Assembly (NCBI RefSeq): GCF_003334305.1 | Contig: NZ_QOWS01000021.1 | Length of the DNA: 64,000 nt | From: Escherichia coli | GTDB lineage: Bacteria; Pseudomonadota; Gammaproteobacteria; Enterobacterales; Enterobacteriaceae | Direction: 5' to 3' (one strand) | Made by a program: the position numbers and the translations under genes | Notes under the pieces: generated by a model | What the model was told of the DNA's origin: nothing | What the model saw: the letters and a program-made list of their open reading frames with translations, nothing else | The model's database searches: none | In this document: in pieces, positions 1 through 64,000 of the stretch | Numbering within the stretch: the stretch's first letter is position 1 | How the letters are laid out: each line of letters opens with the position of its first letter

Positions 1-14397: not shown

Positions 14398-14604
14398 AAA
14401 TCAGACCAGAACGCCAATTACAAGCAAAAATCAACAAAACAGTATTAGTTGATTGTTATCTCTGACTTCATACTCCTGCTCCTGTCAGTGTTTTGGCGTA
14501 ATTCTTCAGTATTCGGTAATCGGTCAAAACAGAACCGGGGAAACGATATAAGCGCAGGCGCACCCAGCGGCGGCGAAGACGCTCTGCCATATAAGACTCA
14601 AACA

Positions 14605-14967
14605 TCATTCATCTCCCAGTTCGGTGATGGTCAGTTCCAGCCTCCCACCTTTGGTAACAGGCATCTTCACAACGCGGTAATCAACGACCTGAGCATCATC
14701 CAGCCAGAAACCTGCTTTGGTGAGTGCGTCAAAAGCGGCTTTTTGCAGATTATCCAGGTCACGGCGACGGCGATCCGGCATGTGGCACTCAATACGGATT
14801 TTCACTGGCATAGCCAGGCCGATATCCAGCATTGCGTTTTTAATGATTCGGGTGACGTTATCGCGGTATGCCTGCCCTTCTGCGCTGATGTGTGTGCGCC
14901 CGCGATTATGGCGGTAATAGCGGTTATTGCTCGGAGGCCAGGGTAATGTGATGCTGTAGGTATTCAC
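14605..14967 (-). CDS. rusA: Holliday junction resolvase RusA
   Basis: 120 aa [38 protein letters not shown]...; matches RusA. Confidence 0.92.
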
Positions 14968-15254
14968 GCCTTAATAACCCCCTCTTTCAGCCAGATAACC
15001 TGCGTTCTCGCCATACCTTCCAGCGCGCATTCTTTTGCATACTCAGCATCGACAAAATATGTGCGGCGGTCGATTTCGTCGTGACAGGCAGAACATGCAA
15101 TGGTGGCAATCAGGTCTGGCGGTTTGATACCGGTACCGCACAATCCAGCCAGCCGGATATGTGCCAGTACTGACGTTTCAGGATTGCCATTACATACGCC
15201 AGGGATTCTTACCTGGCATTCCCGACCACGCGCTGCTTTTCTCAAATCAGCCAT
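14964..15254 (-). CDS. ybcO: YbcO (DUF1364, putative nuclease, Cys-rich)
   Basis: ORF 14964..15293 trimmed to [37 protein letters not shown]...; 96 aa. Confidence 0.85.
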
Positions 15255-15417
15255 GATTCCTCCTTGCTGCCAGTCGCAACCATTTTTTATCAACCAGGCT
15301 AGCGGTATATCCGAGCAGTGTTGGTATTTCGGATGGCTTCAGCTCAGGCTTACGCTTACGACGATTTGATACTCTGTAGATGTGCCCGTTCATGACACGA
15401 ATAAGCGGTGTAGCCAT
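15247..15417 (-). CDS. ninE: NinE
   Basis: Manual translation [56 protein letters not shown] (56 aa); stop overlaps ybcO start; below ORF-track length cutoff. Confidence 0.75.
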   Translation of the reverse strand: MATPLIRVMNGHIYRVSNRRKRKPELKPSEIPTLLGYTASLVDKKWLRLAARRNHG

Positions 15418-15872
15418 TACGCCTCCTGCTTATCGCGCAGCTGCTGGTATTCACAGCTCTGCGGAATTGTCAGGTGGCAGCCGATATTCATCGCCCAGGC
15501 TTCGACTTTGCACAGGAAGATGTACATCTCGCCGGTTTCCAGCTCTGACGTATGGCGGAGGGATTGGACGGTGGTGACCTCGCCGGACACGACATCTACA
15601 CGGTCTTTGCTTTCGTAGCCGAGATAGGTGTGCTTCATCGCGTCTTTGACCCACTCAGGCGTAGCGAAGGTCTTGCCGCGGGCGATGAGATATTCGCTGA
15701 TCTCCGTGTACCACATGTGGCTGAGCGCGTTCTGCGACAGGCTGCGCTTCTCGCGCCACGGCTTAACCTGCAGGCGTAAGCATTGCCCGGCATCCAGCAA
15801 TGGCTGAATCTGCTGGCCGATGGCCGCGAAGTTACCGCGATGGAGTTTGATGCCGTCTACTGGCAGAGTCAT
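15417..15872 (-). CDS. ninB: NinB recombination protein (YbcN)
   Basis: 151 aa MTLPVDGIKLHRGNFAAIGQQIQPLLDAGQCLRLQVKPWREKRSLSQNALSHMWYTEISEY... Confidence 0.88.
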   Translation of the reverse strand: MTLPVDGIKLHRGNFAAIGQQIQPLLDAGQCLRLQVKPWREKRSLSQNALSHMWYTEISEYLIARGKTFATPEWVKDAMKHTYLGYESKDRVDVVSGEVTTVQSLRHTSELETGEMYIFLCKVEAWAMNIGCHLTIPQSCEYQQLRDKQEA

Positions 15873-16136
15873 ACGGCCTCCCTAACGGAAACCGCAGAAT
15901 GCAGAAAATCGCAGGTGCATTTCTGCATCTGTGACAAGGTGATGAGTTCAGATTGTGGTCGCATTTAAGTCCCCTTAAATGCGCAGAAGTCACCGGAGTT
16001 GTTCAGGCTCCGATGAGAGGATTATGGCGGATTGATTACGATAAATCAAAACTATCTTGAAGCCAAAACAGTGATCTTCGCTTTAAAAACCTTGTATACT
16101 TTCACCTAATCACAGCCAGAACTATGGATCTAACCA

Positions 16137-16514
16137 ATGACCAACAAAGAAAACAAAGATAAATATATTAACAAGTTCAAGAAAGAGCTTTCAAAATATA
16201 TACAACCAACTGCTGGAGTGGACATTCAATTATTTAACTCTAAGGATGGTGGTGGTGTAATTAAAGCCACTTTGAATAGAAGTGGAAAAAGAAAATCATC
16301 TATTGCAGGTAATTTTACTAAATTAGGTGAGGCAATTACCTCGAGTGGGCAGAGGGTTTTTGGTGGTGATCTATCAAATGTAAATTTTTACGGAACAAAT
16401 ACGATTTTTGATGGAGATACAATATTTTTAATTAAATCACCTGATTCAGAGGAGTGGTCATCACAAAAAGCTTCCAAAGACGTAGAGGGCATCGTATTTG
16501 GAGGGAAAAAATGA
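16137..16514 (+). CDS. Hypothetical soluble protein (125 aa), moron gene 1
   Basis: ORF MTNKENKDKYINKFKKELSKYIQPTAGVDIQLFNSKDGGGVIKATLNRSGKRK...; AT-rich; opposite strand to neighbours; stop overlaps next gene start (ATGA); no family recognised. Confidence 0.55.
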   Translation: MTNKENKDKYINKFKKELSKYIQPTAGVDIQLFNSKDGGGVIKATLNRSGKRKSSIAGNFTKLGEAITSSGQRVFGGDLSNVNFYGTNTIFDGDTIFLIKSPDSEEWSSQKASKDVEGIVFGGKK

Positions 16515-16939
16515 TTAACATTACTACTAAGGATGGCACTCAAGTCAGTGGTGAAGTAAGAGATCTAGTAATTCTTCTTGAAACTGATGGAAAAACGGTG
16601 TCTGATTATTTGCAGCCAATCCCTCCCAAAAAAGATACACACTGGAGCATGATTTTCATTCCGGTAGCAATTTATATACTACTTAATCTTGTATACATTA
16701 TTGCTCACCCATTATTTCCTGAAAAATATCTAAAAACATCAACATCTATATTTCTATTCATTTCCTTCATATTAAGTGCAATAGTAGCATATTTTGTTTT
16801 CCATAAGCATAAATCTGCCACTCTATCCATATGCAGCTTAGTGTTCTTAGTGTTAATTGTAGGTGCTAACGTAGGGTTTATCAGTTACAGCGACCTAACA
16901 CAAAAAGCGACGCAAAAATTAGATAGTTTGTCTAAATAA
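16511..16939 (+). CDS. Hypothetical membrane protein (142 aa, three predicted TM helices), moron gene 2
   Basis: ATG at 16511 preceded by GGAGGG SD; MINITTKDGTQVSGEVRDLVILLETDGK... then hydrophobic segments WSMIFIPVAIYILLNLVYIIAHPLF, IFLFISFILSAIVAYFVF, LSICSLVFLVLIVGANVGFISY. Confidence 0.6.
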   Translation: MINITTKDGTQVSGEVRDLVILLETDGKTVSDYLQPIPPKKDTHWSMIFIPVAIYILLNLVYIIAHPLFPEKYLKTSTSIFLFISFILSAIVAYFVFHKHKSATLSICSLVFLVLIVGANVGFISYSDLTQKATQKLDSLSK

Positions 16940-17017
16940 TTATGTTGCCATGCGAAGTATGCATGGCTGCATGTCTGCCTTCCATTTAAAATGGGCTAAG
17001 ACCTATAACCCTAAATA

Positions 17018-17731
17018 TTATTCTTTATTATCTTCTTTACCACTTCGCACCATCCCGTTCGACTTGTTGCGGTTGTACTTCGCCTGAAGCAGCTGGATTG
17101 GCGTCGGGCCATGCTCGGCAGCCGGTGCTGCAATCGCCCGGCGCACAGGCGGTACTGGTTTGCCCTCGGTGACGCGCCTCTCCCACATGTCCAGCAGATC
17201 GCCGGCTTCACGCGCCAGCTCACCATGCGTTAACTGGCGCTCTGTGCTGCGGTGGCGCAGTTCGACGCAGATGTGGTACATGACAGGCTGTGACCACGGG
17301 AAATGCTCGCTGGAAGTGAATTCGAAGGAACGATTACGCCAATCCCAGTATTCGGTTATGACTTGGTCAACAGTGATACCTAACGCCCCGCCACTCTGCT
17401 TACACCACGCTACGAACTGGCCGGGCGACGGCAGGAATGGTCGCTCCTGTCGGCGGGCCACGCGCATTCCGGCGTTAACCTGTTCCATTGTGGTGATCCC
17501 GTTTTCCCGGAAAGCCAGAACCCACTGGCGGCGAATTTCGTTCAGTTCGTTCTGGTCACGGTTAGCCAGGCTCGCAGGGAAAGTTGCCAGCAACTGGCTG
17601 AATACACCGTTGATGATCTGCGCTACCTGCTGTACCTGCGGCTTTTCGTCGTACTGTTCCGGCATGTTGTTGGCGATCCGGCGCATCTGCTCACGGTCAA
17701 AGTTAACCATCTGTGCGGCGATGTTTTTCAT
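17018..17731 (-). CDS. P: Replication protein P-like (DnaB helicase loader), lambda-like N-terminus with divergent C-terminal half
   Basis: 237 aa MKNIAAQMVNFDREQMRRIANNMPEQYDEKPQVQQVAQIINGVFSQLLATFPASLANRDQ... matches lambda P over the N-terminal ~110 aa; remainder differs from my recollection of lambda P. Confidence 0.8.
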   Translation of the reverse strand: MKNIAAQMVNFDREQMRRIANNMPEQYDEKPQVQQVAQIINGVFSQLLATFPASLANRDQNELNEIRRQWVLAFRENGITTMEQVNAGMRVARRQERPFLPSPGQFVAWCKQSGGALGITVDQVITEYWDWRNRSFEFTSSEHFPWSQPVMYHICVELRHRSTERQLTHGELAREAGDLLDMWERRVTEGKPVPPVRRAIAAPAAEHGPTPIQLLQAKYNRNKSNGMVRSGKEDNKE

Positions 17732-18657
17732 AAATCCACCCCGTAAATCCAGTCAGTGTTCGTCAGGTCGAGTTTTGGTTTGCCGGCTGTCACGCCAGCC
17801 TGTTGCTTGTTTCGGTTGATTTCGAGCTGGGTCCACTTGTCGCGGAGTTTGGCCGGACTCAGCACGTTACCGGACCAGAAGTTGTCCTGGCAGGCCCAGC
17901 GAAACAGTACACACATGTCGCGGTGGTTACGTCCATCACGTTCACGCATCAGACGGATATCGTTAGCCCACCCTGCAAAATTCGGTTTTCTGGCTGATGG
18001 TGCGATAGTCTTCACCATGTCAAACATCCACTCTGCGGCGGTCAGGTCTTCTGCTGTCCCCCACTTGCTGCCGTTCTGAATCGCAGCATCCGCTTTCACC
18101 ACAGGAAGGTCGTTTTCTGGCAGGTCAGAGGATTCGCCAGAATTCTCTGACGAATAAGGTTTTATATTGTCTTTTGTTAGTTTGTCTTTTGTGTTTACCG
18201 GATTCGGGTAAGTGCCTTTACCTGATTTGGGTAAACTTTTCTTACCTGATTCAGGTAAATTTACCTCTTTCAGGTAAACTTTATTTTTCTTACCTGATTC
18301 GGGTAATGTTGACCATTCACTGACCACATTATTAATGCCTATATTCCGCCCGCTCTGAATAAAAATCCCACGCTTTACCAGAACACTTTTTGCAGCAGAA
18401 CACTTGTGCGGCAATATCCCGGTCAACTCGGAAAGTTGCTCGTTGCTCACCCAATCCAGTTTTTTATTAAAGCCATATGTTTTGCGCATGACAGCCAGGA
18501 AGACCAGAAGCTGGTGCTGTGTTAATCCGGCCAGCATTACAGCTTCCAGCAACTCATTTGCAATGCGCGTATAACCATCATCGAGATCTGCCACGCGCGG
18601 CTCCTTTTGTGCCGCATCCGGCACAGGAAAATTGAATATCTCAGCAGTGTTTGCCAT
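17728..18657 (-). CDS. O: Replication initiator O-like
   Basis: ORF 17728..18747 trimmed to ATG at 18657 with GGGAGG SD (MANTAEIFNFPVPDAAQ...); C-terminus ...ANDIRLMRERDGRNHRDMCVLFRWACQDNFWSGNVLSPAKLRDKWTQLEINRNKQQAGVTAGKPKLDLTNTDWIYGVDL matches lambda O; iterons inside the gene. Confidence 0.85.
   Translation of the reverse strand: MANTAEIFNFPVPDAAQKEPRVADLDDGYTRIANELLEAVMLAGLTQHQLLVFLAVMRKTYGFNKKLDWVSNEQLSELTGILPHKCSAAKSVLVKRGIFIQSGRNIGINNVVSEWSTLPESGKKNKVYLKEVNLPESGKKSLPKSGKGTYPNPVNTKDKLTKDNIKPYSSENSGESSDLPENDLPVVKADAAIQNGSKWGTAEDLTAAEWMFDMVKTIAPSARKPNFAGWANDIRLMRERDGRNHRDMCVLFRWACQDNFWSGNVLSPAKLRDKWTQLEINRNKQQAGVTAGKPKLDLTNTDWIYGVDL
18195..18307. repeat. Replication origin iterons (five ~18-bp direct repeats) inside the O gene, with adjacent AT-rich tract at 18130..18194
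   Basis: tttaccggattcgggtaa, tttacctgatttgggtaaa, cttacctgattcaggtaaa, tttacctctttcaggtaaa, cttacctgattcgggtaat; encode the repeated LPESGKK peptide in O. Confidence 0.8.
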
Positions 18658-18743
18658 AATTCCTCCCGCAATGAGTGTGTTACGATTTGCACCTGAAAGT
18701 CGGTTCTGTTCCCGCAGACCGACTTTCGCCATTTTTAAACCTG

Positions 18744-19289
18744 TCATATTGCCCCCAACATGGTGGTAACCATCGCCATCAATGGACCAGCCAGATCCGG
18801 GTCCACACGAAACATCGACACAATACCTTCACTCATCTCCTTCAGTTTCTGGTGGCGTGGTGCGTTGAGAATGACAGCCTGTTTTGCCTCACTGAGTTCC
18901 TTTTCCATTTCAGCCAACCGAGTCATGAAGCTATCCTGCTCAACCAGGTAACCGCGATATTCCAGCGGTAGTACCGCCAGAATTGCCGGGGTCAGTTCAC
19001 GCACGTTATTTCGGTATTTTTCAGAATCGAATTTGTTATCGAGGAAGCGGAACAGCTTCTGGCGTGCACGGCTGACATCATCAGGGAAATCGATGGTGCC
19101 GCCGCCCTGTGCTCGATACTCATTCACAATGAGTGCGGCAACAACATCCTGATTATCTGCAGCCGACCAGGCGCGGACGGCATCACGGATTTTTTCGTGG
19201 CCTGGCACCTGTTTTGTTTGAGAACGATTTATCACCGCAGTCGGGCTAAATCCGCTAGTCTGTTGGTATGTAAGTGGTTGCATAGTCAT
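18744..19289 (-). CDS. Hypothetical regulatory protein at the cII position (possibly YdaT-like)
   Basis: 181 aa MTMQPLTYQQTSGFSPTAVINRSQTKQ...NEYRAQGGGTIDFPDD...; placement directly downstream of cro-like gene; family assignment uncertain. Confidence 0.5.
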   Translation of the reverse strand: MTMQPLTYQQTSGFSPTAVINRSQTKQVPGHEKIRDAVRAWSAADNQDVVAALIVNEYRAQGGGTIDFPDDVSRARQKLFRFLDNKFDSEKYRNNVRELTPAILAVLPLEYRGYLVEQDSFMTRLAEMEKELSEAKQAVILNAPRHQKLKEMSEGIVSMFRVDPDLAGPLMAMVTTMLGAI

Positions 19290-19313
19290 TGCCTTATCAG
19301 TTAACGCCGCAGT

Positions 19314-19541
19314 TTAGGCGGCAGAATTACTCGCGTTAAACAATGGTGCGAGGTCGGGACGAATATCTGCTGGTTTAATCTTTCCACCAGTGGCTGAGAC
19401 AATTTTCATTACATAGCGGGCATCAATTCCGCCACCGTGTAGCCAACGCCAAACTGTGGGTTGGGCTACACCGCATAGATCTGCCAGTCGTTTTTGACTA
19501 CCTGTAATACTGATTGCGAGTTGAATGGTTTGATTTGTCAT
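19314..19541 (-). CDS. Cro-like HTH repressor (YdaS/Cro family)
   Basis: ORF 19314..19547 (TTG) trimmed to ATG at 19541: MTNQTIQLAISITGSQKRLADLCGVAQPTVWRWLHGGG...; divergent from cI; AGGA SD. Confidence 0.75.
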   Translation of the reverse strand: MTNQTIQLAISITGSQKRLADLCGVAQPTVWRWLHGGGIDARYVMKIVSATGGKIKPADIRPDLAPLFNASNSAA

Positions 19542-19572
19542 TATCAATTCCTATTGGTATTGCAATGAATGA

Positions 19573-19601
19573 ATAATAGCAATGAGTATTAACCCAAGCA
19601 A
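19573..19601 (-). promoter_or_regulatory. Candidate PR promoter (-35 TTGCTT, 17-bp spacer, -10 TATTAT on minus strand) overlapping OR operator repeats
   Basis: Minus-strand ttgctt gggttaatactcattgc tattat upstream of cro-like gene; AGCAAT/ATTGCT repeats overlap. Confidence 0.55.
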
Positions 19602-19615
19602 TAGCAAAACGTGTT

Positions 19616-19643
19616 TTGACCATCAATACGCAAGCGTATAAAT
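19616..19643 (+). promoter_or_regulatory. Candidate PRM promoter (-35 TTGACC, -10 TATAAAT region) giving a leaderless or near-leaderless cI mRNA
   Basis: ttgacc at 19616..19621 and tataaat at 19637..19643; cI ATG at 19652 has no SD, as for lambda PRM/cI. Confidence 0.45.
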
Positions 19644-19651
19644 TAAAACTT

Positions 19652-20344
19652 ATGAAAAAAGAAACTCTTGCTGATCGCTTAAATCTAGCGATGGAACAAT
19701 CTGGAATGTCTCAAGGCGCTCTTGCAAAGGCGTCTGGCGTAGCTCAACCCACAATCTGGAGACTGACAAGCGGCAACGCGCGCGGCTCAACAAAAATTGT
19801 TGAAATAGCTAATGCATTGGGTGTTCGAACAGAATGGCTCTCTTCAGGCATAGGCCCGATGAGAAATGACGGTCAACAATCAGGGAAGCCTGCTGTCAGC
19901 CATTCCAAATACTTCAAAATTGACGTTCTTGATATAGAAGTCAGTGCCGGGCCGGGTGTAATCAACCGTGAGTTTGTAGAAGTTCTACGCTCGGTTGAAT
20001 ACTCGTTTGACGATGCTCGTCACATGTTCGATGGCAGGAAGGCGGAAAATATCCGCATCATTAACGTGCGTGGTGACAGCATGTCAGGAACGATCGAACC
20101 AGGTGATCTGCTGTTCGTTGATATCACGGTTAAATCTTTCGACGGTGATGGTATCTATGCGTTTCTGTATGACGACACCGCCCATGTAAAACGCCTGCAA
20201 ATGATGAAGGATAAGCTGCTGGTTATCTCTGATAACAAGAGCTACTCACCGTGGGACCCGATCGAGAAAGACGAGATGAACCGCGTGTTCATCTTCGGGA
20301 AAGTCATCGGGAGCATGCCGCAGACATATAGAAAGCATGGGTAG
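19652..20344 (+). CDS. cI: CI-type prophage repressor (N-terminal HTH, C-terminal S24 LexA-like autopeptidase)
   Basis: ORF 19616..20344 trimmed to ATG 19652: MKKETLADRLNLAMEQSGMSQGALAKASGVAQPTIWRL... and C-terminal ...VRGDSMSGTIEPGDLLFVD...HVKRLQ (Ser/Lys dyad motifs). Confidence 0.88.
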   Translation: MKKETLADRLNLAMEQSGMSQGALAKASGVAQPTIWRLTSGNARGSTKIVEIANALGVRTEWLSSGIGPMRNDGQQSGKPAVSHSKYFKIDVLDIEVSAGPGVINREFVEVLRSVEYSFDDARHMFDGRKAENIRIINVRGDSMSGTIEPGDLLFVDITVKSFDGDGIYAFLYDDTAHVKRLQMMKDKLLVISDNKSYSPWDPIEKDEMNRVFIFGKVIGSMPQTYRKHG

Positions 20345-20473
20345 AAATCAGAACAAAATTATGCACTTCGCTTTTCAGCTTACTGTAGTAAGGCAATAAA
20401 TTAGGCTTGACGTTAGCTATCAGGTGCACAACAATAATTGTTGAATAATAGGTTTTTTTAACTAGGTGATAAC

Positions 20474-21613
20474 ATGGCAGCGGTTGAATTTCAATTGTCT
20501 AGGAAGATGATTGATTGGATAGCAAATTCTCAAGGAGTTTCTATCGAAACTCTTGCTGACCAAGTCATGCCCAAAAAGATTAATAAATTTCTTAACGGAG
20601 TGGTAAGTAAATCCGCAGCAGAAAAACTGGCAAAAATTGGAGGAATCCCTTTCGGTTTTTTATTTCTTGAAACGCCACCAACTCCAGCCAAACCCAAGAT
20701 CCCTGACTTAAGGCAAGCTATAAATAGCCGTGAGTTAGGAAAAGATTTTTTTGATGTTTACTATGATATAGAATATAAACTTGAGTGGTACAAAGACTAT
20801 TTAAGAGAAAATGGTAATGATGATCCACTCGATTTTATTGGTAAATTTAAATTTAATAGAAAATTAAATTATAAGGTTGTTGCTACAGACATAGCAAACA
20901 CAATACATTTTGATATACAAAAAGAGATAAAAAATGTCACTTTTGAGAGCTATTTTTCTAAAGTGGCAAAACTAATAGAAGACACTGGCGTATTAGTTTT
21001 CAAGAATGGTGTTGTGGGTAATAATAATAAAAGAAAACTTGACACGCGAGAGTTTCGTGGTTTCTGTATATCTGATAGCGTTGCTCCGATCATTTTTGTA
21101 AATAGCTCGGACGCGTTATCTGCGCAGGTATTTACATTATTTCATGAGGTGGCTCATCTTTGGCTTGGAGTCGATGGAGTCTCTGGGTGGGACACAGAAA
21201 AAAACATAGAATCTTTTTGTAATAAAGTTGCTGCTGAAATCTTAATGCCTGATAATCTCTTCAAATCTTTCTGGCTTAATGCATCCAGCGATAATAATTA
21301 TTATCGAGTAAAAGAGGTTTCTAAGTTATTTAAGGTTAGTGATTTCGCTTGTGCAATCAAAGCGTTACAATTAGATTTGATAGAAAGAAACACTTTGGAG
21401 ATAATTAAAGATCAAGCTTACAATAAGCCCAAAAAAGAATCCAATGGTGGTTCTTTCTTTAACACATTACCTGTTCGTAACAGTCCAAAACTTACGAATA
21501 TAATAATTTCCAAAGCAATGTCTCAACAATTACCATTAAGGGAAGCAGGCGTACTGCTAAATGTAAAAGCAGATACAGTTGTTGAATTTTATAAAAAACG
21601 AGAATCTCTATGA
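20474..21613 (+). CDS. HTH (XRE-like) domain fused to ImmA/IrrE-family zinc metallopeptidase (COG2856/DUF955-like), 379 aa
   Basis: AGGTGA SD 4 nt upstream; N-terminal HTH-like segment (SIETLADQVMPKKINKFLNG...AEKLAKIGGIP); HExxH motif in FTLFHEVAHLWLG and downstream E...AAEILMP motif typical of ImmA/IrrE peptidases; AT-rich. Confidence 0.75.
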   Translation: MAAVEFQLSRKMIDWIANSQGVSIETLADQVMPKKINKFLNGVVSKSAAEKLAKIGGIPFGFLFLETPPTPAKPKIPDLRQAINSRELGKDFFDVYYDIEYKLEWYKDYLRENGNDDPLDFIGKFKFNRKLNYKVVATDIANTIHFDIQKEIKNVTFESYFSKVAKLIEDTGVLVFKNGVVGNNNKRKLDTREFRGFCISDSVAPIIFVNSSDALSAQVFTLFHEVAHLWLGVDGVSGWDTEKNIESFCNKVAAEILMPDNLFKSFWLNASSDNNYYRVKEVSKLFKVSDFACAIKALQLDLIERNTLEIIKDQAYNKPKKESNGGSFFNTLPVRNSPKLTNIIISKAMSQQLPLREAGVLLNVKADTVVEFYKKRESL

Positions 21614-22122
21614 TTCATAATGGAAAATTCTTAATTGATAGTAATGTCTTCATAGAGGCAAAAAACTTTGCATATAACTTCAATTATTGCAAAATATTTT
21701 GGGATTTTCTTCTCGCTTTACACATTAATGGTCTGATTTATAGCATTAATGCTGTAAAAAAAGAACTATGTGCAAAAGATGATCCATTGTGTAAATGGAT
21801 TAAAGAAGAGTTACCATCATCATTCTTCGAAGATGAGCATAGTTCAATAGAAAATTATGCAAAGTTAATAAATTGGTCAACTAAATTAGATGTTACCGAA
21901 AAGGCAAAGTTTGATTTTGCAAGCCATGAAAAAGCAGATGCTTTTTTAATAGCCCATGCGATGACACATGGATATACTATTATTACCCATGAGAAACCAT
22001 CCGGTGGCAAACCTAAAAAAAGAATAATGATCCCGGATGCTGCTGCTTCTCACGGCGTTAAGACATTAACACTATATGAATTTCTTCCAAGATACGCTAG
22101 TCATAATTTTTCTTTGAAATAA
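21610..22122 (+). CDS. PIN-like (DUF4411-type) putative nuclease, 170 aa
   Basis: Start overlaps upstream stop (ATGA); N-terminal FLIDSNVFIEA resembles the first acidic PIN strand; ADAFLIAHAMTHGYTIITHEK resembles a later PIN motif; AT-rich; domain call from memory of DUF4411. Confidence 0.65.
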   Translation: MIHNGKFLIDSNVFIEAKNFAYNFNYCKIFWDFLLALHINGLIYSINAVKKELCAKDDPLCKWIKEELPSSFFEDEHSSIENYAKLINWSTKLDVTEKAKFDFASHEKADAFLIAHAMTHGYTIITHEKPSGGKPKKRIMIPDAAASHGVKTLTLYEFLPRYASHNFSLK

Positions 22123-22127
22123 AACGT

Positions 22128-22154
22128 CCCGGCCACCGTGCCGGGTTTTCTTTT
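22128..22154 (+). terminator. Rho-independent terminator after the two-gene cassette
   Basis: cccggccaccgtgccggg hairpin followed by ttttctttt immediately after the stop at 22122. Confidence 0.75.
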
Positions 22155-22276
22155 GCCTCCCCTCATCACACACACCGTTCAAAAAACCACCACAACCCCG
22201 CTTCAGTTATCGCTATGCGATGCAAGTCACAAAATTAATTCTTTTTGCTATCAAATATTTAATATCAAAACACATC

Positions 22277-22323
22277 TAGCAATAGCAATAAGTATTGATA
22301 TCATCAATAGCAATAGCTATTAT
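22277..22323 (+). promoter_or_regulatory. Candidate PL promoter (-35 TTGATA, 17-bp spacer, -10 TATTAT) with OL operator repeats
   Basis: ttgata tcatcaatagcaatagc tattat at 22295..22323; AGCAATAGCAAT repeats shared with the cro-cI intergenic region. Confidence 0.6.
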
Positions 22324-22396
22324 CACCATGTCGCAACAACACAACGATACGGCAATCACCTGATTCACCGTTGCGATGACCGCTTAGATCCGCAGC

Positions 22397-22807
22397 TTGA
22401 ATTTCAGCAGGCTCCGGGGAGTGCGAGGGGTGAAGCGGACGCGTGAACGTCGGTGTGACCAGCTGAAATCAACTCAACACTTCATACCTCAGTCGCTTCA
22501 ACGAGGCGGCTTAGTTATGACAACCGGCGGCCATCCACCGCCTGAATACGCGCAGAAGTCTTTATATGTTCAGCAGCCCAGCTTACGGGCAGGAGTTTTT
22601 ATGGTTCATCAACATTACGGAACGCAGACCGTTAATCGCGGTGCGGTCATGCCAGGAATGCTGGTCAAACACAAAGATGGTACCTGGACTGCATCAGCTA
22701 ATTTACGCGGACGGCTTTATCTGCATCGCGGCATCGAGCGCACTTATACCCGTGATTTGCTCGTAGAAGTTTTTCTCGACGGACGCGGTAACGGCCTGAA
22801 TCACTAA
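22397..22807 (+). CDS. Hypothetical protein, first ORF of PL operon (Arg-rich N-terminus; possible N-like or Kil/CIII-region protein)
   Basis: ORF with TTG start; N-terminus ...RLRGVRGVKRTRERR...; no confident homology recalled. Confidence 0.3.
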   Translation: MNFSRLRGVRGVKRTRERRCDQLKSTQHFIPQSLQRGGLVMTTGGHPPPEYAQKSLYVQQPSLRAGVFMVHQHYGTQTVNRGAVMPGMLVKHKDGTWTASANLRGRLYLHRGIERTYTRDLLVEVFLDGRGNGLNH

Positions 22808-22883
22808 CCCCCCTTTCCTGTTTTCCTAATCAGCCTGGCATTTCGCAGGCGATATTTTCACAGCCATTTTCAGGAGTTCAGCC

Positions 22884-23180
22884 ATGAACGCTTATTACAT
22901 TCAGGATCGTCTTGAGGCTCAGAGCTGGGCACGTCACTACCAGCAGATCGCCCGTGAAGAGAAAGAGGCAGAACTGGCAGACGACATGGAAAAAGGTCTT
23001 CCACAGCACCTGTTTGAATCACTCTGTATCGATCATTTGCAACGCTGCGGGGCCAGCAAAAAAGCCATTACCCGTGCGTTTGATGACGATGTTGAGTTTC
23101 AGGAGCGCATGGCAGAACACATCCGGTACATGGTTGAAACCATTGCTCACCACCAGTTTGATATTGATTCAGAGGTATAA
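22884..23180 (+). CDS. gam: Gam (RecBCD inhibitor), short form
   Basis: 98 aa [52 protein letters not shown]...; matches lambda Gam; upstream in-frame sequence also resembles the long-form N-terminus. Confidence 0.92.
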
Positions 23181-23185
23181 AACGG

Positions 23186-23971
23186 ATGAGTACAGCACTC
23201 GCAACGCTGGCAGGAAAGCTGGCTGAACGTGTCGGCATGGATTCTGTCGACCCACAGGAACTGATCACCACTCTTCGCCAGACGGCATTTAAAGGTGATG
23301 CCAGCGATGCGCAGTTCATCGCATTGTTGATCGTCGCCAACCAGTACGGCCTTAATCCGTGGACGAAAGAAATTTACGCCTTCCCTGATAAGCAGAACGG
23401 CATCGTTCCGGTGGTGGGCGTTGATGGCTGGTCCCGCATCATCAATGAAAACCAGCAGTTTGATGGCATGGACTTTGAGCAGGACAATGAATCCTGTACA
23501 TGCCGGATTTACCGCAAGGACCGTAATCATCCGATCTGCGTTACCGAATGGATGGATGAATGCCGCCGCGAACCATTCAAAACTCGCGAAGGCAGAGAAA
23601 TCACGGGGCCGTGGCAGTCGCATCCCAAACGGATGTTACGGCATAAAGCCATGATTCAGTGTGCCCGTCTGGCCTTCGGATTTGCTGGTATCTATGACAA
23701 TGATGAAGCCGAGCGCATTGTCGAAAATACTGCATACACTGCAGAACGTCAGCCAGAACGCGACATCACTCCGGTTAACGATGAAACCATGCAGGAGATT
23801 AACACTCTGCTGATCGCCCTGGATAAAACATGGGATGACGACTTATTGCCGCTCTGTTCCCAGATATTTCGCCGCGACATTCGCGCATCGTCAGAACTGA
23901 CACAGGCCGAAGCAGTGAAAGCTCTTGGATTCCTGAAACAGAAAGCCACTGAGCAGAAGGTGGCAGCATGA
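23186..23971 (+). CDS. bet: Bet (Red-beta single-strand annealing protein)
   Basis: 261 aa [48 protein letters not shown]...; matches lambda Bet. Confidence 0.93.
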
Positions 23972-24648
23972 TACCGGACATTATCCTGCAGCGTACCGGG
24001 ATCGACGTGAGAGCTGTCGAACAGGGGGATGATGCATGGCACAAATTACGGCTCGGCGTCATCACCGCTTCAGAAGTTCACAACGTGATAGCAAAACCCC
24101 GCTCCGGAAAGAAATGGCCTGACATGAAAATGTCCTACTTCCACACCCTGCTTGCCGAGGTTTGCACCGGTGTGGCTCCGGAAGTTAACGCTAAAGCACT
24201 GGCCTGGGGAAAACAGTACGAGAACGACGCCAGAGCCCTGTTTGAGTTTACTTCCGGCGTGAATGTTACTGAATCCCCGATCATCTATCGCGACGAAAGT
24301 ATGCGTACCGCCTGCTCTCCGGATGGTTTATGCAGTGACGGCAACGGCCTTGAACTGAAATGCCCGTTTACCTCCCGGGATTTCATGAAATTCCGGCTCG
24401 GTGGTTTCGAGGCCATAAAGTCGGCTTACATGGCCCAAGTGCAGTACAGCATGTGGGTGACGCGAAAAGATGCCTGGTACTTTGCCAACTATGACCCGCG
24501 CATGAAGCGTGAAGGCCTGCATTATGTCGTGATTGAGCAGGATGAAAAGTACATGGCGAGTTTTGACGAGATGGTGCCGGAGTTCATCGAAAAAATGGAC
24601 GAGGCACTGGCTGAAATTGGTTTTGTATTTGGGGAGCAATGGCGATGA
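23968..24648 (+). CDS. exo: Exo (Red-alpha 5'-3' exonuclease)
   Basis: 226 aa [50 protein letters not shown]...; matches lambda Exo. Confidence 0.93.
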
Positions 24649-24827
24649 AGCATCCTCACGATAATATCCGGGTAGGTGCGATCACTTTCGTCTACTCCGT
24701 TACAAAGCGAGGCTGGGTATTTCCCGGCCTTTCTGTTATCCGAAATCCACTGAAAGCCCAGCGGCTGGCTGAGGAGATAAATAATAAACGAGGGGCTGTA
24801 TGCACAAAGCATCTCCTGTTGAGTTAA
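24639..24827 (+). CDS. Hypothetical small protein (62 aa)
   Basis: ORF in PL operon between exo and xis; no family recognised. Confidence 0.4.
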
Positions 24828-24991
24828 GAACGAGCATTGAGATGGCACATAGCCTTGCTCAAATTGGAGTCAGGTTTGTGCCAATACCAGCAGAAACAGA
24901 CGAAGAATTTCATACGTTAGCCACATCCCTTTCACAAAAGCTGGAAATGATGGTGGCGAAAGCAGAAGCAGATGAGAGAGACCCGGTATGA
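24800..24991 (+). CDS. Hypothetical small protein (63 aa)
   Basis: ORF in PL operon; no family recognised. Confidence 0.4.
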   Translation: MHKASPVELRTSIEMAHSLAQIGVRFVPIPAETDEEFHTLATSLSQKLEMMVAKAEADERDPV

Positions 24992-25067
24992 CAGCCACGG
25001 AATGCATTTTTCTGGCAGCGGGCTTCATATTCTGTGTGCTTATGCTTGCCGACATGGGACTTGTTCA

Positions 25068-25289
25068 ATGACACCTCAGCAGGAAAACGCCCTTCGCAGC
25101 ATTGCCCGTCAGGCTAATTCTGAAATCAAAAAAGCCAGACAGCAGTTTCCGGATAAAAACGTCGATGACATTTGCCGTAGCGTACTGAAGAAGCACCGTG
25201 AAACGGTAACGCTGATGGGATTCACACCGACTCATTTAAGCCTGGCGATCGGCATGTTAAACGGCGTCTTTAAGGAACGGTTAACATGA
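25068..25289 (+). CDS. Hypothetical small protein (73 aa)
   Basis: ORF 24972..25289 trimmed to internal ATG (MTPQQENALRSIARQANSEIKKARQQF...). Confidence 0.4.
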   Translation: MTPQQENALRSIARQANSEIKKARQQFPDKNVDDICRSVLKKHRETVTLMGFTPTHLSLAIGMLNGVFKERLT

Positions 25290-25381
25290 AAAGCAAAATC
25301 ATCAGGGAGCTACAGGCTCCTTTTTTATTGTTCGCATTCATCCTCAAGCGTATTAACCAACAATTCAGGGATTAATGGAAG

Positions 25382-25600
25382 ATGGCAGACATCATTGATT
25401 CAGCATCAGAAATCGAAGAATTACAGCGCAATACAGCAATAAAAATGCGTCGTCTGAACTACCAGACTGTATCCGCAACTCATTGTTGTGAGTGTGGCGA
25501 TCCGATAGATGAGCGAAGACGCCTGGCTGTTCAGGGTTGTCGGACTTGTGCAAGTTGCCAGGAGGAGATCGAACTTAAGAACAAACAATGGGGACTGTGA
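25382..25600 (+). CDS. TraR/DksA-family C4 zinc-finger protein
   Basis: 72 aa with CxxC...CxxC (HCCECGDPIDERRRLAVQGCRTCASCQEE). Confidence 0.65.
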   Translation: MADIIDSASEIEELQRNTAIKMRRLNYQTVSATHCCECGDPIDERRRLAVQGCRTCASCQEEIELKNKQWGL

Positions 25601-25647
25601 TGGCCTCAAAGCAGCAAATTTCAACATCGTCCAACTGAGGTGTAAAA

Positions 25648-25926
25648 ATGTTCAGAATCATTTTTCCTAACACCTGGTACGTCGACCACCACGGCACTCC
25701 CTGCAAAATCCTGCGTTCTACCCACAACAAAGTTCACTACATCCGAAAAGGCAGAACATGTATCGCCAGCATGTTCCGCTTTAATCATGACTTTGAACCT
25801 GTGAATAAAGCTGATGCAGATCAGATAGCAGAAGAGATCGAAACGGCAGAACACATTAAGAAGTTACGTGACATGCGTTCAAAAAGCAGAGGTAACCATG
25901 GAATCATACAGCCTCACACTCGATGA
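25648..25926 (+). CDS. Hypothetical protein (92 aa)
   Basis: ORF upstream of xis-like gene; no family recognised. Confidence 0.4.
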   Translation: MFRIIFPNTWYVDHHGTPCKILRSTHNKVHYIRKGRTCIASMFRFNHDFEPVNKADADQIAEEIETAEHIKKLRDMRSKSRGNHGIIQPHTR

Positions 25927-26269
25927 GGCCTGTCAGTTTCTTAAGATATCCAGACCAACCGCCACCAACTGGATACGAACAGGCCGCCTACAGGCAACAC
26001 GTAAAGATCCAACCAAGCCAAAATCTCCTTACCTCACAACACGGCAAGCCTGCATTGCGGCGCTTCAGTCTCCGCTGCATACTGTCCAGGTGAGCGCGGG
26101 TGATGGCATAACAGAGGAAAGAAAATGTCACTCTTCCGCAGAAATGAAATATGGTATGCCTCGTATTCGCTCCCGGGCGGGAAACGAATTAAGGAATCTC
26201 TTGGCACAAAGGACAAGCGGCAAGCTCAGGAGTTGCACGACAAGCGAAAAGCAGAACTCTGGCGAGTAG
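25898..26269 (+). CDS. Excisionase-like protein (Xis/AlpA-type HTH); reading frame continues into int
   Basis: [38 protein letters not shown]... directly upstream of int; unusually long overlap with int (about 145 nt), so 3' end uncertain. Confidence 0.45.
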
Positions 26270-27288
26270 AAAAGCTAGGGGATTTACCTGATGTCACTTT
26301 TGAAGAGGCCTGCCTAAGATGGCTTGAGGAAAAAGCTGATAAAAAATCTCTCGATTCAGATAAAAGCCGGATTGAGTTCTGGCTTGAACATTTTGAGGGT
26401 ATAAGGCTTAAAGATATCTCGGAGGCAAAGATTTACTCTGCTGTAAGCAGAATGCATAACAGAAAGACGAAAGAAATATGGAAACAGAAAGTTCAGGCCG
26501 CCATCAGGAAAGGTAAAGAACTGCCTGTTTATGAACCAAAGCCAGTATCAACTCAGACAAAGGCAAAGCATCTTGCCATGATAAAGGCCATTCTCCGTGC
26601 TGCAGAACGCGACTGGAAGTGGCTGGAAAAAGCGCCTGTCATCAAGATACCAGCGGTCAGAAACAAGCGAGTCAGATGGCTGGAAAAGGAGGAAGCAAAA
26701 CGCCTTATTGATGAGTGCCCCGAACCACTGAAATCTGTCGTCAAGTTTGCGCTGGCAACTGGTCTGAGAAAGTCGAACATCATAAATCTGGAATGGCAAC
26801 AAATCGACATGCAGCGACGAGTTGCCTGGGTGAATCCAGAAGAGAGCAAATCAAACCGCGCCATTGGTGTGGCGCTGAACGATACCGCCTGTAAAGTGTT
26901 GCGTGATCAAATAGGCAAGCATCACAAATGGGTGTTTGTACATACCAAGGCGGCTAAGCGAGCAGATGGAACATCAACGCCTGCGGTCAGGAAGATGCGC
27001 ATCGACAGCAAGACATCATGGCTATCAGCTTGTCGTCGTGCAGGAATTGAAGATTTCCGTTTCCATGACCTCAGACACACCTGGGCAAGCTGGCTGATTC
27101 AGTCAGGCGTCCCATTATCAGTGCTTCAGGAAATGGGCGGATGGGAGTCCATAGAAATGGTTCGTAGGTATGCTCACCTTGCGCCTAATCATTTGACAGA
27201 GCATGCGAGGAAAATAGACGACATTTTTGGTGATAATGTCCCAAATATGTCCCACTCTGGAATTATGGAGGATATAAAGAAGGCGTAA
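26125..27288 (+). CDS. intD: Tyrosine integrase (IntD/DLP12 type)
   Basis: 387 aa [38 protein letters not shown]... with C-terminal ...[16 protein letters not shown]...RRYAHL catalytic motifs; adjacent to tRNA-Arg. Confidence 0.92.
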
Positions 27289-27303
27289 CTGATTGAATTG
27301 TAA

Positions 27304-27380
27304 TGGCGCGCCCTGCAGGATTCGAACCTGCGGCCCACGACTTAGAAGGTCGTTGCTCTATCCAACTGAGCTAAGGGCGC
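27304..27380 (-). tRNA. argU: tRNA-Arg (anticodon UCU), argU
   Basis: Reverse complement GCGCCCTTAGCTCAGTTGGATAGAGCAACGACCTTCTAAGTCGTGGGCCGCAGGTTCGAATCCTGCAGGGCGCGCCA; cloverleaf-compatible, ends CCA. Confidence 0.93.
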
Positions 27381-27622
27381 GTTGATACCGCAATGCGGTG
27401 TAATCGCGTGAATTATACGGTCAACCCTTGCTGAGTCAATGGCTTTTGATCTGGTTGCTGAACAAGTGAACGACCGCGTCTGATTTTCTGATTTATTTCG
27501 CTATAGCGGCAAACAAACACACACCGCTGCGCGTCTGAATCAAGAAAACCCGTATTTTCATGTATCAAAGTACAATTTACCGCCCTAACGGAAAATTGTC
27601 CGCTCCTATGAGACTGGTAACT

Positions 27623-28255
27623 ATGAAACCAACGTCGGTGATCATTATGGATACTCATCCTATCATCAGAATGTCTATTGAAGTTCTGTTGCAAAAAAAC
27701 AGTGAATTGCAGATTGTCCTGAAAACGGATGATTACCGCATAACCATCGATTATCTCCGAACCCGTCCTGTTGATTTAATCATTATGGATATAGACTTGC
27801 CCGGAACAGACGGTTTTACCTTCCTGAAAAGGATCAAACAAATCCAGAGCACAGTGAAAGTGTTATTTTTATCATCGAAATCAGAATGCTTTTATGCTGG
27901 CAGAGCGATACAAGCTGGTGCTAACGGTTTTGTCAGTAAATGCAATGATCAGAATGATATTTTTCATGCCGTTCAGATGATCCTCTCCGGATACACGTTT
28001 TTTCCCAGCGAAACGCTTAACTATATAAAAAGCAATAAATGTAGTACGAATAGTTCAACGGTCACTGTACTATCTAATCGTGAAGTGACCATATTACGTT
28101 ATCTGGTTAGCGGATTATCTAATAAAGAAATTGCCGATAAGTTATTACTTAGCAATAAAACAGTTAGTGCGCATAAATCTAATATTTATGGCAAGCTAGG
28201 TTTGCATTCAATTGTAGAACTTATCGACTACGCCAAATTATACGAATTAATATAA
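27623..28255 (+). CDS. fimZ: Fimbrial response regulator FimZ (LuxR-type)
   Basis: ORF 27560..28255 trimmed to MKPTSVIIMDTHPIIRMSIEVLLQKNSEL...; 210 aa. Confidence 0.9.
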   Translation: MKPTSVIIMDTHPIIRMSIEVLLQKNSELQIVLKTDDYRITIDYLRTRPVDLIIMDIDLPGTDGFTFLKRIKQIQSTVKVLFLSSKSECFYAGRAIQAGANGFVSKCNDQNDIFHAVQMILSGYTFFPSETLNYIKSNKCSTNSSTVTVLSNREVTILRYLVSGLSNKEIADKLLLSNKTVSAHKSNIYGKLGLHSIVELIDYAKLYELI

Positions 28256-28257
28256 TA

Positions 28258-28773
28258 TTAATTATAATTGATCATAAATATCGCATCCGCTTTCGCCACA
28301 CCTGGCCGAACACCGCTGGCTAACGCTCGATAATTGGCAAAAAAGTTTAGTGTGACATTGCCATTTGCATCTACTTCCTCAGTCGGGCTCGCCGCTCCCA
28401 GTGCGAGCCGGGAGCGATCGCTATTACGTAATTCGATGGCGATGGTTTGCGCCATTGCGGGATCATCCAGAGCCAGCAGGTTGGTATCGGATGCCGGCGT
28501 TCCCGTAAATAAAATCGCAACTGAACCCGGAGGACATCCCTCCAGCCGCAGGCTAAAAGGGACGAGTGCCGTGGTATCGCCAGCGTTCAGTAATTGTGTC
28601 GTAGGCCATCTGCCTAAATCTACCGTCTTATCAATATCCGCAGTGTTTACGGTACAGGAGAAATCAACAACGTTACCGTGCAAATTGATATTAATCGTTC
28701 CCAAAGGGTCAGCTACCCATCCACTGGAAATCCACAGTAACCCGCAGAAACAGCTAAAGAGTGCTCTTCTCAT
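28258..28773 (-). CDS. sfmF: Fimbrial-like protein SfmF
   Basis: ORF 28258..28968 trimmed to MRRALFSCFCGLLWISSGWVADPLG...; 171 aa. Confidence 0.85.
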   Translation of the reverse strand: MRRALFSCFCGLLWISSGWVADPLGTININLHGNVVDFSCTVNTADIDKTVDLGRWPTTQLLNAGDTTALVPFSLRLEGCPPGSVAILFTGTPASDTNLLALDDPAMAQTIAIELRNSDRSRLALGAASPTEEVDANGNVTLNFFANYRALASGVRPGVAKADAIFMINYN

Positions 28774-28783
28774 TCTCCGTACC

Positions 28784-29791
28784 TCATTGATAATCGACGC
28801 GTAAATACCCCAGCGCGCTAAACGGCCCTTCGGTCGGTTTTTGACCGGTAATACTGATAGGCCAGGCGCGAAGTGTGACATTGGCTGCCGCAGCTGCATC
28901 CAGACGGAAAGGAATAACGCTATTGAGATCGTTAGGCGTGATCGGCGTATCGTTCTGATCGGCGACAATAAAACCTAAATCCTGATTGTCCGACACCATC
29001 GCCTGACCAGAAACGGCACTGGCTTCCAGACGCATTGTTAAATAAGCCTGCGCAGCAACATTCGTACATTTGACCGCAATGCTCTTGGTTTGCGGCATGA
29101 CACCAGCAGGTCGATTACCCGGCCCTGCCGCACTAAATAACGATGCGCCGATATCACCAAAATCAAATTCAACAATCTGCCCGGCATTTAATTCGCAGTT
29201 TTGCGGTACTTCAACCCGGCCACCAAAACTAATGGTATAAACAGGTGTAACCAACGGATCGTAAGGCGTTGATGTCACATACACGGTAAACATCACCTGT
29301 CTGGGGATCTCCACCATGTTAATAAAGGGACGAATAACCTTTAAACGAAATATTAAACGAGAATCCATCACCCCGAATGGAAGGTTTTGTGAAACGTTAG
29401 GATCTGTTCCCATCCGAATATAATTTTGCGGGGGGAACTGAATATCCATCACACTATCAACCAGACTCACCGCACCTAATAGATAATCATTTAATTGCAT
29501 ATATTTATAATTATCGATAGTTTCCTGAACAATAAAGTTGGTGACATAACTACGGTATGTATAATTCACCAGCGTGCCGGGTGGACAAATTGCTGACACA
29601 CCTACCCAGCCGGATTTTTCCGGTAAAACAACAATCTGCCCTGGCTGGTTATTGGTGCTATTAAAGATATTTGAGAGATCATAGTGTTCATCTTCTGCTA
29701 CGCCAGTACTATTTGCACAAACAGTAGCCCAGGATATGTTTGCCAGACACAAACATTCCATCGCCAATAATAATCTGCAGATTATCTTCAT
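28784..29791 (-). CDS. sfmH: Fimbrial adhesin-like protein SfmH
   Basis: 335 aa ORF with signal peptide; position in sfm operon. Confidence 0.85.
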   Translation of the reverse strand: MKIICRLLLAMECLCLANISWATVCANSTGVAEDEHYDLSNIFNSTNNQPGQIVVLPEKSGWVGVSAICPPGTLVNYTYRSYVTNFIVQETIDNYKYMQLNDYLLGAVSLVDSVMDIQFPPQNYIRMGTDPNVSQNLPFGVMDSRLIFRLKVIRPFINMVEIPRQVMFTVYVTSTPYDPLVTPVYTISFGGRVEVPQNCELNAGQIVEFDFGDIGASLFSAAGPGNRPAGVMPQTKSIAVKCTNVAAQAYLTMRLEASAVSGQAMVSDNQDLGFIVADQNDTPITPNDLNSVIPFRLDAAAAANVTLRAWPISITGQKPTEGPFSALGYLRVDYQ

Positions 29792-29803
29792 TGATAATTT
29801 CCT

Positions 29804-32413
29804 TTATGAGCCAGGATGTGTGCAAACTGCCGAAATAACAGTGACGGCTTGCTGTAAGCTTTGCTTCGGCAATACATAGTGCGCAATGCAGCGTGAGTTC
29901 GCGCCGTCTCCCCACTGAACCAGTAATTCACCAGACAATGGCGCACCACTTAAATAAACTTGCCCGTCATCACCCACCATACTGGTTATTCCGGTACTGT
30001 TTTCCCGTACCAGTGATCCAAACGGCACCGGTTTTCCGCCCTGGGTAACGGTAATGAGCGCCCGCACGCCTATGCGGGTATCAAAATTGGCACGAACCAA
30101 CGCGCCTTGCGTCGGCACAACGCTGCTAATATTTTTTTCAACATCGATGGAATTCCCCATCGTATTGGTATCAAGCGCGATACGGTTATACCGATAAACC
30201 GTGGCATACGGCATCACCGCATAGCCGCGCCAGTCGGTTAAAATGCCAGTTTGATTTTCAATGCGTACACCGCCTGCGCCAGGCGCTTTAATCAAAACAT
30301 TGGTATCCCCTAAAGGCTGGCTCAGCGTTATGCCATTTTCGTGCCCGACCACACCGCCAGACAGCTGCCAGTTAACGTCATGTTGATCGCGGTCGTAGTT
30401 ATACCCGACCCCCAGCGTACCGTAAGTGGCCTGCCAGTTTGCCGTGGCGCTGCCCGTATACCCATTATTCGAGGTATCACCCTGGCTTACGTGATAACTC
30501 AGGTTGTGGCCTTCCAGTAAGGTCCCACCTACACCTGCCAGCCAGCTATTTTGCCCGTTGCTGTTACGGTTGGCGTTAAAGGAGGCATAAGCGCGGTCGA
30601 GCGCATTTTCCCGGGTGTAGCGACGTTTGGTCAGAACATTGAAAGGCACTGAAACATTAAGTCCGACAATACGTTCGTTATCGGGGATCCCTACAGATTC
30701 ATTCCACGAAAATGAGAGTGAATAACTGATACCAACCCAGCTGCTGGTATACCCCACCTGATACCAGGTATCTGAATCCGAAGTATTCCAGTATTTTTGA
30801 TGGGTACCAGAGATATAAAGCGAGCCAAAGTCATTAAGTGATTGTGAAATATTTAACTGCAAACGGTCTTTACGGCTAAAGCGTAAATTGTGGTAATTCA
30901 CGATTATCGGTTCATCCCGATGCTCACCGTCGTAATCGTAATCATATTCGTACCCCTCCATTCGACGATACGCAACATCATCAAGGGTATAAAAACCTTG
31001 TGTCGAATAGCGGTAACCCATTAACTGAAAATTGGTGCCGAAGGTGTTCATCGATTTCGCATAGAGGAAGCGAATGGAATCCCCCTCATGACGACTGTCG
31101 TCGGCTAACTGACTGCGCGCATGGGTCACATCCAGCGACACTGCCCCCCAGTTTCCGAGATTGCGCCCCAGTCCTAATAAAAAGGCGGTGTAATTGGCAG
31201 ATAATTGCGTCCCGCCGTAGGCAGTAAATTCCTGTGGTAAACCGCCGAGTGCCGTGCCCTGAAAAAAGAAAGGTGATGATTGCTGACTATTACCGCTACG
31301 AAAATCGCCCGCCTTCAGGTCAAATTTGAAACGCCCTTCGCGTTGTAAAATCGGCACTGTTGAATACGGAATTGTGTAATTCTGCTGATTGCCATCGCGC
31401 TCGTCGATGGTGACATCCAGATCGCCATTTGAAGATGTCGGGTGCAAATCTGTAATTTCAAAAGCGCCGGGGGAAACATAGCTTTGATAGATAATCAAAC
31501 CATTTTGCCGAATCGTTAGCTGGGCCGCCGTACGGGCAATCCCACGTACCGTTGGGGCAAACCCTTGCTGGCTATCAGGATACATATTATCGGAAGAGTA
31601 AAGCCGTATACCACGAAATCCAACACCATCGAAAATATCACTTCCTGTATTGCCGTCTCCCATTACCAGTTCACTTTTCAGCGGAATAATGGCGCGCTGT
31701 ACCCAGGTGCCAATATTATTCCACTGCTCTGAATGATATCCATTTCCGCGAAAATAGTTCCAGGAACCATTGTTGCGTAAACGCCACGGGCCAATATTAA
31801 TCCCGCTGAGCTCACTAAAAAAATAGCTATCGTTACCATTACCTCTGTTACCGGTGAAATTATAATTCAGGAGTAAAGCAGGAATACCTTCATCCCACTC
31901 TTCAGGCGGAATGTAACCGTGAGCGCTACTCAACAACGCTATCTGAGGAATAGTGATGTTCAGGCGCATCGCTGCAAAATCAAAGTTAATTGTGGCATCA
32001 GGTACAGCTTTCAGTAAATTGATGCATTTATTGTTTTGCTGCTGGGCTAACTCGGGAAATGCACTGCTATTAAGGCCAATTCGTTCAAGGAGTACCTGGT
32101 TAAAACAGGGCATTAACCCACCTGATTTATCACCTGTATTTTCTGTTGTCGATTCAAATACGATATCCTGTGAACCAATGAACTCATCATTACGCCAGAG
32201 ATCCACCCGATACACGCCCGCAGGTTGATGATTACCTCTCTCAAAGCGCGATAAATCAGCAACGGATGTGCCATTCTCTAATAAAAATGCCGGGTTGAAA
32301 TAACTTTCCGCATAGCTTAAAAAGGAGGGTAAAATGGCAAGAGATGAATAACAAATTCCGGCCAGACACCAGGTATACCTCTGCGGAATATCCGTAGTAG
32401 TGGGTATTTTCAT
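29804..32413 (-). CDS. sfmD: Fimbrial outer-membrane usher SfmD
   Basis: 869 aa ORF; usher-sized, position in sfm operon. Confidence 0.9.
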
Positions 32414-32443
32414 AATTAGCTCTGATATTGTCAGATGATTCGG

Positions 32444-33136
32444 TTAGTTTAAGTTCACTTCTCTGACCGGGGTTACTGAACCATAATCATTAACGGTCTG
32501 AAATTTCAGCTTTCCCTGCACTCCTGAGGGTAAGGGAATTTGTGAACTAACTCTGGGTGCCGCCATAGCATTCCCCAACTTTTGGCTGCCCACTTGCAGG
32601 TTAACGAGGGTGACATAAAAAGGTGATGGATTATGAACATTGATATAGTTACCGGATCGCGAAAACTTGAGTGTGTCCGGCGCTTCTGCGGGTAATTCTT
32701 GTAATTGAATTGGACGGAGAAATAATTTCATGCGCGATAAAATCGCCAGTTGCAAAACATTCCTGCCGTTCAATGCATTTTTATCTACCGAAGGGATCGT
32801 CTTAACATTCATCCAGAACAGAGACTCACGATCTGCTGCCAGCGGTGGACCGGTGTAAATAATACGCAAAGTATTTTCGCTTTTGGGTTCACTAACAAAC
32901 AGTGGCGGTGTAATGATGAATGACTTTTCTTTTACACCGCTGCTGTTTTCAATCCACGAATTGACCAGAAAACGCTCATTGGTATGGCTATTTCTAATCC
33001 ATACCGCAGTCTGTTTAGCATCAGCGGGATAAATAATACGCGTGGCACCTAATGCGATCCCTCCGGCAGCATGGGCGCTGGCCGAAATGATTAAAAAAAA
33101 TATAATGAGCATCAATAACTTTATTTTAGTCATCAT
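32444..33136 (-). CDS. sfmC: Fimbrial periplasmic chaperone SfmC
   Basis: 230 aa with signal peptide; PapD-like. Confidence 0.9.
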
Positions 33137-33355
33137 AGTTAATACGCCTTGTGTATTCCTGACGGCAAAAATAAGAAATATAAAGAAATGATTGCTTTGG
33201 TTTCTTACAACACATCATTCCCTTTTCATTTAATAAAGCGGCATGATACAAAGTGAACATGATTTCGATTTACATTGCCACCATACCGCTTCAGACAACC
33301 GGCACATTACTTTGTTATAAGACGTGATATATAATTCAAAACAACGTGGTTTTGA

Positions 33356-33898
33356 TTATTCGTATCTCATAATAAAAGTCGCGTCAGCATTTGCTTGCCC
33401 TGCTGATGCACTTGTACCGGTGCCTTTATAACGTGCAGAAAAATGAAGAACGTTGGTCCCGGGGATCAAGTTCTGGTTGGTTGAGAAGCTATTCCCATCA
33501 GGTTTGAGAATTGCGGATGTATTATCAAGTATTTCAATACCGACACCCGTTGCTGTTGTTGTATTGGTACTGGATGCAATGGCCAATAAATTATCATTGA
33601 TTGCATCAGCCTGACCAGAAAATGCAACGGCAGCATTAGCGGCAACAACAGGATCGCAGTCGTTCAACTGAATGGTGAATGGAATTAATGCAGAGGTATT
33701 ACCAACAGCATTGAAAATATCGGTACGATATTGACCGAGTGTGACAACCTGGTCTGCCGAGTCAGTATTCACTGAACAGGCAGCATTCACCAGTTCGCCT
33801 TCAAAGTGAATTGTACCGCCATCTACAACGGCAGCATAACTACCCGTAGCGGCGAATAGTGCGGCAGCCAGCGCAGACGAAATAAATCTTAATTTCAT
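33356..33898 (-). CDS. sfmA: Type 1-like fimbrial major subunit SfmA
   Basis: ORF 33356..33931 trimmed to [28 protein letters not shown]...; 180 aa. Confidence 0.88.
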
Positions 33899-34378
33899 AT
33901 ATATTCCTTCAATCTCATTTATCGACTCCACATCCGTATATAACCGATTACTTTATTTAAGTCACTGATAGTAGTAAAATTCCTTTTTATCCTCTAAGAA
34001 TGTCTTAATTGAAAATATGCACTCTAATCTAAAAAATAGAGAGCCCCGTTAGATGAATACTTCCGCGCAAAATATATTCAACACAAATATAGACCTGAAG
34101 CGGTAAATCACCAGGCTGAAAATTCTTTTTATATTGTCAGGTATTTCTTAAATTATCTTAATCCTTAAACAAGGAAATAAATCAGTTCCAGATTTACAAC
34201 GCCATCATGGACGAAAAATGAAGCTTTCAATCTCAGCGACCTCAGCGACGGTGCGCCTAACCTTCGCAAGAGGTCGCTTCACGCGATAAATCTGAAACGA
34301 AACCTGACAGCGCGCCCCGCTTCTGACAAAATAGGCGCATCCCCTTCGACCTACGTAACAGATGGAATCCTCTCTCTG

Positions 34379-35245
34379 ATGGCAGCAAAGATTATTGACG
34401 GTAAAACGATTGCGCAGCAGGTGCGCTCTGAAGTTGCTCAAAAAGTTCAGGCGCGTATTGCAGCCGGACTGCGGGCACCAGGACTGGCCGTTGTGCTGGT
34501 GGGTAGTAACCCTGCATCGCAAATTTATGTCGCAAGCAAACGCAAGGCTTGTGAAGAAGTCGGGTTCGTCTCCCGCTCTTATGACCTCCCGGAAACCACC
34601 AGCGAAGCGGAGCTGTTGGAGCTTATCGATGCGCTGAATGCCGACAACACCATCGATGGCATTCTGGTTCAACTGCCGTTACCGGCGGGTATTGATAACG
34701 TCAAAGTGCTGGAACGTATTCATCCGGACAAAGACGTGGACGGTTTCCATCCTTACAACGTCGGTCGTCTGTGCCAGCGCGCGCCGCGTCTGCGTCCCTG
34801 CACCCCGCGCGGTATCGTCACGCTGCTTGAGCGTTACAACATTGATACCTTCGGCCTCAACGCCGTGGTGATTGGCGCATCGAATATCGTCGGTCGCCCA
34901 ATGAGCATGGAACTGTTGCTCGCAGGTTGCACCACTACCGTGACTCACCGCTTCACTAAAAATCTGCGTCATCACGTAGAAAATGCCGATCTGTTGATCG
35001 TTGCCGTTGGCAAGCCAGGCTTTATTCCCGGTGACTGGATCAAAGAAGGCGCAATTGTGATTGATGTCGGCATCAACCGTCTGGAAAATGGCAAAGTTGT
35101 GGGCGACGTCGTGTTTGAAGACGCGGCTAAACGCGCCTCATACATTACGCCTGTTCCCGGCGGCGTTGGCCCGATGACGGTTGCCACGCTGATTGAAAAC
35201 ACGCTACAGGCGTGCGTTGAATATCATGATCCACAGGATGAGTAA
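34379..35245 (+). CDS. folD: Bifunctional methylenetetrahydrofolate dehydrogenase/cyclohydrolase FolD
   Basis: 288 aa [51 protein letters not shown]... Confidence 0.95.
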
Positions 35246-35246
35246 C

Positions 35247-35459
35247 ATGGCGACATTTTCTTTAGGTAAACATCCGCACGTTGAGCTGTGCGACTTGCTG
35301 AAACTGGAAGGCTGGAGCGAAAGCGGCGCGCAGGCGAAAATCGCGATTGCCGAAGGCCAGGTGAAAGTCGACGGTGCGGTTGAAACGCGCAAACGCTGCA
35401 AAATCGTCGCCGGTCAGACAGTGAGTTTTGCAGGTCACAGCGTACAGGTTGTTGCCTGA
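35247..35459 (+). CDS. ybcJ: S4-domain RNA-binding protein YbcJ
   Basis: ORF 35193..35459 trimmed to MATFSLGKHPHVELCDLLKLEGWSESGAQAKIAIAEGQVKVDG...; 70 aa. Confidence 0.88.
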   Translation: MATFSLGKHPHVELCDLLKLEGWSESGAQAKIAIAEGQVKVDGAVETRKRCKIVAGQTVSFAGHSVQVVA

Positions 35460-35467
35460 TCCCTTTC

Positions 35468-35499
35468 CCGGCCTGTATCAACAGGCCGGTTCTCTTTTC
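35468..35499 (+). terminator. Rho-independent terminator after ybcJ
   Basis: ccggcctgtatcaacaggccgg hairpin followed by ttctcttttc. Confidence 0.7.
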
Positions 35500-35566
35500 A
35501 GACTTTTGCCCTCTACGCCCCGTTCATCCATGCTGATAGCATCGACATTTTGCCGAAGCGACCATC

Positions 35567-36088
35567 ATGCCAACCGTTATTACGCACGCCGCCGTTCCCC
35601 TATGCATTGGTTTAGGGTTGGGTTCGAAAGTCATCCCTCCGCGTCTGTTATTTGCCGGAATCATCCTGGCGATGCTGCCCGACGCCGACGTATTGTCGTT
35701 TAAATTTGGCGTTGCTTACGGCAATGTTTTTGGTCATCGCGGTTTTACCCATTCGCTGGTGTTTGCGTTTGTTGTCCCGCTGTTATGTGTGCTGATTGGA
35801 CGCCGATGGTTCAGGGCTGGGCTGATTTGCTGCTGGCTGTTTTTAACCGTCTCGTTGCTATCGCACAGCTTGCTGGATTCGGTAACCACTGGCGGTAAGG
35901 GCGTTGGCTGGCTGTGGCCGTGGTCAGATGAACGCTTTTTCGCTCCCTGGCAGGTGATTAAAGTCGCGCCGTTTGCATTGTCTCGTTACACCACGCCGTA
36001 CGGGCATCAGGTGATAATTTCTGAATTGATGTGGGTGTGGTTGCCGGGGATGGTGCTTATGGGAATGTTGTGGTGGCGCAGGCGATAA
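35567..36088 (+). CDS. ybcI: Inner membrane protein YbcI (metal-dependent hydrolase-like)
   Basis: 173 aa, hydrophobic; position between ybcJ and cysS as in K-12. Confidence 0.85.
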   Translation: MPTVITHAAVPLCIGLGLGSKVIPPRLLFAGIILAMLPDADVLSFKFGVAYGNVFGHRGFTHSLVFAFVVPLLCVLIGRRWFRAGLICCWLFLTVSLLSHSLLDSVTTGGKGVGWLWPWSDERFFAPWQVIKVAPFALSRYTTPYGHQVIISELMWVWLPGMVLMGMLWWRRR

Positions 36089-36123
36089 CCGGATGCGAAA
36101 ACTCGCATCCGGCAACAGCGCAA

Positions 36124-37509
36124 TTACTTACGACGCCAGGTGGTCCCTTGCGGGCCATCTTCCAGCACGATCCCCATCTCGTTAAGACGGTCACGCGCCG
36201 CATCTGCCGCCGCCCAGTCTTTCGCTTTACGGGCATCCAGACGCTGTTGAATTAACGCTTCAATCTCAGCCACTTCGCTGTCGTCTGCCTGCGCGCCGCT
36301 TTGCAGGAACGCTTCCGGTTCTTGCTCCAGCAGGCCCAATACAGCGGAAAGTTTACGCAGGTGAGATGCCATTGCATTCGCCGCTGCCATATCTTCTGCT
36401 TTCAGACGGTTTACTTCACGCGCCATATCAAACAGTACGGAATAGGCTTCCGGGGTGTTGAAATCGTCGTCCATCGCTTCAATAAAGCGCGCTTCAAACG
36501 CTTCGCCACCGGCAGGCGCAACGGTTTTATCTGTGCCGCGCAGCGCAGTGTAGAGACGCTCCAGCGCCGCACGCGCCTGCTTCAGGTTCTCTTCGCTGTA
36601 GTTCAACTGGCTGCGATAGTGGCCCGACATCAGGAAGTAACGCACGGTTTCCGCGTCGTAGTATTTCAGCACATCGCGCACGGTAAAGAAGTTACCCAGC
36701 GATTTGGACATCTTCTCGCGGTCAACCATCACCATCCCCGAGTGCATCCAGTAGTTCACATACTGGCCATCATGGGCACAGGTGGACTGCGCGATTTCGT
36801 TCTCGTGGTGCGGGAACATCAGGTCTGAACCGCCGCCGTGGATATCAAAGTGGTTACCCAGCTGCTTGCAGTTCATTGCCGAACATTCAATGTGCCAGCC
36901 TGGACGGCCCGCGCCCCACGGAGACGGCCAGCTCGGTTCGCCCTCTTTCGACATCTTCCACAGAACGAAGTCCATCGGGTTGCGTTTGTCGTCGACCACG
37001 TCAACGCGCGCACCTGCCTGCAGCTGGTCGAGATCCTGACGCGACAGCACGCCATATGTCGGATCGGTCGGGACGTCGAACATCACGTCGCCGTTGTCCG
37101 CCACATAAGCGTGACCTTTGGCGATCAGTTGTTCAGTGAGTTCAATAATTTCTGCGATATGGTGCGTCGCGCGCGGCTCCATATCCGGGCGCAGAATGTT
37201 CAAAGCATCAAAATCTTTGTGCATTTCGGCGATCATGCGATCCACCAGCGCCACAAAGCTTTCGCCATTTTCATTGGCGCGTTTGATGATTTTGTCGTCG
37301 ATATCGGTAATGTTGCGCACATACTTCAGTTTATAGCCGAGGAAACGCAGATAGCGCGCAACCACGTCAAAAGCAACAAAGGTACGCCCGTGACCGATAT
37401 GACAGAGATCGTAAACGGTGATTCCACACACATACATGCCGACTTCCCCGGCGTGAATAGGCTTAAATTCCTCTTTTTGGCGTGTCAGAGTATTGAAGAT
37501 TTTTAGCAT
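36124..37509 (-). CDS. cysS: Cysteine--tRNA ligase
   Basis: 461 aa [48 protein letters not shown]... (HIGH motif) and KMSKS. Confidence 0.96.
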
Positions 37510-37682
37510 CGAAGATTCCGTTTAGACATGTGTGGGTAATTGAGTTGCGTATAATACCCATATTTCCCGCGCGAATCAGCATACATTGCGTGATGATCCG
37601 ATCGTGCGGTTATGCTATAACACCACCCTATATATGACCCGAACTGGGTTGAAGCACCAATCAAACGGAACAGGATGCAAAA

Positions 37683-38177
37683 ATGGTTACTTTCCACACC
37701 AATCACGGCGATATTGTCATCAAAACTTTTGACGATAAAGCACCTGAAACAGTTAAAAACTTCCTGGACTACTGCCGCGAAGGTTTTTACAACAACACCA
37801 TTTTCCACCGTGTTATCAACGGCTTTATGATTCAGGGCGGCGGTTTTGAACCGGGCATGAAACAAAAAGCCACCAAAGAACCGATCAAAAACGAAGCCAA
37901 CAACGGCCTGAAAAATACCCGTGGTACGCTGGCAATGGCACGTACTCAGGCTCCGCACTCTGCAACTGCACAGTTCTTCATCAACGTGGTTGATAACGAC
38001 TTCCTGAACTTCTCTGGCGAAAGCCTGCAAGGTTGGGGCTACTGCGTGTTTGCTGAAGTGGTTGACGGCATGGACGTGGTAGACAAAATCAAAGGTGTTG
38101 CAACCGGTCGTAGCGGTATGCACCAGGACGTGCCAAAAGAAGACGTTATCATTGAAAGCGTGACCGTTAGCGAGTAA
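37683..38177 (+). CDS. ppiB: Peptidyl-prolyl cis-trans isomerase B (cyclophilin)
   Basis: 164 aa [54 protein letters not shown]... Confidence 0.95.
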
Positions 38178-38179
38178 TC

Positions 38180-38902
38180 GTGGCGACACTCTTTATTGCA
38201 GATCTTCATCTCTGCGTGGAAGAACCGGCGATCACCGCCGGTTTTCTGCGTTTTTTAGCGGGGGAAGCCCGCAAGGCCGACGCGCTGTATATTCTTGGCG
38301 ATCTGTTTGAAGCATGGATTGGCGACGACGATCCCAACCCACTCCATCGCCAGATGGCGGCAGCGATCAAAGCGGTGTCCGATTCCGGCGTTCCCTGTTA
38401 TTTCATTCATGGCAACCGTGATTTTCTGCTCGGCAAACGCTTTGCCCGTGAAAGCGGCATGACATTATTGCCGGAAGAAAAGGTGCTCGAACTTTATGGT
38501 CGCCGGGTGTTGATTATGCATGGCGACACGCTGTGCACCGATGACGCGGGTTATCAGGCTTTTCGCGCCAAAGTCCACAAACCCTGGCTGCAAATGCTAT
38601 TCCTCGCCCTGCCGTTGTTTGTGCGCAAACGCATTGCCGCGCGAATGCGAGCGAACAGTAAAGAAGCCAACAGCAGTAAATCGCTGGCGATCATGGACGT
38701 TAACCAAAACGCGGTAGTCAGTGCGATGGAAAAACATCAGGTGCAATGGCTGATCCACGGACATACCCATCGCCCGGCGGTACATGAACTTATCGCCAAC
38801 CAGCAACCTGCTTTTCGCGTGGTACTCGGTGCCTGGCATACGGAAGGTTCGATGGTGAAAGTCACGGCGGATGACGTTGAGCTGATTCATTTTCCGTTTT
38901 AA
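38180..38902 (+). CDS. lpxH: UDP-2,3-diacylglucosamine hydrolase LpxH
   Basis: 240 aa [50 protein letters not shown]... Confidence 0.95.
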
Positions 38903-38932
38903 AAAACCCACAACTTTGCTGATTTCACAGCC

Positions 38933-38948
38933 ACGCAACCGTTTTCCT
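38933..38948 (+). promoter_or_regulatory. Candidate PurR operator (PUR box) upstream of purE
   Basis: acgcaaccgttttcct resembles the PUR box consensus ACGCAAACGTTTTCNT with one mismatch. Confidence 0.5.
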
Positions 38949-39019
38949 TGCTCTCTTTCCGTGCTATTCTCTGTGCCCTCTAAAGCCGAGAGTTGTGCAC
39001 CACAGGAGTTTTAAGACGC

Positions 39020-39529
39020 ATGTCTTCCCGCAATAATCCGGCGCGTGTCGCCATCGTGATGGGGTCCAAAAGCGACTGGGCTACCATGCAGTTCGCCGCC
39101 GAAATCTTCGAAATCCTGAATGTCCCGCACCACGTTGAAGTGGTTTCTGCTCACCGCACCCCCGATAAACTGTTCAGCTTCGCCGAAAGCGCCGAAGAGA
39201 ACGGTTATCAGGTGATTATTGCGGGCGCAGGTGGCGCAGCGCACCTGCCAGGCATGATTGCCGCCAAAACGCTGGTGCCGGTGCTGGGCGTGCCAGTACA
39301 GAGCGCCGCACTGAGCGGTGTCGATAGCCTCTACTCCATCGTACAAATGCCGCGCGGCATTCCGGTGGGTACGCTGGCGATTGGTAAAGCTGGCGCGGCA
39401 AACGCGGCATTACTGGCAGCACAAATTCTCGCGACTCACGATAAAGAGCTACACCAGCGTCTGAATGACTGGCGCAAAGCCCAGACCGACGAAGTGCTGG
39501 AAAACCCGGACCCGCGAGGTGCGGCATGA
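39020..39529 (+). CDS. purE: N5-carboxyaminoimidazole ribonucleotide mutase PurE
   Basis: ORF 38993..39529 trimmed to ATG 39020 with [59 protein letters not shown]... Confidence 0.95.
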
Positions 39530-40593
39530 AACAGGTTTGCGTCCTCGGTAACGGGCAGTTAGGCCGTATGCTGCGTCAGGCAGGCGAACCGTTAGGCATT
39601 GCTGTCTGGCCGGTCGGGCTGGACGCTGAACCGGCGGCGGTGCCTTTTCAACAAAGCGTGATTACCGCTGAGATCGAACGCTGGCCGGAAACCGCATTAA
39701 CCCGCGAGCTGGCGCGTCATCCGGCCTTTGTGAACCGCGATGTGTTCCCGATTATTGCCGACCGTCTGACTCAGAAGCAGCTTTTCGATAAGCTCCACCT
39801 GCCGACCGCACCGTGGCAGTTACTTGCCGATCGCAGCGAGTGGCCTGCGGTGTTTGAGCGTTTAGGTGAACTGGCGATTGTTAAGCGTCGCACTGGTGGC
39901 TATGACGGTCGCGGTCAATGGCGTTTACGTGCCAATGAAACCGAACAGTTACCGGCAGAGTGTTACGGCGAATGTATTGTCGAGCAGGGCATTAACTTCT
40001 CTGGTGAAGTGTCGCTGGTTGGCGCACGCGGATTTGATGGCAGCACCGTGTTTTATCCGCTGACGCATAACCTGCATCAGGACGGTATTTTGCGCACCAG
40101 CGTCGCTTTTCCGCAGGCCAATGCGCAGCAGCAAGCGCAAGCCGAAGAGATGCTGTCGGCGATTATGCAGGAGCTGGGCTATGTGGGCGTGATGGCGATG
40201 GAGTGTTTTGTCACCCCGCAAGGTCTGCTGATCAACGAACTGGCACCGCGTGTGCATAACAGCGGTCACTGGACACAAAACGGTGCCAGCATCAGCCAGT
40301 TTGAGCTGCATCTGCGGGCGATTACCGATCTGCCGTTACCGCAACCGGTAGTGAATAGTCCGTCGGTGATGATCAACCTGATTGGTAGCGATGTGAATTA
40401 TGACTGGCTGAAACTGCCGCTGGTGCATCTGCACTGGTACGACAAAGAAGTCCGTCCGGGGCGTAAAGTGGGGCATCTGAATTTGACCGACAGCGACACA
40501 TCGCGTCTGACTGCGACGCTGGAAGCCTTAATCCCGCTGCTGCCGCCGGAATATGCCAGCGGCGTGATTTGGGCGCAGAGTAAGTTCGGTTAA
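39526..40593 (+). CDS. purK: N5-carboxyaminoimidazole ribonucleotide synthase PurK
   Basis: 355 aa [36 protein letters not shown]...; ATP-grasp; overlaps purE stop. Confidence 0.95.
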
Positions 40594-40609
40594 CTGGTGC
40601 TCTATTCTT

Positions 40610-40768
<159 letters not shown>

Positions 40769-40787
40769 AAATGTCTAATGCCTACGA

Positions 40788-41681
40788 CTACAGCGAAATA
40801 CAGGTCCCCGCTTCGCCCGCCAGCGTCTCTTCAATTCGCGATAACGCCCCAATCCACGCGGGTTTACCACGGCTTCTGACATAACCACTTACCGCCGTTA
40901 CCTTCGGCCCCATCGAACCATCGGCTTTGGCAAATGGCGCTAACTCATCCGGTGTGGCATGGCGAATGGCGCGTTGCTGCGGCGTTCCCCAGTTTTCATA
41001 TACCGCATCAGCATCGGTGAGGATCACCAGCCCATCGGCGTTAATCTGCTCGGCAAGCAAGGCAGCGGCGAGATCTTTATCAATCACCGCTTCACTCCCT
41101 GCCCCATCTTCCGTCACAGGCACACCGCCGCCGCCACTGCAAATCACCACATGCCCCTCTTTGAGCAACAACTCGATGGCTTCGCTGTCGAGAATTTTAC
41201 GCGGTTGCGGAGACGCCACCACCCGGCGCAAATATTTACCATCACGTTTCATCTGCCAGCCGTAAGCCGCTTCCAGTGCCTTTTGTTCTTCTGGCTGATA
41301 AACCGGACCAATAAATTTCTCTGGCTGCAAAAACGCCGGATCATCAGGCGAAACCTCAATGCGCGTCAGCACCGTCGTGACAGGCGGCATCTGCGGCTGT
41401 GCGCTCAAACTCTGCGCCAGCATATAGCCAATCATCCCCTGGCTTTCCGCCACCAGCACATCCAGCGGATACGGATCTACCTCTTTCCACGCCAGATTCT
41501 GCAATGCCAGCAGCCCCACCTGCGGCCCATTGCCGTGAACAATCGCCAGCCGATAAGAACGGGCCAGGCGCGCCAGCGCGGGTACAGCACTGGCGATATT
41601 GCGATATTGATTTTCTGCCGTCAGCGCCTCACCGCGCTGGAGTAAGGCGTTGCCCCCAAGAGCTACAACCAGTGTTTTCAT
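40788..41681 (-). CDS. ybcF: Carbamate kinase-like protein YbcF
   Basis: 297 aa [56 protein letters not shown]... Confidence 0.9.
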
Positions 41682-42493
41682 GGTGTTCCTTGTAATAATT
41701 GTTGACCAAGCCAGAACCCCAGCAGCGTATCTGCCCCTGACGTGTGCCCCAGCGCCAGCAGCGAATCAATCGCAACAGCGGTACGTTTCGGGCAACTCAG
41801 AGCATGAACAAAGTGCAGGAGTGGCGAGGCGAAATATCCTTGCGCGGCATAACGTAAATAACTGACGCTCACCGCTGTGGTAACGAGTTGCAGATTGTCG
41901 GAACAGGCAAAAAACTGGCGACCGGAGCGCGCATCTAAAGCGCCATAATACCAGGCCGCCAGCAGCATTCCGCTCAGCGTGTCATCATGACTCGGCGTTA
42001 ATCCGGGGCCTTTACCCAGCCAGTGCCGCCAGTCGGTCTTAACGCCATTGAGCGCGGCCTGAAAACAGTGACGAAACTGGCGTAACTCAGCAGGCAGCGG
42101 ATCGCTTGCCGCCAACGCCAGTGGCCCGAAAAGCCCGGTTTCCTCCGCGCGTTGCATCCATGCAGCTGCAAGTGGTTGAGGATGCGCAGGCGGCGTAATA
42201 CGCAGCAAACAATAACGCTGTGGCTGTTTAACCGTGAAACGCCCGAGGCGAATCCCTTGAGCCACAACCTGTGGTCGTTCATTGCCGCATAATCCACCGC
42301 ATAACGCATCGAATTGCGCACGGCGAAGCATCCATCCTCCGGGGCCGAAACCACTACCCTGACGATGCAGCGTTAACAGTTCGCCGCTTTCCGTCATCAG
42401 GTTAATCGCCCGTCGCCACACTCCCGCTAACCGCCAGGACTGGCGATAATTCGGTGCACTACGGCTGGCAAGCAGAGGATGGATGATCGTCAT
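41678..42493 (-). CDS. ylbF: DUF2877 protein YlbF
   Basis: ORF 41678..42586 trimmed to [20 protein letters not shown]...; 271 aa; position between ybcF and ylbE. Confidence 0.75.
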
Positions 42494-42503
42494 TGCGCGT
42501 TCC

Positions 42504-43763
42504 TCAACCAATCCCCATGCTTTCAGCCAGTGCTTCCAGCGCCTGTTCAAAACACGCCAGCGGTGCCCGCACAGTGCCTGCGCCAATCTGCCCGATCCCC
42601 GCCTCTTTATGGGCGATACCGGTATTGATGAGTGGCGTAATGCCGGTTTCTACCACGCGACGAATGTCCAGTCCCAGGCACGCGCCCTGAAAATCCCAGC
42701 CTGGGATCTGCAACTGCATATTGCGCTCAAGGTAAATTTCCGCCATCTCTTCAGATACCGCTCTGGCCGCTTCCATGCCACCCGCACCGACAAAGCGCGT
42801 TACGCCAGGCGCTGCGATCATTGCCGCACCTCCGATACCAAAGGTTTCGGTAATCGCGCTATCGCCCATATCCGGGTTCGCCTGCTCCTGCGAGAAGCCG
42901 GTGAAAAACAGACCTTGCGGAGTGTTTACAGGCGCAGTAAACCAGCGTTCGCCCAGCCCGCTTACCCGAATCCCGAACATATTGCCGTTGCGGGTCATTG
43001 CCGTGACGATGCTGCCTGCGCGGATCATCGCGCCAGCATCCATCGCCGCCTTGCAGTAAGCCATCGCGAGGTTGAGGAAGAACTGATCGGTCACGCTGAG
43101 GAAATCCATCACTTCGGCGATGTGCTGTTTATCATGATCGAGGCGAGCAATTTGTGGGGCCAGCGCACGCATTAACAGTGCAGAGGAAGCAATATTGCGT
43201 TGATGGAACTCATCGCCCATCGTAATGCCCTGCGCCATCATCGCCGTGAGATCGATACCGCGCTCCATGCGCCCCAGCGCCGCGCTTAATACTGGCATTA
43301 ACACATCGCGCATCCAGCGATGGCGAGTCAGGACATCTTCGCCGTAAGCGCCAAAACGCATCACTTTGCCGATACCTTCGTTGAGGTTGCAGTACGCCCG
43401 GTTGCCGTCGGTCACGTTCTCGACCACCAGCATCGGCATACTGGCAGAAGTAATGCCGCCCATTGGCCCGACGGCATTCACATGGTGACAAGGAATGAAG
43501 TTCACTTCCCCCTGCTCCAGCATTGCCAGTGCCTGCGCTTCATCTTTCGCCCAGCCTTCAAACAGACATGCACCCACACATGCCCCTTTCATTGGCCCGG
43601 TCATCTCCTGCCAGCGCATTGGCGGCCCGGCGTGAAGCAGTGTTTTGCCCTGGTTTAGTTCGCTGATAAGTGAAGAAGCCGGTTGCACATCCAGCCAGTG
43701 TGGACGAGCGCGACGAATTTGTTCGATAACCGCAGCATTGGCTTGCGCCACTGATGTAAACAT
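42504..43763 (-). CDS. ylbE: DUF1116 protein YlbE (apparently intact, 419 aa)
   Basis: 419 aa [48 protein letters not shown]...; position between ylbF and fdrA. Confidence 0.8.
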
Positions 43764-43772
43764 GGGAACCCC

Positions 43773-45440
43773 TTATTGCAAACGTTCTAATAAACGAGCC
43801 AGTTTTTTATTGCCGCCGGCGACTGGCGACCATTGGTAATGCACAACCGGTTTGCTGGCGCTTTGTAGCTCCAGCGCAAAGCTGCGTAATCCGATGTTAA
43901 TCACGGCGACGTTTTCCAGTAATGACGGTGTGTGTTGCTGTGTGGCAGACGAGAGCGGATGAATTAACGCTGCCGCCAGCAAGGTGGCTTCCGGCAGCGA
44001 ACTCACTACCGCGATCCCCGCATCTTCCAGCGTGGCGATTTGCTGCGAGCGGCATTGCGGGTCACGTTCGGTACCTGTCACCGTGGCAATGGCGTACAGT
44101 GGTTGGCTGTCTGAACGCGCGGCACAGGCTTTTTGCCAGGCGCTCACCAGCGAGGCAGCAGGATCGGCGGTCGCACCGAAGCCAATCACGACATCAAGCA
44201 GCAATACGCGCACTTGCGGTTTAGCGCCGAGATCGGCAATTAACTGGTTGCGTAAGGCTGGGTCGATCATCGGATGGGGACGCCCGACGGTGTAGAAATC
44301 ATCGCCCAGATCAATGATCTGGTGACCATCGGCGTCCAGCATCATGCCGTGATGATGGGTATCGTCGGCTTCCACGCCAAGGTGCCCGGCAAGTAATCCC
44401 GCCGCTTCGGCAGCAAGCGTACCGCCGGTATACAAACCGCAAATAAATCCGCTGCTGACAGGCGCTATTGCGTTACGTCGCGCCGTGACGCGTGAAAGCA
44501 GGCAAGCCAGGCGTGCGGCCTCATCCAGCGAGGAGGCAAACCAGACATTCTCGTCGCGGGCCACCGCCGGGGTATAACCTAAAAACAGCGCCACCGTCGG
44601 TTTGCCGGTTGCTTTCATGGCATTAACAATTTTCAGACGCACAGCTTCGGCAGGCGGTTTTGAAACAAATGCCAGCACTTCGCTTTTCTCGTCTGCACTG
44701 AGCATTTCCAGCGCCGTCAGCGCACTGATGCCGCCCACTTCACGGCTGAGGTCGCGCCCGCCAAGGCCAATCGCGTGAGTAATTCCCTCCCCTGCCAGCG
44801 CAATCTGTGAGCACAGCTCCTGAATCCCGGTACCGGAAGCGCCAATGACGCCAATGTTGCCTTCCGGCATCACGTTAGCAAAAGCCAGCGGCGTGGCGGC
44901 AATCATCGACGTACCGCAGTCCGGCCCCATCACCAGCAAGCCTTTTTCTCGCGCGCGGGTTTTAAGTTGGATTTCATCTTCCAGCGTGACGTTATCGGAG
45001 AACATCATCACGTTGAGGTTGCGATCCAGCGCCTGATTCGCCAGCTCCGCCGCATACTCGCCAGCCACTGAAATCAGCGCCAGATTGGCATCGGATAATT
45101 TCTGACAGGCACTGTCCCAGCGACGCACCTGCGTCAAGGACTGGCTGCTGCCTGACCCCTGCGCCAGTTGTTTTAGCGCCTCTTCAAGCTGCTGCATAAT
45201 CGCCTGCGCGATCCCCGCATCCGCCGCTTCGCTACGTATTGCCACGCAAATATCGTTCGGCGTGGCGTTATTAAAATCGTCATGCCAGAAACCTGTGGTA
45301 TCTAATAACGCTTTATTGGCGGGCGTACCCATCATTACGGAAACATCATCAACATTTTCTGATTCGCTGAGTTTTCGTGAAATAATCATTAAACTGACCG
45401 AATCCTGAAAACACCCTTTTTTAATAAAGGCGTGGATCAT
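43773..45440 (-). CDS. fdrA: FdrA (CoA-binding/succinyl-CoA synthetase-like)
   Basis: 555 aa MIHAFIKKGCFQDSVSLMIISRKLSESENVDDVSVMMGTPANKALL... Confidence 0.9.
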   Translation of the reverse strand: MIHAFIKKGCFQDSVSLMIISRKLSESENVDDVSVMMGTPANKALLDTTGFWHDDFNNATPNDICVAIRSEAADAGIAQAIMQQLEEALKQLAQGSGSSQSLTQVRRWDSACQKLSDANLALISVAGEYAAELANQALDRNLNVMMFSDNVTLEDEIQLKTRAREKGLLVMGPDCGTSMIAATPLAFANVMPEGNIGVIGASGTGIQELCSQIALAGEGITHAIGLGGRDLSREVGGISALTALEMLSADEKSEVLAFVSKPPAEAVRLKIVNAMKATGKPTVALFLGYTPAVARDENVWFASSLDEAARLACLLSRVTARRNAIAPVSSGFICGLYTGGTLAAEAAGLLAGHLGVEADDTHHHGMMLDADGHQIIDLGDDFYTVGRPHPMIDPALRNQLIADLGAKPQVRVLLLDVVIGFGATADPAASLVSAWQKACAARSDSQPLYAIATVTGTERDPQCRSQQIATLEDAGIAVVSSLPEATLLAAALIHPLSSATQQHTPSLLENVAVINIGLRSFALELQSASKPVVHYQWSPVAGGNKKLARLLERLQ

Positions 45441-45756
45441 AACAACTCCTTAAAAATTGCACCCATGGCAATTGCACGAGCAGTGTTAATGTGGCGATTA
45501 CGGTATCGATGACAACGGGTAAATAAGGTGATGAATATCACACAGGGATTATTAACAAAAGAATTCAAATAACCGCCAGGCTATTACGCATTATTTTTTA
45601 ATAAGCGTGGTTGTTTTAAAAATCAGGTTAAAAGTGAGCGGATTATCAAATAAATTCTAACTATATTTTTTTGCCTGTCTGGATCACATAATCCAGATAT
45701 TTTCCCTGTATGTTAATTGCAGTCATGCTTCACACCGTCGTTAAAAAGGAAGACAG

Positions 45757-46806
45757 ATGAAAATCAGTCGGGAAACACTCCACCAGCTAATCGAGAATAA
45801 ACTCTGCCAGGCTGGGTTAAAACGTGAGCACGCTGCAACCGTGGCTGAAGTATTGGTTTACGCCGATGCCAGAGGGATCCACTCTCATGGCGCGGTGCGC
45901 GTGGAATACTACGCGGAACGCATTTCAAAAGGCGGCACCAACCGCGAACCGGAGTTTCGTCTTGAGGAAACCGGGCCGTGCTCGGCAATTTTACATGCCG
46001 ACAATGCCGCCGGACAGGTCGCGGCGAAAATGGGTATGGAACATGCCATCAAAACCGCCGAGCAAAATGGCGTTGCGGTGGTCGGAATCAGCCGGATGGG
46101 TCACAGCGGCGCAATCTCTTATTTTGTGCAGCAGGCAGCCCGCGCCGGATTAATTGGCATTTCGATGTGCCAGTCCGATCCAATGGTGGTGCCGTTTGGC
46201 GGCGCGGAAATTTACTACGGTACTAACCCACTGGCCTTTGCCGCGCCGGGAGAAGGCGACGAGATCCTTACCTTTGATATGGCGACTACCGTACAGGCAT
46301 GGGGAAAAGTGCTCGACGCCCGCTCGCGTAATATGTCTATCCCGGATACCTGGGCGGTCGATAAAAACGGAGCACCAACAACCGATCCGCTCGCGGTACA
46401 TGCTCTGCTCCCCGCCGCCGGGCCGAAAGGGTATGGCCTGATGATGATGATTGACGTCCTCTCAGGCGTCTTACTCGGCTTACCGTTCGGGCGACAGGTT
46501 AGTTCGATGTATGACGATTTACACGCCGGGCGTAATTTGGGGCAATTACATATAGTTATTAATCCGAACTTTTTCTCCTCCAGCGAATTATTCCGTCAAC
46601 ATCTTAGCCAGACCATGCGCGAATTAAATGCCATTACCCCCGCGCCCGGTTTTAATCAGGTTTATTATCCCGGACAGGATCAGGATATTAAACAACGCAA
46701 AGCCGCCGTCGAAGGCATCGAAATTGTTGATGATATTTACCAGTATTTAATTTCCGACGCGCTTTATAACACGTCATACGAAACGAAAAATCCCTTTGCG
46801 CAATAA
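45757..46806 (+). CDS. allD: Ureidoglycolate dehydrogenase AllD
   Basis: 349 aa MKISRETLHQLIENKLCQAGLKREHAATVAEVLVYADARGIHSHGAVRVEYY... Confidence 0.93.
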   Translation: MKISRETLHQLIENKLCQAGLKREHAATVAEVLVYADARGIHSHGAVRVEYYAERISKGGTNREPEFRLEETGPCSAILHADNAAGQVAAKMGMEHAIKTAEQNGVAVVGISRMGHSGAISYFVQQAARAGLIGISMCQSDPMVVPFGGAEIYYGTNPLAFAAPGEGDEILTFDMATTVQAWGKVLDARSRNMSIPDTWAVDKNGAPTTDPLAVHALLPAAGPKGYGLMMMIDVLSGVLLGLPFGRQVSSMYDDLHAGRNLGQLHIVINPNFFSSSELFRQHLSQTMRELNAITPAPGFNQVYYPGQDQDIKQRKAAVEGIEIVDDIYQYLISDALYNTSYETKNPFAQ

Positions 46807-46827
46807 TTATTGAGACAGGACTTTCTT

Positions 46828-48063
46828 ATGATTACACATTTCCGTCAAGCCATAGAAGAAACGCTACCCTGGCTTTCCTCTTTTGGCGCTGACCCAACGG
46901 GTGGGATGACCCGTTTACTTTATTCGCCGGAATGGCTGGAAACCCAGCAGCAATTTAAAAAAAGAATGGCAGCAAGTGGGCTGGAAACACGTTTCGATGA
47001 AGTAGGGAATTTATACGGTCGCCTGAATGGTACCGAATATCCACAGGAAGTGATTCTGAGCGGTTCGCATATCGATACCGTGGTTAACGGCGGTAACCTC
47101 GACGGGCAATTCGGCGCGCTGGCGGCGTGGCTGGCAATTGACTGGCTGAAAACGCAATACGGCGCGCCGCTACGTACGGTCGAAGTGGTGGCGATGGCAG
47201 AAGAAGAAGGCAGCCGCTTCCCGTATGTCTTCTGGGGCAGTAAAAATATCTTTGGGCTGGCGAATCCTGACGACGTGCGGAATATCTGTGATGCCAAAGG
47301 AAATAGTTTTGTCGATGCGATGAAGGCTTGCGGATTTACTCTTCCGAACGCCCCACTAACTCCGCGTCAGGATATTAAAGCCTTTGTTGAACTGCATATT
47401 GAACAGGGCTGTGTGCTGGAAAGTAATGGGCAATCAATTGGCGTGGTGAATGCAATTGTCGGGCAGCGTCGTTATACGGTAACGCTGAACGGCGAATCAA
47501 ACCATGCAGGCACCACGCCGATGGGTTATCGTCGTGATACAGTTTACGCTTTCAGTCGCATTTGCCATCAGTCGGTCGAAAAAGCGAAAAGGATGGGCGA
47601 TCCGCTGGTTCTGACCTTTGGCAAAGTAGAGCCGCGCCCGAATACGGTAAATGTGGTGCCGGGTAAAACCACGTTCACCATTGATTGTCGTCATACCGAC
47701 GCTGCCGTGCTGCGCGATTTCACCCAACAGTTAGAAAACGACATGCGGGCGATTTGCGATGAAATGGACATTGGTATTGATATCGATTTATGGATGGACG
47801 AAGAACCCGTGCCGATGAATAAGGAGCTGGTCGCCACCCTGACAGAATTGTGTGAAAGTGAAAAACTGAATTACCGGGTGATGCACAGTGGTGCCGGGCA
47901 CGACGCGCAAATTTTCGCGCCTCGCGTACCAACCTGCATGATTTTCATTCCCAGCATCAACGGGATCAGCCATAACCCGGCGGAACGCACCAATATTACC
48001 GACCTTGCCGAAGGGGTCAAAACGTTGGCACTCATGCTTTATCAACTTGCCTGGCAGAAATAA
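46828..48063 (+). CDS. allC: Allantoate amidohydrolase AllC (M20 peptidase family)
   Basis: ORF 46810..48063 trimmed to MITHFRQAIEETLPWLSSFGADPTGGMTRLLYSPEW...; 411 aa. Confidence 0.93.
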   Translation: MITHFRQAIEETLPWLSSFGADPTGGMTRLLYSPEWLETQQQFKKRMAASGLETRFDEVGNLYGRLNGTEYPQEVILSGSHIDTVVNGGNLDGQFGALAAWLAIDWLKTQYGAPLRTVEVVAMAEEEGSRFPYVFWGSKNIFGLANPDDVRNICDAKGNSFVDAMKACGFTLPNAPLTPRQDIKAFVELHIEQGCVLESNGQSIGVVNAIVGQRRYTVTLNGESNHAGTTPMGYRRDTVYAFSRICHQSVEKAKRMGDPLVLTFGKVEPRPNTVNVVPGKTTFTIDCRHTDAAVLRDFTQQLENDMRAICDEMDIGIDIDLWMDEEPVPMNKELVATLTELCESEKLNYRVMHSGAGHDAQIFAPRVPTCMIFIPSINGISHNPAERTNITDLAEGVKTLALMLYQLAWQK

Positions 48064-48073
48064 GGAGTCATAA

Positions 48074-48859
48074 ATGGGATATTTAAATAACGTCACCGGT
48101 TACCGCGATGATTTACTGGCTAACCGTGCGATTGTTAAACACGGTAATTTCGCACTGTTAACCCCGGATGGTCTGGTAAAAAATATTATTCCGGGCTTTG
48201 AAAATTGTGACGCGACAATCCTCTCCACGCCAAAGCTGGGTGCCTCTTTTGTTGATTATCTGGTCACACTGCATCAAAACGGTGGCAACCAACAGGGCTT
48301 CGGTGGCGAAGGCATTGAAACGTTCCTGTATGTGATCTCTGGAAATATCACTGCCAAAGCCGAAGGCAAAACATTTGCCTTAAGCGAAGGTGGCTATCTT
48401 TATTGCCCACGAGGCTCCTTAATGACGTTTGTTAACGCCCAGGCCGAAGACAGCCAAATCTTTTTATATAAGCGCCGCTATGTTCCGGTAGAAGGCCATG
48501 CACCGTGGCTGGTTTCTGGCAATGCCAGCGAACTGGAACGCATTCACTATGAAGGTATGGATGATGTGATCCTGCTGGATTTTCTGCCCAAAGAGTTAGG
48601 TTTTGATATGAACATGCATATCCTCTCTTTTGCACCAGGTGCCAGCCACGGTTATATCGAAACACATGTTCAGGAACACGGTGCCTATATTCTTTCCGGT
48701 CAGGGGGTTTATAACCTCGACAATAACTGGATCCCGGTGAAAAAAGGCGATTACATCTTTATGGGCGCTTATTCTTTACAGGCTGGTTATGGCGTAGGGC
48801 GTGGTGAAGCGTTCAGCTATATTTACTCGAAAGATTGTAACCGCGACGTCGAGATTTAA
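48074..48859 (+). CDS. allE: (S)-ureidoglycine aminohydrolase AllE (cupin)
   Basis: 261 aa MGYLNNVTGYRDDLLANRAIVKHGNFALLTPDGLVKNIIPGFENCD... Confidence 0.92.
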   Translation: MGYLNNVTGYRDDLLANRAIVKHGNFALLTPDGLVKNIIPGFENCDATILSTPKLGASFVDYLVTLHQNGGNQQGFGGEGIETFLYVISGNITAKAEGKTFALSEGGYLYCPRGSLMTFVNAQAEDSQIFLYKRRYVPVEGHAPWLVSGNASELERIHYEGMDDVILLDFLPKELGFDMNMHILSFAPGASHGYIETHVQEHGAYILSGQGVYNLDNNWIPVKKGDYIFMGAYSLQAGYGVGRGEAFSYIYSKDCNRDVEI

Positions 48860-48901
48860 GTCATACCACTCGCCTGATTATTTTTAGCTATGTTGGATTT
48901 T

Positions 48902-48929
48902 GCCACGGTTTATACCGTGGCTTTTTTTG
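48902..48929 (+). terminator. Rho-independent terminator after allE
   Basis: gccacggtttataccgtggc hairpin followed by tttttttg. Confidence 0.75.
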
Positions 48930-48943
48930 TAGTAAATTCAGGT

Positions 48944-48970
48944 AAAAAAAGATGCGATATAAATCGCATC
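48944..48970 (-). terminator. Rho-independent terminator after glxK (minus strand)
   Basis: gatgcgatataaatcgcatc hairpin preceded on the forward strand by aaaaaaa (U-run on minus strand). Confidence 0.7.
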
Positions 48971-48987
48971 CGCTTTAAAGGTAAGGG

Positions 48988-50133
48988 TCAGTTTTTAATT
49001 CCCTGACCTATTTTAATGGCGCAGGCAATATTTCGTGCGCTGTTGAAGAGATTGGTTTCACCGCTGGCGAGCACTTCGGCTAAAGGTGCCAGACGTGGCA
49101 AAATGCTGAATACCGCATCAATGCCGTACTGGTGCACCACTTCCACGCCATCACCCAATACGCCAGCAATCCCAATCACCGGGACATTAAACTGCTTCGC
49201 CACCGACGCCACACCCAGCGGCGCTTTACCGCCTGCCGTTTGCGAGTCGATGCGCCCTTCCCCGGTAATCACCAGTGCTGCGCCCTGCACTGCCTGCGCA
49301 AGATTGACCGCATTCAACACAATCTCAATACCTGGTTTAATATCCGCATTGAGAAATACCGCCGCCGCAATACCCATACCGCCCGCAGCGCCGCCGCCCG
49401 CCATCTGGCAGACGTTGATTTCAGTTTGCTGTTGTAAAACACGGGCGTAATTTTGCAGCCCCTGTTCCAGCTCTTCGACCATCTCCGGCGTTGCCCCTTT
49501 TTGCGGGCCAAATACCGCCGCCGCGCCGCGTGCCCCTACCAGCGGGTTATCAACGTCACATGCCACTTCAATATGGCTTTTCGCCAGACGCGGATCGCAT
49601 TCCTCTATCTCAATGCTTGCCACGCGCGCTAAATTGCCGCCGTTAGCCGCCAGCACCTGGCCGTCGGCATCAAGGAAACGCACACCAAGCGCCTGCGCCA
49701 TGCCCATACCGCCGTCGACCGTCGCACTGCCGCCAATGCCGAGAATAATATGGCGAATGCCGTTATCCAGCGCATGACGAATTAACTCCCCCGTACCAAA
49801 ACTGGAGGCCAGCAACGGATTACGCTTTTCAGGCGCGACCAGCATCAGGCCACTTGCTGCCGCCATCTCAATCACCGCCGTTTTCCCGTCGCCGGTAAGG
49901 CCATAAAAAGCATTCACTTTTTCGCCCATCGGCCCGCAGACTTCAAGCGTCACGATGTTGCCGCCCGTCGCGGCGACCATCGCATCCACCGTTCCTTCGC
50001 CGCCATCCGCTATCGGCAAACAGATATAGTTCGCATCGGGAAAGAGGGTCGAAAACCCGGCTTTAATTGCCTGACAACATTTTTCTGCACTTAAGCTCTC
50101 TTTAAAAGAGTCTGGCGCAATGACAATCTTCAT
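48988..50133 (-). CDS. glxK: Glycerate 3-kinase GlxK
   Basis: ORF 48988..50139 trimmed to [48 protein letters not shown]...; 381 aa. Confidence 0.93.
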
Positions 50134-50154
50134 TATCAATCCTTTTTCAACAAA

Positions 50155-51462
50155 TTATTCGATACGTTCCCACGGAATAAGGTTATCCATAAGAACAGCC
50201 AGTAAAATCCCGACCAATAAGCCGTTACTGAGCAGAGGACGAAGCGTTAATGGAAGGTCTTGCAGATACACAGGCGGTAATGCCATTAAAAATATGCCGA
50301 CAAATAACGGCAATGCGAGTCGATAAATATTGCGAGCGGTAAAGGTTATTTGCTGGCTAAACACCAGCGCGGAAAAGAGTAAAGGCAGATAAGAAACCAG
50401 CATGACCGCGCTACTCACGGGTAAAGGGATACTGCAAAACAGTCGTGTGAGTGCCGGAACCAGCGCCACCAGCAGGCAAATAACGCTGCCATAAATAAAC
50501 GAACGCCGCGTGTAATCGCCTGTCTGGGTTAATAAACCAATGGATGAAACAAACGGTGAAAATGGAATTACCGCCAGCGGTACGGTTATCAGCGTCATAA
50601 ATCCGGTCGCCACAAAGCTGCGACGATAACGCGTATTTCCCGCGCCCTGCTGCGGATAAAAAACATCCGTGCCCCGAATCGCACCGTAGGTATTGCTGAT
50701 ATTCACCAGACCTGTAATCACCGCCGTCAGAATAATTCCCGGAGACAAAGCACCTCCACTGCCGAGCGGGAACCACTGCCAGTGCAACTCACCGGAGAGC
50801 GAGTGCGAAGAAGGAAAGCAAAAGTACCACAACAACCAGCCGGTTATGGTGCCGACCAGCAGGCCATAACGGGCAAAACGTTGCGGCAGGAAGATAATCA
50901 TCCCCAGTACCAGGCACATCACCGCCACCGAGAGCGCGAACGGCGGTAACTGAATTTTAAAATTTGGGTCGGCTATGCCAAACGGCAGCCCGAGCATACC
51001 TTTGAAAAAGATAGTGGTCAGCTGCGCGCCCAGCATCAACATAAACAAGACCATCACCGACGGCGTAAATAACCGCGCCAGGCGATGGCCTAATCCGCTA
51101 AAACCAATCAACACCGTCAGCACGCCGGAGAGTGCAATCCCCACTGCCAGGCTGGTGGCGATATCGTTGATCGGTGTCCCGCGCGATGCTTCGCCAAGGG
51201 TGATAGTAAGGATGGTTCCCCACCACAGGCCACCTGGCCCTTCCATAATAGCGCGACGATGACCGCAGAACGCCTGAGCGAAGCAGGCCAGTGCGGTAGC
51301 AAGAAAAGCATATTGCGTGAGTGTAAGCAGGCTACTTTGCGGCAACTGAAAAGCAGAAAGTAGCGTAGGAGGAACCACAACCGTGTTGCAAAAAATAAAG
51401 AAAAACCACTGAAATCCTGATAACAGGCTTTCGCGGCTCACTGCAAAATTGAACATAAACAC
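50155..51462 (-). CDS. ybbY: Putative purine/uracil permease YbbY (NCS2 family)
   Basis: 435 aa polytopic membrane protein; position between glxK and allB. Confidence 0.88.
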   Translation of the reverse strand: MFMFNFAVSRESLLSGFQWFFFIFCNTVVVPPTLLSAFQLPQSSLLTLTQYAFLATALACFAQAFCGHRRAIMEGPGGLWWGTILTITLGEASRGTPINDIATSLAVGIALSGVLTVLIGFSGLGHRLARLFTPSVMVLFMLMLGAQLTTIFFKGMLGLPFGIADPNFKIQLPPFALSVAVMCLVLGMIIFLPQRFARYGLLVGTITGWLLWYFCFPSSHSLSGELHWQWFPLGSGGALSPGIILTAVITGLVNISNTYGAIRGTDVFYPQQGAGNTRYRRSFVATGFMTLITVPLAVIPFSPFVSSIGLLTQTGDYTRRSFIYGSVICLLVALVPALTRLFCSIPLPVSSAVMLVSYLPLLFSALVFSQQITFTARNIYRLALPLFVGIFLMALPPVYLQDLPLTLRPLLSNGLLVGILLAVLMDNLIPWERIE

Positions 51463-51512
51463 ACCTTAACCGGAGAATGCCCGCCGCAAGGACGGGCATT
51501 GCAGGGGCCAGA

Positions 51513-52874
51513 TTACTGCTGATGTTTAAGGATAAATTGACCTTTCGGCGCAACAGGGAAGCCCTGTTCAATGTCGTAAATCACATCACCACGTAAGATG
51601 GTTTTCGTGATACGCGCGCCAATGGTACGGCCAACATACGGGCTGACTTTGTGGCGATATTCCAGATCGTCATTGGTAAGAACATAGCTGCTATTCGGCT
51701 GAATGAAGACGAAGTCGGCATCTTTTCCTGGGGCGATACGGCCTTTTTGCTGCAGACCGAAAATATCTGCTGCGTTAGTCGCCATTAATTTGCCGAACAT
51801 TGGCAGAGACATTCCGCGTTTCTGTACCGCTTCATCGAACATCACGTCCATACAGTTTTGCAGACCGGCAATACCGCCCCATGCTTCCATGATGTTGCCG
51901 GCTTTCATTTCCGGAGGGCATGGTGAGTGGTCGGAAACCAGGCAGTCGATTTCACCGTTAAACAGTTTTTCCCACATGCCTTTCTGGTTTTCCAGATCGC
52001 GGATCGGCGGTGAACACTTCGCCAGAGTGCCGATTTCTTCGAACTGATCGGTATCCAGTACAAAGTAATGCGGGCAGGATTCACAAGTAACGTCCTGACC
52101 TTCCTGACGTGCACGAGTCACTTCTTCAACGCCTTCCGGGCTGCTGATATGGCAAACGTGCAGACGGCAACCGGCAACTTTCGCCAGATACAGCACGCGG
52201 CGAATCGCTTCCACTTCGGTAAATACCGGACGCGAAGCCACATAGTCATGGGCAGTTACGCGACCTTCACGTTTCGCTTCTTCGCCCAGTGCGTCACAGA
52301 TCAGCGCGTTTTCGCAGTGCACCAACACCGGCTGCCCCAGTTCGCCCAGCTTCTGCGCACCTTTGAAGAACTGCCAGTCGTTTACATCACGGAAGTCGTT
52401 GTCGATACCGCGATCGCCACAGGTCGCAACGAAGCATTTGAAGCCGACAACGCCCACTTCATCCAGCTCATGCAGACGGTCGATGTTGTAAGACACCAGG
52501 CCACCGAGTTGTGCCGCATCGATAGTCAGCTTGCCTTTAGCGGCATCGAACTTCAGTTCAATTGAAGCGCGGTCAACCGTTGCAGGCAGCTGGTTGAGCG
52601 GCATTTCGATCATGGTGGTGATACCACCTTTTGCCGCTGCGCGAGTACCGGTTTCATAACCTTCCCAGTGGCTACGACCCGGTTCAGAAATATGGGTGTG
52701 CGCATCAACCATGCCCGGCGAAACCACCAGACCAGACGCATCCATAACTTCTTTTGCATCGCCCAGATCCTGACCGATAGCAGCAATTTTCCCGCCTTTA
52801 ACGGCGATATCTACAACGCGAGCTTCGTTTTCTAAAATAACGGTGCCGTTTTTAATGATTAAATCAAAAGACAT
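51513..52874 (-). CDS. allB: Allantoinase AllB
   Basis: 453 aa [66 protein letters not shown]... Confidence 0.95.
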
Positions 52875-52933
52875 AACAAACTCCTTGTAAAATACAGATT
52901 GGTTTTTAACTCAATGTTCAATATCGGGATTAA

Positions 52934-54388
52934 TTAACCTATGGTTTTTTGCTCTCCTGTTTTTTCTGCTGTTGTACGTTTCTTTAATAAGGCGTAGGCC
53001 GCAAAGGCGACGATGACGCCGACAAACCATGAAACACGCGATAACGGTTCCATAAAGGGAATAAACTTACCGCCAAGAGATAAAATAACGGCCACCAGAG
53101 TTACTGAAAACGCGGTGAGGTTAAAACCGTTATCGTAATATTTATAATCGCCAGGTGCGGTGTACAGTTCATCAAGATTAATTTGCCCACGCATCACCAC
53201 AAAATAATGTGCCATCATGACACCAATTACCGGACCCAGCATTCCGCCGATGATATCGAGGAACAGATAAATACTGTCCTGATTTTCCATTAATTTCCAC
53301 GGGCAGATCAGCAGGCTGATAATACTGGCAATCAGTACGCCGTTTTTATAGGTCAGTTTTGTCGGTGCAATGGCAGCAATCTGATAACCGGCCGGAATAA
53401 TATTACCGGTGGCGTTAGTGGAAATAGTCGTCATCAGAATAACCAGTACCGCAAAGAACGAGGCAAACAGGCTGTCCCAACGCTGAACAATATCCAGCAC
53501 GTTCCAGGTGTCAGCGCCGTAGTGAATACTGGCTCCGGCAATAATACATACCCCAGCGACCGCAAACAGAATATAGGCCACAACTAAACCCAGCGTTTGC
53601 CCCAGCGCTTGCTCACGAAACGAGTGGGCGTTTTGCGTAAAGTCGGATGCGCTCACCGCCGGTGCCGCCCAGACCGCAACTACCGCGTTAATCACCACCA
53701 GGAACAAGAATCCACTGTTTTCTGCTTTCTGAATACCGCTCGGAATGTAGTCAAAGATTGGACCGATCCCGACCAGTGAAATCGCCCAAATCGCCATGCC
53801 GCCGAAAACGATATAGATGCACGGGTTAAGAATGGCAGTGAATTTATTTAAAACTTTGCCACCGCCAAAACCAATACCAACGTTAACCAGCCAGAAGAGT
53901 AAGAAAGTAATTAAGCCCGGTAGCGAAAGGCCTAACAAGGTAAAATCACCACCGAGAGTTAAAAATCCCGGCCAGATTTTGCCAATCAGGATCAAGCAGG
54001 CCAGTGATCCGGCGTAACATTGCAGGCCAAACCACATAATGGCAGCAATACCACCTCTTAATAATCCGGGAAACAGTGCGCCACGTACGCCGTAAGAAGC
54101 ACGCAGGATCATGGCAAACGGTACGCCGTATTTACTGCCCGCAGCACCGTTTAATACCATTACCGCGGCAATGAAAAAGGCGCTGAGGATAATTGCCAGC
54201 ATAATACTAAAGGTAGACAAGCCGAGAATAAAAAAGCCGCCGACCATCACATAATTGGGAACGTTATGAACCGAACCCATCCATAAGGTAAAATAGTTAA
54301 ATGTTTTCCAGGTCCGCTGGCTTTGCGTTTTCGGCAATAAATCTTCGCTATAGCCGCGTTGCTGGAATAGCTTTCTCTGATGTTCCAT
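52934..54388 (-). CDS. ybbW: Allantoin permease YbbW/AllW (NCS1 family)
   Basis: 484 aa polytopic membrane protein MEHQRKLFQQRGYSEDLLPKTQSQRTWKTFNYFTLWMG... Confidence 0.92.
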   Translation of the reverse strand: MEHQRKLFQQRGYSEDLLPKTQSQRTWKTFNYFTLWMGSVHNVPNYVMVGGFFILGLSTFSIMLAIILSAFFIAAVMVLNGAAGSKYGVPFAMILRASYGVRGALFPGLLRGGIAAIMWFGLQCYAGSLACLILIGKIWPGFLTLGGDFTLLGLSLPGLITFLLFWLVNVGIGFGGGKVLNKFTAILNPCIYIVFGGMAIWAISLVGIGPIFDYIPSGIQKAENSGFLFLVVINAVVAVWAAPAVSASDFTQNAHSFREQALGQTLGLVVAYILFAVAGVCIIAGASIHYGADTWNVLDIVQRWDSLFASFFAVLVILMTTISTNATGNIIPAGYQIAAIAPTKLTYKNGVLIASIISLLICPWKLMENQDSIYLFLDIIGGMLGPVIGVMMAHYFVVMRGQINLDELYTAPGDYKYYDNGFNLTAFSVTLVAVILSLGGKFIPFMEPLSRVSWFVGVIVAFAAYALLKKRTTAEKTGEQKTIG

Positions 54389-54557
54389 AAATCCCTCTTA
54401 ATTTCACGTATCGAATAACGTTGTTTTAATCTAGCTATGAGGAACAAATAAAATAAAAAATATTATTTTTAATACTGAAGCAACATCTTTGGCTGCTTTC
54501 TTTTTTAATATTGCTGGCCGATTCATTTTCTGATATCGGCCATTTTTATTGCGGGTA

Positions 54558-55436
54558 TCAGGCCAGTTTATGGTTAGCCATTAATTCCAGCGCCTGCACT
54601 AACGCAGAGTGATCCAACTGGCTGCCACCGTTTGCCGCACAGGTATTAAATAACTCCTGGCAGGTCGCAGTGTTTGGCAGGTTCAGCGCAAGTGCTTTCG
54701 CACTTTGCAGTGCCAGGTTGAGATCTTTCTGGTGCAGAGCGATTTTGAAGCCCGGATTAAAGGTGCGTTTAATCATACGCTCGCCATGAACTTCCAGAAT
54801 ACGTGAGGAAGCAAAGCCGCCCATCAGCGCCTGGCGCACACGTACCGGGTCCGCACCGGCTTTTGAAGCAAATAGCAGGGCTTCAGAAACCGCTTCAATA
54901 TTGAGCGCCACGATAATCTGATTTGCCACTTTGCAGGTTTGACCATCGCCGTTACCGCCCACGAGGGTGATATTTTTACCGAGCAGTTCAAACAGCGGTT
55001 TAACACGTTCAAATACCGCTTCATCACCGCCAACCATAATCGACAACGTCCCTTCACGCGCACCGATTTCACCGCCGGAGACTGGCGCATCGAGATAATC
55101 GCCGCCCAGTTCATTCACCTGACGAGCGAAACGCTTAGTTTCAATCGGGGAAATGGAGCTCATATCAACAATGGTTTTGCCCTTCAGCGAAGTTTTTGCA
55201 CAGCCATTTTCACCAAACAATACTTCTTCAACCTGCGGCGTATCTGGCACCATAATAAAGATAATGTCAGAAGATTCAGTTACCTGGCGCGCAGTTTCAA
55301 CACTGACGGCACCCAGTGACAGTAATTCATCAGCAACCGGTCCAATGGTCGTGACATGCAGTTGATGACCGGCACGCGCCAGATTAATGGCCATCGGTGT
55401 ACCCATAATGCCTAAGCCAATAAATCCCAGTTTCAT
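54558..55436 (-). CDS. glxR: Tartronate semialdehyde reductase GlxR
   Basis: 292 aa MKLGFIGLGIMGTPMAINLARAGHQLHVTTIGPVADELLSLGAV... (NAD-binding GxGxxG). Confidence 0.95.
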   Translation of the reverse strand: MKLGFIGLGIMGTPMAINLARAGHQLHVTTIGPVADELLSLGAVSVETARQVTESSDIIFIMVPDTPQVEEVLFGENGCAKTSLKGKTIVDMSSISPIETKRFARQVNELGGDYLDAPVSGGEIGAREGTLSIMVGGDEAVFERVKPLFELLGKNITLVGGNGDGQTCKVANQIIVALNIEAVSEALLFASKAGADPVRVRQALMGGFASSRILEVHGERMIKRTFNPGFKIALHQKDLNLALQSAKALALNLPNTATCQELFNTCAANGGSQLDHSALVQALELMANHKLA

Positions 55437-55535
55437 AATTAACCTCTTTTAAATTTCGCTTTTCCTGAATTCAGACAACACGATCCCCTGCCAACTTAGC
55501 GGCCTAAAAAAGCATTGCCTGAACAGCGTTACGTT

Positions 55536-56312
55536 TTAACGGTACGGATCCATCCAGCGTAAACCGGCTTCCGTGGTGGTTTGGGGTGTATATTCACACC
55601 CAACCCAACCGTTGTAGTCAGAATTTTCGATTACCTTAAAGAGATAATCATAATTAATTTCTCCGGTCCCCGGTTCGCCGCGATGCGGATTATCAGCAAT
55701 TTGCAGGTGACCAATTTTATCGGCCCACTGAGTCATGGTGTTGGTTAATTCACCTTCCATCCGCTGCATGTGATAAATGTCATACTGAATTTTCAAATTG
55801 CAGCAACCAACATCATCAATCAATTTCAGCGCCTGCCGAGTTCCGGTGAGATGGAAACCAGGAATATCAAAATGGTTAATAGGTTCAATCAGTAATAAAA
55901 TATCTTCTTTCATCAGCATATTCGCGGCATAACGCAGGTTTTCTACAAGCGTTGCGTGAATCTGTTCACTGCTGAAACCAGCCGGCGTTTTACCGACCAG
56001 ACAGTTAATTTTTTTATTACCCAGCGCACGGGCATAACGAATCGCTGCTGCTACGCCATCCCGAAACTCTTCTTCACGGCCAGTAATACAGGCAATACCG
56101 CGCTCCCCCGCCGCCCAGTCACCTGCCGGTAAATTGTGCAGCGTATGTTCGAGTTTATTACTCGCCAGCACCTGTTTTAATTCTTCAATGTCGTAGTCAT
56201 AAGGAAACATAAATTCAACGCCGCGAAAACCACACTGCGCAGCTTTCTCAAAACGGGCGAGAAAATCATATTCACCAAATAACATCGATAAATTAGCAGA
56301 GAAACGTAACAT
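55536..56312 (-). CDS. hyi: Hydroxypyruvate isomerase Hyi
   Basis: 258 aa MLRFSANLSMLFGEYDFLARFEKAAQCGFRGVEFMFPYDYDIEELK... Confidence 0.95.
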   Translation of the reverse strand: MLRFSANLSMLFGEYDFLARFEKAAQCGFRGVEFMFPYDYDIEELKQVLASNKLEHTLHNLPAGDWAAGERGIACITGREEEFRDGVAAAIRYARALGNKKINCLVGKTPAGFSSEQIHATLVENLRYAANMLMKEDILLLIEPINHFDIPGFHLTGTRQALKLIDDVGCCNLKIQYDIYHMQRMEGELTNTMTQWADKIGHLQIADNPHRGEPGTGEINYDYLFKVIENSDYNGWVGCEYTPQTTTEAGLRWMDPYR

Positions 56313-56324
56313 TATTTATCTCCC

Positions 56325-64000: not shown

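Follow-up and report, generated by a model that had tools for sequence, protein, structure and literature searches.

What do two small genes, inserted between the replication genes and ninB of a lambda-like Escherichia coli prophage and read against the direction of their neighbors, do for the element that carries them? The window analyzed here, a 64,000-nucleotide stretch of E. coli contig NZ_QOWS01000021.1, contains such a pair, designated gene A and gene B. An earlier note, made from the letters of the window, had taken the pair for an AT-rich moron encoding a soluble protein and a membrane protein, and had pointed to superinfection exclusion, abortive infection, and toxin/immunity functions as the roles for which this architecture recurs.

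Layout of the cassette and its regulatory elements

The cassette extends over about 0.9 kb (approximately positions 16090 to 16970) of the P-ninB interval and, as the earlier note had it, lies on the strand opposite to the flanking early genes ninB, P, and O (Table 1). Its AT-richness, judged by eye at first, is confirmed by computation: the GC content is 0.337 versus 0.495 and 0.519 in the 2-kb flanks, and 300-bp windows give 0.31 to 0.37 (cassette) versus 0.52 to 0.61. A GC content of 0.33 to 0.36 is kept by cassette variants in hosts of 0.50 to 0.57. The coordinates also bear out the reported junction of the two open reading frames, an ATGA at positions 16511 to 16514 in which the ATG of gene B overlaps the TGA of gene A, and the GGAGGG Shine-Dalgarno sequence was found ahead of gene B where the earlier note had placed one; the Shine-Dalgarno sequence of gene A itself is weak. 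The ATGA overlap suggests that the two genes are translationally coupled.

TABLE 1 Features of the cassette and its surroundings, in positions of the window
Feature	Position	Strand	Basis and remarks
Gene A	16137..16514	+	ORF list; 125 aa; cytoplasmic; WP_000182282.1; phrog_18061; RefSeq annotation hypothetical
Gene B	16511..16939	+	ORF list; 142 aa; predicted inner-membrane; WP_000608370.1; phrog_16940; annotation hypothetical
Shine-Dalgarno GGAGGG of gene B	16500..16505	+	Read in sequence; within 3' end of gene A; 5 bases before ATG at 16511
-10-like promoter element TGTATACT	16093..16100	+	About 36 nt 5' of gene A; sequence reading and alignment; putative activity
Palindromic hairpin GCCATGC-N7-GCATGGC	16947..16967		Directly 3' of gene B; 3' end of cassette
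Terminator-like hairpin with T-run	16993..17011	-	Just past P stop codon; putative insulating role
Two terminator-like hairpins	15892..15927	-	Between cassette and ninB
ninB/YbcN	15417..15872	-	Flanking gene
P	17018..17731	-	Flanking gene
O	17728..18747	-	Flanking gene

Upstream of gene A, the earlier note had proposed an extended -10 promoter element. The -10-like element itself stands, but its form is not the canonical extended one, because the TG directly abuts TATACT with no spacer base between them, and a generic sigma-70 promoter scan did not call it because the -35 sequence is weak. In the cassettes of 76% and 67% identity, TGATATAGT stands at the corresponding position, a canonical TGnTATAnT, and the sequence further upstream is unrelated. 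A canonical element in the variants, set below unrelated DNA, supports a cassette-borne promoter that would travel with the two genes. The other end of the cassette is marked by the palindromic hairpin, which every aligned variant of the cassette retains, with flanks that diverge; folding of the 55-nt stretch that includes it (positions 16936 to 16990) gives a dG of -16.6 kcal/mol (z = -2.8). This hairpin may serve as a terminator or as an RNA stabilizer, the first of these roles being uncertain because it is not followed by a U-tract. The terminator-like hairpin past the P stop codon would provide insulation from early-operon read-through, and the two hairpins on the ninB side lie at what we take to be the position of lambda tR2. 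No RNA family was found by Rfam within positions 15300 to 17600.

Among other E. coli prophages, the content of the P-ninB interval varies, and most prophages with the same flanking P and ninB genes lack the pair. Atypical GC content, opposite orientation, patchy presence, a conserved -10-like element of putative promoter activity, and a downstream hairpin all agree with the moron architecture proposed at the outset, and they support the view of the cassette as an autonomous, opposite-strand, AT-rich two-gene moron in a variable interval.

Conservation and predicted structure of the two proteins

Both genes are annotated only as hypothetical, and with the weak Shine-Dalgarno sequence of gene A, they could be taken for chance open frames in AT-rich junk. 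This explanation is effectively refuted by the conservation of the pair: (i) dN/dS is 0.08 to 0.11 for A and 0.08 to 0.13 for B, with synonymous change saturated, and both genes are under purifying selection; (ii) length, overlap, and architecture are conserved across phyla down to 20 to 30% identity; and (iii) the fold of A is predicted with confidence. The genes are real, and they co-evolve, their identity matrices co-varying with a Mantel r of 0.95 (p = 2e-4). The pair, whose conservation in related prophages had been proposed as a check, has remained together in bacteria as far apart as E. coli and Mesorhizobium. Each of the 12 cassette variants analyzed (B being complete in 11) has A followed by a B-like gene of about 125 to 142 aa, with three hydrophobic helices in its product; the B-like gene overlaps the end of A in 11 of the 12, and in L025, the exception, it begins 3 nt past A. 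An IS1 insertion interrupts gene A in strain CV839-06 and leaves B intact; A is therefore dispensable, at least where expression is disrupted. The polarity of IS1 may silence B in this strain.

The second product has the three transmembrane helices ascribed to it, hydropathy peaks placing the hydrophobic segments at about residues 48 to 64, 80 to 96, and 103 to 119. These predicted helices follow an N-terminal domain that is soluble, conserved, and about 45 aa long, residues 1 to 36 of which are nearly invariant among homologues of 60 to 99% identity, and the same architecture is present in all 12 partners examined. The N-terminal domain probably faces the cytoplasm, and the conservation of such a 45-aa domain suggests that any toxicity of B would be regulated and not constitutive. 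Pfam hits of B are weak and inconsistent (one at 3.2e-4), none could be assigned, and they look like reflections of transmembrane composition; a weak resemblance of an N-terminal motif to the ankyrin repeat consensus was likewise judged compositional. The three-helix count would fit a class I holin, but B has no holin match in Pfam or PHROGs and is encoded outside the lysis cassette, the lysis genes lying about 4 kb away on the opposite strand in a prophage that has separate holins. B was also considered as an immunity protein against pore-forming colicins and rejected, as no Colicin_im match was obtained and a colicin-like linkage is found at one locus only.

Protein A is soluble, as the earlier note had it, being without any hydrophobic segment (maximum KD19 of 0.43). 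An AlphaFold2 (AF2) model based on a 73-sequence alignment reached a pLDDT of 93.1 and a pTM of 0.87, and replaced an earlier model from a shallow alignment (pLDDT of 58), which was set aside. The predicted order of elements is alpha1, beta1-3, alpha2, beta4-5, alpha3-4, and the fold, as modeled, is new and has no PDB relative; when profiles of A and B were searched against PDB sequences, only noise came back. Previous readings of A as a Roadblock/profilin-like protein or a PD-(D/E)XK nuclease were dropped, because they had been based on secondary-structure order, which the deep-alignment fold (pLDDT of 93) replaced; for the nuclease, the conserved residues are also misplaced for a D...(D/E)xK site. 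The A family comprises 111 cluster representatives. Y10, G86-T87, K100, W107, and D115 of A are nearly invariant polar and aromatic residues. Protein A has no match in Pfam, NCBIfam, or PADLOC, and Pfam is also empty for 73 family members. Two observations connect the family to DNA-modifying or DNA-cleaving enzymes: predicted adenine DNA methyltransferases of about 900 to 1040 aa contain the A fold (Foldseek E values of 1e-6 to 1e-5, TM of 0.6 to 0.77), and one homologue (P0104) joins an A domain to an HNH nuclease (Pfam, 3.4e-12; PADLOC type IV restriction HNH, 8e-7). The pI across A homologues ranges from 5.5 to 9.7, and a conserved nucleic-acid-binding character is therefore not evident.

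Distribution among prophages, plasmids, and chromosomes

Of 5,426 complete E. coli genomes, 46 carry the cassette, and the corresponding slot of Klebsiella and Enterobacter prophages holds variants of 76%, 67%, and 30% identity. In the lambdoid prophages of these three hosts, it always stands between the replication/nin genes and ninB (or DUF1367) and always on the opposite strand, the 30% variant included. A 42%-identical variant is located just after rep on mobilizable Col(Ye4449)-type plasmids of about 4.7 kb, a further copy of the pair was found in an HK97-like prophage, and homologues at 20 to 35% identity are present in further prophages and on the chromosomes of distantly related bacteria, with a B-like gene next in every locus read. 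Some copies lie among ordinary chromosomal genes, including those of free-living bacteria with no phage genes nearby, and structural matches to A alone come from Desulfobacterota, Pedobacter, and Planctomycetes. The pair is mobile and belongs to a wide family reaching well past prophages, which had not been foreseen in the earlier note. IMG/VR holds 10 loci with the cassette, and no copy was found among GenBank phages, either by DNA or by tblastn; this rarity, together with that in E. coli genomes, speaks against a defense reading. A tblastn search of PLSDB returned no copy of the 42% plasmid variant.

On sister plasmids, the post-rep slot is occupied by DUF4231 together with a ThsB-like TIR protein (PADLOC, 2.5e-14) or by a type II methyltransferase, and the post-rep and P-ninB cargo slots are equivalent in kind. 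Since three kinds of mobile element carry the pair, TIR and methyltransferase genes share its slot, and a homologue of A is fused to HNH, a role in conflict is pointed to, and for the exclusion, abortive-infection, or toxin/immunity functions suggested in the earlier note these are circumstantial pointers. Searches of 16 neighboring proteins of distant chromosomal and prophage loci against PADLOC gave no known defense genes; defense-island enrichment is therefore unsupported in those loci. These PADLOC-empty neighbors, the IS1-split A of CV839-06, and the variable pI of A also count against defense, as does the lack of any PADLOC match to the two proteins themselves.

The position directly after rep on very small plasmids would suit a toxin-antitoxin or addiction module as well, in which B would be a membrane-damaging toxin and A, coupled and encoded upstream, its antitoxin, such that cells losing the pair are killed, the plasmid or prophage is thereby stabilized, and any anti-phage effect is secondary. 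The regulator-first order and 4-nt overlap of A and B are typical of type II toxin-antitoxin operons (the IS1-split A with an intact B is ambiguous here, owing to polarity), and chromosomal islet copies adjoin PIN, DUF4160/DUF2442, and Xre-MbcA toxin-antitoxin-like modules. A further precedent is the type V system GhoS/GhoT, in which the gene of a soluble antitoxin lies upstream of that of a membrane toxin in one operon. The likeness consists in a small soluble protein being encoded before a small membrane protein; GhoT, however, is a 57-aa peptide and GhoS an RNase of Cas2-like fold, with no homology to the A-B pair. We consider an addiction module unlikely on several grounds: (i) the same Col(Ye4449)-type plasmids already encode a RelE/Xre-type toxin-antitoxin pair; (ii) the strain with the split A and intact B is viable, with the reservation about polarity made above; (iii) a sensor or an enzyme would account better than a simple neutralizing antitoxin for the conserved, pocket-like set of polar residues in A and for its HNH-fused relative; and (iv) A has no autoregulatory DNA-binding domain.

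Copies amid ordinary chromosomal genes, and the lack of homology to any defense, toxin, or exclusion family, would be in keeping with lysogenic conversion or a housekeeping function at the membrane, for example in stress tolerance, as a small transporter or channel with its regulatory subunit, or in bacteriocin immunity. The last of these is suggested by one prophage locus (L008), the sole such linkage seen, in which the pair adjoins a colicin-like gene and its immunity gene. A patchy distribution on mobile elements, a foreign base composition, the TIR and methyltransferase genes in the same cargo slots, the HNH fusion of one A relative, and the absence of any colicin-immunity or holin family match make such a role decidedly unlikely.

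Comparison with known systems and the favored explanation

Neither protein matched any family of PADLOC-DB v2.0.0 (5,027 models) at an E value of 1 or below, four divergent A-B pairs gave no PADLOC match at 0.1 or below, and NCBIfam returned only matches far below the cut-offs. In PHROGs, the A and B families are listed solely as unknown function. A literature search gave no match for the accessions or PHROG identifiers, an earlier description in Brenes and Laub 2025 (Cell Host Microbe) being possible, and the accessions of A and B are absent from the DefensePredictor supplements.

In organization, the pair resembles two known systems. The first, lambda RexAB, aborts infection through membrane depolarization. 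It too consists of two proteins expressed by a prophage, a sensor in the cytoplasm and a small, polytopic effector in the inner membrane, with 144 aa in RexB and 142 aa in B. On the other hand, RexA has about 279 aa versus 125 aa for A, RexB has four transmembrane helices versus three in B, and rexAB belongs to the immunity operon after cI, whereas the present cassette occupies the P-ninB interval in opposite orientation; the post-cI slot of this prophage holds an ImmA/IrrE and DUF4411 pair. No Rex family was detected in Pfam-A scans of A and B (E value of 10 or below), and PADLOC was empty. The second, type II Metis (MisC and MisB), is a two-gene phage defense system composed of a soluble partner and a three-helix effector without a Pfam domain, the membrane protein having a small intracellular ligand-binding part and a predicted oligomeric pore, and the soluble partner preventing autotoxicity (bioRxiv 10.1101/2025.11.05.686725). 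B shares the three hydrophobic helices without an assigned domain, and its most conserved segment is on the predicted cytoplasmic side, but the match is architectural only: MisB is a HAD phosphatase (PF13419), whereas A matches neither HAD nor any other Pfam family, and its predicted fold starts with a helix and has no Rossmannoid core. The m6dAMP signal belongs to Metis, and nothing ties the A-B pair to it.

Small inner-membrane proteins encoded by phages or prophages, such as P22 SieA and SieB, T4 Imm, and HK97 gp15, shield their carriers from other phages, and a small membrane protein from an opposite-strand prophage moron could act in the same way, B blocking phage DNA entry, A aiding its assembly or stability, and the cell surviving. 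The two very divergent alleles in the same lambdoid slot would fit diversifying specificity versus temperate competitors. We give this explanation only a slim chance, for several reasons: (i) to our knowledge, the known exclusion proteins act alone, without a dedicated soluble cytoplasmic partner; (ii) SieA/SieB, Imm, and gp15 are single-protein and phage-restricted, whereas the present system has two genes and is also found on small plasmids and on chromosomes of free-living bacteria without phage genes; (iii) the most conserved part of B is predicted to be cytoplasmic, not periplasmic; (iv) the HNH-fused A relative points to intracellular action; and (v) B has no SieB or Imm family match in Pfam.

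The explanation that we favor, and to which we would assign somewhat less than an even chance, is that A and B form a new abortive-infection or exclusion system of a sensor or regulator and a membrane effector, analogous to RexAB or type II Metis and a member of neither. The cassette would be a self-contained mobile conflict module expressed by its carrier element, from its own promoter in the lysogen and together with rep on plasmids. B would be inserted in the inner membrane with its 45-residue N-terminal domain facing the cytoplasm, and A, the cytoplasmic sensor or regulator of new fold, would bind and control B in a proportion fixed by translational coupling. Infection by another phage would disturb the A-B balance, whereupon B would oligomerize and damage or block the membrane, stopping replication of the invader or entry of its DNA. 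Upon induction, N-antiterminated early transcription would run antisense through the cassette and turn it off for the prophage's own lytic growth. The HNH fusion in P0104 suggests that the effector is swappable. More tentatively, and in our view rather doubtfully, the pair could be the founding example of a broad anti-phage system ranging from Enterobacteriaceae to Mesorhizobium (and, going by structural matches to A, to the Desulfobacterota, Pedobacter, and Planctomycetes), in which A would sense an infection cue, possibly a small molecule or a DNA-related signal, and gate an interchangeable effector, either a three-helix pore or a fused HNH nuclease; under this view, large, type IIG-like adenine methyltransferases would have a domain with the sensor fold.

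To conclude, sequence and structure comparisons suggest that the cassette is most likely an undescribed phage-defense or exclusion module. If it is an addiction module instead, its membrane toxin and regulator would form a new family. Should the pair prove to protect its carriers from phages, bacterial immunity would gain a compact, roughly 0.9-kb module whose sensor has a new fold, and the lambdoid P-ninB interval and the Col-type post-rep slot would be cargo sites worth mining. The recurrence of the A fold in large adenine methyltransferases and in the HNH fusion hints at a sensing domain shared by restriction-like and membrane-effector systems. Clinical E. coli, Klebsiella, and Enterobacter carry the cassette, which passes among prophages, small plasmids, and chromosomes.

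Cassette structure and host prophage

The two genes lie exactly as the earlier note had described them: the ATG of B falls within an ATGA that also holds the stop codon of A, a GGAGGG motif precedes B, and both genes run on the strand opposite to ninB, P, and O. A GTG-started frame for B (16454, 161 aa) in the ORF listing is an unlikely product, since all homologues start MI(N/I)ITTKDG and the C terminus of A is conserved up to the overlap. The AT-richness that had been judged by eye is real, with a computed GC content of 0.337 in the cassette versus 0.495 and 0.519 in the 2 kb on each side (0.31 to 0.37 versus 0.52 to 0.61 in 300-bp windows), and the cassette is a moron as the term is defined. 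The reported protein features were likewise recovered, A having no hydrophobic segment and B having three (residues ~48-64, 80-96, and 103-119); RefSeq names both products hypothetical (WP_000182282.1 and WP_000608370.1, respectively).

Alignment of the window to cassettes with 76% and 67% protein identity placed the limits of homology at about 16090 and just past a palindromic 3' hairpin, with unrelated sequences beyond. At the 5' limit lies TGTATACT, proposed earlier as a candidate extended -10 element. It departs from the textbook form in that its TG abuts the hexamer, and a generic promoter scan made no call there; on the other hand, both other cassettes read TGATATAGT at the aligned position, and on this comparison TGTATACT is probably a promoter. 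The 3' hairpin is stable, lying in a 55-nt stretch with a folding energy of -16.6 kcal/mol (z -2.8), and has no U-tract. Terminator-like hairpins just after P and just before ninB, the latter in the position of lambda tR2, bracket the cassette and would protect it from early transcription that lacks antitermination. Once the prophage is induced, transcription modified by N would cross the cassette antisense, which could plausibly switch it off during the phage's own lytic growth.

Features of the cassette, the host prophage, and sister plasmids (window positions unless a locus is named)
Feature	Position	Strand	Remark
Gene A	16137..16514	+	125 aa
Gene B	16511-16939	+	142 aa
GGAGGG	16500-16505	+	before B
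TGTATACT	16093-16100	+	probable promoter
Palindromic hairpin	16947-16967		3' end of cassette; alignment and fold
Terminator-like hairpin	16993-17011	-	just after P
Terminator-like hairpins	15892-15927	-	just before ninB
ninB/YbcN	15417..15872	-	neighbour gene
P	17018..17731	-	neighbour gene
O	17728..18747	-	neighbour gene
Integrase gene	26125-27288	+	beside tRNA-Arg(tct)
tRNA-Arg(tct)	27304-27380	-	beside integrase gene
cI-like repressor	19616..20344
ImmA/IrrE-DUF4411 pair	20474-22122	+	379 aa, 170 aa
Porin gene	12728-13810	+	OmpC/NmpC-like
iss/bor lipoprotein gene	~10658-10951
DUF4231 and ThsB-like TIR cargo	300-1594		L050, plasmid pCP8-3-ColYe4449 (NZ_CP053742.1)
Type II DNA methyltransferase cargo	3944-4669		L051, sister plasmid (NZ_CP074190.1)

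The prophage, an intact lambdoid element of E. coli resembling DLP12, has its integrase gene directly beside tRNA-Arg(tct); there, at the argU site that DLP12 also uses, the prophage ends, and the rest of the window (36 kb) is host chromosome. Directly downstream of the cI-like repressor, in the lambda rexAB slot, an AT-rich pair with overlapping stop and start encodes an ImmA/IrrE-type metallopeptidase, matching the PADLOC CapP (1e-14) and Rosmer RmrA (6e-8) models, and a DUF4411 protein with no match; the pair may represent a second moron of this prophage, with a defence or TA-like function. The porin gene is the classical nmpC moron of DLP12: it lies between the lysis cassette and a Q-like antiterminator and runs counter to the late genes, and the DNA upstream of it (12300-12750) is very AT-rich (GC 0.28-0.30). 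An iss/bor lipoprotein gene is also present.

Distribution and conservation of the pair

Of 5,426 complete E. coli genomes, 46, from many hosts, carry the 1,021-bp region, always on the chromosome and with at least 99% identity. Homologues at 60-99% identity are limited to Escherichia/Shigella, Enterobacter, and Klebsiella. In prophages of the latter two genera, the pair keeps its lengths, its opposite strand, its 4-nt overlap (1 nt in L008, a lambdoid prophage of GCA_030132385.1), and its position between replication/nin genes and ninB or the analogue DUF1367, though the replication, nin, Q, and lysis modules are quite different. Cassette GC is 33-36% in every host, and dN/dS is 0.08-0.13 for A and B wherever synonymous change is unsaturated. 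Searching 1.8 billion cluster representatives with an A profile (E <= 1e-3) yielded a family of 111 clusters, nearly all of 120-135 aa and 20-35% identical, in which little or no variation is seen at Y10, G39, F84, G86, T87, K100, W107, and D115. At all readable loci, distant members are followed by a gene of ~125-138 aa, overlapping the end of A in all but one, whose product combines a short soluble N terminus (consensus MK-x-G-x-[VI]-EGTP-[EQ]-E-[IV]) with three hydrophobic helices. Across 11 pairs, identity among the A proteins closely tracks identity among the B proteins (Mantel r 0.95, p 2e-4; r 0.75 in distant pairs alone), which argues that the two evolve as one unit. Conservation as a pair in related prophages, a check named beforehand, thus held at every locus read.

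The contexts are varied. A 30% identical variant occupies the same lambdoid slot in Enterobacter, where ~900 bp without a called gene separate DUF1367 from A (L021, 9080-10000) versus 264 bp in the window, and one copy lies in an HK97-like prophage with early genes to one side and lysis genes to the other. In Klebsiella, E. coli, and Salmonella, mobilizable plasmids of the Col(Ye4449) type (4.7 kb) carry a 42% identical variant (125 aa and 142 aa, as in the window) that directly follows and overlaps rep; the cargo in this slot of sister plasmids is either a type II methyltransferase or a DUF4231 protein together with a ThsB-like TIR protein (PADLOC 2.5e-14). Chromosomal copies were found in Mesorhizobium and metagenomic contigs, some adjoining PIN, DUF4160/DUF2442, or Xre-MbcA modules. 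The P-ninB interval of other E. coli prophages carries ren and assorted small ORFs. In L008 (5665-7348), a 377-aa protein that weakly matches a pore-forming colicin domain and a convergent 174-aa colicin-immunity-like gene adjoin A/B, between ninB and the replication region.

Predicted protein architecture and possible function

Neither protein had been recognised earlier, and the family libraries agree: searches of Pfam, NCBIfam, PADLOC, and PDB sequences gave no meaningful match, and PHROGs lists both families as 'unknown function'. The AlphaFold2 model of A (73-sequence alignment; pLDDT 93.1, pTM 0.87) has the order alpha1, beta1-beta2-beta3, alpha2, beta4-beta5, alpha3-alpha4, a new fold. 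In AFDB50 it matched two groups: (i) its own family, uncharacterised ~125-aa proteins of Desulfobacterota, Aeromonas, Photobacterium, Mesorhizobium, Pedobacter, and Sedimentisphaera (TM 0.8-0.9), and (ii) a domain within many predicted 'site-specific DNA-methyltransferase (adenine-specific)' proteins of 900-1040 aa and one 'type I R-M specificity domain' protein (E 1e-6 to 1e-5, TM 0.6-0.77). P0104 (447 aa; metagenomic locus L029, 246-1589), known only from two contigs of ~1.7 kb, joins an A-like domain (1-120) to an HNH nuclease (191-231; Pfam 3.4e-12) resembling type IV restriction HNH (PADLOC 8e-7) and an uncharacterised C-terminal region. Four homologues of 219-243 aa (P0116, P0132, P0136, and P0083, the last with an apparent signal peptide) carry an extra ~100-aa N-terminal region ahead of the A domain and are true fusions or mis-called starts; P0013 (127 aa, 1.1 kb ENA contig), whose last 50 residues are identical to A but joined to pentapeptide-repeat sequence, is probably an assembly or gene-calling chimera. 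Family members of A span pI 5.5 to 9.7, which gives no sign of a general role in DNA binding; the conserved residues Y/T/K/W/D would better suit a ligand-binding or catalytic pocket. The N-terminal domain of B, its most conserved part among close homologues, is predicted by the positive-inside rule to be cytoplasmic, given K/R before TM1 and HKHK in the TM2-TM3 loop.

The evidence on function is circumstantial, yet it points in one direction, and we tentatively favour, at a little short of an even chance, a regulator or sensor plus membrane-effector module for abortive infection or exclusion. This is favoured by several lines of reasoning: (i) prophages, small plasmids, and chromosomal islets carry the pair as accessory cargo; (ii) its composition is foreign; (iii) it is putatively expressed in the carrier state, in prophages from its own probable promoter on the opposite strand and in plasmids from a place downstream of rep; (iv) sister plasmids carry TIR or methyltransferase cargo after rep; (v) the A domain, which either has a membrane protein beside it or is joined to a nuclease, shows the pattern of a sensor with swappable effectors; and (vi) type II Metis offers a precedent, a two-gene defence system in which a 3-TM effector bears a small sensing part inside the cell and autotoxicity is prevented by a soluble partner (bioRxiv 10.1101/2025.11.05.686725). 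The pair is alike in outline but no member of Metis, where the soluble partner, unlike A, is a HAD phosphatase; the resemblance of B to MisC is architectural. RexAB is alike in outline, but the pair matches no Rex family and differs in TM count, sizes, and genomic position. Envelope-level exclusion would suit a membrane protein such as B but is quite improbable. The pair matches no holin, Sie/Imm, or colicin-immunity family.

Against a defence role stand the absence of matches to known defence families for A or B, of any known defence gene among 16 neighbours tested, the rarity of the pair in viral collections, and a natural IS1 split of A with B intact (L038, E. coli CV839-06, NZ_CP025753.1, 738-2317). 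A function unrelated to conflict is improbable. In L038, IS1 leaves a 49-aa stump of A, a natural cassette knock-out in a viable strain, which shows that loss of the cassette is harmless. Its bearing on a pure addiction (TA) module is ambiguous, since IS1 is polar; the pair resembles membrane-toxin TA pairs in outline but is not a member, and this explanation is unlikely. E. coli prophage genes have reportedly been screened for defence by Brenes and Laub in 2025; that screen aside, we found no name or study for either family in the literature. The field of defence candidates already holds many, and prophage- or plasmid-borne two-gene conflict modules with a membrane effector are a known kind; to this kind the pair adds a well-supported candidate with a new fold and a wide distribution.

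Follow-up and report, generated by a model that had tools for sequence, protein, structure and literature searches.

Among the closest described systems for the gene considered here is the replication protein P of phage lambda, for which solved structures are available (PDB 6BBM, 8V9T, 9OA1 and 8V9S). According to a cryo-EM and crystal study of 2025 (PMC12661323), lambda P is composed of four domains: domain I (residues 1-29) is an N-terminal lasso; domain II (30-119) forms the pentameric P ensemble and includes the ssDNA-crosslinking residue F99; domain III (120-192) binds a patch that spans two DnaB CTDs, with about 1600 Å2 buried; and domain IV (193-233) is a C-terminal lasso placed on the DH-LH elements, with about 1400 Å2 buried. 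Genetic studies of lambda P have assigned O binding to its N-terminal part and DnaB binding to its C-terminal part (PMC6022878, PMC4926192).

A second type of P protein is represented by gp14 of phi80 and by the related proteins of HK639, HK225 and mEp237 ("replication protein 14"), in which a phi80-type N-terminal part is paired with gp15. Both types derive from E. coli phages, and their replication modules show no helicase gene belonging to the phage. Laboratory hybrids of lambda with phi80 and of lambda with 82, and a "chain of interactions" model, were reportedly described by Furth, McLeester and Dove in 1978 and by Furth and Yates in 1978 (both cited in PMC6022878). The classical hybrids are said to have crossed over inside O. 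In the model, the N-terminal domain of O recognizes ori, the C-terminal domain of O contacts the N-terminal part of P, and the C-terminal part of P contacts the host DnaB.

The P gene analysed here is located in a stretch of 64,000 nucleotides of E. coli DNA (contig NZ_QOWS01000021.1 of assembly GCF_003334305.1), which is referred to as the window. It is a single intact ORF with an ATG start that occupies 17018..17731 on the minus strand and encodes 237 aa, the coordinates being the same as those given, with no strand named, by an earlier inspection of the letters without database searches (the sequence-only reading). The gene is directly downstream of, and coupled to, an O-type initiator gene that holds an iteron origin, and its start overlaps the stop of the O-like gene by 4 nt, as in lambda. 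A lambdoid prophage of E. coli strain A7 matches the surrounding segment (window 8020-26731) at 99.989% identity, and the gene is annotated there as "replication protein P"; this prophage adjoins intD, and its late-region genes include quuD, essD, rrrD, rzoD and nohD, which bear DLP12 names.

Judged from its sequence, the product is a member of the lambda family of helicase loaders. The whole protein matches the Pfam family PF06992 (Phage_lambda_P) with an E value of 1.8e-48 (residues 38-195, model positions 1-161 of 162), the "P-like helicase loader" profile phrog_109 with an E value of 4e-89 (residues 1-227 aligned to profile positions 1-235 of 236), and the lambda P chain 8v9t_V with an E value of 1.6e-77. 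The Pfam search of the protein returned PF06992 alone, with no AAA+ or other domain, and the search of NCBIfam, which holds no model for P, gave no match. A DnaC/DnaI-type AAA+ helicase loader was considered as a candidate and excluded, because the AAA+ ATPase domain is absent. Taken on its own, the protein is a lambda P family member that has been annotated correctly and shows well-known mosaicism, and it matters little; what is new is that it is a recombinant member of this well-known family, a natural hybrid of two known versions of P.

The lambda-type character of the front half, proposed in the sequence-only reading, is borne out by the alignment. Residues 1-110 are identical to those of lambda P (NC_001416) at 108 of 110 positions, with 99% identity over residues 1-93, and F99 is retained; the same N-terminal part is 65% identical to phi80 gp14 (NC_021190). 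The proposed sharp boundary near residue 110 is also found, as the identity to lambda P falls to about 25% past the FVAWC motif. Residues 112-131 of the window protein are the peptide (QSGGALGITVDQVITEYWDW) that was quoted in the sequence-only reading.

The position of the switch was examined at informative sites, defined as positions at which lambda has a base found in neither phi80 nor HK639. Over nt 1-270 of the gene, 67 of the 73 informative sites are lambda-type, and over nt 271-690, phi80-type bases occupy 176 of 195, a contrast along P that is far beyond chance. The lambda-type part delimited by these sites and by identity comprises 17468..17731 on the minus strand (gene nt 1-264, codons 1-88) and is 99% identical to lambda P in protein and 96.3% in DNA. 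It is followed by a crossover interval at 17453..17468 (minus strand; gene nt 264-279, codons 88-93, GMRVARRQ), within which the informative sites change from lambda-type to phi80-type, and then by the phi80 gp14-type part at 17048..17453 (minus strand; gene nt 279-684), which is recognized by identity, informative sites and predicted fold. The last nine codons (RSGKEDNKE) and the TAA stop, at 17018..17047 on the minus strand, are beyond the homology to phi80 and HK639 gp14.

When compared with gp14, the C-terminal half is 93% identical to that of phi80 and 97% to that of HK639 in protein, and 87-88% identical in DNA, and its length equals that of gp14 up to the original stop. By its identity over residues 111-228 and by its phi80-type informative sites, this half belongs to the phi80 gp14 subtype; the whole protein falls outside the subtype because its N-terminal part is not of the phi80 type (65% identity to phi80 vs 99% to lambda). 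Unlike the phi80 gp14 relatives, the window protein carries a lambda-type N-terminal part that is paired with a lambda-type C-terminal domain of O, and its stop codon has been replaced. The combination of a lambda-type N-terminal part with a phi80-type C-terminal half was absent from deposited phage genomes, in which the phi80-type C-terminal half occurs only with a phi80-type N-terminal part (phi80, HK225, mEp237 and HK639), and the lambda-type N-terminal part occurs with other C-terminal halves.

The low similarity of the back half to lambda P had led to the claim that its terminal residues, about 125 in number, constitute an unrelated domain grafted onto a lambda-type front, offering a new route of helicase recruitment. 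At the pairwise level the impression of a mismatch was accurate, since BLASTP of the C-terminal half of the window protein against that of lambda P alone gave no alignment, and an identity of only about 25% is in keeping with the same claim. The blank BLASTP result was rejected as evidence of non-homology in view of profile, bridging-sequence and fold tests. The C-terminal half by itself matches PF06992 through to the end of the model (E 4.1e-12, model positions 80-161 of 162), and the whole protein holds no second Pfam domain. An exhaustive phmmer search with this half retrieved 66 cluster representatives, the full-length ones being P-like proteins of about 210-260 aa that match at the corresponding position. 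Intermediate sequences join the two types of C-terminal half: P0157 matches that of the window protein with an E value of 7e-10 and that of lambda with 6.6e-27, and P0125 gives 1e-35 and 3e-6, respectively. Within an alignment of 23 family sequences, the invariant residues G118, W146, Y152, E171, G190 and P194 of the C-terminal half are common to lambda P.

Structural modelling is in line with this assignment. The single-chain AlphaFold2 model contains helices at residues 121-137, 149-165 and 169-188 (pLDDT about 90) and a terminal helix at 211-224, its confidence being low over the N-terminal 30 residues. All significant Foldseek matches of the model in the PDB are lambda P chains (9oa1_Z with an E value of 2e-17), and superposition on the crystal structure of lambda P domain III (8v9s) gives a TM score of 0.89 and an rmsd of 1.1 Å at 23% identity. 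The C-terminal half is thus homologous to lambda P, the very outcome that the sequence-only reading had named as telling against its own claim, and the description of this half as unrelated is refuted by the PF06992 match, the bridging sequences, the fold match at 1.1 Å and the identity of 93-97% to gp14 of phi80 and HK639. A grafted foreign domain is accordingly barely credible as an explanation.

The comparison with lambda P can be summarized by domain. The window protein resembles it in residues 1-110, in its PF06992 and phrog_109 membership, in its gene position and 4-nt overlap with O, and in the possession of F99, and is predicted by the model to share the helical domain II, the three-helix domain III and the terminal helix. 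It differs from lambda P in residues 111-228 (about 25% identity), in a shorter linker before the terminal helix, in a foreign tail of 9 aa, and in the absence of ren downstream. The phi80 gp14-type part is made up of a conserved linker (RPFLPSPGQFVAWC), the three-helix domain III (residues 121-188) and the helix of the C-terminal lasso (211-224), and both the domain III fold and the lasso helix are predicted to be as in the solved structures of lambda P. Given the domain limits of lambda P, the window protein is composed of lambda-type domains I and II and phi80-type domains III and IV, with the crossover placed just upstream of the domain II/III boundary. The suggestion in the sequence-only reading that the exchanged part is the one that engages DnaB therefore agrees with the published structure, as this part corresponds to domains III (120-192) and IV (193-233) of lambda P (PMC12661323).

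The setting of the crossover gives an indication of its origin. Genes of the lambda and phi80 types are 62-82% identical over nt 1-330 of P and essentially unalignable further on; around the crossover their DNA is still 70-76% identical, after which the identity drops to 20-50%. Because the parental types cannot be aligned beyond nt 330, the crossover is situated in the last stretch that would permit homologous recombination, which fits the way in which Rad52-like recombinases of phages are described to form mosaics at conserved stretches (PMC3945230). The gene is a natural recombinant of two known versions of P, an instance of textbook lambdoid mosaicism and not a fusion to an unrelated domain. 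Rapid divergence of the C-terminal half in situ was excluded by its near-identity to phi80 and HK639 and by the abruptness of the switch, and an assembly artefact was excluded by the presence of the allele in 186 complete genomes. A synthetic query for the reciprocal chimera (phi80-type N-terminal part with lambda-type C-terminal half) found none, the best match, at 89.7%, being at the level of plain lambda-type sequences, which makes this a weak test. Overall, the gene very probably encodes a functional lambda-family helicase loader that was born of homologous recombination between lambda-type and phi80-type P genes.

The lambda-like DNA is not confined to P. A block of 792 bp at 17403..18194 on the minus strand (window 18194-17403), found by BLASTN, is 93.6% identical to lambda 39119-39910 and comprises the AT-rich region of ori, the P-binding C-terminal half of O and the N-terminal part of P; it begins directly past the position of iteron 4 of ori-lambda. 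The O-like initiator gene occupies 17728..18747 on the minus strand (TIGR01610, phage_O_Nterm, E 2.2e-23), and its product combines a non-lambda N-terminal DNA-binding domain with a lambda-type C-terminal domain. Residues 200-339 of the window O are nearly identical to the C-terminal residues of lambda O, about 140 in number, and their lambda counterpart is covered by the O construct 156-299 used in the structural study (PMC12661323). Two starts of the O gene have been annotated, an upstream ATG in E. coli 536 (339 aa) and a start at 18657, 30 codons later, in the RefSeq annotation of A7 (309 aa), the latter corresponding to the start of lambda O.

Five palindromic iterons with the consensus TTACCTGATTCAGGTAA were found inside O at 18190..18306 by a search for repeats and inverted repeats. 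They are spaced by 19-29 bp and encode a repeated LPESGKK peptide motif in O. Their consensus is unlike that of the lambda iterons, and the lambda-like DNA begins just beyond the array, which is an origin with non-lambda specificity.

A prophage of E. coli 536 carries a second chimeric allele that helps to define the exchanged unit. Between the two prophages, the sole diverged segment is window 18228-17480 (86-95% identity), and the flanks are about 100% identical, extending on one side through the iteron region to about 18530 and on the other through the C-terminal half of P and the AT-rich insert to about 15930. Within P, the window and 536 alleles differ at 30 positions, all of which fall within nt 9-249, and nt 250-714 are free of differences. 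Since the divergence is confined to the block, the C-terminal domain of O and the N-terminal part of P appear to form an exchangeable cassette with ends inside both genes, and the pattern points to repeated exchange of this cassette with common end points.

From homology, and from the co-inheritance of the C-terminal domain of O with the N-terminal part of P, we infer that the protein binds both DnaB and O, and its mechanism is most likely the standard lambda scheme. O would bind the five iterons, and the N-terminal part of P would dock on the C-terminal domain of O through a matched lambda-type contact, which would be kept matched by the transfer of the C-terminal domain of O and domains I and II of P in one contiguous lambda-like block. 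The phi80-type part, which is homologous to, and has diverged from, the segment of lambda P clamping the DnaB CTD interfaces and the DH-LH elements, would then capture the host DnaB through domains III and IV, open it, and bring it to the melted origin. The chain-of-interactions logic would be common to the classical hybrids and to the window, as intragenic crossovers keep matched contact pairs in both; unlike those hybrids, the window has a natural second crossover within P, at the domain II/III border.

The 3' end of the gene bears on whether the loader is still active. Homology to phi80 and HK639 stops exactly at their TGA, where the window reads CGA and continues for nine codons; the resulting tail, absent from phi80 and HK639 gp14, is made where an AT-rich insert meets the gene, and residues 231-237 are predicted by AlphaFold2 to be disordered (pLDDT below 50). 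The C-terminal helix is predicted to be shorter than that of lambda P and to be followed by this foreign tail of 9 aa, which is a point against a fully functional recombinant loader. Lambda P lethality was not abolished by a C-terminal tag of 66 residues (PMC3640518), and a tail of 9 aa is therefore unlikely to disable the protein.

Selection on the gene was estimated from dN/dS. For the C-terminal half the ratio is 0.042 against phi80 and 0.022 against HK639, at a dS of about 0.7, and for the N-terminal part it is 0.026 against lambda, so strong purifying selection is evident in both halves (dN/dS 0.02-0.04); this selection could largely predate the recombination event. The ratio between the window allele and the chimeric allele of 536 is 0.018, a value that is silent on selection on the C-terminal half after recombination, the two alleles being identical there. 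Among 5,426 complete E. coli genomes, 186 carry the P allele in intact form; the exact window protein occurs in 387 contigs and its 99% variant in at least 1,000. The intact ORF with its 4-nt O/P overlap, the conservation of F99, the selection and the spread argue for a loader that is probably active.

It might instead be supposed that the prophage is defective and the gene a relic within it, its loader function lost and its mosaic structure a by-product of recombination between prophages. Such a supposition could draw on the DLP12 integrase and late-region genes of the prophage, on the pseudogenes present in its lysis cassette, on the AT-rich insert in place of ren with the loss of the original stop codon, and on the occurrence of the allele in no cultured phage. 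It is nevertheless improbable, because the ORF is intact across hundreds of genomes, dN/dS is 0.02-0.04, the O gene and the iterons are undamaged, as is the translationally coupled O/P overlap, and the added tail, for the reason given above, would hardly be disabling.

Combinations of this kind are not limited to the window. P0073 (228 aa, 932 contigs) is a second common chimeric P in prophages; it has a lambda-type N-terminal part, and its domain III is identical to that of the window protein to about residue 163, where it passes into a tail (GKPIPPVRKQISAPRHVPGPTPAQLL...) common to P0128-type loaders. This change of tail means that there was another crossover close to the border of domains III and IV. 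The loaders of P0128 and PPompW prophages are about 50% identical to the window protein in the C-terminal half and cover PF06992 model positions 50-161, and they differ from it in their N-terminal residues (about 75) and in a neighbouring initiator that is not O-like. The tail GKPIPPVRKQIxAPRHVPGPTP is common to P0128-type loaders and the P0073 class, and the window protein has GKPVPPVRRAIAAPAAEHGPTP instead. Considering the combinations in the window, P0073 and P0128, shuffling by domain seems to be general in the P family. As a side observation, the P-like gene of phage PPompW_EH2246 (2330-2857) is annotated as 140 aa, and its frame is open for at least 35 codons upstream and encodes a family-typical sequence with the motif WPPDLAEFV; the annotated start is probably too far downstream.

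It can be asked whether the exchange altered function, with phi80-type domains III and IV engaging or releasing DnaB in a manner unlike the lambda type and the chimera being selected because it joins a lambda-type O-P contact to another module for handling the helicase. Possible candidates for the altered property include the response to dnaB (groP/grp) alleles, the requirement for DnaK/DnaJ/GrpE, P-lethality and exclusion functions. In favour of this proposal, the swapped segment coincides exactly with the part of lambda P that provides DnaB contact sites 3 and 4, the lambda P-resistant DnaB allele E426K maps to contact site 3, the two types are only about 25% identical even though both come from E. 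coli phages and presumably face one host DnaB, the junction has been reused in independent exchanges, and the P0073 class shows a further mosaic at the domain III/IV border. However, a search of the literature on phi80 gp14, groP/DnaB specificity and mosaic P proteins found nothing specific and turned up no functional data on phi80 gp14 or the chimera, neutral mosaicism at the edge of homology accounts equally well for the pattern, and the chimera is a minority type (186 genomes vs about 3,100 with a lambda-type C-terminal half). That the exchange altered function is considered rather unlikely. Replication of the phi80 type presumably differs from that of lambda on groP hosts, a point that is given no weight as evidence here.

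A broader and somewhat more doubtful proposal is that the borders between P domains (II/III and, in P0073, III/IV) act as recurrent recombination joints at which the initiator-docking part is re-paired with alternative DnaB modules, the phi80-type module altering the dependence on DnaB alleles or on release by DnaK/DnaJ/GrpE. If this were true, natural chimeras would be ready-made probes of the B6P5 loading mechanism. The gene has a modest value as a natural experiment, with the crossover just upstream of the domain II/III border and the O-P contact pair travelling as a cassette; comparison of two DnaB-binding modules that are about 25% identical and derive from phages of one host could reveal the contacts essential for opening DnaB.

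Two further features of the prophage were observed. An AT-rich island (window 15950-17040; GC about 0.33 vs about 0.55 on either side) separates P from ybcN, at the site of lambda ren, and is about 100% conserved with the prophage of E. coli 536; the last nine codons of P come from its edge. It contains two ORFs on the strand opposite to P, at 16137-16514 (+) and 16511-16939 (+), which encode a soluble protein of 125 aa (phrog_18061) and a hydrophobic, probably membrane protein of 142 aa (phrog_16940); PADLOC and NCBIfam searches with both ORFs gave no matches. The island resembles a moron and may serve as a cassette for exclusion or defence. On the other side of the replication genes, an ImmA/IrrE-family metallopeptidase (379 aa, window 20474-21613, plus strand) and a DUF4411 protein adjoin an XRE/CI-like repressor (19616-20344), and the same neighbourhood is present in strain A7 (locus L003, 4610-6258), an arrangement that suggests an ImmA-type anti-repressor or induction module replacing the lambda rex region.

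Follow-up and report, generated by a model that had tools for sequence, protein, structure and literature searches.

A putative five-iteron replication origin of the lambda family, with non-lambda half-sites, in the O gene of an Escherichia coli prophage

Then, does the cluster of short repeats within the O-like gene of a prophage in Escherichia coli constitute a replication origin, and would it respond to the initiator of lambda? The question is raised by the window, that is, the whole 64-kb stretch of DNA analysed here, for which a first-pass annotation, made from the letters alone, had described five tandem repeats next to an AT-rich tract and had read them as an origin of the ori-lambda type. 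Based on sequence comparison and on analogy with well-studied phage origins, we suggest that the feature is very probably the replication origin of a lambda-family (O/P-type) replicon in a lambdoid prophage, with a specificity other than that of lambda.

The initiator gene and its embedded repeats

Strain A7 of E. coli (NZ_CP028767) contains the whole window, in reverse orientation, at 100% identity. Its positions 1 to ~27300 are occupied by a lambda-like prophage, which adjoins a tRNA-Arg gene (27307-27380); among its genes are an integrase annotated as intD and lambda-type Red, head and tail genes. The insertion site is presumably that of the cryptic prophage DLP12 in K-12. In its nin/Q region (ybcN-ninE-ybcO-rusA-ylcG-quuD), the prophage has 90% identity to X92588, a 2.3-kb phage 82 record of the nin region. 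The genes and domains around the repeats are as follows.

17018..17731, minus strand: gene of a P-like helicase loader (237 aa) that overlaps the stop codon of O (phrog_109 'P-like helicase loader', E 4e-89)
17728..18657, minus strand: O-like replication initiator gene, 309 aa, from the list of open reading frames
17728..18123, minus strand: lambda-type C-terminal domain of O, with 137/144 residues identical (95%) to phage 434/lambda O
18313..18597, minus strand: N-terminal DNA-binding domain of O, residues 21-115 (Pfam Phage_rep_O PF04492, E 1.2e-33)
18373..18411, minus strand: predicted recognition helix, O residues 83-95, ILPHKCSAAKSVL
18744..19289, minus strand: CII-like/YdaT-domain gene, immediately preceding O in the early-right operon (phrog_163 'CII-like transcriptional activator')

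The O start at 18657 has GGAGGA just before it, and the open frame reaches upstream to 18747. The protein matches phrog_277 'replication initiation O-like' in PHROGs (E 2e-161), and RefSeq names the identical A7 gene, of 930 nt, 'replication protein'; annotation pipelines already name the gene that encloses the origin. This two-domain initiator is followed by its helicase-loader gene. The first ~110 residues of P are nearly identical to those of 434/lambda P, with one substitution, and the C-terminal half is strongly diverged; details of how P interacts with the host helicase may therefore differ. A cro-like gene also lies upstream of O in the same operon, and a cI-like repressor gene is divergent.

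The RefSeq name of the CII-like gene, 'toxin YdaT domain-containing protein', brought the Rac prophage origin (ydaU/ydaV) into consideration. This candidate was rejected, because K-12 YdaU belongs to DUF1376 and the window initiator to Phage_rep_O, which are unrelated families. An Rfam search of the origin region gave no match.

In the AlphaFold2 model of the N-terminal domain (mean pLDDT 78.7, >90 over residues 71-110 and ~95 at helix 83-95), helices at residues 47-60, 72-79 and 83-95 precede a beta hairpin at 99-108. The domain is predicted from this model to be a winged helix, of which helix 83-95 would be the recognition helix. Among PDB folds, the top matches are without exception winged-helix regulators (MarR and CRP families), and they are weak (E of at least 6.5e-3); a sequence search for a solved structure related to O found no relative.

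The repeats are embedded in the O gene, as the first-pass annotation had it, since they fall within 17728-18657 on the minus strand, in the gene of a PF04492 initiator. More exactly, they lie right behind the Phage_rep_O domain and span nt 352-463 of the O gene, the first one at codon 118. The iterons are numbered below along O transcription.

18290..18306, minus strand: iteron 1, TTACCCGAATCAGGTAA in gene sense, the extra site, which is distal and precedes iteron 2 by 29 bp
18261..18277, minus strand: iteron 2, TTACCTGAAAGAGGTAA in gene sense, with an atypical centre, the positional counterpart of lambda iteron 1
18242..18258, minus strand: iteron 3, TTACCTGAATCAGGTAA in gene sense
18218..18234, minus strand: iteron 4, TTACCCAAATCAGGTAA in gene sense
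18195..18211, minus strand: iteron 5, TTACCCGAATCCGGTAA in gene sense, adjoining the AT-rich tract
18152..18194, minus strand: AT-rich tract, ACACAAAAGACAAACTAACAAAAGACAATATAAAACCTTATTC in gene sense, GC 25-27%
18124..18151, no strand assigned: palindrome GTCAGAGAATTCTGGCGAATCCTCTGAC with 12-bp arms, from an inverted-repeat search and comparison with phage 434

The unit is a dyad-symmetric 17-bp sequence, TTACC-N7-GGTAA, present five times at 18195-18306 of the plus strand (18195-18211, 18218-18234, 18242-18258, 18261-18277 and 18290-18306), and the consensus TTACCTGATTCGGGTAA proposed earlier is correct for that strand. The inverted repeat claimed for each copy is there as well, with 5-bp arms that are perfect in 10/10 cases. 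A search of the 64-kb window with the consensus, allowing up to 3 mismatches, returned 8 matches, namely the five sites and three of these again on the opposite strand, all of them confined to the 18195-18306 block; shuffled sequence gave a mean of 0.07 matches, and 0/100 shuffles reached 8.

The description of these repeats as five tandem copies at 18195..18307 holds for their number and essentially for their extent, which ends at 18306, and fails for tandem periodicity: the start-to-start spacing in plus-strand order is 23, 24, 19 and 29 bp. Tandem Repeats Finder, the check that had been proposed, reports just 2.2 copies with a period of 19, because the spacers vary in length, which is not evidence against the repeats; repeat finding and pattern search resolve all five. 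Read in gene sense, the spacing is 29/19/24/23, so that at least three dyad-symmetric repeats of 17-19 bp, about two helical turns apart, are present. It should be noted that irregular spacing is usual in lambda-family origins, that of lambda/434 being 20, 24 and 23.

Directly after the last iteron along O transcription comes the AT-rich tract of about 40 bp. Within the O-P coding region, no 40-mer forms a less stable duplex than 18152-18191 of this tract, which has a nearest-neighbour dG of -43.8 kcal/mol where the mean of the window is -55.6 kcal/mol (z 2.4). The AT-rich tract had earlier been placed at 18130..18194, of which the part 18152-18194 stands; positions 18130-18151 belong to the palindrome 18124-18151, which has ordinary base composition and is not AT-rich. 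By analogy with lambda, the tract 18152-18194 would be the DNA-unwinding element. It aligns with the tracts of lambda, SEN34 and KO-TP1, and the window sequence past the last iteron, ACACAAAAGACAAACTAACAAAAGACAATATAAAACC, aligns with ACACAAAAGACACTATTACAAAAGAAAAAAG of lambda. The motif ACACAAAAGA...ACAAAAGA follows the last iteron in most of 14 O-like genes, with a degenerate ACACAAAAGA-type tract in SEN34, phi80, SPN3UB and Sf101. Beyond the AT tract lies the conserved palindrome, identical to the one found right of the tract in lambda/434.

Covariation of half-sites with the predicted recognition helix

Which protein would read these half-sites? The N-terminal domains of the 14 O-like genes were aligned and set against their iteron types. 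Dyad-symmetric repeats occur at the equivalent position in 14/14 genes, and half-sites and helix sequences pair as follows.

TTACC: window, GZ7 and KO-TP1, residues 83-93 ILPHKCSAAKS
TTACC with a 5-bp centre: P22, residues 83-93 MAPTKCSTAKN
TTAGC: SEN34, HK544, SPN9CC, Yersinia 21.09 and Providencia PSTCR7lys, HHTH(V/C)xxAK
GTCTC: Morganella IME1369_01, residues 83-93 LSRQNVNKAKN
GTCAC: Sf101, residues 83-93 LPRQKVNKAKN
TCCCT: lambda/434, residues 83-93 LPVKRCNEAKL
TTCCCG: phi80, residues 83-93 LSDTHVSDALK

In these alignments, the iteron half-site covaries with the predicted recognition helix across the 14 genes. For example, the SEN34 domain is overall nearest to that of P22 (68%) and only 43% identical to that of HK544, yet HHTH and TTAGC are common to SEN34 and HK544. 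The covariation supports the proposal, already part of the first-pass annotation, that the iterons and the DNA-binding domain of O jointly set the specificity of the replicon. Since both the half-site and the recognition helix differ from those of lambda, the origin should respond only to its own type of O.

The same N-terminal domain and iterons travel with different partners. In the window they are paired with P and a C-terminal domain of the lambda type, in GZ7 with another C-terminal domain and an annotated DnaC-type loader, and in KO-TP1 with a C-terminal domain that is also different. Such shuffling of O domains and loaders is in keeping with the mosaicism known for lambdoid replication modules. 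Phage D2 was considered as a natural hybrid of helix and iterons; its junction is off frame by 2 nt and its genome record is partial, and it was not used as evidence because it may be an assembly chimera.

Constraint on the iterons and rival readings

The iteron block also encodes LPESGKKNKVYLKEVNLPESGKKSLPKSGKGTYPNP, a repetitive, low-complexity linker of the LPESGKK type that joins the two O domains, and a source of the repeats at the protein level therefore needed excluding. The window was compared with the Klebsiella phages GZ7 and KO-TP1, whose N-terminal domain is of the same type, with 86% amino acid identity.

N-terminal domain, DNA identity: GZ7 78%, KO-TP1 76%
N-terminal domain, third codon positions: GZ7 56%, KO-TP1 54%
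Iteron arms, identity: GZ7 98%, KO-TP1 96%
Iteron arms, third codon positions kept: GZ7 14/14, KO-TP1 14/14
Inter-iteron spacers, identity: GZ7 59%, KO-TP1 70%

At the drift of the neighbouring domain, the chance that 14/14 third positions would be kept is ~0.56^14, roughly 3e-4; the arms of the distal iteron 1 are kept at 9/10 positions in the two phages. Judged from this comparison, the iteron arms are constrained as DNA. That the repeats merely reflect the need for a linker peptide, without any role as binding sites, would account for the low complexity of the encoded segment, but a peptide repeat needs no perfect 5+5 inverted repeat in every unit, the arm third positions are fully kept where those of the adjoining domain have drifted, and other O types have the same iteron geometry with quite different linker peptides; we give this explanation a probability close to nil. 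Could the sites instead serve another protein, perhaps a repressor or a host factor, and form a transcriptional or exclusion element inside O in place of an origin? A secondary exclusion effect is conceivable for a prophage origin, since ori-lambda, when present in ectopic copies, can inhibit phages whose replication is of the same type (PMC4488673). However, the half-site changes in step with the recognition helix of the very protein that this gene encodes and does not follow the immunity region; this N-terminal domain and its iterons are seen alongside different immunity regions and loaders (P in the window, the DnaC-type protein in GZ7); and no DnaA box TTWTNCACA is found within 17000-19700. 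A binding site for another protein is thus very improbable, and the lambda-family origin is the preferred reading.

A different matter is whether that origin still works, as it may be genuine by descent and nevertheless a silent relic in a decaying prophage, which no longer fires or is never induced. In the identical A7 genome, the annotation marks the lysis genes Rz and Rz1 as frameshifted or partial, and in view of this the prophage may not be fully competent. Iteron 5, the one proximal to the AT tract, bears a private substitution, an A-to-C change at window position 18200 that is absent from 79/79 IMG/VR relatives. Decay does happen among the 80 close relatives, six of which have premature stops in O or an altered iteron number (4 or 7). 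On the other hand, the reading frames of O (309 aa) and P (237 aa) are intact, none of the ten iteron arms has a mismatch, the annotation gives the repressor, cro-like, Red, integrase, head and tail genes as intact, and the substitution in iteron 5 lies in the variable centre, outside the arms. We therefore consider a silent relic unlikely.

The first-pass annotation had made its case depend on the repeats being periodic and conserved in related phages. Their spacing is irregular, yet the five-site layout is found at the same positions in 77/80 close IMG/VR relatives. In the remaining three, a contig end falls inside the block, a 23-nt deletion has removed one site, and a 43-nt duplication has added two; the deletion and the duplication each break the O reading frame. 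Polymorphism among the close relatives affects 6% of arm positions, 22% of spacer positions and 8.5% of positions in the N-terminal domain, which is in the expected direction and involves few sites, so that the comparison with the Klebsiella phages is the stronger test.

Relation to known origins, proposed mechanism and occurrence

The likeness to the ori-lambda architecture that had been proposed is borne out by iterons, AT tract, palindrome, lambda-like O C-terminal domain and P in the same order. Along O transcription, both origins run from iterons to AT tract to palindrome. They share 17-19-bp units with hyphenated dyad symmetry, the location directly after the O DNA-binding domain, an AT-rich tract of the ACACAAAAGAC type, the identical 28-bp palindrome, the O C-terminal domain at 95% identity and the downstream P. 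In the phage 434 record, four gpO-binding sites of 'ori lambda' are annotated at nt 349-433, and the window iterons start at nt 352. The two origins differ in the half-site (TTACC/GGTAA in the window versus TCCCT/AGGGA in lambda), in the helix (ILPHKCSAAKS versus LPVKRCNEAKL), in the N-terminal domain, which is 49% identical to the lambda type, and in the number of iterons, five versus four. The window iterons are accordingly not of the ATCCCTCAAAACGAGGGAT type that marks the ori-lambda specificity class: with TTACC half-sites and 49% N-terminal identity, the origin would work like ori-lambda, outside the specificity class of lambda. Of the comparisons proposed earlier, that with phage 21 was rejected as a distinct one: the record of this phage carries four annotated lambda-type gpO sites and contributes nothing that lambda does not.

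How is the additional site to be understood? The four proximal iterons of the window are spaced 19/24/23, compared with 20/24/23 in lambda/434, HK544, SPN9CC, Providencia PSTCR7lys, Yersinia 21.09 and Sf101. As these four match the lambda spacing, the fifth site, 29 bp farther from the AT tract, is an extra distal iteron, and it adds 10 codons to O (309 aa versus 299). The Shiga-toxin phages 933W and P27 have six lambda-type iterons, the extra ones being far from the AT-rich tract and lengthening O. These two extra distal iterons are weakly bound yet required for plasmid establishment (PMC7466680). The Shiga-toxin phage iterons are of the lambda type, bound by lambda O, with two extra sites, whereas the window has one extra site in another sequence class; by analogy, they are the best available model for the fifth site of the window, which is probably auxiliary in the same way.

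Among the compared phage initiators outside the TTACC-N7-GGTAA class, that of P22 (gene 18) is the most similar, its N-terminal domain being 65% identical. The P22 origin has related TTACC...GGTAA half-sites followed by the same ACACAAAAGACAAT motif as in the window, but its sites number about four and are more degenerate, with a 5-bp centre instead of 7, the C-terminal domain is another one, and the partner is a DnaB-type helicase (gene 12), unlike P in the window. The HK97/HK544-type origins (also SEN34, SPN9CC, Yersinia 21.09 and Providencia PSTCR7lys) have the 7-bp centre, the 20/24/23 spacing and the AT-rich tract as in the window; however, their half-site is one base off (TTAGC versus TTACC), the helix motif is HHTH versus LPHK, and there are three or four sites.

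The origin of phage 82 has a repeat sequence different from that of lambda and more than four repeats. Phages that share the origin type of the window also share a phage 82-like nin/Q region, with 92-94% identity. It is plausible that the window origin is the classical ori-82, because the nin region of the prophage is 82-like. The classical origin was described by Moore et al. 1979, as cited in PMC6022878.

In lambda, O dimers bind each iteron, the resulting O-some stresses the AT-rich tract, and P, bound by the O C-terminal domain, brings DnaB (PMC6022878). [quoted passage not shown] The winged-helix N-terminal domain would attach O dimers to each iteron, helix 83-95 reading the TTACC half-sites, and the bound O would form an O-some in which the DNA is bent and, if supercoiled, destabilised in the adjoining AT-rich tract. 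The lambda-type C-terminal domain of O would then recruit P-DnaB, and host chaperones would free DnaB, so that replication starts. For the binding of the iterons by O, we infer it from the covariation of helix and half-site and from the conservation of the arms at the DNA level; for replication from this segment that depends on O and P, the occurrence of the origin type in phages listing laboratory E. coli hosts is suggestive.

How common is this origin? With at least 95% identity over at least 80% of the block length, the N-terminal domain and iteron block were found in 2284/5426 complete E. coli genomes (42%), compared with 1325/5426 (24%) for the equivalent lambda-type block. The TTACC-N7-GGTAA class is thus commoner in these genomes than the model lambda type, and it reaches pathogen lineages, with two copies in O157:H7 genomes and one in an ST131 genome. 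The window origin is an ordinary, very common member of a textbook type of phage origin. No iteron annotation is present in any record examined of this class, and no iteron string occurs in the literature searched. The present description fixes iteron sequence, site number and spacing for an origin class that lacks annotation in the examined records, and the covariation of half-site and helix offers a simple, sequence-only sorting of prophage replicons into likely specificity groups.

A bolder proposal can be put forward only tentatively, as one that may well not hold: that TTACC-N7-GGTAA is the dominant lambda-family specificity in E. coli, experimentally uncharacterised, with an auxiliary fifth iteron and a readable code of helix and half-site. 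If it were true, the conserved distal fifth iteron could alter the control of initiation, as the extra sites of the Shiga-toxin phages do, and the pairing of helix and half-site (LPHK-TTACC, HHTH-TTAGC) would be a code that predicts cross-activation or interference among co-resident prophages.

Phages carry the same O/ori type as well, with 96-98% identity in 15 genome records, among them 4A7, Lambda_4C10, 1W, 3W, Perceval, Turner and the PhiR series. Several phage records with this origin type give E. coli K-12 or C as the host, which suggests a working replicon. At the protein level, the 90%-identity cluster of O has 7825 members.

Variation of the iterons and of the O gene

Recombination between the repeats changes the iteron count, and two of the IMG/VR relatives exhibit such changes, which are located in nt 352-510 of the O gene. 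In one of them (L017), a 23-nt deletion in O has removed the proximal iteron and left four sites, while in the other (L042) iterons 2-3 are duplicated (43 nt), giving seven sites. Each change puts O out of frame, and the O copies in these two relatives are therefore probably dead. The window itself contains a private A-to-C substitution at 18200 (O gene nt 458), at the centre of the iteron adjoining the AT-rich tract, by which Gln is replaced with Pro in O. An A is present at the matching position in 79/79 IMG/VR relatives with sequence there, and the C allele is also found in several E. coli genomes with 100% identity.

The O gene of phage D2 (L003, OM475427, nt 604-1625) is of the window type until just before the predicted recognition helix, and of the lambda type from that point onward, lambda iterons included. 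The junction is 2 nt out of frame, and the annotation splits the gene into two CDSs. Either this is a defective natural recombinant or the record is an assembly chimera.

In the E. coli genome collection, the TTACC-N7-GGTAA origin type occurs in a maximum of three copies per genome, two being typical of O157:H7 strains. Prophages that share an O/iteron specificity within one host could activate one another or compete for initiator protein.

The helicase loader and a candidate antisense RNA

The P protein (17018-17731, minus strand) is a mosaic, whose N-terminal ~110 residues are near-identical to those of lambda/434 P, with one substitution, and whose C-terminal half is strongly diverged, although it could still be aligned. 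The literature suggests that the C-terminal half contacts DnaB. Exactly the same P sequence was seen in 387 contigs.

At the other end of O, an oop-like RNA antisense to this gene is possibly encoded on the plus strand at 18632-18740, as suggested by two sequence elements:

18632-18660, plus strand, promoter-like site TTGAAT-17-CATAAT with an upstream TG, overlapping the O start codon
18696-18727, plus strand, 9-bp stem-loop followed by a T run, downstream of the promoter-like site

The predicted transcript would be ~74 nt in length and would terminate where the CII-like gene has its 3' end. The oop RNA of lambda is 77 nt long and occupies the equivalent position. In sequence the candidate does not resemble lambda oop, and it has no match in Rfam.

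Possible accessory genes and lysis genes of the prophage

Two gene pairs were identified near the replication genes:

20474-22122, plus strand, ImmA/IrrE-family metallopeptidase gene (379 aa) and DUF4411 gene (170 aa), overlapping at their junction
16137-16939, plus strand, phrog_18061 and phrog_16940 genes, both of unknown function, in the interval from P to the nin region, on the strand opposite to P

The former pair, which directly adjoins the cI-like repressor gene, may represent a cassette with an accessory or defence role; the corresponding position in lambda is occupied by rexAB. The latter pair, in whose place phages 434 and 1W have ren, resembles a moron insertion, and the phrog_16940 protein looks membrane-embedded.

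In the identical genome of E. coli strain A7, the annotation marks the Rz/Rz1-type lysis genes (window ~11040-11550; A7 record 1331652-1332114; locus L096 753-1215) as frameshifted or partial, and lysis may therefore be defective in this prophage. The late-gene region also includes genes for an ompC-like porin and an iss lipoprotein. The enterobacterial sRNA STnc480, which is unrelated to the origin, is encoded in the chromosomal section of the window at 48866-48932 on the minus strand (Rfam RF02068, 87 bits).

Follow-up and report, generated by a model that had tools for sequence, protein, structure and literature searches.

The window, that is, the whole stretch of 64,000 nucleotides of Escherichia coli DNA that was analysed, contains a prophage of 27.4 kb, which occupies the argU/DLP12 site in E. 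coli strain A7 (NZ_CP028767.1). The prophage carries gam-bet-exo, and its head and tail genes are lambda-like, in agreement with the earlier note, which had described its structural and recombination modules as lambda-like. The early region has the gene order cI(+) / cro(-) / cII(-) / O(-) / P(-), and its genes, together with a putative repressor promoter, are as follows:

17018-17731, minus strand: helicase loader P (PHROG 109, 4.3e-89)
17728-18657, minus strand: replication initiator O, directly downstream of cII (PHROG 277, 3e-161; TIGR01610 phage_O_Nterm; PGAP start 18657)
18744-19289, minus strand: phi80/YdaT-type cII, encoding 181 aa or, more probably, 179 aa from an ATG at 19283
19314-19541, minus strand: cro-like gene, 75 aa, a YdaS/Cro-family helix-turn-helix protein, ATG at 19541
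19616-19644, plus strand: PRM-like promoter, TTGACC-N17-TAAATT, shortly before the start of cI (19652; promoter scan, consensus match only)
19652-20344, plus strand: cI-like repressor with a helix-turn-helix and an S24 LexA-type autocleavage domain, divergent from cro

The earlier note had placed a YdaS/Cro-family gene of 75 codons ahead of one of 181 codons, and both are indeed found on the minus strand, the Cro-like ORF coming first. Judged by their sequences, these are real genes and not chance ORFs, because both proteins have strong profile matches and the larger one has many database relatives. The cro-like ORF, when delimited mechanically, begins at a TTG at 19547 and encodes 77 aa. For cII, the ATG at 19283 is a more plausible start than that at 19289, since the Shine-Dalgarno sequence AAGG (19292-19295) lies 8 nt before the former and only 2 nt before the latter, and since all aligned homologues begin at the former (M3 does not vary in alignment A1); RefSeq/PGAP likewise starts there, which gives a protein of 179 aa (WP_024216072.1). 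The divergent gene, named 'XRE family transcriptional regulator' by PGAP, matches PHROG 4 (5.2e-69) and PHROG 6201 'CI-like repressor' (2.3e-46), and its message would be nearly leaderless if it were made from the predicted PRM-like promoter. According to the PGAP annotation, the prophage looks partly decayed, with Rz and Rz1 pseudogenes and a fragment of xis, while int, cI, O, P and the genes for head and tail are intact.

The 75-aa protein is a Cro analogue. It matches the Pfam family YdaS_toxin (PF15943, 1.2e-14) and PHROG 35 'transcriptional repressor' (9.4e-24), with a weaker match to P22_Cro (0.005) and weak matches in the PDB to Cro (3bd1, 1.2e-3) and XPH1 (5w8y, E about 1e-3), all of which bears out its previous assignment to the YdaS/Cro family. 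Its sequence is identical to that of a protein of phage Perceval, and is 57% identical to HK639 cro and 32% identical to Rac YdaS.

The 181-aa protein belongs to the YdaT family. Residues 69-156 match Pfam YdaT_toxin (PF06254) with an i-Evalue of 7.5e-30, a domain that is also present in all of the listed homologues, and the protein covers the whole of PHROG 163 'CII-like transcriptional activator' (5.9e-67, profile positions 1-168/168); the profile search proposed in the earlier note thus led to YdaT_toxin, and no unrelated family claimed the protein. It is a full-length orthologue of phi80 CII, with 66% identity over residues 3-181. In tblastn searches against phage genomes, it is 97-98% identical to the products of genes annotated cII in Perceval, 4A7, Lambda_4C10, 1W, 3W, D2 and the PhiR series, and 73% identical to cII of CobraSix, 67% to that of mEp237, and 53% to those of HK639 and HK225. 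Identity to Rac YdaT is 35%, over 96 residues of the N-terminal half only. The previous statement that the gene is not the 97-aa cII of lambda holds, as the Pfam scan of the protein returned no Phage_CII match, and BLASTP with a lambda CII query returned no match even at E<=100. NCBIfam offers no model for the protein, and the PGAP product name is 'toxin YdaT domain-containing protein'.

These relationships also settle two points of nomenclature. The earlier note had called the pair Rac-like, which is right as far as the two Pfam families are concerned, but imprecise, given identities of 35% and 32% to the Rac proteins versus the much higher values for phi80 CII and HK639 cro. It had further regarded the identity of the 181-aa protein as unclear, namely a regulator of lysogeny or a YdaT-like protein. 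This is a false choice, since both descriptions apply; the identity is not unclear, because the protein is orthologous to phi80 CII and the near-identical relatives of the cassette already carry the annotation cII. The whole cI-cro-cII-O cassette is 96-97% identical to those of Perceval, 4A7, Lambda_4C10, 1W, 3W and the PhiR series. Going by sequence identities, the cassette is best described as a phi80-type cII joined to HK639-related cI and cro, because the 181-aa protein is 66% identical to phi80 CII, and the cI-like repressor is 45% and the Cro analogue 57% identical to its HK639 counterpart.

The structure of the 181-aa protein was modelled as a monomer by AlphaFold2 using an alignment of 40 diverse homologues (A3), giving a mean pLDDT of 85 and values above 90 over most of residues 29-180. 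In this model, residues 1-28 are disordered and residues 31-115 form a POU-like helix-turn-helix domain of five helices (31-44, 47-60, 72-84, 90-106 and 109-115), in which a long alpha2-alpha3 loop (61-71) precedes the recognition helix 72-84 with R81. A long alpha6 helix (121-140) lies at the place that matches the tetramer-forming helix of the solved homologues, and is followed by two further C-terminal helices, 145-162 and 164-180, which have no counterpart in the YdaT proteins of Rac and CP-933P. The C-terminal helices within 145-180 and the disordered N-terminus of 28 residues are specific to the phi80 subgroup. A Foldseek search against the PDB returned chains of 8bt1 or 3c4r as its top six matches, with a probability of 1.0, target-normalised TM scores of 0.64-0.69 and 27% identity, and the next match had an E value above 1. 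Taken together, the model and the Foldseek matches reveal a DNA-binding helix-turn-helix and a putative tetramerisation helix, and no features of an enzyme or a pore. Within the recognition helix, F80 and R81 hardly vary among the 40 diverse homologues; R81, which lies within QKLFRF, shows no variation in alignment A1 and a conservation of at least 90% in A3. The equivalent arginine (R60 in CP-933P, R57 in Rac) is needed for DNA binding (PMC9986795, PMC11879457), and the family tetramer is an antiparallel four-helix bundle of alpha6 (PMC9986795).

Across a large group of lambdoid phages, proteins of the YdaT family are known as the analogues of CII (PMC5917428, PMC8630535, PMC9986795, PMC11879457). 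[quoted passage not shown] Activation by CP-933P YdaT of a leftward promoter that lies between ydaS and ydaT was shown by Jurenas et al., who also noted the homology of this protein to phi80 CII (PMC8630535), and Prolic-Kalinsek et al. described the YdaT structure as a POU-type helix-turn-helix with a tetramerising helix, and footprinted the operator TTGATT-N6-AATCAA (PMC9986795). The putative PRE of CP-933P is placed in these papers at a position other than the one predicted below for the window, although no start site was mapped there (PMC8630535, PMC9986795). In Rac, Wons et al. found that YdaT binds ATGATT-N6-AATCAA over the ydaT start codon as well as the racR-ydaS intergenic region; leftward transcription into racR is activated 29-fold, an effect that depends on the box at the ydaT start and was assigned to a promoter about 190 bp from the box and not to a box-proximal one (PMC11879457). 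We found no usable experimental work on the binding sites of phi80 CII in the literature, and the phi80 GenBank record (JX871397) has no PRE or CII site annotated.

The nearest characterised relatives of the present protein are thus phi80 CII by sequence, and the YdaT proteins of CP-933P and Rac by experiment. Phi80 CII (PHI80_49, JX871397) is of the same length, is extended beyond Rac YdaT at both termini in the same way and has an identical recognition helix, SRARQKLFRFLDN, and its genome has the same order of cI / cro / cII / M3-like RNA / O / P. Phi80 differs in that the cI of the window is only 23% identical to its own and the cro 34% over 44 aa. Other cII genes that group with that of phi80 are those of mEp237, HK225, HK639 and CobraSix. 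CP-933P YdaT (8bt1) and its relative 3c4r share the Pfam family, the fold, the conserved recognition-helix arginine and the position after a YdaS-type cro, but the similarity of CP-933P YdaT is weak by sequence alone (E 0.002), and this protein of about 140 aa lacks the N-terminal extension of 28 residues and the C-terminal one of roughly 40 residues. The Rac pair YdaS-YdaT (K-12 b1357-b1358) comprises the same two Pfam families and diverges in the same way from a repressor gene; however, the Rac repressor is the small RacR instead of an S24-type cI, and the Rac replication genes are ydaU/ydaV instead of O/P.

Lambda CII (97 aa, Phage_CII) is an unstable-activator-type tetramer which turns on leftward transcription of cI, antisense to cro. 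It has the same map position and presumed role as the 181-aa protein, without detectable sequence similarity. In lambda, the CII site lies in the first codons of its own gene and oop lies downstream, and the same is predicted for the window. Lambda also possesses tR1/nutR, PI and PaQ, whereas no tR1/nutR lies between cro and cII in the window and no counterpart of PI or PaQ was found. The two proteins differ in their mode of binding, as YdaT is a 222-symmetric tetramer on an inverted repeat, while lambda CII is a dimer of dimers on the direct repeat TTGC-N6-TTGC (PMC9986795).

The gap between cro and cII is only about 25-30 nt. It leaves no room for tR1/nutR, and every firing of PR should also yield cII. 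A GC hairpin at 19306-19322 carries the cro stop codon in its loop, and is common to phages with unrelated Cro proteins that end in Ala-Ala; comparison with the annotated nutL core of phi80 gave no convincing resemblance. Among relatives of the region 22100-22620, no N or put annotation was found.

The regulatory elements that we recognise or predict in and around the pair are listed below:

16032-16049: exact match to TTGATT-N6-AATCAA, at -35 to -18 of a promoter TTGATT-N17-CATAAT that reads toward ninB
18632-18740, plus strand: oop/M3-like antisense RNA unit between cII and O, with a transcript from about 18667 ending in a hairpin and T-run
19218-19235, plus strand: predicted CII operator, TTGAGA-ACGATT-TATCAC, with 2 mismatches to TTGATW-N6-WATCAA, at cII nt +48 to +65
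19256-19268, plus strand: predicted leftward PRE-like promoter, -10 TAGTCT at 19256-19261, start at about 19268
19530-19547, no strand: candidate second CII operator, exact palindrome TTGATA-ATGACA-AATCAA overlapping the start codon of cro, the ATG being part of the spacer

The M3-like unit is collinear with the annotated M3 RNA of phi80, an oop analogue, and with the M3-like RNA of HK639. The promoter scan placed its promoter, TTGAAT-N17-(TG)CATAAT, at 18632-18660, and the folding energy of its terminator hairpin is -24.6 kcal/mol (z = -4.3). An Rfam search of 15000-23500 gave nothing relevant.

The predicted operator within cII reads GTGATA-AATCGT-TCTCAA on the minus strand (19235-19218). 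We surveyed 143 unique cro+cII stretches, taken from nine phages and 160 IMG/VR loci. No offset inside cII other than +48 matches with two or fewer mismatches, and 132 of the 143 have such a match there. Klebsiella-type relatives have a near-perfect box there, [CT]TGATA-AAGCG[AT]-[AT]ATCA[AG], in which an Asn-to-Tyr change preserves the W position of the operator consensus. Rare codons occur inside the box, namely an invariant ATA and, in Klebsiella-type relatives only, CGA, where the window has CGT. Conservation around the box is partly a coding constraint (the peptide L-x-Y/F-Q-Q). Both the +48 intragenic box and the TAnnnT described below are shared with phi80, whose box has 3 mismatches. 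In CP-933P, by comparison, the operator is found where ydaS meets ydaT and contains the ydaT ATG in its spacer, whereas the window candidate is located 48 nt inside the gene.

Downstream of this box, in the leftward direction, lies the putative PRE-like promoter. The -10 of the window, TAGTCT, matches the consensus at only 3 of 6 positions, and T-12, A-11 and T-7 (TAnnnT) are invariant in all 81 unique family sequences, always at 20 nt from the operator. Opposite A-11 is the third base of codon 9, which specifies Thr, Asn, Gly or Ser depending on the phage and has T as its last base throughout; opposite T-12 is the first base of the variable codon 10. This combination of a synonymous third position and a variable codon argues that TAnnnT is conserved at the level of DNA and not of protein. 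From the 20-nt spacing it follows that the operator centre would be at -41.5 of a start at about 19268, the classical position of a class II activator. In Rac, where the flanking sequence is unrelated, 20 nt likewise separate the box from a hexamer, TATGAT. In Tritos, a CP-933P-like phage, the box is exact and TAGTTT follows after a gap of 21 nt. The PRE candidate is the only composite of box and hexamer in the 27.4-kb prophage, where shuffles give 0.24. A search of the whole prophage for composites resembling PI or PaQ (box + 19-21 nt + TAnnnT) found none upstream of int or inside Q; a lambda-like regulon of three promoters (PRE, PI and PaQ) is therefore unsupported, since no second composite site was found.

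The sites differ in how closely they fit the operator. Relative to the strict TTGATT-N6-AATCAA, there are 0 mismatches at 16032-16049, 1 at 19530-19547 and 4 at 19218-19235; relative to the relaxed TTGATW-N6-WATCAA, there are 0, 0 and 2, respectively. The strict form with three or fewer mismatches occurs 31 times against 39.7 expected, and only the exact and one-mismatch occurrences are informative. The relaxed form has two exact matches in the window versus 0.02 expected per shuffled window; this consensus was derived from the ninB-upstream alignment. The box at the cro start is specific to the present cro allele, and some relatives carry half-site variants with one mismatch. Phi80 has no exact box at that place, and in nine phi80-type phages no box of the Rac/CP-933P kind occurs at a conserved place near cro. 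By analogy with Rac, where YdaT binds across the ydaS start (PMC11879457), the cro-start box is possibly a roadblock or a loop anchor, 312 bp from the +48 operator; the two YdaT-bound regions of Rac are similarly about 320 bp apart (PMC11879457), and the Rac box at the ydaT start also has the ATG in its spacer.

Upstream of ninB, the half-sites of the box and the -10 are invariant in nine phages, the 6-nt spacer is free to vary, and homology among these phages begins exactly at the box. In most IMG/VR loci with a phi80-type cII and enough downstream DNA, this box lies 3-7 kb downstream of cII. Among loci with at least 8 kb upstream, 18 have a YdaT-type cII, 3 a lambda-type cII and 2 neither. 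We asked whether the box is restricted to phages with a YdaT-type cII, and it is not: 4 loci combine it with a lambda-type cII, K-12 DLP12 has it although that prophage lacks a cII, and most Klebsiella-type relatives that carry this type of CII are without it. Because the box is not confined to YdaT-type cII, we do not claim it as part of the system. As a sequence match, it may nevertheless be a target of CII/YdaT repression and a functional stand-in for lambda PaQ.

On the basis of these data, we consider it likely that the 181-aa protein is a YdaT-family CII, a lysogeny-establishing regulator, and that the pair constitutes the rightward early operon of a phi80/HK639-type immunity region in an otherwise lambda-like prophage. 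After infection, this CII would be made from PR together with Cro, with no terminator between the two genes. It would then bind the degenerate operator (TTGATW-N6-WATCAA) that lies among the first 22 codons of cII itself, at 19218-19235, and, from -41.5 in class II geometry, activate the weak leftward promoter with its -10 TAGTCT and start at about 19268. The resulting transcript would run antisense through cro into cI, as does that of lambda PRE. At the exact operator over the cro start, the presumed tetramer may also block transcription from PR or loop the 312 bp between the sites, and cII expression is probably kept in check by the oop/M3-like antisense RNA made downstream of the gene. This operator/promoter model for phi80-type CII is a new prediction, drawn from sequence comparison. 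In a wider form, YdaT-type CII proteins, including Rac YdaT, would act by class II activation from a box-proximal PRE, the -10 of which is hidden in coding sequence, and would in addition repress the conserved ninB-Q promoter as a substitute for PaQ; we offer this wider form tentatively, as a possibility and not as the expected outcome. Its class II reading differs from the 'action at a distance' over 190 bp described for Rac.

The toxin-antitoxin reading, in which the pair is a YdaS-YdaT module and the 181-aa protein a growth-arresting toxin, derives from the Pfam names YdaT_toxin and YdaS_toxin and the PGAP product name, and overexpressed Rac YdaT is indeed toxic and causes filamentation (PMC11879457). 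The label, however, came from a prediction tool, and direct tests on the Rac and CP-933P homologues speak against it (PMC5917428, PMC8630535, PMC9986795); CP-933P YdaT in particular is not toxic (PMC8630535). In addition, the modelled protein combines a DNA-binding helix-turn-helix with a putative tetramerisation helix, Foldseek returned no toxin-like fold, and the gene occupies the cII position in temperate phages that form plaques. Toxicity on overproduction is likewise a property of lambda CII, which also counts against this reading, and we regard a toxin as extremely improbable.

A role of CII mainly as a repressor, which would silence rightward early and nin-Q transcription from the exact palindromes at 19530-19547 and 16032-16049 and leave the +48 site incidental, deserves somewhat more weight, but is still unlikely. 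Both exact operators are at positions typical of repressors, one downstream of the candidate PR and the other across -35 to -18 of TTGATT-N17-CATAAT, and the invariance of the ninB-upstream half-sites around a variable spacer points in the same direction. Rac YdaT also covers the ydaS promoter (PMC11879457), and YdaT is termed a repressor in one of the CP-933P papers (PMC9986795). On the other hand, the cro-start box is allele-specific, with half-site mutations in relatives, and the ninB-upstream box accompanies lambda-type cII in 4 loci, persists in the cII-less DLP12 and is missing from most Klebsiella phages with this CII. Activation by YdaT has been demonstrated experimentally in two systems, and the roles of activator and repressor are compatible. 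It is also conceivable, yet very unlikely, that cro and cII are intact but idle passengers of a decaying prophage, silenced by cI and without a role in lysis-lysogeny in this strain. The Rz and Rz1 pseudogenes and the xis fragment speak for this, and YdaT-type genes persist unexpressed in the cryptic prophages Rac and CP-933P (PMC11879457, PMC8630535). Against it, both ORFs are intact and encode products 97-98% (cII) and 100% (Cro) identical to those of plaque-forming phages, and the prophage also retains intact copies of int, cI, O, P and the genes for head and tail; moreover, this explanation concerns the state of the host element and not the identity of the genes. Even under the preferred reading of a YdaT-family CII, the circuit may never run in this strain, since the prophage looks partly decayed.

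The family is widespread. Megablast with the 804-bp stretch found matches of at least 95% identity in 2216 of 5426 complete E. coli genomes, and 720 of those 2216 carry the whole pair (at least 80% coverage). At the protein level, the 181-aa protein has 891 relatives at E<=1e-3 in a database clustered at 90%, and there are 112 clusters at 50% identity. The gene pair is already known as a widespread phi80/YdaS-YdaT alternative to lambda cro-cII and in itself adds nothing new; the new leads are the operator/promoter model and the box at the nin promoter, both of which are predictions. The RefSeq name 'toxin YdaT domain-containing protein' is misleading for a gene that is found in about 40% of complete E. 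coli genomes and that serves as CII in an immunity cassette of the phi80 type. This mosaic follows the lysis-lysogeny logic of phi80/HK639-type phages, with cII co-transcribed with cro and no terminator in between. If the prediction for the nin promoter is true, the ninB-upstream box would provide a late-gene brake that replaces PaQ, and would allow cross-prophage wiring, for example of Rac YdaT to the ylcH-ybcN promoter of DLP12 in K-12.

Upstream of ninB lies a promoter, TTGATT-N17-CATAAT, whose -35 element and spacer are made up by an exact palindrome, and a leader separates the two:

16021-16049, minus strand: exact palindrome TTGATT-TATCGT-AATCAA and promoter, upstream of ninB/ybcN (15417-15872)
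15892-16020, minus strand: leader with two hairpins, between the promoter and ninB
15892-15927, minus strand: terminator-like stems, after the two hairpins
23164-23181: operator-like sequence TTGATTCAGAGGTATAAA, one mismatch, at the gam-bet junction

The operator published for CP-933P YdaT, TTGATT-N6-AATCAA (PMC9986795), has the same sequence as this palindrome. Across nine phages and dozens of IMG/VR loci, the half-sites and the -10 element of this box are unchanging while the spacer is hypervariable, and homology among these upstream regions sets in precisely at the box. YdaT-type cII is enriched among loci carrying the box, in 18 of the 23 with at least 8 kb of upstream sequence, an association that is not exclusive. 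The same box is also found in the K-12 prophage DLP12, upstream of ylcH-ybcN.

Beside the experimentally defined YdaT-box of the K-12 Rac prophage, the leftward strand has a 20-nt gap followed by TATGAT (2152-2195 of locus L003), an arrangement that suggests a class II promoter proximal to the box; in the published interpretation, a promoter about 190 bp away is activated (PMC11879457).

Both hairpins of the ninB leader show compensatory changes across phage lineages. The first, CCGGAG...CTCCGG, has an invariant loop, CCUGAACAA; the second pairs GCGCATTTAAG with CTTAAATGCGC in some lineages and GCGCTAAACG with CGTTTATGCGC in others. The leader has no match in Rfam, and a small ORF (orf33/ylcH) is annotated at its position in phage 82 and K-12.

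The operator-like sequence at the gam-bet junction is likely a matter of chance. Most related loci retain it, probably owing to its place in coding sequence.

Other features of the prophage are as follows:

19306-19322: GC-rich hairpin GCCGC-CTAAACT-GCGGC, its loop containing the cro stop codon
20474-22122, plus strand: ImmA/IrrE-family metallopeptidase (379 aa) and DUF4411 protein (170 aa), directly downstream of cI
16137-16939, plus strand: two opposite-strand genes (125-aa protein and 142-aa predicted membrane protein), between P and ninB
10658-13810, 10983-11445, 25898-25963: iss, ompC-like porin, Rz/Rz1 pseudogenes and xis-like fragment

The hairpin over the cro stop is conserved in phi80, HK639, HK225 and CobraSix. 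The Cro proteins of these phages share nothing else, yet all finish Ala-Ala-stop; the hairpin probably marks the point in the mosaic at which the cII module is joined. It is unlike the nutL core annotated in phi80.

The metallopeptidase-DUF4411 pair occupies the rexA-rexB position, where the relative Perceval has other genes, and in PADLOC the metallopeptidase weakly matches capP (9.8e-15) and RmrA; the pair may serve in defence or in repressor cleavage. Between the cI operon and kil (22123-22600, plus strand), neither the window nor the 96%-identical phages have an annotated gene for an N-like antiterminator. For both cI and cro of the window the resemblance is to HK639, a phage with put-type antiterminator RNAs in place of N.

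Between P and ninB, Perceval carries a different insert (ren, emrE, a serine recombinase and a hydrolase); the 125-aa and 142-aa proteins have no match in PADLOC, the sole library tried.

The prophage also bears cargo genes, iss and an ompC-like porin. Since its lysis genes Rz/Rz1 are pseudogenes and the xis-like HTH gene ahead of int is present only as a fragment, the prophage may be defective.

Follow-up and report, generated by a model that had tools for sequence, protein, structure and literature searches.

The window analysed here, a stretch of 64,000 nucleotides, is an apparently complete lambdoid prophage of Escherichia coli at the argU site (tRNA-Arg), and the region studied is its immunity region, which lies opposite to the orientation of the standard lambda map. 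Its switch appears to be of the ordinary lambda-style on/off kind, with a single repressor that has matching sites at both early promoters, and between OR and OL lie the repressor gene and an exchangeable two-gene cassette that is probably anti-phage. We consider it very likely that the whole is explained by a lambda-type switch, a leaderless PRM transcript through to the terminator, and an acquired toxin-antitoxin (TA)-like cassette (Table 1). Every sequence feature named in a preliminary description of this DNA was found again in its place.

Table 1. Features of the immunity region along the window
Feature	Position	Strand	Basis and remarks
cII-position gene, YdaT family, 181 aa	18744..19289	-	ORF; RefSeq: 'toxin YdaT domain-containing protein'
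cro, 75 aa, first gene of the PR operon	19314..19541	-	phrog_35 transcriptional repressor, E 9e-24
Candidate fourth operator CAATACCAATAGGAATTG, cro leader over SD	19545..19562	-	OL-only matrix, rank 2 in window (16.8)
PR	19573..19601	-	-35 TTGCTT 19601..19596, 17-nt spacer, -10 TATTAT 19578..19573; read directly
OR1 TAATAGCAATGAGTATTA	19574..19591	+	pattern and matrix; dyad 6/9; kept in 12 loci
OR2 CAATAGCAAAACGTGTTT	19599..19616	+	pattern and matrix; identical in Klebsiella, SE1 and BTP1 phages; abuts PRM -35
OR3 CAATACGCAAGCGTATAA	19624..19641	+	hand reading; over PRM spacer and 3 nt of its -10
PRM candidate TTGACC-17-TAAATT	19616..19644	+	9/12 consensus; ends 7 nt ahead of cI ATG
cI, 230 aa	19652..20344	+	phrog_4, E 5e-69; 434-like HTH and LexA/UmuD-type S24 domain
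Cassette promoter TTGACG-17-AACAAT	20407..20443	+	9/12; palindrome CAACAATAATTGTTG (20429-20443) over -10
Cassette gene 1	20474..21613	+	HTH and ImmA/IrrE (Peptidase_M78); predicted antitoxin/regulator
Cassette gene 2, 170 aa	21610..22122	+	DUF4411 PIN-like; predicted nuclease toxin
Terminator ending the immunity transcript (timm analogue)	22128..22155	+	CCCGGCCACCGTGCCGGG then TTTTCTTTTG
OL3 candidate TGATAGCAAAAAGAATTA	22236..22253	-	inverted; 44 bp from OL2; OR-only matrix rank 3
Immunity-specific OL/PL block, 94 bp	22238..22331	+	PhiR5_1 unrelated here, near-identical on either side
OL2 CAATAGCAATAAGTATTG	22280..22297	+	overlaps PL -35 by 3 nt; pattern and matrix
PL TTGATA-17-TATTAT	22295..22323	+	10/12 consensus; directed into kil-gam-bet-exo
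OL1 CAATAGCAATAGCTATTA	22305..22322	+	over PL spacer and 5 nt of -10; dyad 7/9; pattern and matrix
kil (FtsZ inhibitor), first gene 3' of PL	22517..22807	+	phrog_294, E 1e-38

Operator sites at both early promoters

A short repeat, AGCAAT/ATTGCT, had been described as common to the cro-cI spacer and a second region at 22277..22322. AGCAAT does occur in both (19578 and 19597; 22278, 22284 and 22309), but ATTGCT is absent from the + strand there and is simply the reverse complement of the same motif, and with 28 + strand copies in the window the hexamer by itself is unremarkable. The actual element is an 18-bp dyad operator, YAATASNNA·TNNSTATTR, of which AGCAAT is the inner part, with a start-to-start spacing of 25 bp on both the OR and the OL side. 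The original claim of matching sites on both sides holds, with the dyad instead of the hexamer as the unit.

The 8-mer AATAGCAA has five copies in the 64 kb on both strands, a count that is not significant alone (2.76 expected; 13 of 100 shuffles reach five), and four of these copies are arranged as two pairs with a spacing of exactly 25 bp (19575/19600 and 22281/22306). Perfect matches to the 17-nt pattern YAATAGCAANNNNTRTT are confined to 19574, 19599, 22280 and 22305, and when up to two mismatches are allowed it gives 16 matches versus 5.95 +/- 2.6 in shuffles, none of which (0/100) reaches 16. For cross-validation, a matrix built from one operator cluster was scored on the rest of the window (~128,000 positions). 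In this position-matrix search, a check proposed in the preliminary description, the matrix of each cluster retrieves the other cluster as its top three: the three OR sites return 22280, 22305 and 22236 (- strand), with OL2 as the top match (17.3 versus a null maximum of 16.8), and OL1 and OL2 return 19574, 19545 (- strand) and 19599.

Dyad symmetry reaches 6-7 of 9 in five of the seven sites (null P(>=6) = 0.02) and is poor in OR2 and OL3 (3/9 each). The matrix score of OR3 (17.1) is circular because this site is among the five seed sites; its support comes from a dyad of 6/9, from a position exactly in the 25-bp register of OR1 and OR2, and from its conservation among relatives. The OL3 candidate is inverted and not in the 25-bp register; it is identical in eight E. 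coli relatives and falls within the block replaced in the heteroimmune phage PhiR5_1. The site at 19545..19562, with a dyad of 7/9, is shared by the Klebsiella phage and every E. coli relative, and may act as an operator. The earlier account is thereby refined to three sites on each side and a possible fourth over the cro ribosome-binding site.

The operators are arranged alike on the two early promoters: OR1 spans the PR spacer and extends over 5 nt of the -10, OR2 reaches 3 nt into the -35, and OL1 and OL2 are placed in the same way on PL. Lambda PR has this same overlap with OR1 and OR2. The near-consensus promoter that had been reported beneath the second repeat cluster is PL itself (TTGATA-17-TATTAT, 22295-22323, 10/12), while PR is omitted by the consensus scan because its -35 TTGCTT matches at only 3/6 positions. 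Promoter-like matches are not enriched in the AT-rich stretch (12 found versus 10.7 expected), and the promoter calls therefore rest on position and operator overlap, not on consensus score. Downstream of PL, kil matches NCBIfam NF008465 with E 4e-17 and 61.9 bits, under the curated cut-off of 92 bits, and its start in RefSeq is 22601.

That OR and OL would be served by one repressor, as had been suggested, is strongly supported by the comparison of loci. We compared the twelve loci that encode a cI with the N-terminal domain of the window type: the window, the E. coli phages PhiR70_1, 4A7, Perceval, PhiR30_1 and PhiR68_2, three E. coli prophages, one Klebsiella phage, and Salmonella SE1 and BTP1. 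In all twelve, the cro-cI spacer holds two or three matching sites (the OR triplet is retained across loci, except that at the scan threshold BTP1 shows a pair), and the early-left genes are preceded by an OL pair with 25-bp spacing (19-25 bp in the Klebsiella phage), with at least seven different cargos between the two. The window, the Klebsiella phage and BTP1, which were those checked, have the same recognition helix, QPTIWRL. The five named E. coli lambda-like phages (4A7 and Perceval belonging to Bievrevirus) are 95-98% identical to the window in cro, cI, OR, terminator, OL and kil-gam-bet, and differ in the genes of the cI-terminator slot, which in such relatives are a hypothetical gene plus ASCH, a transmembrane protein, or a DUF6932-like pair.

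A natural swap is seen in PhiR5_1. Its flanks are shared (90-91% identical), and it exchanges jointly the 94 bp corresponding to window 22238-22331, OR, cro, and cI residues 1-45 including the recognition helix; its own motif of 19 nt (95% complementary) is found in both its OR and its OL. The sites, their geometry and their covariation with the recognition helix are established in the present analysis, and we infer from them that cI binds on both sides. It is extremely improbable that the repeats are a chance likeness of AT-rich DNA (31% and 40% GC in the two regions), or sites of the cassette HTH protein or a host nucleoid protein, as even though the hexamer is common and the 8-mer count not significant, the cross-validated ranks, the identical register on both sides, the retention of sites in phages lacking the cassette and the co-exchange with the recognition helix all speak against it.

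Transcription of the cassette and the start of cI

The cassette occupies the rexAB slot. Its location within the immunity region, as previously described, is supported by breakpoints at the cI stop (20344) and at the conserved terminator (22128) upstream of OL; this terminator is near-invariant across seven phages with differing cargo and forms the right-hand homology breakpoint. With a GC content of 32-34% versus 50% for the window, the cassette is horizontally acquired cargo. Of 5426 complete E. coli genomes, 33 have the cassette, and likewise 33 have the whole cro-to-OL region; the cassette is absent from all 50,697 phage records searched. Behind unrelated repressors, homologous cassettes fill the same slot in prophages of Klebsiella and Enterobacter. 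The interval from cI to N, occupied in lambda by rexAB, is known as a hotspot of mosaicism (PMC8585504).

Expression of the cassette in the lysogen, also proposed beforehand, appears plausible, since the sequence between cI and gene 1 has no predicted terminator and the cassette has a conserved promoter of its own. Cassettes of 53-78% protein identity in Trabulsiella, Enterobacter and Klebsiella keep the hexamers and the 17-nt spacing of this promoter, with a variable spacer sequence. It is unlikely, though likelier than the other rival readings, that the cassette is transcribed only from this probably autorepressed promoter (20407-20435), outside the PRM transcript, and that its location reflects an insertion hotspot and not regulatory coupling. 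Such autonomy would fit the conservation of TTGACG-17-AACAAT across four genera, with Trabulsiella providing a non-immunity context, the perfect 7-1-7 palindrome over the -10, and the 129-nt spacer and foreign GC of a self-contained moron. However, besides the lack of a predicted terminator after cI, the sole strong terminator lies 3' of gene 2 and is conserved across cargos, and in BTP1 cI and bstA form one operon with a single transcription start site (TSS) and high expression in lysogens, RNA-seq reads spanning the spacer between them (PMC7067206). Moreover, both routes may coexist. In lambda, PRM and an internal rexB promoter do so. In our preferred reading the PRM transcript most likely runs through the cassette to the conserved terminator just before OL, the two taking the position of rexA-rexB and timm in lambda.

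The preliminary description had further noted that the cI ATG at 19652, which is also the RefSeq/PGAP start, has no Shine-Dalgarno sequence (SD) and sits close to a promoter. Indeed, the 20 nt ahead of it pair with the anti-SD at -0.2 kcal/mol, as compared to -3.0 to -8.4 for nine other real starts, and the PRM candidate ends 7 nt before; cro has an SD, AGGA, 7 nt ahead of its ATG. Neither PRM hexamer varies among the relatives from E. coli, Klebsiella and Salmonella, and the 7-nt interval from -10 to ATG is constant in length and variable in sequence. By its geometry, the PRM transcript would begin on the cI AUG or no more than 1-2 nt from it, and the cI mRNA would thus be leaderless.

Less likely again, the operators are real and cI is not leaderless, through an upstream transcript start or translation from TTG 19616, with translation then depending on an AU-rich SD-less leader and ribosomal protein S1. 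The TTG would add an in-frame extension of 12 codons that runs without a stop up to the ATG, both in the window and in its Klebsiella, SE1 and BTP1 relatives, the GenBank records of PhiR30_1 and BTP1 start cI there, and a -10-like AATAAT lies at 19572-19577 on the + strand. However, this TTG is the first half of the sole promoter-like match passing the scan and is itself without SD (-1.9 kcal/mol), and the last three codons of the extension vary non-synonymously among relatives while operators and hexamers are fixed. The conserved -10-to-ATG length, the similar arrangement in PhiR5_1 (TACATT, 6 nt, ATG), the PGAP start, and an HTH fold that begins at residue 6-8, as in the 434 repressor, likewise favour the ATG, and leaderless repressors have been shown experimentally in lambda and CP-933P (PMC8630535).

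Proposed circuit and related systems

By analogy with lambda, we infer a circuit in which cI dimers would bind the 18-bp dyads at 25-bp spacing. On OR1 and OR2, cI would switch off PR and thereby cro, the cII gene of YdaT type and the replication genes O and P, and on OL1 and OL2 it would switch off PL, that is kil, gam, bet and exo. On OR2, cI would adjoin the PRM -35 in the position of lambda cI self-activation; taking the A of the ATG as PRM +1, the centre of OR2 lies ~2.5 bp farther away than in lambda, and the activation geometry is therefore not guaranteed. Binding to OR3 over the PRM -10 would give negative autoregulation, possibly assisted by OL3 via a 2.7-kb OL-OR loop. Cro, with a recognition helix nearly that of cI (GVAQPTVWRW versus GVAQPTIWRL in an HTH alignment of E 5e-9), would compete for the same sites. 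Finally, RecA-stimulated cleavage at Ala99-Gly100 would lead to prophage induction; these residues, Ser143 and Lys180 are present, and cI matches the structures of 434 repressor (E 2e-5) and UmuD' (E 1e-4) in the PDB.

The window shares with lambda the gene order and divergent promoters, three operators per side with OR1/OL1 over the -10 and OR2/OL2 3 nt into the -35, OR2 abutting the PRM -35 and OR3 over PRM, a -10 that sits 6-7 nt before an SD-less ATG, a repressor S24 domain with an Ala-Gly site, accessory genes between cI and a pre-OL terminator, and an OL-OR distance of ~2.4-2.7 kb. In contrast to lambda, whose operators are 17-bp sites spaced 23-24 bp, the window has the 18-bp dyad YAATA...TATTR at 25 bp, a DNA-binding domain nearer to that of 434 repressor, a YdaT-family protein in the cII position, no N-like gene between PL and kil, ImmA/DUF4411 in place of RexAB as cargo, an inverted OL3 44 bp from OL2, and possibly a fourth site over the cro SD.

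A close counterpart is immC of the P22-like Salmonella phages BTP1, ST104, SE1 and ST160, where cI residues 1-100 are 78% identical to the window, the recognition helix is identical, OR1-OR3 and both PRM hexamers are near-identical, the OL pair is again 25 bp apart, and cargo lies directly 3' of cI. These phages differ in their P22-like backbone, an N-like antiterminator after PL, a cargo of BstA or of DUF3024 plus a ParA-like gene, and in having no detectable site over the cro SD. The CP-933P prophage (Sp12; paaR2-paaA2-parE2 and ydaS-ydaT) also has a TA module 3' of its repressor within the immunity region, and operator repeats in the divergent spacer and at PL; its repressor mRNA is leaderless, as determined by 5' RACE and N-terminal sequencing, and YdaT was shown to be a CII analogue (PMC8630535). 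However, its repressor PaaR2 has no sequence similarity to lambda CI (PMC8630535), its toxin is ParE2 and not a PIN-like candidate, and it is a cryptic prophage whereas that of the window looks complete.

For the cassette itself, the nearest systems are RosmerTA and the three-component HTH-DUF955(ImmA)+PIN-like TA modules, in which the gene of an ImmA/IrrE peptidase with an N-terminal HTH adjoins and overlaps a small toxin-like gene, as in the window, and DUF4411.1 is located 3' of fused HTH-DUF955 genes (PMC10440598, PMC5499597). Besides the boundaries of the cassette, its domain content is established here: gene 1 matches Pfam PF06114 (E 3e-13) and phrog_2439 (E 3e-76) and carries HEVAH at residue 224, and gene 2, whose start shares 4 nt (ATGA) with the gene 1 stop, matches PF14367 (E 1.5e-37). 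Homologues of both proteins occur together in PDB entry 9vzy (chain A for gene 1, E 8e-7; chain D, 'DUF4411 family protein', for gene 2, E 7e-6). In PADLOC, gene 1 weakly matches CapP and RmrA (the latter partial, best E 6e-8), and gene 2 matches none of the models, RmrT included. DUF4411 is a predicted TA toxin (PMC5499597), for which the searchable literature holds no demonstration of toxicity or defence, and antitoxins with ImmA domains have diverse toxins as partners, PIN-like ones among them (PMC10440598, PMC5499597). The likeliest role of the cassette is that of a Rosmer-like module of toxin-antitoxin or abortive-infection type, which would benefit the lysogen.

Operators, promoters and the start of cI

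Judged by its sequence, the element is a lambdoid switch of the textbook type. The divergent cro and cI genes are separated by a spacer that holds several copies of one dyad operator over two divergent promoters. Beyond cI, the operator recurs as a second cluster at PL, which is backed by cross-validated matrices and by a heteroimmune block swap. The layout is that of the lambda immunity region with the map direction reversed, the place of rexA-rexB being taken by a two-gene cassette. In E. coli A7, accession NZ_CP028767.1, the chromosome matches positions 19300-22450 at 100% identity, and this copy lies inside a complete lambda-like prophage adjoining intD and tRNA-Arg (the DLP12/argU site). 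Further accessory genes of the prophage in the window (10658-10951, 12728-13810 and 16137-16939) are iss, encoding a bor-like serum-survival lipoprotein, an ompC-family porin gene flanked by the lysis genes and by quuD, which codes for a Q-like antiterminator, and two hypothetical plus-strand genes between ybcN and P.

Features of the immunity region and its surroundings (window positions)
Feature	Position	Strand	Remarks
Replication genes P and O, YdaT-family gene		minus	YdaT-family gene in cII position
cro	19314-19541	minus	
PR	-35 19601..19596, -10 19578..19573	minus	TTGCTT-17-TATTAT
OR1	19574-19591		
OR2	19599-19616		
OR3	19624-19641		
PRM, candidate	19616-19644		TTGACC-17-TAAATT
cI	19652-20344	plus	
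Two-gene cassette	20474-22122	plus	
Terminator	22128		after cassette, ahead of OL
OL3, candidate	22236-22253		inverted
OL2	22280-22297		
OL1	22305-22322		
PL	22295-22323		TTGATA-17-TATTAT
kil, gam, bet, exo		plus	beyond terminator

The preliminary description had paired OR with OL through copies of AGCAAT, which do sit where it placed them. This hexamer by itself is frequent in the window. Of the 8-mer AATAGCAA, the 64 kb contain five copies, four of which fall into two pairs of exactly 25 bp spacing, one in the cro-cI spacer and the other at 22281/22306. A 17-nt degenerate pattern is matched without mismatch only at 19574, 19599, 22280 and 22305 in a scan of the window. To avoid circularity, we used two separate matrices, one made from the OR sites only and one from the OL sites only. 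The three best matches of the OR matrix in the rest of the window were 22280, 22305 and 22236 (minus strand), with a top score of 17.3 where 100 Markov-generated null sequences reached at most 16.8, and those of the OL matrix were 19574, 19545 (minus strand) and 19599. The matrix search across the window that had been proposed as a check thus recovers each cluster from the other. The sites are 18-bp dyads with the half-site Y-A-A-T-A-S-N-N-A, and five of the seven are symmetric at 6-7 of 9 positions (null P(≥6) 0.02). No description of the operator sequence of this immunity group was found in the searchable literature.

Besides these sites, a candidate fourth operator, CAATACCAATAGGAATTG (19545-19562, minus strand), lies past the predicted PR start and over the Shine-Dalgarno sequence of cro. 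In the E. coli phage relatives 4A7 and Perceval and in GN03590, both ends of this dyad covary (C..G to T..A) and YAATA...TATTR is retained. Lambda has no counterpart of such an operator-like site over the cro ribosome-binding site. A remote possibility is that the candidate is a genuine extra layer of PR control.

At PR and PL alike, the promoter-proximal operator spans the spacer plus five bases of the -10 element, and the second operator shares three bases (TTG) with the -35 element, which is how OR1 and OR2 are arranged at lambda PR. At PRM, OR2 borders the -35 element, and OR3 extends over the spacer into the first bases of the -10 element. Consensus scores were discarded as promoter evidence since the scan counts in the AT-rich region were not above chance (12 promoter-like matches vs 10.7 expected); we instead assigned the promoters by position, operator overlap and conservation. 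Reading by eye also turned up TTGC-N7-TTGC at 19278-19292, where the YdaT-type cII gene begins, in the orientation of cI. It is similar to the CII site of lambda (TTGC-N6-TTGC) but differently spaced, and lambda CII is no relative of the activator in this prophage. From PL to kil (22330-22516) there is no N-like antiterminator gene; a GC-rich leader, about 190 nt long and kept among relatives, makes up the interval. Scanning 16000-26000 against Rfam at E ≤ 1 returned nothing but a spurious miRNA match, and the leader folds no better than shuffled sequences (z -1.3), so that neither result points to a put-like antitermination RNA.

For cI, the proposed ATG at 19652 indeed lacks a Shine-Dalgarno sequence and lies close to the candidate promoter: the 20 nt ahead of it pair with the anti-Shine-Dalgarno sequence at -0.2 kcal/mol, compared to -3.0 to -8.4 kcal/mol at nine other real starts, and the -10 element TAAATT stops 7 nt short of it. 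Among relatives, this 7-nt spacer varies (AAAACTT, TGAAATT, GAATATT) at constant length, while operators and hexamers are fixed; in the heteroimmune phage PhiR5_1, TACATT is followed by 6 nt and then ATG. RefSeq also places the start at 19652, and the 434-like fold of cI begins at residues 6-8. Against this stands an in-frame TTG at 19616, which some records give as the cI start; it is part of the PRM -35 element and has no Shine-Dalgarno sequence either. Based on the missing Shine-Dalgarno sequence, the constant distance from -10 to ATG, the RefSeq start and the start of the fold, a leaderless cI mRNA is a prediction that is well supported at the sequence level. The lambda repressor mRNA is known to be leaderless. 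In addition, a leaderless repressor mRNA has been demonstrated for PaaR2 of CP-933P (PMC8630535).

Repressor, operators and their exchange among relatives

cI, accession WP_001295669.1, combines an N-terminal HTH with a C-terminal S24 autocleavage domain, in which A99-G100, S143 and K180 are all present, and the Cro helix GVAQPTVWRW nearly equals that of cI. The DNA encoding the two recognition helices (19449-19472 and 19736-19759) forms a 24-nt inverted repeat with 83% complementarity, because the motif GVAQPT(V/I)WR is common to both proteins.

In ten phage records, cro-cI and the OL flank are 95-98% identical to the window at a query coverage of just 43-44%, as the middle part differs: homology runs up to the stop codon of cI (20340-20351) and picks up again at the terminator (22114-22128). 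In an alignment across the terminator-OL flank of related phages, the terminator, OL3, OL2, OL1 and PL are kept in six phages carrying different cargo. PhiR5_1 is near-identical on both flanks of this alignment, and 22238-22331 is replaced by unrelated sequence. Divergence in this phage extends to cro, OR and residues 1-45 of cI, which include the recognition helix (VSQAAIQKIE vs VAQPTIWRLT in the window), and its own motif AAAACAAC..GTTTT is present in both its OR and its OL. Inside common flanks, operator specificity therefore changes along with the recognition helix of the repressor. In the Klebsiella phage ST11-VIM1phi8.2 and the Salmonella phage BTP1, the DNA is only about 75% identical and the recognition helix is identical. 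Together with Salmonella phage SE1, they retain OR1, OR2 and the PRM hexamers, OR3 (under the scan threshold in BTP1) and the OL pair at a spacing of 25 bp (19-25 bp in the Klebsiella phage), and the same pattern is seen in three more E. coli prophages with the cargos DUF6932, ASCH and SIR2. This natural module swapping is the strongest argument at hand for cI and Cro reading these sites and supports the interpretation that OR and OL are read by one repressor. The underlying observation of matching repeats in the two regions is confirmed. A rearranged OL was seen in E. coli YZLc1-3 (locus L012, 6916-8826), which has the same cI and OR and a SIR2-family gene as cargo: beyond its two sites, at 8784 and 8809, the sequence differs until the conserved leader is reached.

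OR together with the cI N-terminus was found in 719 of 5426 complete E. coli genomes, compared to only 63 with a megablast match to the 94-bp OL block. Since all three OR-positive loci taken from the OR match list carry OL sites, this gap is probably due to the short query and to sequence variants. The immunity group is common to the Salmonella phages BTP1, ST104 and SE1 and to Klebsiella phages.

The cassette between cI and the terminator

The cassette occupies an accessory slot that reaches from the cI stop to the terminator before OL and harbours variable genes in cI orientation. Its homology breakpoints, 20344 and 22128, enclose the cassette and thereby place it inside the immunity region, as had been suggested. 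The terminator is conserved across cargos, of which there are at least seven alternatives, and mosaicism is known to concentrate in the cI-to-PL interval (PMC8585504). With a GC content of 32-34%, compared to 50% for the window, the cassette is absent from 50,697 phage records and present in 33 of the 5426 complete E. coli genomes, the same number as for the whole cro-to-OL region; it also occurs on one large replicon listed among plasmids. In one of the 33, E. coli ATCC 43886 (NZ_CP024256.1, 2450571-2453109), it is broken by IS1.

The same gene pair is found in six further loci of three other genera, Trabulsiella, Enterobacter and Klebsiella. Homologous cassettes with 53-78% protein identity use the same slot in Enterobacter and Klebsiella prophages, behind unrelated short repressors and opposite ydaS-ydaT, which indicates that different immunity regions have received this cargo at the same position; in Trabulsiella prophages they have a different accessory position. 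The Enterobacter asburiae and Klebsiella prophages in question are Rac-like (loci L016, 3402-5649, and L017-L019, 3243-5649), and the repressors directly upstream of the cassette have 143-155 aa and are non-S24. All homologous cassettes retain TTGACG-17-AACAAT ahead of gene 1, so the cassette brings a promoter of its own. The stretch from cI to gene 1 contains no predicted terminator, and in BTP1, cI and the downstream cargo form one operon with a single TSS (PMC7067206). Taken together, expression in the lysogen by read-through, from the cassette's own promoter or both is likely.

Gene 1 encodes a protein of 379 aa with an XRE-like N-terminus and, as the upstream partner, a Peptidase_M78 (ImmA/IrrE) domain (PF06114, E 3e-13) with HEVAH at residue 224. 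Gene 2, whose start overlaps the gene 1 stop by 4 nt, encodes a DUF4411 PIN-like protein of 170 aa (PF14367, E 1.5e-37). The DUF4411 gene thus lies directly downstream of a fused HTH-DUF955 (ImmA) gene, as in the HTH-DUF955/DUF4411.1 TA module predicted by Matelska et al. 2017 (PMC5499597), and PDB entry 9vzy holds homologues of both proteins. A literature search returned no paper for 9VZY and 9VZZ, and no experiments on DUF4411 are reported in the searchable literature. The architecture is also like that of RosmerTA (PMC10440598), defined in PADLOC and DefenseFinder by the HTH-M78 peptidase antitoxin RmrA and a recognised toxin partner, RmrT. In PADLOC, thirteen RmrA models match gene 1 weakly (best E 6e-8, about 30 bits), as does CapP, and gene 2 has no family match at E ≤ 0.01 and hence no standing as a recognised RmrT partner. 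The pair is therefore Rosmer-like in architecture and not a catalogued defence system. As a side observation, cI (19661-19674) and gene 1 (20546-20559) share the 14-mer GAAACTCTTGCTGA exactly, which codes for ETLAD where the HTH region of each begins, and the cI N-terminus matches the profile of the gene 1 family (phrog_2439, E 1e-7).

We regard it as very improbable that the cassette is wired into the switch, be it by gene 1 acting on cI or Cro or by its binding to palindromes at 20429-20443 and 19788-19802. In ICEBs1, ImmA cleaves ImmR, and by analogy the HTH-ImmA/IrrE protein may act on cI or Cro. As to the second route, the 15-bp near-palindrome CAACAA(A/T)AATTGTTG has only two copies in the 64-kb window (0.04 expected). 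One covers the -10 element of the cassette promoter; the other falls within the cI codons that specify the invariant TKIVE(I) segment, at the point where homology to PhiR5_1 breaks. As a conserved cassette operator, the copy within cI was rejected, because homologous cassettes keep only the CAACAAT half and not the right arm, their upstream conservation being confined to the -35 and -10 hexamers. With the right arm unconserved and the cI copy in an invariant coding segment, regulatory cross-talk is unsupported. If the wiring did exist, phage sensing or toxin release would be coupled to prophage induction or cI transcription.

Our data leave the understanding of such switches unchanged and add no new principle; what they provide is a sequence-level operator and promoter map for a common E. 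coli immunity group, which permits the prediction of heteroimmunity among its prophages. The ImmA/IrrE-DUF4411 pair is a further, uncharacterised cargo of the known cI-to-PL slot, and since homologous pairs turn up again in this slot downstream of unrelated repressors, the PIN-like family is a reasonable candidate for prophage-encoded defence.

Follow-up and report, generated by a model that had tools for sequence, protein, structure and literature searches.

The locus described here is a two-gene cassette on the plus strand. It belongs to a lambdoid prophage that occupies the argU (DLP12) site in Escherichia coli, and it lies between a cI-like repressor gene and the OL/PL operator-promoter region. 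Positions refer to the window, that is, the whole stretch of 64,000 nucleotides that was analysed, and the features on which the description relies are the following.

19314..19547, divergent from the cI-like gene: cro-like gene
19575-19623: OR, with a repeat shared with OL
19652..20344, plus strand: cI-like repressor gene (XRE HTH and S24 autopeptidase), in the flank outside the cassette and forming the upstream edge of the slot
20345..20473, plus strand: AT-rich cassette leader (GC 0.33)
20407..20435, plus strand: sigma-70-like promoter (-35 TTGACG at 20407-20412, 17-nt spacer, -10 AACAAT at 20430-20435)
20429..20443, no strand assigned: perfect palindrome CAACAAT-A-ATTGTTG, overlapping the -10 element
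20464..20469, plus strand: Shine-Dalgarno sequence AGGTGA of gene 1, 4 nt 5' of the ATG
20474..21613, plus strand: gene 1, 379 aa, predicted multidomain antitoxin/sensor
20705..20713, plus strand: D78-L79-R80 linker motif of gene 1, counterpart of the VapB52 'FR' (F75-R76) and proposed self-cleavage site
21143..21157, plus strand: HEVAH of gene 1 (H224, E225, H228), zinc-binding/catalytic motif, invariant in 119/119 homologs
21182..21184, plus strand: S237 of gene 1, placed by alignment at the VapB52/CapP 'cysteine switch' position (C229)
21209..21211, plus strand: E246 of gene 1 (IESFCN), third zinc ligand, invariant in 119/119 homologs
21610..22122, plus strand: gene 2, 170 aa, predicted DUF4411 PIN-like nuclease (toxin)
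22128..22154, plus strand: intrinsic terminator ending the cassette (dG -11.8 kcal/mol; z-score against shuffled sequences only -1.6)
22230..22330, plus strand: OL operators and PL-like promoter, in the flank outside the cassette and forming the downstream edge of the slot

The cassette and the cI-PL slot

Both genes and their leader are AT-rich, with GC fractions of 0.341 in gene 1, 0.318 in gene 2, and 0.326 in the leader against 0.47-0.52 in the neighbouring phage genes, and the leader was acquired along with the two genes. The ATGA at 21610-21613, in which gene 1 and gene 2 overlap as a translationally coupled pair, is kept in six of seven diverged loci, and AGGTGAT, which includes the Shine-Dalgarno sequence, in three of four aligned cassette leaders. 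Downstream of gene 2, a stem at 22128-22145 with six G-C pairs and a loop of 6 is followed by UUUUCUUUU, a U-run, and the whole constitutes a good terminator. All elements of the organization put forward in the initial annotation (two AT-rich ORFs, the ATGA overlap, the Shine-Dalgarno sequence, and the terminator) are thus present, at 32-34% GC compared with about 50% in the flanks. No plus-strand terminator is predicted between cI and gene 1, and Rfam recognizes no RNA families in or near the cassette.

The cI-like product, named 'XRE family transcriptional regulator' by PGAP, marks one side of the slot. On the other side, OL (22281-22329) shares with OR (19575-19623) a common 49-nt repeat of 73% identity with ATAGCAAT half-sites, a promoter scan places a PL-like promoter (TTGATA-17-TATTAT) at 22295-22323, beyond which come kil, gam, bet, and exo. 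Because the cassette is flanked by the cI-like gene, the OR/OL repeat, the PL-like promoter, and kil/gam/bet/exo, its earlier placement in the 'rexAB position' is correct.

The cI-PL slot is a hotspot of variable cargo, which the cassette shares with alternative defence candidates, a new observation. A full-length homolog of cI, the same allele, is found in 719 E. coli genomes, and the cassette in only 34 of 5426 genomes, with both ORFs intact in at least 31 genomes. In sister prophages, the same slot holds SIR2/PDC-S25, PDC-M11, a TAC-like MqsA-SecB trio, and others that PADLOC reports as defence candidates, which backs the original description of the slot as a hotspot for exclusion modules; the cI-N region is also known from the literature as a hotspot holding rexAB and bstA (PMC8585504). 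The cassette is a further type of cargo for this hotspot, whose prophage family is very common in E. coli, and it occupies the repressor-PL slot in Klebsiella, Enterobacter, and Providencia prophages as well. Elsewhere it lies at the termini of Mu/P2-like prophages or in a chromosomal islet adjoining IS605 and Fic.

Since the GenBank phage collection was uninformative on phage carriage, viral contigs were taken from IMG/VR, where 71 were evaluable. In the former, a search for near-identical cassettes found none and matched only the terminator (33 nt), while tblastn with gene 2 gave a single weak match with 27% identity. In the latter, a same-strand repressor homolog is located no more than 1.6 kb upstream of the cassette in at least 43 of the 71 contigs, often with N just downstream, and the association with the repressor-PL slot spans lineages of 30-100% identity. 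This recurrent carriage between the repressor and PL/N is likewise new.

The leader provides the cassette with its own conserved promoter, which the promoter scan detected and which is a new feature for this type of module. TTGACG and CAACAAT are invariant and have a fixed spacing in four diverged cassettes from differing contexts, and TTGACG-N16-CAACAAT is present in five distinct versions among the viral contigs, in which the spacers are unrelated. The pattern occurs a single time in the window, for which 0.02 occurrences are expected by chance. With such a promoter, the cassette need not rely on transcription from cI. The palindrome that overlaps the -10 element might serve as an operator through which the HTH of gene 1 regulates its own cassette; however, CAACAATAATTGTTG is not kept in homologous leaders, which makes its function uncertain. 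Because conservation is restricted to the TTGACG and CAACAAT regions and does not extend to the palindrome, the conserved part of the leader is read as a promoter.

Gene 1 and gene 2

The gene 1 product begins with a five-helix XRE-like domain (residues ~1-65) and a linker of the form PP...PD[L/F]R; the zinc peptidase core of the M78/IrrE type (residues ~169-291) comes next, and helical domains follow. Its description as an ImmA/IrrE-type peptidase was borne out by the HMM search (Pfam Peptidase_M78, E 3e-13). The fold is predicted with confidence, and its structural neighbours comprise CapP, IrrE, and PrpR, together with XRE HTH domains including BswR and C.Csp231I, and the latter two are the same fold neighbours as reported for the N-terminal domain of VapB52, the antitoxin of the Mycobacterium tuberculosis VapBC52 pair. 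The HTH that had been assigned to the N-terminus stands at the level of the fold and through a full-length alignment with VapB52, but not in Pfam, whose HTH models match neither gene 1 nor any of 25 homologs.

Residues of the putative active site are strictly maintained. HEVAH aligns with H216/H220 of VapB52, and E246 aligns with both E245 of VapB52 and the glutamate of the IETLCN motif in IrrE. The metallopeptidase signature originally proposed was therefore right with regard to HEVAH, but the glutamate of AAEILMP, which it had included, varies in the family, the third zinc ligand being E246. In the linker, D78-L79-R80 aligns with ...LRDFRR... of VapB52; D78 and R80 are invariant in all 119 homologs, and the position between them is occupied by Leu in 95, Phe in 23, and Met in one. 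At the position of S237, the homologs contain Ser (115), Thr (3), or Cys (1), and the cysteine-switch residue is absent from gene 1. According to this alignment, the clade of gene 1 carries serine in place of the VapB52 cysteine switch, which is a new point. As the switch cysteine is replaced by serine in 115 of 119 homologs, autoinhibition, and perhaps the trigger, must differ from those of VapB52. [quoted passage not shown] In the corresponding part of gene 1, the model contains helices at 328-378, the profile alignment to VapB52 ends at residue 336, and a profile of the C-terminal domain alone has no match to VapB52 in the PDB. The sole match of that profile, GADD45, is short and probably spurious.

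Gene 2 encodes a small protein of the DUF4411 branch of PIN-like nucleases, which, in contrast to canonical VapC, is not recognized by PF01850. It matches Pfam DUF4411 (PF14367) with an E-value of 1.5e-37 over model positions 1-154 of 159, and PHROG 11126 with an E-value of 1e-67. The AF2 model has a pLDDT of 86.9, and its best hits in Foldseek are without exception VapC toxins, each with a probability of 1.0. An alignment of 57 homologs shows four conserved acidic residues (D10, E52, D110, and E128), each retained throughout or with a single exception. The PIN-like, DUF4411-type identity suggested from motifs is consequently upheld by profile, predicted fold, and conserved acidic residues, the structure prediction having been named as a check at the outset.

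Pairing of the two genes is obligate, which is a new observation: all 71 viral contigs that could be evaluated have a full-length homolog of gene 1 directly 5' of the toxin gene. The cassette is also under purifying selection, with dN far below a saturated dS; due to this saturation, no proper dN/dS ratios can be given.

Relationship to VapBC52 and other known systems

VapBC52 of M. tuberculosis (Rv2515c/Rv2514c; PDB 9vzy, 9vzz; Singh et al., NAR June 2026, PMC13273310) is the closest relative of solved structure. The best match of both proteins among solved structures is one and the same entry, 9vzy, with one chain for each, an identity that was confirmed as M. tuberculosis VapBC52, and gene 2 matches the VapC52 chains 9vzy_D and 9vzz_A. 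Single-sequence phmmer matches to VapBC52 have E-values of 8e-7 (gene 1) and 7e-6 (gene 2), and profiles give 2e-22 over residues 10-336 of gene 1 and 2e-13 over residues 8-160 of gene 2. The two systems share the order of antitoxin and then toxin, a DUF4411 PIN toxin with the same acidic residues, and an antitoxin of ~380-415 aa that is composed of an XRE-like N-terminal domain, a PP...D[F/L]R linker, an HExxH...E M78 core, and helical C-terminal parts. They differ in that sequence similarity is distant, Cys229 of VapB52 corresponds to Ser in gene 1, and the C-terminal domain of gene 1 is not alignable, its last ~45 residues falling outside the alignment. Their settings are different as well: the E. 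coli pair, which has a promoter to itself, is found in the immunity region of a proteobacterial prophage, and VapBC52 at an actinobacterial chromosomal locus.

In M. tuberculosis, antitoxin and toxin assemble in a 1:2 ratio. VapB52 cleaves itself in response to ssDNA, the proposed site being an FR motif where its N-terminal domain meets the linker, and thereby frees the PIN RNase; VapC52, the only characterized DUF4411 protein, cleaves tRNAs, and growth is arrested (PMC13273310). The same study observed protection against phage D29 solely under overexpression of the toxin by itself, and none upon co-expression of VapB52 and VapC52 (PMC13273310). Judged from their sequences, the E. coli proteins form a distant relative of VapBC52 and hence a real, probably defensive module of an already described kind; because the homology is distant, the VapBC52 mechanism may not transfer. 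The initial annotation had not recognized the pair as a named defence system, a view that no longer holds given the match to VapBC52, to a long-predicted toxin-antitoxin (TA) class, and to the antitoxin type of RosmerTA; a match to a characterized system was an outcome that the annotation had itself listed as counting against it. Its idea of a peptidase-gated nuclease or TA-like module gains from the homology of both proteins to the ssDNA-activated VapBC52, but the cut of a separate repressor that it envisaged gives way to self-cleavage, as seen in the homolog.

The long-predicted class comprises an Xre-COG2856 fusion with a PIN toxin, proposed as a three-component TA class (Makarova 2009, PMC2701414), and HTH-DUF955 with DUF4411.1 (Matelska 2017, PMC5499597). 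The architecture is identical to that of the present cassette, and the class has been noted as frequent in phages and prophages; however, both descriptions are computational only and include neither a preference for the repressor-PL slot nor a conserved promoter. A literature search with the E. coli protein accessions of the pair returned nothing.

RosmerTA (RmrT/RmrA) is a TA system with experimentally shown anti-phage activity (Millman et al. 2022, bioRxiv 10.1101/2022.05.11.491447), whose antitoxin likewise combines a Zn-peptidase with an HTH at a similar length but whose toxin, RmrT, is unrelated to gene 2. In PADLOC, which had been suggested as a check on the locus, gene 1 matches 12 RmrA profiles, some of them nearly end to end, with the best reaching only 29.9 bits (E 6e-8), and it matches capP weakly at 53 bits, but gene 2 has no matching model in PADLOC 2023 (E <= 0.01). 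As the RmrA matches are weak and gene 2 is unmatched, PADLOC would not call RosmerTA, although gene 1 is related to RmrA without being a clear member of that family.

CapH/CapP (PDB 7t5t), which regulates CBASS and other defence operons, resembles the cassette in its peptidase, gene 1 being CapP-like. CapP cuts a separate repressor, CapH, and thereby de-represses an operon, whereas the E. coli pair has the HTH substrate domain fused to the peptidase, a toxin as the partner protein, and no Cys switch. Neither a CapH-like gene nor a regulated downstream operon is present, since the cassette contains only the DUF4411 partner, with the terminator directly after it and no extra HTH gene. In ImmA/ImmR, the peptidase has as its partner and substrate the XRE repressor encoded by the same element; by comparison, the cassette is always found with DUF4411, adjoins unrelated types of repressor, and extends to non-phage contexts.

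RexAB of lambda and BstA of Salmonella BTP1 are produced in the lysogen and cause infections to abort (PMC8585504). Like the cassette, they are located in the cI-to-N/PL slot, and the cassette also shares with RexAB the strand of cI, but they have no sequence or fold relation to it, their effectors being an ion channel and a protein of DNA replication sites, respectively. No homology to RexA or RexB was detected, and the matches in Pfam, PHROG, NCBIfam, and PADLOC belong to unrelated families. Canonical VapBC systems (such as VapBC of Shigella and the F plasmid, VapBC2 and VapBC11 of M. tuberculosis) share the PIN toxin fold, as well as an upstream antitoxin gene that overlaps the toxin gene and is transcribed with it; however, gene 1 is four to five times larger than their antitoxin and contains a peptidase.

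Proposed function and alternative explanations

The cassette is probably a VapBC52-type, three-function type II TA module, a cargo that a lambdoid prophage bears in its cI-PL slot and expresses in the lysogen. Transcription would start at its own promoter, to which read-through from cI may add. The XRE-like N-terminal domain and C-terminal helices of gene 1 would hold and occlude the gene 2 toxin, while the IrrE/CapP-like zinc peptidase within gene 1 would remain silent until a cue arrives, which in the M. tuberculosis homolog is ssDNA resulting from DNA damage or phage replication. Upon this cue, the peptidase is expected to cut its own linker at D-[L/F]-R, and the resulting loss of the N-terminal domain would free gene 2, a predicted PIN RNase most likely to cut tRNA. 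Translation would then halt, and the infected cell would abort the infection or at least arrest. Complex formation, self-cleavage, and the tRNA target are proposed by homology to VapBC52, and an anti-phage role is inferred.

A selfish addiction or stabilization module, which exacts a cost when the prophage region is lost or decays, or simply persists as a mobile cassette, offers no anti-phage benefit and would account for the type II TA architecture, the cassette's own promoter, its movement among unrelated contexts (immunity regions, Mu/P2-like prophage ends, and the islet by IS605/Fic), and the lack of D29 protection by the full VapBC52 pair. Nevertheless, repeated placement between repressor and PL (at least 43/71 contigs) beside defence-candidate cargos is unexpected under such a scheme, a chromosomal prophage gives post-segregational killing little to act on, and a peptidase that is part of the antitoxin and activated by a signal implies regulated triggering instead of passive antitoxin decay, so that this explanation is considered rather unlikely. 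Alternatively, the sensor-antitoxin logic might be the same but the PIN effector might act on phage or cellular DNA or mRNA, or the trigger might be a phage protein in place of ssDNA. PIN-like domains do include both DNases and RNases (PMC5499597), gene 1 lacks the cysteine switch through which ssDNA activates CapP and VapB52, and the identity of gene 2 to VapC52 is low; yet the nearest structures of gene 2 are all VapC-type tRNases/RNases and the sole characterized DUF4411 protein cuts tRNA, which leaves little probability for a different target or trigger of this kind.

It is improbable to a still greater degree that the cassette serves induction or regulation in the manner of ImmA/ImmR or CapP/CapH, in which case the peptidase would cut cI, the cro-like protein, or a host regulator to control prophage induction or another defence operon, with DUF4411 as an accessory. 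ImmA, IrrE, and CapP do all act on separate XRE repressors, gene 1 adjoins the prophage repressor gene, and CapP is the best match of the peptidase core in both PADLOC and structural comparison. Against this, the cI next to it contains an S24 autoprotease domain itself, the cassette accompanies unrelated repressor types and occurs outside prophages but always with DUF4411, neither a CapH-like gene nor a downstream effector operon is present, and the characterized homolog VapB52 cleaves itself. Decay is the other explanation to be weighed, and low GC, the existence of IS1-disrupted alleles, and presence in only 34/5426 genomes could be taken to indicate a non-functional remnant of horizontally acquired DNA. 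Intact ORFs in at least 31 genomes, catalytic residues that are invariant family-wide, dN far below dS, and the conserved ATGA overlap and promoter make this scarcely credible.

As a variant of the VapBC52-type reading, the prophage-borne proteobacterial clade may be functionally distinct: it could respond to a cue other than generic ssDNA, such as an early-left product (Red/Gam-type) or a replication product made by a superinfecting lambdoid phage, or it could couple release of the RNase to DNA damage in the lysogen and act as a checkpoint on induction. A non-ssDNA cue is conceivable because the cysteine switch is absent and the tie to the slot is maintained across lineages of 30-100% identity, but this elaboration is put forward as speculative and unlikely. 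If true, the induction-checkpoint reading would imply an as yet unseen mechanism of self-immunity, comparable to BstA-aba.

All work so far on the class of peptidase-antitoxin/PIN systems comes from M. tuberculosis and has used overexpression. If confirmed, the VapBC52-type module described here would provide a genetically tractable, prophage-native E. coli model of the self-cleaving class, as well as a direct route to the question of phage defence under native expression left by the M. tuberculosis work, and it would reveal how a peptidase sensor is gated without the cysteine switch. It would also raise the issue of how a prophage tolerates a toxin triggered by ssDNA or damage during its own induction.

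A trigger based on ssDNA would be expected to fire also during SOS induction of the prophage itself and Red-mediated recombination, and no self-immunity device is evident. In two E. coli genomes, IS1 is inserted within gene 1 and the toxin gene is intact; at these loci, either the toxin is unexpressed, or fragments of gene 1 still neutralize it, or the toxin is not very toxic.

Locus organisation and predicted promoter

The E. coli prophage that carries the cassette is lambdoid and occupies the argU/DLP12 site; within it, the cassette lies in the slot that holds rexAB in lambda.

Features of the locus
19652..20344, cI-like repressor gene (HTH + S24), upstream of the cassette, with a divergent cro-like gene beside it
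20474..21613, gene 1, ORF of 379 aa, in the same orientation as gene 2
21610..22122, gene 2, ORF of 170 aa, in the same orientation as gene 1
22128-22154, terminator hairpin closing the pair: six G-C pairs, then a U-run, dG -11.8 kcal/mol

Gene 1 has AGGTGA 4 nt 5' of its ATG, and its end shares an ATGA stop/start overlap with the start of gene 2. The GC content across 20345-22122 is 32-34%, compared with 47-52% in the neighbourhood. The OR region (19575-19623) recurs at 22281-22329 with 73% identity over 49 nt; this OR-type repeat is overlapped by a PL-like sequence, TTGATA-17-TATTAT, followed by kil, gam, bet and exo. All that the initial annotation described for the pair, namely its ORFs, overlap, terminator, composition and position between cI and PL, is borne out. 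No gene is annotated in the RefSeq copies within the ~440 nt from the terminator and OL-PL region to kil (22160-22600), and the window prophage lacks a recognisable N gene, which Providencia relatives carry 3' of the cassette.

The leader of the cassette contains TTGACG-N16-CAACAAT (20407-20435), which occurs once in the window, where 0.02 occurrences would be expected by chance. Its position and hexamers do not vary between cassettes that have only 53-85% protein identity, different upstream genes and completely different spacers. The element is read as the cassette's own predicted promoter, with TTGACG as the -35 and AACAAT as the -10 sequence. Because there is no terminator between cI and gene 1, read-through from PRM into gene 1 is also possible. 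In E. coli, the -10 sits inside a perfect palindrome, CAACAAT-A-ATTGTTG, a possible autoregulatory operator; the palindrome is not conserved in other cassettes. Within the cI coding region, the 20-nt sequence GCTCAACAAAAATTGTTGAA (19785-19804) is itself a 7-3-7 palindrome and is 90% identical to the promoter palindrome region at 20426-20445, a likeness that could reflect chance or a second candidate site for the gene-1 HTH.

The protein pair, its relatives and its distribution

In a search of all PDB sequences, 9vzy is the best match of both proteins: gene 1 matches chain A (E 8e-7), and gene 2 matches chain D as well as 9vzz (E 7e-6). Family profiles searched against the PDB give 2e-22 for gene 1 (residues 10-336 of 379) and 2e-13 for gene 2 (8-160 of 170). 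These entries are the VapBC52 complex and toxin of M. tuberculosis (Rv2515c/Rv2514c; NAR June 2026, PMC13273310). VapB52 is a 43-kDa antitoxin composed of an XRE-like NTD, a middle domain with an HExxH peptidase and HTH, and a four-helix CTD; it binds the VapC52 dimer 1:2, with the NTD required for binding and the CTD occluding the active site. Its self-cleavage is triggered by ssDNA, depends on HExxH and removes the NTD, probably by a cut at the conserved FR motif (F75-R76), while C229 serves as a cysteine switch in the inactive state. The substrates of VapC52 are tRNAs (PMC13273310).

Gene 1 matches Peptidase_M78 of Pfam (3e-13, aa 169-291), PHROG 2439 end to end and, weakly, the PADLOC profiles capP (1e-14) and twelve of RmrA; Pfam detects no HTH in gene 1 or 25 homologs. 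No variation is seen at the zinc ligands H224, H228 and E246 across the window protein and 118 homologs; the third ligand is E246 (IESFCN) and not the glutamate of AAEILMP, a small correction to the initial annotation. The same sequences share a linker motif, D78-[L/F/M]79-R80, with invariant D and R. Unlike C229 of VapB52, the cysteine-switch position is occupied by serine in most homologs (115/119 sequences, the window protein included), and the CTD of gene 1 is not alignable to that of VapB52. Gene 2 matches DUF4411 (1.5e-37), and its model (pLDDT 86.9) is closest to VapC PIN toxins of M. tuberculosis, Shigella, F plasmid and Rickettsia. Its residues D10, E52, D110 and E128 each have no more than one exception among 57 aligned homologs.

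Makarova et al. 2009 used Rv2515c to exemplify the Xre-COG2856 fusions that are linked to toxins of the PIN and RelE types, and found phages and prophages rich in such operons (PMC2701414). Matelska et al. 2017 described DUF4411.1 downstream of fused DUF955-HTH as a three-component TA system (PMC5499597), and RosmerTA (Millman et al. 2022), a TA in which a Zn-peptidase antitoxin is paired with a toxin of an unrelated kind, has demonstrated phage defence. Together with the VapBC52 match, these descriptions mean that the pair is not an unknown kind of system. The initial interpretation as a signal-gated nuclease stands in outline, but its view of the system as unrecognised does not, since the pair matches VapBC52 and a long-predicted TA class.

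A DUF4411 relative (30-100% identity) is encoded on 72 IMG/VR viral contigs, and in 71 of them the gene immediately upstream is a full-length homolog of gene 1; the last contig is truncated at the toxin gene. The pairing is obligate in these contigs. The 4-nt overlap is retained in 6/7 diverged loci, and dN (0.1-0.4) is far under dS, which is saturated. At least 43 of the 71 contigs, a lower bound set by a small query panel, have a same-strand cI(S24)- or Rac-type repressor homolog no more than 1.6 kb upstream, and many carry an N homolog just 3' of the toxin gene. The repressor-cassette arrangement also occurs in Klebsiella and Enterobacter Rac-like prophages and in three different Providencia lambdoid prophages. 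The cassette is also found near Arc/Rha genes and, in Actinobacillus, on a chromosomal islet that carries IS605 and Fic. A second recurrent insertion context is the tail-fibre end of Mu/P2-like prophages, where the closest homologs from outside E. coli (L014-L017, 78-85% identity) lie directly 3' of dinI and 5' of an HTH_17 gene and Hin-type invertase, with the same conserved promoter.

Proposed mechanism and alternative readings

The gene 1 protein would neutralise the gene 2 RNase dimer until a cue activates its peptidase and the D-L-R linker is cut; departure of the NTD would free the RNase, and tRNA cleavage would halt translation and abort infection. The evidence on the window pair itself is at the level of sequence and structure; the model takes binding, self-cleavage and tRNA as the target from the homologous VapBC52, and it is the context of the cassette that suggests a role in defence. 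A simple transfer is weakened by the missing cysteine switch and unalignable CTD, and by the M. tuberculosis study itself, in which protection against phage D29 needed VapC52 overexpression and co-expression of toxin and antitoxin gave none (PMC13273310). It is further weakened because in two E. coli genomes IS1 interrupts gene 1 but leaves the toxin gene intact, and because a trigger of the ssDNA type should go off when the prophage itself is induced. The same sensor-toxin logic with another nuclease target or trigger is considered beside it, as are a purely selfish addiction module and a decaying remnant. A reading as an ImmA/CapP-type regulator that cleaves a separate repressor is weakened: cI has an S24 domain of its own, the cassette is found with unrelated repressors and outside phages, never without DUF4411, and the characterised homolog VapB52 cuts itself. 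The E. coli cassette offers a tractable model for whether the VapBC52-type class defends at native expression, how a switch-less sensor is gated and how the host prophage escapes the toxin.

IS1 lies within gene 1 after about codon 188 in E. coli ATCC 43886 (locus L019, 1625-4050) and in match H21 (E2528-C1). In L019 the insertion leaves two ORFs, one for the NTD and linker and one for the peptidase and CTD, and the DUF4411 gene remains identical. This natural disruption of the antitoxin is evidently viable.

Variable cargo of the slot and neighbouring features

The region from cI to N, which houses rexAB and bstA, is known as a mosaic hotspot (PMC8585504). The same cI allele is present at full length in 719 complete E. 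coli genomes, and the cassette in only 34. Slot cargo was inspected in six sister prophages (L020-L025) that share the cI, cro and kil framework.

Cargo of the cI-to-kil slot in sister prophages
SIR2 protein, two prophages; PADLOC candidate PDC-S25, E 1e-234
Hypothetical + ASCH protein; PDC-M11 A/B
Hypothetical + DUF3037 protein
Hypothetical + MqsA-family antitoxin + SecB; TAC-like
Two small unknown proteins

The strong association of the family with the repressor slot merits follow-up, and a cargo census across all 719 cI-sharing genomes would chart a defence hotspot.

Elsewhere in the same prophage, two co-oriented hypothetical genes lie between P and ybcN, antisense to the surrounding nin/replication genes (L001 4788-5590; window ~16137-16939), and look like another moron-like insertion. 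A tRNA at 27307-27380 (-), the argU-type attachment site adjoining the integrase, marks the prophage end, and an STnc480 sRNA match (87 bits, 48866-48932, -) lies within the chromosomal portion of the window.

Follow-up and report, generated by a model that had tools for sequence, protein, structure and literature searches.

The 64,000-nt stretch of Escherichia coli DNA analyzed here (the window) carries a lambdoid prophage, in which early operons on both the plus and the minus strand were identified. On the plus strand, cI (19616-20344) is followed by two cargo genes (20474-22122), a terminator 3′ of these genes (22128-22145), and then the OL/PL region, after which come kil, gam (starting at 22884), bet, exo, further genes, and int (26125-27288). 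A tRNA-Arg(TCT) (27304-27380) lies 3′ of int. The gene beyond this tRNA (27560-28255) is presumably fimZ; if so, the prophage occupies the argU site, that of DLP12 in K-12. The minus strand carries cro (19314-19547), a cII-like gene, O, P, the nin region, and a Q-like antiterminator gene (13999-14397).

The two cargo genes between cI and PL stand at the position of rexAB. The first encodes a 379-aa HTH/metalloprotease-like protein (phrog_2439, phrog_87), and the second a 170-aa protein whose function is not known (phrog_11126). At the same place, relatives carry GevT/GevA (PhiR47_2), an ASCH-domain protein (4A7), or a transmembrane protein (Perceval); the position looks like a variable, defence-type hotspot. 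The PR operon also has peculiarities. The gap between cro and the cII-like gene is only 24 nt (19290-19313), too short for nutR or tR1, and the classical first terminator seems to be absent from this operon. Furthermore, two plus-strand genes (phrog_18061 and phrog_16940; 16137-16939) sit reversed between P and ninB, so that Q is reached from PR only by antisense transcription across both.

The PL promoter is a sigma-70-like site on the plus strand, within the immunity-specific operator region (-35 TTGATA, 22295-22300; 17-nt spacer; -10 TATTAT, 22318-22323). A promoter scan returned this element (22295-22323) as the sole promoter-like site within 21900-23300. Phage alignment showed that the sequence upstream of ~22328 varies by immunity type and that homologous sequence begins again precisely where PL transcription is predicted to start. 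The first-pass annotation had placed about 550 bp between the candidate PL and gam, and the distance to the gam ATG at 22884 is indeed about 555 bp. This interval comprises a structured leader RNA (22328-22462), followed by a kil leader (22482-22600) and kil (22601-22807). A weak terminator-like hairpin on the plus strand (22833-22860; 5-bp stem, tail GATATTTTCA) lies between kil and gam. Farther inside the PL operon, an intrinsic-terminator-like site on the same strand (25304-25330; 8-bp stem and T run, fold z -2.6) is located upstream of a traR-like gene, xis, and int.

The sole long plus-strand ORF of the interval is, as described before, 22397-22807, with a TTG start, 136 aa, and the stretch KRTRERR at residues 13-19. 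This ORF is a composite of three unrelated pieces that are in frame by chance. Residues 1-40, KRTRERR included, fall in the noncoding RNA; residues 41-68 are part of a small upstream ORF (ATG 22517, MTTGGHPPP...); and residues 69-136 are Kil, a 68-aa KilR-type FtsZ inhibitor encoded on the plus strand at 22601-22807, with its ATG at 22601 and the SD AGGAG 5 nt upstream. The profile phrog_294 matches Kil across residues 1-68 (E 1.3e-37), and NCBIfam NF008465 aligns residues 1-68 with profile positions 1-70 of 73 (E 2e-17). Since the latter score, 63 bits, is below the curated cutoff of 92, Kil here is a relative rather than the equivalog. Kil is annotated at this place in 4A7 and in most related records. 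The last 68 codons of the ORF thus match Rac KilR and phage Kil over the full length; unlike these, kil in the window has a small upstream ORF fused to it in frame by chance.

The kil leader module (22482-22600, plus strand) contains a long hairpin at 22482-22520 and a second, GC hairpin at 22526-22542; the fold has z -2.6. The kil-leader hairpin (UCAUACC...GGCUUAGUUAUGA) buries the AUG of the upstream ORF that starts at 22517; this ORF has a polyproline motif and, in this window, reads in frame into kil. The module (…TTCATACCT…) is common to several lambdoid phages: homologous kil leaders lie 5′ of kil in phi80, HK639, HK225, CobraSix, and a Trabulsiella prophage. The hairpin shows covariation. 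A role of the kil leader in regulating the toxic kil, at translation or through Rho-dependent termination, is possible.

The first-pass annotation had reported no recognizable N antiterminator or nutL between PL and gam. Our searches confirm this, as neither an N homologue nor a boxA was found. With lambda N, phi80 N, and HK022 Nun as queries, tblastn gave only noise; PHROGs and NCBIfam returned Kil alone for the PL-gam ORF, and Pfam returned nothing, even at E≤10. The boxA pattern YGCTCTTWA, with one mismatch allowed, occurred 46 times in the window, against 45.8 expected by chance, and was missing from the PL leader (22328-22600). The early PR operon held a single one-mismatch match of chance level (16772-16780). 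A scan of the prophage for ORFs with an arginine-rich N-terminus gave no N candidate; it returned two proteins only, one small and basic and the other, we assume, YlcG-like. Moreover, none of the related phage records inspected has an annotated N gene. The prophage is therefore one without an N/nut system.

A put-type RNA was sought as well. The covariance model R1 was built from eight RNAs, namely putL and putR of HK022, putL and putR of phiEt88, and putL of CobraSix, HK639, PdC23, and S9-5. The put alignment itself covaries well. The model gave only chance matches in the window and none in the PL or PR leaders, the best match (E 0.15) lying within a structural-gene region. BLAST likewise detected no sequence similarity between the leader and HK022.

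The RNA that begins at PL is ~135 nt long (22328-22462, plus strand) and consists of a helix P1, two stem-loops P2 and P3, and three conserved blocks (GAUGACCGCUUAGA, GAGUGCGAGGGGU, and GUGACCAG), which are invariant in 15 sequences from three lineages. In P1, the extreme 5′ end of the transcript (22329-22337; UGUCGCAAC here, CAUCGCAAC in the commonest E. coli variant) pairs with 22370-22378 (GUUGCGAUG), of which CGAUG (22374-22378) is invariant. Elsewhere, the 5′ strand at the predicted +1 reads CAUCG (O157-type variant and Edwardsiella), CAUUGC (Trabulsiella), or CAUCACAAC. The intervening 18 to 42 nt are unrelated between lineages, and we estimate the chance that the pairing is kept with unrelated spacers at ~1e-6. 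RNAfold also gives P1 for L005 and the Edwardsiella sequences. P1 leads into block 1 (22379-22389; ACCGCUUAGAU), invariant in all 15 sequences, and then into the P2 hairpin (22390-22417), in which CCGCAGC (22390-22396) pairs with GCUCCGG (22411-22417) around a C.C mismatch (22393/22414). Block 2 (22418-22434; GGAGUGCGAGGGGUGAA) connects P2 to the P3 hairpin (22435-22454; GCGGACG, loop CGUGAA, CGUCGGU), the stretch that encodes KRTRERR, and block 3 (22455-22462), likewise invariant across lineages, ends the element. RNAalifold predicts two closing pairings between these blocks: CGC of block 1 (22381-22383) with GCG (22423-22425) and GGU of block 2 (22429-22431) with ACC (22458-22460). P3 retains a G.G mismatch and a GNRA tetraloop in all three lineages (GUGA in the window, GAGA and GGAA in the others).

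Covariation supports the helices, as the strands of both stem-loops differ among lineages while their pairing is kept. P2 is CCGCAGC/GCUCCGG in the window, CUACGA/UCGUAG in Trabulsiella, and UCACA/UGUGA in Edwardsiella; the corresponding P3 sequences are GCGGACG-CGUGAA-CGUCGGU, GUGUACG-UGAGAG-CGUAGGC, and ACGCAUG-UGGAAG-CAUGGGU. We tested 12 pairs in an alignment of 15 E. coli, Trabulsiella, and Edwardsiella sequences, which represent three independent lineages only, against 500 shuffles. Both sides changed in eight of the 12 pairs, and not one of the 500 shuffles reached the observed values. Overall, 92% of cells pair; sliding the partner lowers this figure to 12 to 56%. Specifically, compensatory changes across lineages affect five of the six outer pairs of P2, whereas in P3 they affect three of six, with 100% of cells pairing. 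RNAalifold independently recovered the same helices along with the closing pairs described above. The common E. coli polymorphisms are compatible with the fold: 22396 C/U keeps a wobble pair, 22414 C/U falls on the mismatch, and 22435 falls on a G.U/A-U pair. The G.U pairs are consistent with a reading of the plus strand only. Folded singly, the E. coli and Trabulsiella versions gain nothing in energy over shuffled sequences (z -0.8, +0.2, and +0.65), and the Edwardsiella version is the only one to reach z -2.05. These data establish the leader RNA as a conserved structured RNA.

A covariance model of the element core (R2) had one match in the 64 kb (22374-22464, 118 bits) and scored the Trabulsiella and Edwardsiella copies at 85 to 89 bits. 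No second copy was found in the PR operon or elsewhere in the window, and R2 had no match in HK022, HK639, HK225, phi80, CobraSix, phiEt88, PdC23, or ENT1. Of 5426 complete E. coli genomes, 2210 (~40%) have the element, and carriers include prophages of pathogenic strains, O157:H7, O26, and O55 among them. Diverged copies turned up in pattern scans: a prophage of Trabulsiella odontotermitis (L060 = L158) has the element, as do Edwardsiella anguillarum and E. piscicida (L156, L167). In each of the three lineages, the element directly follows cI in a lambdoid cII-cro-cI arrangement, and the 5′ strand of P1 lies within about 3 nt of the predicted sigma-70 +1. Outside this phage group, the first ~155 nt had no relatives in the phage collection. 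Metagenome pattern scans found nothing related, scans of extra viral contigs found only the Trabulsiella copy and one close variant, and BLAST with the Trabulsiella element added no phage relatives.

Two variants of the 5′ segment are worth recording. In the O157:H7-type variant (the IMG/VR contig L022 and O157:H7 genomes), the core is 100% identical from 22364 onward and the 5′ segment is unrelated, yet it supplies CAUCG for pairing with CGAUG. In the E. coli-type element, the P1 loop (22334-22345) contains CAACAACACAAC, which is like CACAACA, the consensus bound by the GcvB sRNA seed (PMC4104026). Since CAACAACACAAC is missing from the O157-type, Trabulsiella, and Edwardsiella variants, this likeness could be a coincidence or a lineage-specific add-on. 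The CA-rich 5′ loop had also suggested identity with the anti-sRNA AgvB. This was dropped, as AgvB, 51 to 60 nt long, is encoded at the PR′ moron site rather than PL (PMC4104026) and has an Rfam family of its own. AsxR, another RNA of the PR′ moron site, was dropped as well; the leader RNA matched neither AgvB (RF02702) nor AsxR (RF02703).

The leader RNA is unannotated in the records inspected and lies outside Rfam 15. Covariance models of all Rfam 15 families, run over 22100-23000, returned no family even at E≤10. Nearly all of the genome matches listed have no feature under the element, and in some records over-long Kil or hypothetical-protein CDS calls cover it. The annotated put-like RNAs that we found in GenBank records (HK75, O276, and HK639) are all homologues of HK022 put, and the leader RNA is not. 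A full-text literature search for the motif sequences of the element retrieved no paper; the report of new put RNAs by King et al. (2011, J Bacteriol 193:5784) was not covered by this search. A survey has suggested that N-less lambdoid phages "may" use put-like mechanisms, although none was identified (PMC12315714). One apparent link to a known RNA was treated as coincidence. The 3′ half of the HK639 "putL-like antiterminator RNA" (L010 3070-3133) has the 9-mer TGCGAGGGG and ACCAGC in common with the element. This TGCGAGGGG stretch is the 5′-UTR module of HK639 gene 45 and is 97% identical to the 5′-UTR of the homologous gene in Enterobacter phage ENT1 (L178 1995-2055). As ENT1 has a phi80-type nutL leader and no put, the likeness between HK639 and the element is probably due to chance.

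The position of the leader RNA is informative when compared with other phages that share the kil-leader module. Between PL and this module, phi80 has nutL, N, and tL1A, and HK639 and CobraSix have putL, one or two genes, and terminators; in the window, only the leader RNA is there. The other phages have an intrinsic terminator, complete with T run, just 5′ of the shared module; the window lacks this terminator, and there the leader RNA runs straight into the module. The Trabulsiella prophage has, between the element and kil, an antisense gene and then a good intrinsic terminator (L060 5872-5890 + TTTTTT). The genes 3′ of the element differ completely among the three lineages, which indicates that no protein partner is linked to the RNA.

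The closest parallel is with put. Like putL and putR of HK022 and the putL-like RNA of HK639, the leader RNA lies directly 3′ of an early promoter in an N-less lambdoid phage. As in HK022 put, folding begins with the first bases of the transcript and produces irregular stem-loops with invariant unpaired residues. In contrast, there is no sequence similarity to put, the put model fails here, and R2 fails on the put phages HK022, HK639, CobraSix, phiEt88, and PdC23. The conserved motifs are also different, and the element is ~135 nt long, with P1 and two extended stem-loops, compared with ~70 nt for put. HK022 has both putL and putR, whereas the element is a single copy with none in the PR operon. 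HK639 resembles the window in this regard, as no putR match was found there (a putR BLAST did not list HK639, and its record annotates putL only). With nutL and N of lambda and phi80, the element shares the slot from PL to the kil-proximal module, and P3 loosely resembles lambda boxB as a short stem with a GNRA-type loop. It differs from these systems in having no boxA, N protein, or nutR, and the P3 loop is a true tetraloop, not a pentaloop. Other leader RNAs act in antitermination, such as the Bacillus EAR RNA, a structured leader that gives processivity to an operon. The concept is alike; the sequence and host are unrelated.

Because the leader RNA fills the slot of nutL-N in phi80 and of putL in HK639 and CobraSix, and because nothing else in the prophage could give early-left antitermination, we favor, with moderate confidence, the proposal that it is a cis-acting antiterminator, analogous but not homologous to put. 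Of the alternatives raised by the first-pass annotation, this corresponds to an N-independent mechanism; the favored status derives from a covariation-supported RNA in the nutL/N or putL slot, from which we infer function. In this proposal, the nascent RNA would act in cis on the very RNA polymerase from which it emerges. HK022 put RNA works in this way; it acts through the beta′ zinc-binding domain of the polymerase and suppresses terminators without protein factors. Left-operon terminators, both intrinsic and Rho-dependent, would then be read through by transcription from PL (one example is the 25304-25322 terminator before xis/int), and no phage-encoded N protein would be needed for this read-through. 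A need for antitermination is suggested by the terminator before kil in Trabulsiella and by the 25304-25322 terminator inside the operon of the window. Several observations weigh against the proposal. No strong terminator lies in the window between the element and kil, gam, bet, and exo; there is one copy, with none in the PR operon; the covariation comes from three independent lineages only; the fold energies of the E. coli and Trabulsiella sequences are unremarkable; put resembles the element neither in sequence nor by covariance model; and the long invariant segments are equally compatible with protein-binding sites.

The last of these observations bears on a different reading, namely that the RNA is an assembly site that recruits host factors (Nus or others) or a phage protein into a complex that modifies the polymerase, as a noncanonical nut-like site. 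Variable helices alternate with three long invariant blocks, an ACC motif follows a helix at two places, and P3, a short stem with a GNRA-type loop, is like boxB. Furthermore, atypical N-like systems at unusual gene positions exist, such as Gp17 of mEp021 (PMC11893012). On the other hand, boxA is absent, and R2 has no second match in the PR operon. No conserved N-like or arginine-rich small protein turned up either, and the genes downstream of the element, which differ in all three lineages, offer no linked partner. We regard an assembly site as unlikely.

An improbable reading to a similar degree is that the 5′ leader protects or tunes the PL message, through RNase stability, denial of Rho, or translation control, without conferring terminator resistance. 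P1 sequesters the extreme 5′ end, and sequestration of the 5′ end is a known route to mRNA stabilization. This reading also accommodates the absence of a strong terminator in the window before kil and gam, as well as the single copy in the left operon only. However, a simple 5′ hairpin would suffice for stability, and ~90 nt of invariant blocks together with two covarying irregular stem-loops, kept across genera, exceed that need. Besides, the Trabulsiella element has an antisense gene and a strong terminator downstream, as noted above.

A divergent N was the other possibility to consider for the arginine-rich stretch, which the first-pass annotation had compared to an N-type arginine-rich motif. 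Here, the ORF from GTG 22430 or TTG 22397 would yield an arginine-rich peptide that binds P3 as its boxB. In our reading, KRTRERR is like TRRRERRAEK of lambda N, and GGGGAG stands 8 nt before GTG 22430, which is ATG in some variants. We examined coding potential by tallying polymorphic sites by codon position in 84 unique close variants. The ratio was 12:9:6 in 22397-22516, compared with 6:9:21 in kil. Thus, third-position bias is absent upstream of kil. Neither is the frame conserved: indels or stops disrupt it in ~40% of close variants, and the frame from GTG 22430 is full length (122 to 125 codons) in only 48 of the 84 and 20 to 80 codons long in the other 36. In Trabulsiella and Edwardsiella, the codon at the GTG position is GUA, not a start, and stop codons or another frame occupy the place of KRTRERR; the local ORFs are short and unrelated. 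In addition, family searches match Kil only, and ~155 nt of unique sequence is too short for a 100-aa N. The arginine codons of KRTRERR coincide with both strands of helix P3; translation of this GC-rich hairpin creates the ARM-like peptide as an artefact. A divergent N/nut is hence very improbable, and the motif assignment does not stand.

The weakest reading, that the early-left region is degraded and the prophage not inducible, draws on the absence of the canonical regulator and is scarcely credible, since conservation of the element extends to covariation, the genes kil, gam, bet, and exo are all intact, and the PL-leader-kil-gam arrangement is 90 to 97% identical in deposited phage genomes (4A7 of the genus Bievrevirus, Perceval, the PhiR series, Turner, and others), several of whose records name E. 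coli C or K-12 as host.

The lack of N and nutL is therefore real and does not mark the prophage as defective. Whatever its function, the leader RNA is a covariation-supported and highly prevalent RNA motif without an Rfam match. To our knowledge, the put RNAs of HK022-like phages are the only RNAs that make E. coli RNA polymerase terminator resistant without a protein. Returning to the cis-acting antiterminator, we propose, somewhat more tentatively, that the leader RNA may represent a second, nonhomologous class of protein-independent antiterminator RNA, which would bind and reprogram E. coli RNA polymerase at the start of the PL operon. If this is true, an unrelated RNA with the same job would provide a second, independent view of how nascent RNA reprograms the elongation complex. 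It would also explain how the early-left program of recombination, excision, and kil is carried out in very common N-less lambdoid prophages.
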